Shown here one piece after another: positions 1-19,002 of a stretch of 19,002 nucleotides of DNA. This DNA comes from a candidate division WOR-3 bacterium (GTDB lineage: Bacteria; Hydrothermota; Hydrothermia; Hydrothermales; Hydrothermaceae). The translations under genes and the position numbers were made by a program. Where the stretch lies: positions 1 through 19,002 of the forward strand of contig JBDRZD010000036.1 of NCBI GenBank assembly GCA_039803745.1, written 5' to 3'. Positions within the stretch are counted from its first letter, which is position 1, and each line of letters starts with the position of its first letter. Below the pieces are notes generated by a model that saw only the letters and a program-made list of their open reading frames with translations, had not been told where the DNA came from and did no database searches.

Positions 1-2021
1 AAAGAAATTATTTTCCATGAACCTGCTGAATGGTTAGAATAATAGGGTCTATAAGATAAACTGAATATTCCCTGAACTTCCTGAAATTTTATTTCTCCTT
101 CACTTGAATCAGGATAAGAAGGGAAAAAACCATCTGCATTATCATCAAAAATAATATTTATAATATCATTCCCTGATGTAAAATCTTCTAAAATGATTCC
201 TATATAAAAAATTGAATCAGAATTTTTAAAAAATGCAAATGCCTTTTCAACATTTCTTTTATTATCTTTTGCAAGAAAATCAGATATATCAATTTTTTCG
301 GCATCATTCCATTCATTATCCATAATTACTCCATCAATTAAAGGTAAATTTGAAGAATGAGGAATACTTACAAATTTTCTTACATTGTAAGAATAAATCC
401 TTGCTTTTATTGTATCATTTCTGTGCATCTGCTCATTTTGTGAACTTATATAACATTTTAAATCATAAGAGCCATTCTCAAATTTTGCAGTAAAGGGTGG
501 AAAATCTGTCGAATCTTTTTGACCTTGTGAAAGATAAAGATTATATACTGTATTTTCATAAATTGTATTTCCAAGGGAATCTATTTTTAAAGTTATTGAA
601 AAATTTTCAGAATAAAAACCCCTGTTTGAGAAATAAACCTTTGGAATAAAGGAAGAATCTTTTTTTAAAACAGGCGGAAAATTTGAATTATCAAGGGATA
701 AATTATGAACTGGAATTACAGCAAGATCCGCATACATCGTGTCATCTAAATCAGATACCCCTGTTATAGAAACATATGTTGTTACAAAGTTATAATCCTT
801 TGAATCAGGAATTGAATAGTTGTCAAAATTTCTATTATTTGTATTTCCAGGATAAGGGTCTCCCCCGTCTCCCCTATTTTGTCCCTTTTCTAAGTTCCAT
901 AAACCATCAGCCTGCTCAAGAGCAACTTTATAATGACCATATTGTGTATGACCTGGATACCATTCATTATTGTTATTTGGTTGATTCTCATCAACATGGA
1001 AAATGAGTAAACCCCATCCGGGCAAAGAAATATCAAAGCCTTTTTTATTTCTGAATTCTACAAGAAAATACATCGGTGAAGAATTACCATATGTCCATAA
1101 TCTATAACCAACCGGATATTCATTTGAAGAAAGGATAACTGCATTCTCTATAATGCCTGTAACATTCACTGGAATTAAAAAACCGAGTTTATATTTACAC
1201 CATATATCAAAATGAACAGGTTTTGCTCCATTCCCTCCCCATGAACCTCCTGCCATCATTGACCAGTCTCCAAGCCCTTCTGATGAATAATCAGTATCAT
1301 ATAAATCAGGAAGACCTATAACATGACCAAGTTCGTGCCCAAAAACCCCTATTCTTCCATTCTCTGGTTCCATTGAATACCTGTAAACTCTTACACCATC
1401 AACCCAAACTCCACCCGGGATATACCATGCATGAGACCATATATGGTTTGGATTACCCGTCTCTTCAGCTCCAGGTCCTGCATGAACTATGAATATTGCA
1501 TCAACATCTCCATTACCATCTCTATCAAATTGAGAAAAGTCTATATAAGGGTCCGCTGCTAAAACAGCATCCCTTGCAAGACCCTGTGCATTCTGCGGAT
1601 AAGGACCAAATCCATATTGACCATTAGTATAATAAGTATAAAGCTGTGGCATCATAAGCCAATCTGAAACAATTCCATTTATGAAAAAATGATTATAAGA
1701 ATTTTCAAGATAGTAATCTGTTAAAGAGCCTGTTGGATAGGAATTTACTGAAAAAAGCATTTCTTCAAAATGGGTCTTTGAAGATTCTGCCTGATTGTCA
1801 ACAAATTCAACAAGTATGACTGGAATACCCAGAGTATCATATTGCCTCTCAAGAAGTCTTATTCTAAATCTTTCAAGGTTTTCATAATCAGGAGCATCAA
1901 CCCCTTTTTCTTTTGCTTTTATTAAAATCTCTTTTGTTTTTTCCCATTCTTCTTTTGAAAGCCTTTCTTTTAAATCAGGATGTGGTAAAAGGAGAAGAAT
2001 AACATAAATTAAAGTTTTCAT
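1..2021 (-). CDS. Secreted M6-family (immune inhibitor A-like) zinc metalloprotease with C-terminal beta-rich accessory domains; 3' end runs off the window
   Basis: Translated by hand. ATG at 2021-2019 follows AAGGAG, and the frame stays open to base 1 (>=673 aa). It begins MKTLIYVILLLLPHP and contains M6 hallmarks IPVILVEF, GSLTDYYLENSY, DFSQFDRDGNGDVD, FIVHAGPG, IWSH, GVFGHELGHVIGLPDLYD (HExxH at 1337-1323), WSMMAGGSW and GLLIFHVDE. It is absent from the ORF track because no stop lies in the window. Confidence 0.9.
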   Translation of the reverse strand, partial: MKTLIYVILLLLPHPDLKERLSKEEWEKTKEILIKAKEKGVDAPDYENLERFRIRLLERQYDTLGIPVILVEFVDNQAESSKTHFEEMLFSVNSYPTGSLTDYYLENSYNHFFINGIVSDWLMMPQLYTYYTNGQYGFGPYPQNAQGLARDAVLAADPYIDFSQFDRDGNGDVDAIFIVHAGPGAEETGNPNHIWSHAWYIPGGVWVDGVRVYRYSMEPENGRIGVFGHELGHVIGLPDLYDTDYSSEGLGDWSMMAGGSWGGNGAKPVHFDIWCKYKLGFLIPVNVTGIIENAVILSSNEYPVGYRLWTYGNSSPMYFLVEFRNKKGFDISLPGWGLLIFHVDENQPNNNNEWYPGHTQYGHYKVALEQADGLWNLEKGQNRGDGGDPYPGNTNNRNFDNYSIPDSKDYNFVTTYVSITGVSDLDDTMYADLAVIPVHNLSLDNSNFPPVLKKDSSFIPKVYFSNRGFYSENFSITLKIDSLGNTIYENTVYNLYLSQGQKDSTDFPPFTAKFENGSYDLKCYISSQNEQMHRNDTIKARIYSYNVRKFVSIPHSSNLPLIDGVIMDNEWNDAEKIDISDFLAKDNKRNVEKAFAFFKNSDSIFYIGIILEDFTSGNDIINIIFDDNADGFFPSYPDSSEGEIKFQEVQGIFSLSYRPYYSNHSAGSWKIIS

Positions 2022-2042
2022 TTTATCTCCTTTTAAAATTAA

Positions 2043-2072
2043 ATTATAATTAAATTTGATTTAAAAGGTCAA
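2043..2072 (-). promoter_or_regulatory. Putative sigma70 promoter of the protease gene
   Basis: Minus strand TTGACC (2072-2067), 18-nt spacer, TATAAT (2048-2043). Confidence 0.55.
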
Positions 2073-2085
2073 TTTGAATTATAAT
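2056..2085 (+). promoter_or_regulatory. Putative sigma70 promoter of the meaB operon (probably leaderless)
   Basis: TTGATT (2056-2061), 18-nt spacer, TATAAT (2080-2085). The GTG start is 7 nt downstream with no Shine-Dalgarno. Confidence 0.55.
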
Positions 2086-2092
2086 TAAATCT

Positions 2093-3022
2093 GTGAAAGA
2101 GATTGTTGATAAAATTAGGGAAGGAGATGAGAAAGAAATTGCAAGATGTATTTCCTTAATTGAAAAAAATTCTGAAAATTCTTCTCATATTTTAAAAGAA
2201 ATATTTCCATATACAGGAAAAGCAATAAGAATTGGAATAACAGGACCACCTGGCGTTGGTAAATCAACACTTATAGATAAATTGACACTTCTTTTAATAG
2301 AGAAAGATAAAAGTGTTGGAATAATTGCACTTGACCCTGTTTCCCCTTTTTCAGGAGGTGCTTTATTAGGTGACAGGATAAGAATGAGTGATTTAAATCT
2401 TGAAAATAAGGTTTTTATAAGGAGTATGGCATTAAGGGAAGGAAAAGGGGTTTCAAGATTTGCCCTTGATGCTGCTGATATCCTTGATGCATCAGGAAAG
2501 GATTATATAATTATAGAAACTGTTGGTATAGGGCAATCAGAAATAGAGATTGCTTATTTAACGGATTGCACAATACTTGTTCTTTCACCTGAAGCAGGGG
2601 ATGGGATACAGGCAATGAAAGCAGGAATTCTTGAAACAAGTGATTTAATAGTTATAAATAAATCGGATAGACCTGGAGCCGAAGAACTTAAAAAGGATAT
2701 AATTTTTGCATTCAATTTGTCAGGAAAAGAGGCAGAGGTTATACTTACAAATAGTCTTAAAGGCGAAGGAATTTCTGAACTCTTAGAAAAAATTGAAGAA
2801 TTTATCATTAAAGCAAAAAATTTAGAAAAATTTGAAAAGAGAAGAAAAGAAATAATAAAGGAAAGAATTAAAAAATTGATTTTTTCAAAAATAGAAGAGA
2901 AGATAATGGAGAAAATAAGTGAAAATGATTTTATTGAAAAAATGGCAAATTATGTATATAATTTAAAATTTTCTACCCATGAAGTAGCAAATGAATTTAT
3001 TAAAAAATTTTTAGGAGGGTAA
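2093..3022 (+). CDS. meaB: MeaB/ArgK family GTPase chaperone of a B12-dependent acyl-CoA mutase
   Basis: Motifs [49 protein letters not shown] and VINKSD. Lies directly upstream of the mutase genes. Confidence 0.95.
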
Positions 3023-3023
3023 A

Positions 3024-4736
3024 ATGGACGAAAGAGAAATTAAAAGGGAAAGCTGTAGCTCTGGACAAGATTTTTATTCCTCTATTGAGACTAAAAAAGC
3101 AGAGGTAATAGAAGATCTTGAAGAAAGAATAAAAAGACTTTCACAGAAAAATTCTCGTTTTCCAGGAAGTATAACTCCTTTTGAAAAACTCTATTATACT
3201 TCAAAAGATGTTGAAAATTTGAATTATGAAAAGGATCTCGGAAATCCGGGAGAATTCCCTTTTACAAGAGGTGTATATGAAACAATGTACAGGGGAAAAC
3301 TATGGACAATGAGAATGTTCTCAGGATTTGGAACTGCAAAAGAGACTAATAAGAGGTTTAAATTTTTACTTGAACACGGACAAACAGGACTTTCTATTGC
3401 CTTTGACATGCCTACACTTATGGGATATGATTCTGACCATCCAAGAGCAAGAGGAGAGGTTGGAAAGGAAGGAGTCGCAGTATGCACACTGCAGAATATG
3501 GAAACACTTTTTAAAGATATACCCCTTGATAAGGTTTCAACTTCAATGACGATAAATCCCACTGCCTTTATACTTCTTGCCTTTTATGTCGCAGTTGCAG
3601 AAAAACAGGGTGTTCCATTACACAAATTAAGGGGAACAATTCAAAATGATATATTAAAAGAATATATTGCCCAAAAGGAATTTATTTTTCCACCAGAACC
3701 TTCAATAAAACTTATAGTTGATACTGTTGAATTCTGTTCAAAATATATACCCAAATGGCACCCAATATCAATAAGTGGATATCATATAAGGGAGGCAGGA
3801 GCAACTGCTGTTCAGGAACTTGCATTTACTTTGATGGATGGCTTTACTTATGTAAAATATGCAATTGAAAGAGGACTTGATGTTGATGAATTTGCTCCAC
3901 AACTTTCTTTTTTCTTTAATTCCCATATGAACTTTTTTGAAGAAATAGCAAAATTCAGGGCTGCAAGAAGAATATGGGCAAGATGGATGAAAGAAAAATT
4001 TGGTGCAAAAAAACCTGAATCAATGAGATTAAAATTTCATACCCAAACAGCAGGATGTTCTTTAACTGCTCAACAGCCTGAAAATAATATAATAAGAACA
4101 ACAATTGAGGCACTTGCAGCAGTTTTGGGTGGAACACAGAGTTTACATACAAATTCAATGGATGAAGCACTTGCCCTTCCCACTGAAAAAGCAGCAAAGA
4201 TTGCACTAAGAACACAGCAGATAATTGCATATGAAACTGATATTCCTGATGTTATTGACCCTCTTGCAGGTTCATACTTTATTGAATATTTAACAAATAA
4301 AATGGAGGAAGAAGCAGAAAAGATATTTAAGAAGATAGAGGAAATGGGTGGGATGGTTGAAGCAATTAAAAAGGGATGGCCACAAAGGGAAATATCAAGA
4401 TCTGCTTATGAGTTTCAAAAAGCAGTTGAAGAAAGGAAATATCTTGTTGTAGGTGTTAATGAATTTGTTGAAGATGAAAAGATTGAAATTCCTATTTTAA
4501 AAATACCTCCAGAAATTGAAGAAGAACAGGTAAAGGAAGTAAAGGAGTTTAAACAAAATAGGGACAATATCCTTGTTAGAAATAAACTTGAAGAACTAAG
4601 AAAAGCAGCAGAAAGAAATGATAATTTAATGCCTTATACAATTGAAGCAGTTAAGGCACATGTTACACTTGGTGAGATAATTGAGGAACTTAAAAAAGTT
4701 TATGGAACCTGGCAGGAACCACCAAATTTATATTAA
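3024..4736 (+). CDS. Adenosylcobalamin-dependent acyl-CoA mutase, large substrate-binding subunit (methylmalonyl-CoA mutase family; isobutyryl-CoA mutase-type residues)
   Basis: Motifs [67 protein letters not shown] and [16 protein letters not shown]. It has no B12-binding domain (split enzyme). Confidence 0.93.
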
Positions 4737-4739
4737 AAT

Positions 4740-5147
4740 ATGAAGGAAAAAATAAGGGTATTAATTGCAAAAGTGGGACTTGATGGGCATGATAGAGGAG
4801 CAAAGGTTATAGCATCTGCTTTAAGAGATGCAGGTTTTGAGGTAATATATTCAGGGCTTCACCAAACACCTGAAGCTGTAATAAGAACTGCAATTCAGGA
4901 AGATGTTGATGTTATAGGTATAAGCATACTTTCAGGTGCTCATATGACAATATTTCCGGAAATTTTAAAACTTATGAAGGAAAAAGGGCTTGATAATGTC
5001 CTTTTAACAGGTGGTGGAATAATACCAGAAGATGATGCACAAAAGCTTTATGAAATGGGGGTGGGGAAACTTTTTGGTCCGGGCACCCCTTTAAGCGAAA
5101 TAATTGAATATATAAAGGAGGAAATCAAAAGAAGAAAAAAAGAATAA
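4740..5147 (+). CDS. Acyl-CoA mutase small cobalamin-binding subunit
   Basis: DxHxxG base-off/His-on motif in [14 protein letters not shown], plus SILSGAH and GGGIIP; 135 aa. Confidence 0.95.
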
Positions 5148-5168
5148 AAAATATTTTGTGGAGGTAAA

Positions 5169-7169
5169 ATGAGGGTGGTTTTATTTACAGGTCATGGTGG
5201 TTGTGGTAAAACACAACTTGCAGAGGCAATCCTTTATAAGGCAAAAGTTACACAAAGGCTTGGGAATCCATCTCAGGGAAATTCTATCCTTGATTATGAC
5301 CCTGAAGAGATTGAAAGAAAAATATCAATAAACCTTTCCTGTGCCCACTTTAAATATAAAAATGAGGAATTTGAAATTATAGATACCCCTGGATTTCTTG
5401 ATTTTCAGGGAGAGTTTATAGCAGGGATAGAAGTAACAGATAGTGTCATTCTTGTGGTTGATTCTACCTCTGGAATTCAAACAGGAACAGAGATATTCGG
5501 GCAAAAAGTTTTTGAAAGAAAATTGCCCTGTATGATATTTGTAAGTAAGATGAAGATGGAAAATTCAAATCCTGATGAATTAATTGAAAGATTAAAAGAA
5601 ACATTTGAAGGAGTCTCATTTTTCCCACTCCAATTTCCAAAAGGGAAGGGAGTTAATTTTGAAGGTACATGGAATATATTTGATGAAAATTTACCAGCAG
5701 ATTTAAAGAAAATTAAAGAAAAATATATGGAATCAGTTATAGAACTTTCAGAAGAACTTGTTACAAGATATTTGGAAGGAGAAGAAATAGGTGCCTCTGA
5801 ACTCAAAGAGGTGTTAAAAAGAGGCGTAAAAAATGGAGAGATTGTCCCTGTTCTTTATGGAGATTCAATAGAGGGAATAGGAATTGAAGAATTACTGGAT
5901 GCAATAATAGATTATTTCCCCTCGCCATTTGAAAGAAAATATAAGGCTTTTGACTCTGAGGAAAAAGAAGTTGAGATAATGCCTTCTCCTCAAGGAGATC
6001 TATTATCTTTTGTATTTAAAACCTTTACAGAGCCGCATCTTGGTGAAATATATTATATAAGGGTTTTTAATGGAGAACTAAAAGCAGGAACAGAAGTTTT
6101 AAATGTGAATAAAGCGGCAAAGGAAAAGATAAATCAGATATTCAAAGTAATGGGGAAGGAGAGAAAAGAAACAGAAATTTTAAGAACAGGTGAAATTGGA
6201 GCAGTTGTCAAATTAAAGAATACAAGTACCTCTCATACACTCTCATCACTTGAAAAACCTTTAAAATTGAAACCAATTGAATTTCCAAATCCTTCAATAT
6301 CAATTGCTGTTGTTCCACTATCCAAACAGGATGAAGAGAAAGTTATGGAGGCACTCCAAAAAGTTTCCTTTGAGGATCCAACATTTAGATTTTATTATGA
6401 CCCTGAACTTAAACAGAGGATAATAGAAGGACTTGGTAGTGTCCATCTTGATGTTATAATATCAAAAATAAAAAGGAAATTTGGAGTAAATGTAAGAACT
6501 GAAAGACCAAAAATTCCTTATAGGGAAACAATAAGAAAGAAGGCAGAAGCAATGGGTAAATATGTAAAACAAAGTGGTGGAAGAGGTCAATATGGTATAT
6601 GTTTTATAAGAATAGAACCAAAGAAAAGAGGGGAAGGATATGAATTTGTGAATGATATATTCGGAGGAGCAATACCTTCAAACTTTATCCCTGCGGTTGA
6701 AACAGGAATTAAAAAGGCAATGCAATCAGGAGTTTTAGCAGGTTATCCTGTTGTTGATGTAAAAGTAACCCTATATGATGGCAAATATCATGAAGTTGAT
6801 TCATCAAATATTGCTTTTGAAATAGCAGGAAGTATGGCATTCAGGGAAGCACAGCAAAAAGCAGAACCGTATCTTTTAGAACCTATATATGAGATTGAAG
6901 TGATAGTTCCTGAAGAATACATGGGAGAAATTATTGGAGATTTAAATGCAAGAAGGGGAAAAATATTGGGGATGGAAGGATTCGGAAAAAAGCAGAAAAT
7001 AAAGGCATATGTTCCCCTTGCAGAGATTTATAGATATGCAGATAGTTTGAAAAGTATCACGAAAGGGAAAGGAGTTTTTTCAATGAAGTTCTCACATTAT
7101 GAAGAGGTCCCATCTGAAATTGCTGCAAGAGTTATAAATGAATCAAAAAAGGAAAAAGGTGAGGAATGA
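5169..7169 (+). CDS. Elongation factor G paralogue (EF-G2-like) with degenerate GTPase motifs
   Basis: Motifs GHGGCGKT, DYDPEEIERKISI, IDTPGF, EDPTF, GLGSVHLD, PYRETI, KQSGGRGQYG, YHEVDSS, LLEPI and GDLNARRG; 666 aa. GGAGG SD upstream. Confidence 0.92.
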   Translation: MRVVLFTGHGGCGKTQLAEAILYKAKVTQRLGNPSQGNSILDYDPEEIERKISINLSCAHFKYKNEEFEIIDTPGFLDFQGEFIAGIEVTDSVILVVDSTSGIQTGTEIFGQKVFERKLPCMIFVSKMKMENSNPDELIERLKETFEGVSFFPLQFPKGKGVNFEGTWNIFDENLPADLKKIKEKYMESVIELSEELVTRYLEGEEIGASELKEVLKRGVKNGEIVPVLYGDSIEGIGIEELLDAIIDYFPSPFERKYKAFDSEEKEVEIMPSPQGDLLSFVFKTFTEPHLGEIYYIRVFNGELKAGTEVLNVNKAAKEKINQIFKVMGKERKETEILRTGEIGAVVKLKNTSTSHTLSSLEKPLKLKPIEFPNPSISIAVVPLSKQDEEKVMEALQKVSFEDPTFRFYYDPELKQRIIEGLGSVHLDVIISKIKRKFGVNVRTERPKIPYRETIRKKAEAMGKYVKQSGGRGQYGICFIRIEPKKRGEGYEFVNDIFGGAIPSNFIPAVETGIKKAMQSGVLAGYPVVDVKVTLYDGKYHEVDSSNIAFEIAGSMAFREAQQKAEPYLLEPIYEIEVIVPEEYMGEIIGDLNARRGKILGMEGFGKKQKIKAYVPLAEIYRYADSLKSITKGKGVFSMKFSHYEEVPSEIAARVINESKKEKGEE

Positions 7170-8254
7170 AAACTTTAATATATTTTTTAATTTTCTTTAA
7201 TTTTAAGGTTTATGATGCTCCATATGATGCAGGAGGAGCAATTATAATAGAATGGGAATGGCCGGAAGAGAAAAAAGGGGAAAAATGTGATTCTGTAACA
7301 ATATGGAGAAGCACATCAAGAGAAGGTGAATTTGAAAAAATTAAAACACTTGTGACAATTCTAAATTCCTATAAGGATATAGGACTTGAAAATGGGAAAG
7401 AATATTTTTATAAGATAACACTCTACTATAAAGATAAAATTTTTGAATCAGAAGATATTCTTTCTGCAATTCCGAAGACACAGTATTTCCATCTTGGAAG
7501 ATTAAATATAATGATAGGTGTTTTTCTTTTCTTAACATTTATACTATTTTTCATACAAAGAGCAAAAAAGGGAATAAGTTTATTTTTAAGGAAAATACCA
7601 GGACTTGATGCTGTTGAAGAAGCAGTCGGAAGATCAACAGAGATGGGAAGACCAATTCTTTATATTCCTGGTCTTTCAACAATTTCAGATGTTGCAACAA
7701 TTGCATCATTAAATATACTTTCACAGGTTGTTAAAAAGGCTGCTGAATATGAAACCAACATAATTATTCCGAACCGTGATCCAGTTGTTTATTTAATTGC
7801 AAGAGAAGTTGTAAAAGAAGCATATACGATGGCAGGAAGACCAGACCTTTTTAATGCTGATTCTGTTTATTATGTAACAGATTCACAATTTGGTTATGCT
7901 TCTGCTGTTTGTGGAATAATGGTAAGGGAAAAACCAGCAACAAATTTCTTCCTCGGAATGTTCTGGGCTGAATCATTAATTTTAGCAGAAACAGGTGCAA
8001 CAACTGGTGCTATTCAGATTGCAGGAACAGATGCAGTAACACAATTGCCTTTCTTTATAACAGCCTGTGATTATACACTCATAGGAGAAGAACTCTATGC
8101 AGCATCGGCTTATCTTTCAAGAGAACCGGTTCTTGTTTCAACAATAAGGGCACAGGATATGATGAAGGCAATAATATGGATAATAATATTTTTAGGAGGA
8201 ATTTTGGGACTATTTGGGAAAAAACCTTTTGAATTTATATTTGGTGGAGGATAA
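7166..8254 (+). CDS. Uncharacterised membrane protein: N-terminal exported FN3-like domain, TM helix, DUF6754-like domain, C-terminal TM
   Basis: Short hydrophobic N-terminus and FN3-like motifs (IIIEWEWP, IWRSTS, YKDIGLENGKEYFYKI). TM NIMIGVFLFLTFILFFI, then RKIPGLDAVEEAVGRSTEMGRP...QLPFFITACDYTLIGEELYAASAYL. I recognise this as DUF6754-like from memory; no search was run. ATGA overlap with the upstream gene. Confidence 0.75.
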   Translation: MKTLIYFLIFFNFKVYDAPYDAGGAIIIEWEWPEEKKGEKCDSVTIWRSTSREGEFEKIKTLVTILNSYKDIGLENGKEYFYKITLYYKDKIFESEDILSAIPKTQYFHLGRLNIMIGVFLFLTFILFFIQRAKKGISLFLRKIPGLDAVEEAVGRSTEMGRPILYIPGLSTISDVATIASLNILSQVVKKAAEYETNIIIPNRDPVVYLIAREVVKEAYTMAGRPDLFNADSVYYVTDSQFGYASAVCGIMVREKPATNFFLGMFWAESLILAETGATTGAIQIAGTDAVTQLPFFITACDYTLIGEELYAASAYLSREPVLVSTIRAQDMMKAIIWIIIFLGGILGLFGKKPFEFIFGGG

Positions 8255-8256
8255 AA

Positions 8257-8874
8257 ATGCTACAAAAAAAGATACCGATGTTTATATGTTTTTTAATGGG
8301 TTTCCTTCTTTTTTTCCAATTCTATATCCCTACATCATGGTCTCAAAACTTTTATAGTACCATATTAAGATGGATTTTAGGAATTTCCTCTTTCGCAATT
8401 GTTCTTGCTGTTGCAAGTCTTGTAAGACATCATACAAGAAAAATAAAGGAAAGGAAAGACATACCCTATTCAATTACACTTCTCGTCTCTCTCGTTGCCA
8501 CTGCGCTTATAGGATTTATAGGGGGAATAAAAAGTGGAACACTATTTGATAAAATCTTTAACTATATTCAAATACCATTACAATCATCAATGTTTGCAAT
8601 ACTCGCTTTTTATATGGCTTCTGCTGCTTATAGAGCATTCAGAGCAAGAAACATTGAAGCAACCTTACTTCTTTTGGCAGCATTCATTGTAATGATAGGA
8701 GTAATACCAATAGGTGATTTAATACATCCATATGTTCCTTCTTTTGCCCAATGGATACTTGATGTTCCAAACCTTGCAGCAAAAAGGGGAATAGCAATTG
8801 GTGTTGGGCTTGGAATAATCGCAACATCAATCAAAATAATTTTAGGAATTGAAAGGAACTGGCTTGGGAGGTAA
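8257..8874 (+). CDS. Uncharacterised polytopic membrane protein (about 5-6 TM)
   Basis: 205 aa with several hydrophobic segments and the motif SMFAILAFYMASAAYRAFRARNIEA. GGAGG SD; starts 2 nt after the previous stop. Confidence 0.8.
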   Translation: MLQKKIPMFICFLMGFLLFFQFYIPTSWSQNFYSTILRWILGISSFAIVLAVASLVRHHTRKIKERKDIPYSITLLVSLVATALIGFIGGIKSGTLFDKIFNYIQIPLQSSMFAILAFYMASAAYRAFRARNIEATLLLLAAFIVMIGVIPIGDLIHPYVPSFAQWILDVPNLAAKRGIAIGVGLGIIATSIKIILGIERNWLGR

Positions 8875-8876
8875 AA

Positions 8877-9698
8877 ATGAAATTCCTTGAATATCTTGCA
8901 AAGATTGATAGAAGAATAATTTATTTAATTCTTGCAATCTTTATTATAATACCTCTTATAAAACCCTTAAATTTACCTATCGGAAGTTCCCATCCTGTCA
9001 AATCACTTTTTGATTTTATAGAAAAACAGCCTGAAGGAGCAGTTATAGTTCTATCAATGGATTACGATGCTTCAGTTTATCCTGAATGCCATCCAATGTC
9101 AAGGGCAATAGCAAGACATGCCTTTTTAAAAAATTTAAGACTAATCGGACTCACATTAAACCCAGCAGGAACAGGGCTTGCTCTTGAAGTTATGACAGAA
9201 ATTCCGAAAGAATACAATAAAAAATATGGTAAGGATTATGTATTTTTGGGATTCAGACCAGATATAACTGCAACTATTCTTGGATTTGGTGAGGATATAA
9301 GAAAAATATTTCCTTATGATTATTTTGGGAATAAAACTGATACATTACCAATATTTAAGGATGTTAAAAATTATGACCAGATAGCACTTGTTGTTTCAAT
9401 TTCTGGTTCCGCGCTGCCGGTTTCCTGGATATACCTTGCAAGAGGAAGATATGGACAGGATATTGCTGCAGGAGTTACTGCTGTTATGGCTGCCGATTAT
9501 TATCCTTATTTAAGGACAGGACAATTTGTTGGTCTTTTGGGAGGTATGAAAGGTGCTGCTGAATATGAAAAACTTATTGAAAGAAGAGAACTTGCTACTT
9601 CCGGAATAGATGCAGTATCAATATCCCATATCCTGATAATCCTTTTTGTAATAATTGGAAATATAGGATATATAGTTCTTTTAAAAAGGAGGAAATAA
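8877..9698 (+). CDS. Uncharacterised membrane-anchored protein (N- and C-terminal TM flanking a soluble domain of about 215 aa)
   Basis: 273 aa: IDRRIIYLILAIFIIIPLI, a soluble alpha/beta-like region, GLLGGMKGAAEYE, and a C-terminal TM followed by KRRK. GGAGG SD. Confidence 0.8.
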   Translation: MKFLEYLAKIDRRIIYLILAIFIIIPLIKPLNLPIGSSHPVKSLFDFIEKQPEGAVIVLSMDYDASVYPECHPMSRAIARHAFLKNLRLIGLTLNPAGTGLALEVMTEIPKEYNKKYGKDYVFLGFRPDITATILGFGEDIRKIFPYDYFGNKTDTLPIFKDVKNYDQIALVVSISGSALPVSWIYLARGRYGQDIAAGVTAVMAADYYPYLRTGQFVGLLGGMKGAAEYEKLIERRELATSGIDAVSISHILIILFVIIGNIGYIVLLKRRK

Positions 9699-10321
9699 TG
9701 AATATATCTCTTAATCCATGGATATGGATTGCAGCAATTTTAACAATAGCAATATTTTCTTTTCTTTATAAAGATAACCCATTATATAAATTTGCAGAGC
9801 ATTTACTTGTTGGTGTTACAGTTGGATATTATATAAACATTTACTGGCATAATGCAGCATATCCATATATAATAAAACCACTTTTCTTAGAAAAACAATT
9901 CCTGACCTTGATTCCTTTTATGTTTGCAATTCTCTATTTTTCAATTTTAATTCCCAAATATTCCTATTTTATAAGATATCCAATTGGATTCTTACTTGGT
10001 GCATTAAATGGAATGGCAATTTCCCCTGAATTTAAAGAGGCAATCCTTGTTCAAGTAAAGGATACAATTTTACCTCCTTTTTCTTTTTCCTTAGAGTTTT
10101 TTAATTCATTAATTATCTTTATAGGAACACTATGTGTTTTAATTTACTTTTTCTTCTCCCTTGAACATAAAGGAGTATTGAAAGGTTTTTCAAGAATAGG
10201 AATAATATTTTTAATGATAGGTTTTGGCGCATCCTTTGGATATACTGTGATGGCAAGAATTTCCCTTTTAATTGGAAGGATTATATTCCTTTTAAAAGAT
10301 TGGCTTGGTATCATTAGATAA
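9698..10321 (+). CDS. Uncharacterised polytopic membrane protein (about 6 TM)
   Basis: 207 aa with motifs FSFLYKDNPLYKFAEHLLVG and FLMIGFGASFGYTVMARISLLIGR. AGGAGG SD; TAATG overlap with the previous gene. Confidence 0.8.
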   Translation: MNISLNPWIWIAAILTIAIFSFLYKDNPLYKFAEHLLVGVTVGYYINIYWHNAAYPYIIKPLFLEKQFLTLIPFMFAILYFSILIPKYSYFIRYPIGFLLGALNGMAISPEFKEAILVQVKDTILPPFSFSLEFFNSLIIFIGTLCVLIYFFFSLEHKGVLKGFSRIGIIFLMIGFGASFGYTVMARISLLIGRIIFLLKDWLGIIR

Positions 10322-11666
10322 GAAAGTATTCATAATAGGACTTGATGGAGTTCCTTATAATTTAATTTTTGAAGAATGGATAGATGAATTAAAGAATTTT
10401 AAAAATTTAAAAGAGGAAAGTGAGTATGGAATTTTAGAGAGTATAATTCCTCCAATAACTGTTCCTGCATGGCTTTCAATTATTACAGGTAAAACACCCG
10501 GTGAACTTGGAATTTATGGATTCAGAAACAGAAAATCCTATGAAGACTATACTCTTTCAATAACAACTTCATATGATGTTAAAGAAGATACAATATTTGA
10601 GGAAATTTCAAAAACTGGATATAAGGTGATATCCTTTGCAGTCCCACCTTCTTATCCTCCAAAACCATTAAATGGAATAAGAATCTCCTGTTTTTTAACA
10701 CCTGATTCAAAATCTCAATATGCATACCCTGAAGAAATTAAAAAAGAGATTGAAGAAAAATTTGGTGAATATATTTTTGATGTAAGAAAATTCAGAACAG
10801 ATGATAAGGAATGGCTTTTAGAGGAAATATATAAAATGACAGAACAGAGATTTGAAATTGTTAAATATTTGATGAAAAATAAGGAATGGAATTTATTCTT
10901 TTTTGTTGAAATGGGACCTGATAGAATCCATCACGGTTTCTGGAAATTTTTTGATAAAAATCACCCAAAGTATGAAAAGGGAAATAAATATGAAAAGGAA
11001 GTTAAAAAATATTACATTTATCTTGATGAAAAAATTGGAGAAGTTATAAATCTTTTGCCTGATAATTCTTATATATTTATTCTTTCTGACCATGGAGCAA
11101 AAGGAATGGAAGGAGGAATTGCAATAAATGAATGGTTAATTAAAAATGGTTTTTTAAAATTAAAGAATTATCCTGAAGAAACAAAAAGACTTGAAATCCA
11201 GAATATTGACTTTTCAAAAACTATTGCCTGGGGAGAAGGTGGTTATTATGGAAGGATTTTTTTGAATATAAAGGGAAGGGAAAAAGAAGGGATTGTGGAT
11301 AAAAAGGATTATAAGAGAATAAGAAGAGAATTAAAAGAAGAAATTGAAAAAATACCTGATGAAAAAGGAAATAAAATAAACACTTTTGCTTATTATCCTG
11401 AAGAAATATATCCTCAAATAAAAGGGATTCCTCCTGATTTAATAATTCTTTTTGGTGATTTAAAATGGAGAAGCATAGGAAGTATAGGGATAAAAAATAT
11501 ATATACCTTTGAAAATGATACAGGACCTGATGACGCAAATCATTCAATGGAAGGAATTTATTTAATAAGGTATCCCGATTTAAAAGAAAAAGGAAGAAAG
11601 GATTTAAAAATCTATGATATATATAAAATTTTAAAGAATATATTCTACGCCCCTGGAGGGACTTGA
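10305..11666 (+). CDS. Alkaline phosphatase superfamily protein (type I phosphodiesterase/nucleotide pyrophosphatase-like), probably cytoplasmic
   Basis: Motifs VFIIGLDG, PPITVPAW..IITGKTPG (Thr nucleophile region), PDRIHH, LSDHG and ANHSMEG. No signal peptide. The TTG start overlaps the previous gene, and its exact position is uncertain. Confidence 0.88.
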   Translation: MVSLDKKVFIIGLDGVPYNLIFEEWIDELKNFKNLKEESEYGILESIIPPITVPAWLSIITGKTPGELGIYGFRNRKSYEDYTLSITTSYDVKEDTIFEEISKTGYKVISFAVPPSYPPKPLNGIRISCFLTPDSKSQYAYPEEIKKEIEEKFGEYIFDVRKFRTDDKEWLLEEIYKMTEQRFEIVKYLMKNKEWNLFFFVEMGPDRIHHGFWKFFDKNHPKYEKGNKYEKEVKKYYIYLDEKIGEVINLLPDNSYIFILSDHGAKGMEGGIAINEWLIKNGFLKLKNYPEETKRLEIQNIDFSKTIAWGEGGYYGRIFLNIKGREKEGIVDKKDYKRIRRELKEEIEKIPDEKGNKINTFAYYPEEIYPQIKGIPPDLIILFGDLKWRSIGSIGIKNIYTFENDTGPDDANHSMEGIYLIRYPDLKEKGRKDLKIYDIYKILKNIFYAPGGT

Positions 11667-11722
11667 ACCCCCAACCATCTGGTCCGAAGCCAGACGCTCT
11701 TGTCCAATTGAGCTACAGGGGC
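11648..11722 (-). tRNA. tRNA-Arg (anticodon UCG), CCA not encoded
   Basis: Cloverleaf GCCCCTG-TA-GCTC..GAGC-G-TCTGG CT TCG GA CCAGA-TGGTT-GGGGG TTCAAGT CCCTC-CAGGGGC-G. Anticodon at 11687-11685. Confidence 0.95.
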
Positions 11723-11726
11723 GAAG

Positions 11727-11800
11727 GGTGGGCGAGGGGACTCGAACCCCCAGCCACCAGAGCCACAGTCTGGCGCTCTACCACTTGAGCTACGCCCACC
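11727..11800 (-). tRNA. tRNA-His (anticodon GUG) with encoded G-1, CCA not encoded
   Basis: G-GTGGGCG-TA-GCTC..GAGC-G-CCAGA CT GTG GC TCTGG-TGGCT-GGGGG TTCGAGT CCCCT-CGCCCAC-C. The G-1:C73 His identity pair is present. Confidence 0.95.
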
Positions 11801-11817
11801 AAAAATTAAAGATAATA

Positions 11818-11846
11818 ATTATAAAGAATTTATAAAAATTTTTCAA
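11818..11846 (-). promoter_or_regulatory. Putative sigma70 promoter of the tRNA pair
   Basis: Minus strand TTGAAA (11846-11841), 17-nt spacer, TATAAT (11823-11818), lying 17 nt upstream of tRNA-His. Confidence 0.65.
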
Positions 11847-11849
11847 CAT

Positions 11850-11879
11850 TTGACTTTAATTTCAGGATAAAGTTATAAT
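11850..11879 (+). promoter_or_regulatory. Putative sigma70 promoter of the pal-cpoB-tol operon
   Basis: TTGACT (11850-11855), 18-nt spacer, TATAAT (11874-11879). AGGAGG SD before the pal ATG. Confidence 0.6.
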
Positions 11880-11909
11880 TTATATTCTTAAAATTAAAAA
11901 GGAGGAAAT

Positions 11910-12371
11910 ATGAAAAAGTATATAGTGGTAGGAATGGTGATAATGACCCTTATGTGTGCAAAAAGAAAAACTGTAAAGGTTGAAGCACCAATGGAAGAAC
12001 TTCCAAAACCACCAGAAGAGGTTAAAGAAGAAGTTCCTGAAAGACCACCTCTTGTGCTTGAAACAATACATTTTGATTTTGATAAATATGATATAAGACC
12101 GGGAGATGCAGAAATTCTTAAAAGGAATGCAGAAATACTAAAGGCATATCCTGAAGTAAATGTTATAATTGAAGGACATACCTGTGATATAGGGACTGAA
12201 GAATACAATATGGGACTTGGTGAAAGAAGGGCAAAAAGTGCAAGGGATTACCTGGTTAAACTTGGAATTGATCCAAATAGACTTTCAATCATAAGTTATG
12301 GAGAAACACGCCTTATAGATCCAAATAATAAACCTATAAACAGGAGAGCAGAATTCAAAGTAAAAGAATAA
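11910..12371 (+). CDS. pal: Peptidoglycan-associated lipoprotein (OmpA C-terminal domain)
   Basis: Lipoprotein-like signal MKKYIVVGMVIMTLMC, plus IHFDFDKYDI, IEGHTCDIGTEEYNMGLGERRA, ISYGE and NRRAEF. Adjacent to the tol genes. Confidence 0.9.
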   Translation: MKKYIVVGMVIMTLMCAKRKTVKVEAPMEELPKPPEEVKEEVPERPPLVLETIHFDFDKYDIRPGDAEILKRNAEILKAYPEVNVIIEGHTCDIGTEEYNMGLGERRAKSARDYLVKLGIDPNRLSIISYGETRLIDPNNKPINRRAEFKVKE

Positions 12372-13048
12372 AAAAACTAATCTTTATATTTTTATTTTTA
12401 AGTTTTTGTGCTCCTATAAGGAATTTTAGAAATGAATTGAATCGTGTAAGAGATGAAATTGACGAGATTTATGTAAGAACACAAAAAATAGATAGTTTAC
12501 AGAAAAAAGAATATAAAGAATTAAAGGAGTTAAAAGCAGACATTACATATAGGCTTGAAACTCTTGAAAGAAAACTTTTCTCTCTTGAAACAAGATTAGA
12601 TGAAATGGAGAATTTTTTAAGGAAAGGAAAAGTTAAAAAAGAGGAAACAAAAGAAGAAGTTAAAGAAGAAAAGAATGAGGAGATGATAATTTATTCACAG
12701 GCTCTTAAAGATTATAGTGCTGGCGAATACAATTTATGTATAAGTGAATTTGAAGAATTCATAAAAAGATATCCTGAAAGTGAATATATAATAGATGCAA
12801 AATATTTTCTTGCCGATGCATATCTTTATATTCAAAATAAAGAAAAGGCTAAAACTCTTTTTGAAGAAATAGTAAGGGATTATCCTAAATCCCAAAAGGC
12901 AAAATACTCTCTTTTAAAACTTGGAAATATTTTTGAGGAAGAGGGAAATAAAGAAAAGGCTAAAAAGTATTATGAGGAAATCATAAAAAATTTTCCTGAG
13001 TCAGAAGAAGCAATAAAGGCAAAGGAAAAATTAAAGGAGATTAAATGA
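12368..13048 (+). CDS. cpoB: Tol-Pal system coiled-coil/TPR protein (CpoB/YbgF-like); start probably ATA at 12368 rather than TTG at 12437
   Basis: N-terminal coiled coil followed by TPRs (FEEFIKRYPES, AKYFLADAY, IVRDYPKS, LLKLG, IIKNFPES). The in-frame upstream extension (M)KKLIFIFLFLSFC supplies the otherwise missing signal peptide. Confidence 0.8.
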   Translation: MKKLIFIFLFLSFCAPIRNFRNELNRVRDEIDEIYVRTQKIDSLQKKEYKELKELKADITYRLETLERKLFSLETRLDEMENFLRKGKVKKEETKEEVKEEKNEEMIIYSQALKDYSAGEYNLCISEFEEFIKRYPESEYIIDAKYFLADAYLYIQNKEKAKTLFEEIVRDYPKSQKAKYSLLKLGNIFEEEGNKEKAKKYYEEIIKNFPESEEAIKAKEKLKEIK

Positions 13049-13716
13049 AAATTTTAAACTTAGATATAATTGTAAGGGGTTTTGAAACTGCAAGTCCTTT
13101 TGCAAAATTAATACTCATAATTTTATTCTTTCTTTCTGTTCTTTCTTGGGCAATATTCATTAAAAAATTTTTTGAATTTTTACTTATTAAAAAAAGGACA
13201 AGAAGTTTTATTGAAAAATTTAATGAGATTCCCTTCGAAGATTTAATAAAAAAAAATCCATTTGATTTAAAAAAGAAAATTTTACCTTCTTCTGTTTTAA
13301 AAATTGTGGTGAACGAAATTGAGAAAATAAAGGAAAACCCTGCTAAAATTGAATTATCTTCAATTCTTTTTGAAAATATTGAAAAAATTTATAAAAAAGA
13401 AATTGAAAAACTTGAAAAATATATCCCGGTTCTTGCAACAATAACAAGTGTGAGCCCATTTTTAGGGCTTCTTGGAACCGTATGGGGAATTATGGAAGCA
13501 TTCCTTGAAATAAAAAGAACAGGCTCTGCCCATATAAGTGTGCTTGCTCCTGGAATTGCAGATGCTTTGATTACCACAATTGCAGGGCTTCTTGTTGCAA
13601 TCCCATCTTTAATTTTTCACAACTATTTTATAAATGAAACAAATAAATATGATTCTCTTTGTGAAGAATTTTTAAAGGATGTAAAAATAAAAATTAAAAA
13701 ATACTTAATTCTTTAA
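13045..13716 (+). CDS. tolQ: MotA/TolQ/ExbB proton channel protein
   Basis: Motifs LATITSVSPFLGLLGTVWGIMEAF and LAPGIADALITTIAGLLVAIP. Confidence 0.92.
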   Translation: MKILNLDIIVRGFETASPFAKLILIILFFLSVLSWAIFIKKFFEFLLIKKRTRSFIEKFNEIPFEDLIKKNPFDLKKKILPSSVLKIVVNEIEKIKENPAKIELSSILFENIEKIYKKEIEKLEKYIPVLATITSVSPFLGLLGTVWGIMEAFLEIKRTGSAHISVLAPGIADALITTIAGLLVAIPSLIFHNYFINETNKYDSLCEEFLKDVKIKIKKYLIL

Positions 13717-14103
13717 ATGAAAAGAAAATTTATTTCAGAGATAAATATAACTTCCCTTGCCGATGTTAGCATTACACTTCTTGTTATATTTCTTATAACA
13801 AGCCCTCTTCTTCAAACAGGTTTTGAGGTAAATTTGCCAAAATCAAAAAAAACAGAAGAATTAAAAAAAGAAGCAATAACAATAACTTTAAGAAAAGATA
13901 AAAAAATATTTGTGGGTGAAGAGGAAGTGGAGATTTCTAAATTGCCTTTTTATCTTGAAATTCTTTCAAAAAAGGGAAAAAAGGAAGTATTCATAAAGGC
14001 TGATAAAGAACTTTCTTATGGATTTGTCATGGAAATAGTTGGGGAAATAAAAGACAAAGGGTTTGAAAGGGTTGGTTTTTTACTTGAGCCCAAAAGAGAA
14101 TGA
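13717..14103 (+). CDS. tolR: TolR/ExbD protein
   Basis: SEINITSLADVSITLLVIFLITSP (conserved TM Asp), VNLPKS and IKADKELSYGFV. Confidence 0.9.
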   Translation: MKRKFISEINITSLADVSITLLVIFLITSPLLQTGFEVNLPKSKKTEELKKEAITITLRKDKKIFVGEEEVEISKLPFYLEILSKKGKKEVFIKADKELSYGFVMEIVGEIKDKGFERVGFLLEPKRE

Positions 14104-14666
14104 TAAGGGAATTTTTGATTTCTTTTTTCTTACATGTTTTTATTATAGGTTCCTTTTACATAAAAAGAGAAAGGGAAAAAATTTATCTTCCCCAAACTGT
14201 TTTTTATATAGAAATTAAAGAAGCAGTAAGTGAAGGTAAATTATTGGAAAAAACATCCGAGGAATCAGGAATTGTGGAAAAAATAAGAGAAATCCCTAAA
14301 AGAGCAAAAAAGAAAGAGGAAAAAGTGAAGAAAGAAGGGATTCCCCACCTTTCATTAAAAGGAGGAGGAAAAGCAAAATTAAGTATAAACATACCCTATT
14401 CATATTATTTTGGAATTCTTTTACAAAAAATAAGTGAAAATTGGAATTATACCCATTTACATAAAGATACTTTAAGGGCAACAATATATTTTGTAATATT
14501 AAAAGATGGTTCGCTTCAAGATATAAGGATTGAAAAAACTTCAGGAGATTTAATTTTTGATCAATCTGCGTTAAGGGCAGTTATATTAACCAAAAGGGTT
14601 CCACCCTTGCCAGAAGAAATGAATATGGAATTCTTAAGGGTTTATCTTGAATTTGAAGTGCCGTGA
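14100..14666 (+). CDS. Short TolA/TonB-family energy transducer
   Basis: N-terminal TM with SxxxH (ISFFLHV), a Lys/Glu-rich linker and a TonB/TolA C-domain (KISENW, ILKDGSL, TSGDLIFDQSALRAV, PPLP). Lies between tolR and tolB. Confidence 0.8.
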   Translation: MIREFLISFFLHVFIIGSFYIKREREKIYLPQTVFYIEIKEAVSEGKLLEKTSEESGIVEKIREIPKRAKKKEEKVKKEGIPHLSLKGGGKAKLSINIPYSYYFGILLQKISENWNYTHLHKDTLRATIYFVILKDGSLQDIRIEKTSGDLIFDQSALRAVILTKRVPPLPEEMNMEFLRVYLEFEVP

Positions 14667-15934
14667 AAAAGATAATTTTTATAATTTTTCCGTGCATCCT
14701 TTTCTCACAAGGAGAAGTTTATTTAAAATTGAAAGGAGGAGAAGCAAAAAAACTTGATATTGGTATATTCCCTTTTGGTCTTTTTGAAAAAATCTCACCT
14801 GAATTAAAGAGGAAATTAAAGGAGGTACAAAAAGTTTTAAAAGATGACCTTGAATTTTCCCTTTACTTTAGAATTACAATTCCTGATTCAAATATCATAG
14901 AGAAAAAACATTACTCTGATTTTGCCTTCTGGAGAAATCTTGGCTGTAATATACTCTTAAGAAGTGAAACAAAAGAAAAGGATAACACTATAATAGTTGA
15001 ACTTATTGACATTGCTCTTGGAAAAAGAATCGCAAGAGAAAACTTCTCACTTTTACTTCCTGAAAGAAAATTAGCCCATAAAATAGCAAATTTTGTTGTG
15101 AAAAAATTAACAGGAGAGGATGGAATATTTGAAACATACATCGTATTTACATTTGATATAAATGAAAAAAGAGAATTATATATGATGGATTACGATGGCT
15201 ATAATATAAGAAAAATAGAGACAGAAGGTGAAAAAAAGCTCTTTCCAAGAGTTTCTCCCTGTGGTCAAAAGATAGTTTATTCAACATACATAAAAAAAGA
15301 TTTAATGGGAATTTATTTGATAGATTTAGAGAAAAGTAAAATATCCCTTTTAATATCAGAAAAGAAGGGATTAAATCTTCCAGGTGGTTTTTTCCCAAAT
15401 TCAAGGGAGATATGCATTACTTTGTCAAAAGATGGCGACCCTGAAATATATATTTTGAACATAGAGAATAGAAAATTAAAAAGGTTAACATATTCGCCCT
15501 TTATAGATATATCACCATCTGTTTCAAGCAAAGGGAATGAAATAGCCTTTGTATCTGACCGCTTGGGTTCACCCCACATTTTTATAATAGATAAGGATGG
15601 ATTAAATTTAAGAAGAATTACTTATGAGACAAGTTATAATACTTCACCAAACTGGTCACCAAGAGGAGATTTTATAGCATATGTTGCCCTTGACGAAGAA
15701 GGAAGAAATCAAATATATTTGACTGACCCATTTGGAGAAAAAACTTTCAAATTAACCTATGAGGGCTCAAATGAAGACCCCTGTTTTTCACCTGACGGAC
15801 TCCATATAGTTTTTGTTTCTACAAGGGAAGGCTCTTATGATATATATGTGATGAACTTTGATGGCTCAAATGTAAAGAGATTAACAAATATTGGCAATTG
15901 CCATTTTCCATACTGGTCAGGTATACCAAAATAA
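14663..15934 (+). CDS. tolB: TolB: N-terminal alpha/beta domain plus PD40 beta-propeller
   Basis: Signal peptide, LAHKIANFVVKKLTGEDGIFET, and repeated SPxG / IAFVSDR.G / PNWSPRG / FSPDG motifs. Confidence 0.92.
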   Translation: MKKIIFIIFPCILFSQGEVYLKLKGGEAKKLDIGIFPFGLFEKISPELKRKLKEVQKVLKDDLEFSLYFRITIPDSNIIEKKHYSDFAFWRNLGCNILLRSETKEKDNTIIVELIDIALGKRIARENFSLLLPERKLAHKIANFVVKKLTGEDGIFETYIVFTFDINEKRELYMMDYDGYNIRKIETEGEKKLFPRVSPCGQKIVYSTYIKKDLMGIYLIDLEKSKISLLISEKKGLNLPGGFFPNSREICITLSKDGDPEIYILNIENRKLKRLTYSPFIDISPSVSSKGNEIAFVSDRLGSPHIFIIDKDGLNLRRITYETSYNTSPNWSPRGDFIAYVALDEEGRNQIYLTDPFGEKTFKLTYEGSNEDPCFSPDGLHIVFVSTREGSYDIYVMNFDGSNVKRLTNIGNCHFPYWSGIPK

Positions 15935-15935
15935 T

Positions 15936-15965
15936 TTGATTTTTTATTTTTTTAAAAAATATAAT
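15936..15965 (+). promoter_or_regulatory. Putative sigma70 promoter of fabH (probably leaderless)
   Basis: TTGATT (15936-15941), 18-nt spacer, TATAAT (15960-15965). The ATG is 8 nt downstream with no SD. Confidence 0.55.
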
Positions 15966-15973
15966 TAAATTCT

Positions 15974-16951
15974 ATGAGTTTTGAAATCCTTGGTGTTTCA
16001 AGTTATGTTCCTGAAACTATCTTAACAAATTTTGACCTTGAAAAAATAGTTGAAACATCTGATGAGTGGATAACAGAAAGAACAGGAATAAAAGAGAGAA
16101 GAATTGCAAAAGATGATGAAGTTACATCTGACCTTGCAGCAAAGGCAACACTCAAACTTTTTAAAGAAATCAATTTTGATCCATTAAAAATAGATGCAAT
16201 AATATTTGCAACAGCAACTCCTGATAACTTAATTGCATCAACGGCATGCAATTTTCAAACAAAAATAGGAGCCAAAAATGCCTTTGCTTTTGATATTTCT
16301 GCTGCCTGTCCGGGATTTTTATACGGTCTTATAATTGCTGATTCCTTTTTAAGAAATGACAAAATAAATTATGTTCTGGTTGCTGGAGCAGAAACACTTT
16401 CAAGATACCTTGACTGGCTTGACCGTTCTACCTGCGTTCTTTTTGGCGATGGTGCTGGTATAATCCTTCTTAAAAAGGATAATAGCAAGAATAAAATTAT
16501 TGCCTGGGATCTTGGCGCAGATGGAAGTCTTAGAGACCTGCTTATAATGCCAGCAGGTGGAGTTTCTTTTCCATTTTCATTAGAGGCACTTGAAAAAAGA
16601 ATGTGTTATATAAAGATGAAAGGAAGAGAAGTATTTAAAAATGCAGTTTTAAAGATGCAGGAATCAACTGAAAAGGTTATTGAAATGGCAAAAATAAAAC
16701 CTTCTGAAATAGACTGGGTTATTCCTCATCAGGCAAATATAAGAATAATAGAGGCATTGAGAGAAAGACTTAATCTTCCAAAAGAAAAAGTATATGTAAA
16801 TATAGAAAAATATGGGAATACAAGCGCAGCATCAATTCCAATTGCTTTAAGGGAAATGATTGAAAAAGGACTTTTAAAGAAGGGACAGATTATATTGATG
16901 ACCTCTTTTGGAGCAGGATTTACCTGGGGAACAATCTTAATGGAATGGTAA
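15974..16951 (+). CDS. fabH: 3-oxoacyl-ACP synthase III
   Basis: Catalytic triad in DISAACPGF, IPHQANIRII and YGNTSAASIP. Also TSDEWITERTGIKERR and FGAGFTWG. Confidence 0.96.
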   Translation: MSFEILGVSSYVPETILTNFDLEKIVETSDEWITERTGIKERRIAKDDEVTSDLAAKATLKLFKEINFDPLKIDAIIFATATPDNLIASTACNFQTKIGAKNAFAFDISAACPGFLYGLIIADSFLRNDKINYVLVAGAETLSRYLDWLDRSTCVLFGDGAGIILLKKDNSKNKIIAWDLGADGSLRDLLIMPAGGVSFPFSLEALEKRMCYIKMKGREVFKNAVLKMQESTEKVIEMAKIKPSEIDWVIPHQANIRIIEALRERLNLPKEKVYVNIEKYGNTSAASIPIALREMIEKGLLKKGQIILMTSFGAGFTWGTILMEW

Positions 16952-17856
16952 AAAATTACGCATTAATTTTTACAGGACAAGGATCTCAATGGGTTGGAAT
17001 GGGTAAAAAAATTTATGAAAAAAGTCAGAAATTTAAAGAAATTTTTGATAGATGTGAAGAAATTTTAAATTTGCCTTTAAAAAAATTGTGTTTTGAAGGA
17101 CCTGAAATTGAACTTACAAAAACAATTTATGCGCAACCTGCGATTTTATCTTTTAGTATTGGTATTTTTGAAATATATAAAGAAAAGGTTGAAGAAAAAC
17201 CACTTTGTGCATTCGGACACAGTTTAGGTGAGTTTACGGCTCTTTATGCAGGAGAAGTTCTTTCTTTTGAAGATGTCCTTGAAATTGTGAAAGAGAGAGG
17301 GAAACTCATGCATGAAGCAGGGGAAGAATTTCCGGGTAGTATGGCAGCAATAATAGGAGTTGAAGAGGAAGAAGTAAGGGAAATTATAGAAAAAAACAAA
17401 TTTAAATTTTGTGTTATTGCGAATTATAATTCACCTTCTCAAATAGTGATCTCCGGTAAAAAAGAAGAAGTTGAAGAAATTTGTAATGAACTTAAAAACA
17501 AAAGAAAAGGTAAAATAATACCACTTGTAGTCTCTGCTGCATTTCATTCTCCTTTAATGGATAAACCTGCAGAGAAATTTTCAGAGTTCCTAAAGAATAA
17601 AATTTTTAAAAAACCAATATTTCCTATAATTCAAAATGCCACAGGAGAAATTGAAACAGATCCTGAAAAAATTAAAAAAAATGTAGAAAAACAATTAAAC
17701 TCACCTGTTTTATTTACAAAATGTGTTGAGAGTGCGTGGAAGCATGGGGCAAAATGTTTTATAGAAATAGGACCAAAAAAAGTTTTAACAAGATTAGTTA
17801 AGGAAATAAAAGAGGAAGCAGAAGCGATATTTATTTCAGAAGAGGATGTATTTTGA
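16945..17856 (+). CDS. fabD: Malonyl-CoA:ACP transacylase
   Basis: Motifs FTGQGSQ, AQPAIL, GHSLGE, ANYNSPSQIVISG, VSAAFHSPLM and EIGP. Confidence 0.96.
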   Translation: MVKNYALIFTGQGSQWVGMGKKIYEKSQKFKEIFDRCEEILNLPLKKLCFEGPEIELTKTIYAQPAILSFSIGIFEIYKEKVEEKPLCAFGHSLGEFTALYAGEVLSFEDVLEIVKERGKLMHEAGEEFPGSMAAIIGVEEEEVREIIEKNKFKFCVIANYNSPSQIVISGKKEEVEEICNELKNKRKGKIIPLVVSAAFHSPLMDKPAEKFSEFLKNKIFKKPIFPIIQNATGEIETDPEKIKKNVEKQLNSPVLFTKCVESAWKHGAKCFIEIGPKKVLTRLVKEIKEEAEAIFISEEDVF

Positions 17857-19002
17857 AATTTTGATTATACTCTTTTTAATCTCCCTTTCCTTTATATTCT
17901 CAAGTTTTGAAATTGCCTATATTACCCTTTCACCTATTGAAATTAAAAAATTATCAGAGGAAAAATATTCCAATTTATTTATAAAGGATCCAAAAAAGGT
18001 TCTTTCCACAATCTTATTTGGTAATAATTTTGTAAATGTTGGAATTGCTGTATCTTTAACAACCTTTTTTTATTTCAAAGTATCAAAAGGATACGCAGCC
18101 ATAATTGGAGGTATTTTCTCTTTCTTAATTATTGTCACATTTGGTGAAATTATTCCTAAAACAATATCAAGAATTTATCCGGAATTTATTTTTTCAAAAT
18201 TTTATAAATTCATTTTCCATTCCTCAAAAGTTCTCTATCCACCAATAATAATTATAATAAAAACCTTATTTAAAAAAAGAGAAAAAGAAGACAAAATTAA
18301 AGAGGAAATATTTCTTACAAGTTTATTAAAAGAAAAAGAAAAGGAAATAAGTATAGAATTTGGAAGAGCATTGAGGTCTATTTTAAGAATTTCTGAAAAA
18401 AATGTAAAAGAAATTGTTAAGCCAAGAAAAGAACTTTTTGCAATTAAAATTGATAAAGAAATTGACGAAATATTTAAAGAATTTCTCAGCACATCCTTCA
18501 CAAGAATCCCCTTTTATAAAGATTCAATTGATAAGATAATCGGAGTTTTACACGTTAAGGATATACAAAGAATTAAAAAAAAGAAAGATATTTATAAATA
18601 TTTAAGAAAACCAATAATAGTTCCTGAAAATACAAAAATAATTGAAGTCATTAAAAAAATAAAAGAAGAAAATATGCCCTTTGTAATAGTGATTGATGAA
18701 TTTGGTGGTATAAGTGGTTTTTTAACCCTTTATGATATTATGTTAGAACTTATAGGAGAGACAGAATTTGAGAAGAAAATCTATCAAGATTTTATAATAG
18801 TTGATGGGATGATGAGAATAGATGATCTTTTTGAAAGATATTTAATTAAGTTTCCAGAGGGAGATTTTGAAACCATTAATGGCTTTTTACTCTATATTAC
18901 AGGAAGAATACCTCAAAAAGGGGAAATAATTGAATATGAGGGATACAAATTTGAAATTGTTGAAAGTGATAAAAAAAGGGTAAAACTTGTTAAAATTTAC
19001 CT
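17846..19002 (+). CDS. CNNM/DUF21-CBS-CorC_HlyC protein (hemolysin/CorC family, metal homeostasis); 3' end runs off the window
   Basis: Translated by hand from ATG 17846, which overlaps the end of fabD: MYFEILIILFLISLSFIFSSFEIA, LSTILFGNNFVN, FGEIIPK, FTRIPFY..IDKIIGVLHVKD, VIDEFGGISG and ETINGFLLYITGRIP. Not in the ORF track. Confidence 0.9.
   Translation, partial: MYFEILIILFLISLSFIFSSFEIAYITLSPIEIKKLSEEKYSNLFIKDPKKVLSTILFGNNFVNVGIAVSLTTFFYFKVSKGYAAIIGGIFSFLIIVTFGEIIPKTISRIYPEFIFSKFYKFIFHSSKVLYPPIIIIIKTLFKKREKEDKIKEEIFLTSLLKEKEKEISIEFGRALRSILRISEKNVKEIVKPRKELFAIKIDKEIDEIFKEFLSTSFTRIPFYKDSIDKIIGVLHVKDIQRIKKKKDIYKYLRKPIIVPENTKIIEVIKKIKEENMPFVIVIDEFGGISGFLTLYDIMLELIGETEFEKKIYQDFIIVDGMMRIDDLFERYLIKFPEGDFETINGFLLYITGRIPQKGEIIEYEGYKFEIVESDKKRVKLVKIY

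Follow-up and report, generated by a model that had tools for sequence, protein, structure and literature searches.

The four consecutive membrane-protein genes at positions 7166-10321 of the window (the whole stretch of 19,002 nucleotides that was analysed) are, in our preferred reading (probability roughly 0.55), one of two copies of the membrane module of an uncharacterised seven-protein system, whose work would be ATP-linked and may be uptake. At the system level, gene co-occurrence and synteny make it very likely that this module, termed A-D, works with a shared soluble trio consisting of an ATPase, a 374-aa partner and a small protein. The cassette presents a widespread, strongly conserved and never-studied set of membrane proteins that is accompanied by an actin-like ATPase, whose gene lies in another part of the genome.

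Organization and conservation of the four-gene cassette

The preliminary description had reported four co-directional membrane-protein genes with closely spaced junctions, an arrangement borne out by the open reading frame (ORF) calls and the junction positions, as follows.

2093-5147, + strand: MeaB gene and methylmalonyl-CoA mutase genes (large subunit and B12-binding subunit), just upstream
5169-7169: EF-G-like gene, upstream of A
7166-7169, + strand: ATGA overlap in which the EF-G-like gene stops and A starts
7166-8254, + strand: gene A, 362 aa (ORF call)
8246-8259, + strand: A/B junction GGAGGATAAAAATG, with a Shine-Dalgarno within the 3' end of A, followed by a gap of 2 nt and the ATG of B
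8257-8874, + strand: gene B, 205 aa (ORF call), polytopic, without family match
8867-8879, + strand: B/C junction GGAGGTAAAAATG
8877-9698, + strand: gene C, 273 aa (ORF call), two helices flanking a middle domain, without family match
9688-9700, + strand: C/D junction, stop and start codons sharing 1 nt
9698-10321, + strand: gene D, 207 aa (ORF call), polytopic, without family match

The stop codon TAA of A occupies 8252-8254 and the ATG of B starts at 8257. At the third junction, previously noted as a TAATG with a strong Shine-Dalgarno, a GGAGG (9688-9692) indeed precedes the TAATG (9696-9700). The tightly packed gene string extends beyond the four, with the EF-G-like gene before A and an AlkP-family gene after D, the latter overlapping D by 17 nt. 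Since the start of A lies in the ATGA overlap and positions 2093-11666 hold no terminator-like site except a weak one inside the EF-G-like gene, the cassette and the genes upstream of A probably share a transcript.

A paralogous A-B-C-D copy is found on contig C25, with identities of 49, 36, 43 and 46 % for A, B, C and D, respectively, and a DUF6754 match of 360 bits. Among 76 loci fetched from other genomes of many phyla, 62 keep the A-B-C-D order, 14 carry tandem runs and three have A alone, amounting to 79 full runs in total. The second copy on another contig, together with the order kept across these loci, argues that the block is not a product of chance. The neighbourhood check suggested earlier therefore came out in favour of a conserved four-gene block, and the four genes are, as judged from gene order, a conserved unit in many poorly studied phyla. 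Moreover, a search of 1.84 billion representative proteins found the cytoplasmic domain of A in 2157 clusters at 50 % identity, of which 919 match at E <=1e-30, and a full-text literature search found no paper with "DUF6754" or "PF20539".

Architecture of protein A

Protein A consists of an outward N-terminal part and a cytoplasmic domain enclosed by two predicted helices:

residues ~13-101 (nt ~7202-7468), + strand: outward FN3 domain (profile, AlphaFold2, VIA-align), in addition to a signal/anchor-like N-terminus
residues 110-134, + strand: TM1 (hydropathy)
residues ~135-329 (nt 7568-8152), + strand: cytoplasmic Rossmann-like domain, the DUF6754 core (AlphaFold2)
residues 330-357, + strand: TM2 (hydropathy)

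The match to Pfam DUF6754 (PF20539) covers residues 104-353 with 389.1 bits (E 9.4e-117), compared to a gathering score of 27 bits, so that the earlier assignment of A as a DUF6754 protein stands. The notion that DUF6754 itself is a membrane domain needs revision, as the predicted model shows a Rossmann-like domain on the cytoplasmic side, enclosed by two helices, and not the membrane core. The AlphaFold2 model of A has a pLDDT of 91.3, the cytoplasmic domain modelled alone has one of 90.5, and K+R residues are enriched immediately past TM1. The exported FN3-like module that had been recognised on A was recovered as a profile match to titin FN3 (E 2.7e-19), as a β-sandwich across residues 13-101 of the AlphaFold2 model, and by VIA-align superposition on an FN3 domain of gp130 (Z 12.1, rmsd 2.0 Å, 94 aligned residues).

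Structural similarity search with the cytoplasmic domain gave a best Foldseek E of 1.1e-3 at TM <=0.46, and VIA-align returned a flat list with Z of 8.3-9.5 across 50 unrelated Rossmann-type chains; RCK/KTN, sirtuin, methyltransferase and others were among the superfamilies considered for the domain. Having invariant acidic residues, this domain could be an enzyme itself. It shares 62 % identity between the two local copies, a mean of 65 % across 54 homologues and 57-81 % across phyla, compared to 29 % between the local copies and 25 % across homologues for the outward part. Ectodomain size ranges widely, some homologues having none and others exceeding 1000 residues. Among 47 long homologues, 12 carry PQQ_2/BamB-like propellers and three carry fn3 domains, 32 have nothing recognised, and none shows a solute-binding domain. 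Ectodomains of this kind are binding scaffolds, not solute-binding proteins, an observation that counts against uptake.

Proteins B, C and D

Family-averaged hydropathy predicted two membrane helices for A, about six for B, two for C and five to six for D. Protein C has an N-terminal helix, a middle domain of ~205 residues and a C-terminal helix, and its charge bias suggests that the middle domain probably lies outside the cytoplasm. None of B, C and D has a Pfam/NCBIfam match above cut-off, known secondary transporter, channel and sensor families included. When 55 members of each were scanned with E values up to 1 allowed, scattered hydrophobic noise was all that emerged, the best shared weak matches being DUF3704 (11/55) and TMD0_ABC (10/55), and Rnf-Nqr or FMN_bind domains were not found in the three proteins. 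The lack of any transporter-family match for B and D also counts against uptake.

As anticipated in the preliminary description, A-D matched no already characterised complex in Pfam/NCBIfam and profile searches. Its remark that A-D lack ATPase, Fe-S, heme and flavinylation motifs agrees with the motif search as well: there is no ABC_tran match in A-D, the Walker A motif GxxxxGK[ST] is absent from A-D of both copies, and CxxCH and CxxC (haem, Fe-S) motifs are missing from A-D. The sole [ST]GA[ST] string, at residue 276 in the cytoplasmic domain of A, is not conserved in the paralogue.

The soluble trio

The three soluble proteins are each encoded by one copy in the genome, on three contigs apart from the cassette:

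C17:18923-20752: GlmL-like ASKHA (actin/Hsp70-fold) ATPase, 609 aa, with a PF13941 match and 63-68 % identity to cassette-linked copies
C11:12970-14088: 374-aa partner whose start is RnfC_N-like (barrel-sandwich), 52-57 % identical
C34:17151-17414: small protein, 87 aa

No ATPase gene is found in or adjoining either cassette of the genome. No gene of the trio stands next to the cassette in the window, which counts against our preferred reading.

The ATPase matches PF13941 over residues 9-480 (E 1e-127), retains the two phosphate motifs of ASKHA proteins (DCGSTTTK, residue 13; DIGGATTD, residue 286) and has a C-terminal extension of ~130 residues. GlmL/MutL is a helper of B12-dependent glutamate mutase. 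A cobalamin-related function, a barely credible reading, would be favoured by the strong PF13941 match, by the name given to the ATPase in databases and by the MeaB and mutase genes upstream of the cassette on the same strand. The ATPase scores under every NCBIfam cut-off tested (GlmL, NF040745, 237.3 versus 475; Or-4, 218 versus 600; GlmL family, TIGR01319, 174 versus 204), its gene neighbours in the genome are a TPR protein and UDP-glucose dehydrogenase with no mutase (glmS/glmE), and the mutase neighbourhood of the cassette is conserved within the genus only. A specific role as the GlmL/MutL accessory of glutamate mutase was considered and rejected, given the score below the NF040745 cut-off and the lack of adjoining mutase subunits.

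The partner scores sub-threshold against RnfC_N, at 23.9 bits versus a cut-off of 25.6. In partner-like Atlas clusters, RnfC_N, Biotin_lipoyl or NQRA_N was found in 10-30 % of members, and the partner's candidate lipoyl-type lysine is not kept throughout the alignment. The gene of the small protein lies directly after gcvPB in the genome.

Co-occurrence and synteny of the cassette and the trio

Among 201 genomes of the window's phylum, DUF6754 is present in 184 and PF13941 in 180: both occur in 178, DUF6754 alone in six, PF13941 alone in two and neither in 15, all of which belong to one genus. In a sample of 151 Planctomycetota genomes, 40 have DUF6754, and 38 of these have a strong PF13941 match; the 374-aa partner is found in the same 38. 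Strong PF13941 matches occur in none of the 111 Planctomycetota genomes without DUF6754, one of which has a weak match (3e-29). In addition, the ATPase is present in all five cassette-bearing genomes of other phyla (5/5). The independent losses behind this pattern may be few, because the genomes with neither gene come from a single genus and the kinship within the Planctomycetota sample is not given.

Within 10 kb of A, tblastn over the 76 loci located the ATPase orthologue, the partner and the small protein in 18, 16 and 15 loci, respectively, the cassette-linked ATPase orthologues being 62-69 % identical. The syntenic order is small protein, ATPase and partner, then A-B-C-D, with the trio directly upstream of A. 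Relatives have up to seven DUF6754 matches versus one PF13941 match, where matches are not copy numbers.

These data bear on the earlier proposal of a self-contained heteromeric membrane machine, in which A-D alone would form a secondary transporter, channel or transmembrane sensor. Its premise of a conserved A-D unit holds; its self-containment is at odds with the tight co-occurrence of the cassette with ATPase and partner and with the synteny in 18 of 76 loci. Moreover, conservation within the cassette peaks in a soluble domain on the cytoplasmic side, as expected of a docking or catalytic face, and the family searches brought up no known domain of a secondary transporter or sensor. The separation of both local cassettes from the ATPase gene would fit self-containment, as would the DUF6754 genomes without a PF13941 match (six in the window's phylum and two in Planctomycetota, some of them 94 % complete). 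On this sequence evidence the cassette is probably not self-contained, which makes a secondary transporter, channel or sensor built of A-D very unlikely.

Proposed function

Returning to the seven-protein system, we propose that A displays a variable outward domain, FN3 in this case, together with its very conserved cytoplasmic Rossmann-like domain, and that the shared ATPase set acts upon the cytoplasmic face of A. Through this, ATP turnover would be linked to a process that A-D perform across the inner membrane, possibly nutrient uptake, for example of amino acids or peptides, and each cassette copy would confer a different specificity, as S components do in group II ECF transporters. The direction is a tentative guess. 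Uptake or catabolism is pointed to by the neighbours: gcvPB precedes the trio in 10 of 76 loci, GcvT and GcvH recur near cassettes, a lipoate ligase follows the cassettes in four loci, and a TonB-dependent receptor with ExbB/ExbD/TonB follows them in five. No transporter is known to be powered by an ASKHA ATPase, a further point against uptake.

The glycine cleavage genes could also suggest an energy-coupling or redox complex tied to glycine cleavage, namely a cofactor-poor cousin of Rnf/Na+-NQR or a decarboxylation-coupled ion pump. The near-threshold RnfC_N score of the partner, its look-alike clusters, the adjoining gcvPB and the lipoate ligase are consistent with such a complex. Against it stand the absence of Fe-S, haem and conserved flavinylation motifs from A-D, the lack of Rnf/Nqr and FMN_bind matches for B, C and D, and the varying lipoyl-type lysine. 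Several cassettes per genome with variable ectodomains are likewise unlike a core bioenergetic complex, and we regard this explanation as highly improbable.

An envelope or surface-assembly machine is unlikely, albeit backed by several features. Here A-D and the ATPase would export, insert or anchor an extracytoplasmic polymer or protein, with the ectodomains scaffolding cargo or partners in the wall or outer membrane. The ectodomains are of scaffold type and lack a solute-binding domain, and the TonB-dependent receptor genes after cassettes would suit an envelope function too. In the window, genes that we take to be Tol-Pal genes lie 1.6 kb downstream of the cassette. Furthermore, pilus and type II secretion platforms contain actin-fold proteins that dock on bitopic membrane partners. 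On the other side, no cargo, pilin, secretin, glycosyltransferase or secretion-ATPase gene recurs next to the cassettes, the Tol-Pal neighbourhood is conserved within the genus only, and the recurrent neighbours, the glycine cleavage genes, are catabolic.

A further step from the preferred reading would be a new class of ATP-driven membrane machine, in which an ASKHA ATPase, a fixed RnfC_N-like partner and a small protein together form one shared module that energises several interchangeable four-protein membrane modules. Each module would carry a different outward binding domain, following an ECF-like logic with entirely unrelated parts; we consider this extension doubtful. If an ASKHA ATPase does drive a membrane process through these modules, P-loop, rotary and ion-coupled machines would be joined by a new energising principle. 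A systematic mis-annotation would be mended as well, since the ATPase is now labelled a vitamin-B12 enzyme helper. Being conserved and common in uncultivated, mostly anaerobic lineages, the system is likely important for their physiology.

Comparison with known systems

The Pfam DUF6754 entry is a catalogue record without function that covers A only (TM1, cytoplasmic domain and TM2), and no family was found that contains B, C, D or the soluble trio. With GlmL/MutL and Or-4, an accessory protein of ornithine degradation (PF13941; NF040745, NF040744, TIGR01319), the ATPase of the system shares PF13941 and both ASKHA motifs. It differs from them in its sub-cut-off scores, its C-terminal extension and its company, which is DUF6754 instead of a neighbouring mutase.

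Similar to Rnf/Na+-NQR, the membrane part comprises two polytopic subunits of ~200 aa and bitopic subunits, and the partner shows a sub-threshold RnfC_N score and RnfC_N/NQRA_N look-alike clusters. By contrast, neither Rnf/Nqr nor FMN_bind is matched by B, C or D, and both Fe-S motifs and a conserved flavinylation motif are lacking. The PilM-PilN-PilO and GspL platforms likewise combine a cytoplasmic actin-fold protein with bitopic membrane proteins bearing outward domains, but there is no Pfam match to them and no pilin, secretin or secretion-ATPase genes stand beside the cassettes.

In group II ECF transporters, many scattered S components share a single EcfAA'T module. Our system is unrelated to them in sequence and fold, uses an ASKHA and not a P-loop ATPase, and has a four-protein module compared to a single protein, with transport being putative. 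Nevertheless, as an analogy in working, it resembles them in having one soluble set for several membrane modules that are scattered or in tandem, at a ratio of 1:2 in this genome.

Gene organization of the cassette

The 19-kb window (contig C36) belongs to a genome bin of 1.67 Mb, which has a G+C content of ~31 % and a completeness of 93 %. Four consecutive genes form the A-B-C-D cassette:

7166-8254, + strand, gene A (ORF call, 362 aa)
8246-8259, + strand, A/B junction GGAGGATAAAAATG
8257-8874, + strand, gene B (ORF call, 205 aa)
8867-8879, + strand, B/C junction GGAGGTAAAAATG
8877-9698, + strand, gene C (ORF call, 273 aa)
9688-9692, + strand, GGAGG of the C/D junction, followed by TAATG
9698-10321, + strand, gene D (ORF call, 207 aa)

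The sequence at 8246-8259, 8867-8879 and from 9688 onward reproduces the three junction strings quoted in the preliminary description. The tight packing of four genes described there holds for A-D, but the compact string extends beyond them on both sides: all gaps are 21 nt or less from the MeaB gene (2093) through the cassette to the AlkP-family gene, the EF-G-like gene and A overlap in ATGA, and D overlaps the following gene by 17 nt. The flanking genes are:

2093-5147, + strand (as the cassette), genes for MeaB GTPase, the large subunit of methylmalonyl-CoA mutase and a separate B12-binding subunit, spaced by 1-21 nt up to the EF-G-like gene
5169-7169, + strand, EF-G paralogue (666 aa; scores 807 bits on NF009381 'elongation factor G', cut-off 583), ATGA overlap with A
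10305-11666, TTG start, cytoplasmic-looking AlkP-superfamily 'Phosphodiest' protein (Pfam Phosphodiest, E 2.8e-43), 17-nt overlap with D

Further downstream, 11910-15934 holds what we take, from translations read by eye, to be a Tol-Pal cluster (OmpA/Pal-like, YbgF-like TPR, TolQ, TolR, TonB/TolA-like and TolB), presumably followed by FabH and FabD. At the window start, an ORF on the - strand (3-2021, 673 aa, running off the edge) carries the zinc-peptidase motif HExxH (HELGH) and long beta-type regions rich in Asn and Ser. In a scan for promoters and terminators, promoter-like sites numbered 46 (46.5 expected) and terminator-like sites one (6.9 expected), neither count being informative.

The flanks are conserved only locally, over different distances. 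The EF-G-like gene directly precedes A-B-C-D in 3/3 family relatives and in 2/3 checked sister-family genomes, and this adjacency is absent from three other families of the class; the AlkP-family gene follows D in 3/3 checked family relatives and is conserved within the family. Conservation of the mutase-gene neighbourhood is limited to the genus, and a cobalamin-related role, to which the mutase and B12-binding genes beside the cassette might point, is very improbable.

Hot-spring metagenomes from several studies contain nearly identical contigs. A 2090-nt contig of library X9 spans 7781-9870, a 3445-nt contig of X10 spans 7781-11225 and a 2435-nt contig of X13 spans the EF-G/A junction, all differing from the window at 0-3 positions. 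Since these independent contigs cover the region so closely, the gene arrangement is no assembly artefact. One metatranscriptome library (X16) contains short contigs that are 92-97 % alike to portions of all four genes and also cover the A/B and C/D junctions; these derive from a relative, may include DNA carry-over, and carry no meaning for stretches without cover.

Conservation of the A-B-C-D block

The four-gene block is real. A second cassette on contig C25 of the same genome has the same gene order and overlapping junctions, with identities of 49, 36, 43 and 46 % for A, B, C and D, respectively. A pattern-plus-tblastn scan, with one genome per species, yielded 76 loci from other genomes, assigned by record title to Stahlbacteria, Edwardsbacteria, Fermentibacteria, Zixiibacteriota, Cloacimonadota, Poribacteria, Planctomycetota including Scalindua, Nitrospirales, Ignavibacteriales and Eisenbacteria, among others. 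At least one full same-strand A-B-C-D run is present in 62 of them, giving 79 runs in total, with tandem runs in 14 loci. The other 14 of the 76 loci lack a full run: nine stop less than 2.5 kb past A (in one of these, A and C are present but B was not detected), B is split in one, one has A-B-C only, and three have A by itself, the locus continuing for 4.2 kb or more. In these last three (L037, L039 and L061) no B, C or D lies within at least 4.2 kb downstream, and one of the three genomes also has a full cassette, at locus L036. The conserved block proposed in the preliminary description is confirmed, as a unit that occurs across many poorly studied phyla.

Domain organization of protein A

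Protein A matches Pfam DUF6754 with an E-value of 9.4e-117, as anticipated. Its AlphaFold2 model, built from a 55-row alignment (pLDDT 91.3), consists of a beta-sandwich (residues 13-101), a long helix (110-134), a domain of alternating strands and helices (145-318) and a terminal helix (321-349). The beta-sandwich is an FN3 domain: its profile matches titin FN3 at E 2.7e-19, and VIA-align superimposes it on FN3 with a Z-score of 12.1 and an rmsd of 2.0 Å over 94 residues. Family-averaged hydropathy gives A two membrane helices, with a Lys/Arg pile-up directly after the first. Because these charges concentrate there, the alpha/beta domain is placed in the cytoplasm and FN3 outside, in agreement with the exported FN3-like module proposed earlier. 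The description of A as a membrane protein stands for its two helices; the DUF6754 part itself is, in the model and by hydropathy, a cytoplasmic, soluble Rossmann-like domain between them, with no integral-membrane core.

Folded alone, the cytoplasmic domain reaches a pLDDT of 90.5. Foldseek returned no specific structural relative (best E 1.1e-3), and VIA-align gave a flat list (Z 8.3-9.5) with phosphoglycerate kinase, sirtuins, RCK/KTN domains and methyltransferases among its entries, so that the modelled likeness to solved folds is only a generic Rossmann-type one. For whole A, the C-terminal domain of Nir2 came up in Foldseek at E 1e-6, but an rmsd of ~26 Å over both domains makes this match untrustworthy; the remaining Foldseek matches are FN3, and the VIA-align list is likewise filled by FN3.

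Conservation of the module is strongest at the cytoplasmic face, whereas the outward domain varies freely. The two local copies share 62 % identity over the cytoplasmic domain, and the mean against 54 homologues is 65 %, compared with 29 % and 25 % for the outward part; across phyla the cytoplasmic domain remains 57-81 % identical to the window's copy. It occurs in 2157 clusters among 1.84 billion representative proteins, 919 of them at E 1e-30 or better, and among the best 150 it always sits near the C-terminus of proteins of 282 to 1276 residues. A scan of 47 long homologues recognized PQQ_2/BamB-like propellers in 12, fn3 in three and DUF6754 alone in 32, with no solute-binding or enzyme domain found. 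In the sister family (G048, G063, G093, G098, G119 and G198), the closest counterparts of A are ORFs of 262-264 aa without an FN3 ectodomain, so that the outward domain is dispensable for the module. Ectodomains of this scaffold type favour a role in envelope or surface assembly, which we rank second; it is a possible though rather unlikely function, behind the nutrient uptake discussed below.

Proteins B, C and D

Family-averaged hydropathy indicates about six helices for B, five or six for D, and for C one helix at either end with a domain of ~205 residues between, the charge bias of which suggests that it faces outward. No Pfam or NCBIfam family matched any of the three above its curated cut-off, scanning 55 homologues per protein at E up to 1 yielded nothing but scattered hydrophobic noise, sequence searches against solved structures found nothing at E up to 1, and C matched hypothetical clusters only in the ESM Atlas. 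Walker A, CxxCH and CxxC motifs are absent from all eight cassette proteins of this genome, in line with the earlier observation that the cassette lacks ATPase, Fe-S and heme motifs. A pseudo-symmetry in which A resembles C and B resembles D was rejected at the sequence level, with hhalign probabilities of 2.0 % and 2.3 %.

When A (residues 101-362), B, C and D were predicted as a complex with alignments, A scored 0.73/0.74/0.73, against 0.00/0.00 for unrelated proteins swapped in its place; C swapped likewise still gave 0.74, so that the prediction speaks neither for nor against an interaction.

A soluble trio linked to the cassette

When the neighbouring genes of the 76 loci were clustered, a set recurring immediately upstream of A emerged: a small protein (~90-160 aa), a PF13941 protein (~600 aa) and a protein of ~375 aa without a Pfam family. 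The ~600-aa neighbour matches PF13941 (E about 1e-130), Pfam's 'MutL' entry for the GlmL family, whose members are actin/Hsp70-fold ATPases. Searching within 10 kb of A by tblastn with the copies of the window's own genome, we found the ATPase orthologue (62-69 % identity) in 18/76 loci, the partner in 16/76 and the small protein in 15/76, and the order beside the cassette is always small protein, ATPase, partner, A-B-C-D. The window's genome has one copy of each, on three contigs other than C36:

C17:18923-20752, GlmL-like ATPase
C11:12970-14088, partner, 374 aa
C34:17151-17414 (fetched locus L102:8152-8415, - strand), small protein, 87 aa, between gcvPB (before) and a fused PurS/PurL gene (after)

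This ATPase keeps both phosphate motifs of the ASKHA (actin/Hsp70) fold, yet it reaches none of the NCBIfam cut-offs (GlmL, Or-4 and GlmL family). Its gene neighbours encode a TPR protein and UDP-glucose dehydrogenase, and no mutase; a sequence search against solved structures found no match at E up to 0.01. Passages of PMC5167688 deal with ordinary glutamate mutase and the DNA-repair MutL, which are irrelevant to the cassette-linked ATPase. A second, distant PF13941-like paralogue (36 % identity to the ATPase of the window's genome) occurs in two Fermentibacteria-type loci (L054:4982-7732 and L040:19032-20525); that of L054 has 916 aa and lies directly after D.

The partner is highly conserved (mean column identity 66 % over 12 sequences), and its search against solved structures returned chance-level rows only. 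It matches RnfC_N at 23.9 bits, under the cut-off of 25.6, and look-alike clusters in the ESM Atlas carry RnfC_N, Biotin_lipoyl or NQRA_N labels in a sub-majority, which is a lead only. An Rnf/NQR-like energy-coupling complex, at which these similarities hint, is an improbable identity for the system, which has no sequence-level match to Rnf/NQR families. On C11, a gene for a cyclic-nucleotide-binding protein (195 aa, C11:12376-12964; fetched locus L101:3381-3968, - strand) shares 4 nt with the end of the partner gene, and in the window's genome its product could regulate the system.

Several other genes recur in the wider neighbourhood. In 10/76 loci, which come from other phyla, gcvPB precedes the small protein and ATPase (trio, then A-B-C-D), with GcvT, GcvH and GcvPA further upstream in several; the small protein of the window's genome likewise follows gcvPB, in this case directly. 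Cassettes are followed by lipoate-protein ligase in four loci and by a TonB-dependent receptor with ExbB/ExbD/TonB in five. Among neighbour clusters present in at least three of the 76 loci there are no peptide-type ABC importer genes, the sole ABC cluster being of the ABC-F type. A neighbour cluster termed c10 was discarded because it consists of ORFs antisense to the ATPase and partner genes in loci of high G+C content. Another, c18, is a small 2-TM protein (145-180 aa, no Pfam match) between gcvPB and the small protein in four loci, with a weak relative in the window's genome (C2:25175-25507):

L052:5835-6281, c18
L055:1164-1706, c18
L084:5941-6423, c18
L086:3340-3777, c18

Co-occurrence of DUF6754 and the ATPase

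In a 201-genome sample of the window's phylum, DUF6754 is present in 184 genomes and PF13941 in 180: both in 178, DUF6754 alone in six, PF13941 alone in two and neither in 15. These 15 all belong to one genus and may reflect a single loss. Planctomycetota provide a better test, because DUF6754 is patchy there. Counting genomes, which may be close kin, rather than independent events, 40 of 151 have DUF6754, 38 of which have a strong PF13941 match and also the partner, leaving two with DUF6754 only; the 111 genomes without DUF6754 include no strong PF13941 match, one weak match (3e-29) and three below the cut-off. The ATPase is also found in 5/5 cassette-bearing genomes from other phyla, in one of them 1.6 Mb from the cassette. 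Matches per genome, which are not copy numbers, range from 1 to 7 for DUF6754 and are mostly 1 for PF13941; in the window's genome two cassettes versus one ATPase were verified.

Co-occurrence and frequent synteny thus join the A-B-C-D module to a single-copy soluble trio centred on an ASKHA ATPase that looks intact. A self-contained secondary transporter or sensor, close to what the preliminary description had proposed for the four genes, is improbable beside this linkage, although slightly less so than the Rnf/NQR-like complex.

Proposed function and comparison with known systems

We propose that the trio would act, through putative contacts, on the cytoplasmic face of A-D, and that ATP turnover would be coupled to a membrane event. 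Nutrient uptake is ranked first for this event, tentatively and with a probability of roughly one in three, because of the catabolic and outer-membrane-uptake neighbours and a logic in which one set serves many modules.

Searches against ABC, ECF, Rnf/NQR, pilus-platform and secondary-transporter families gave no sequence-level match for the system, so that, as expected from the preliminary description, no already characterized complex was matched at this level. The sole catalogue entry, Pfam DUF6754, has no assigned function and covers only A, and a search of a full-text library found no paper mentioning DUF6754 or PF20539. GlmL/MutL is the database name of the ATPase, which fails that family's own membership tests. 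Because of this single entry, the failed GlmL tests, the lack of family matches and the absence of literature, the system, compared at the sequence level, appears to lie outside every characterized kind. Its proposed one-set-to-many-modules logic resembles that of the group II ECF transporters.
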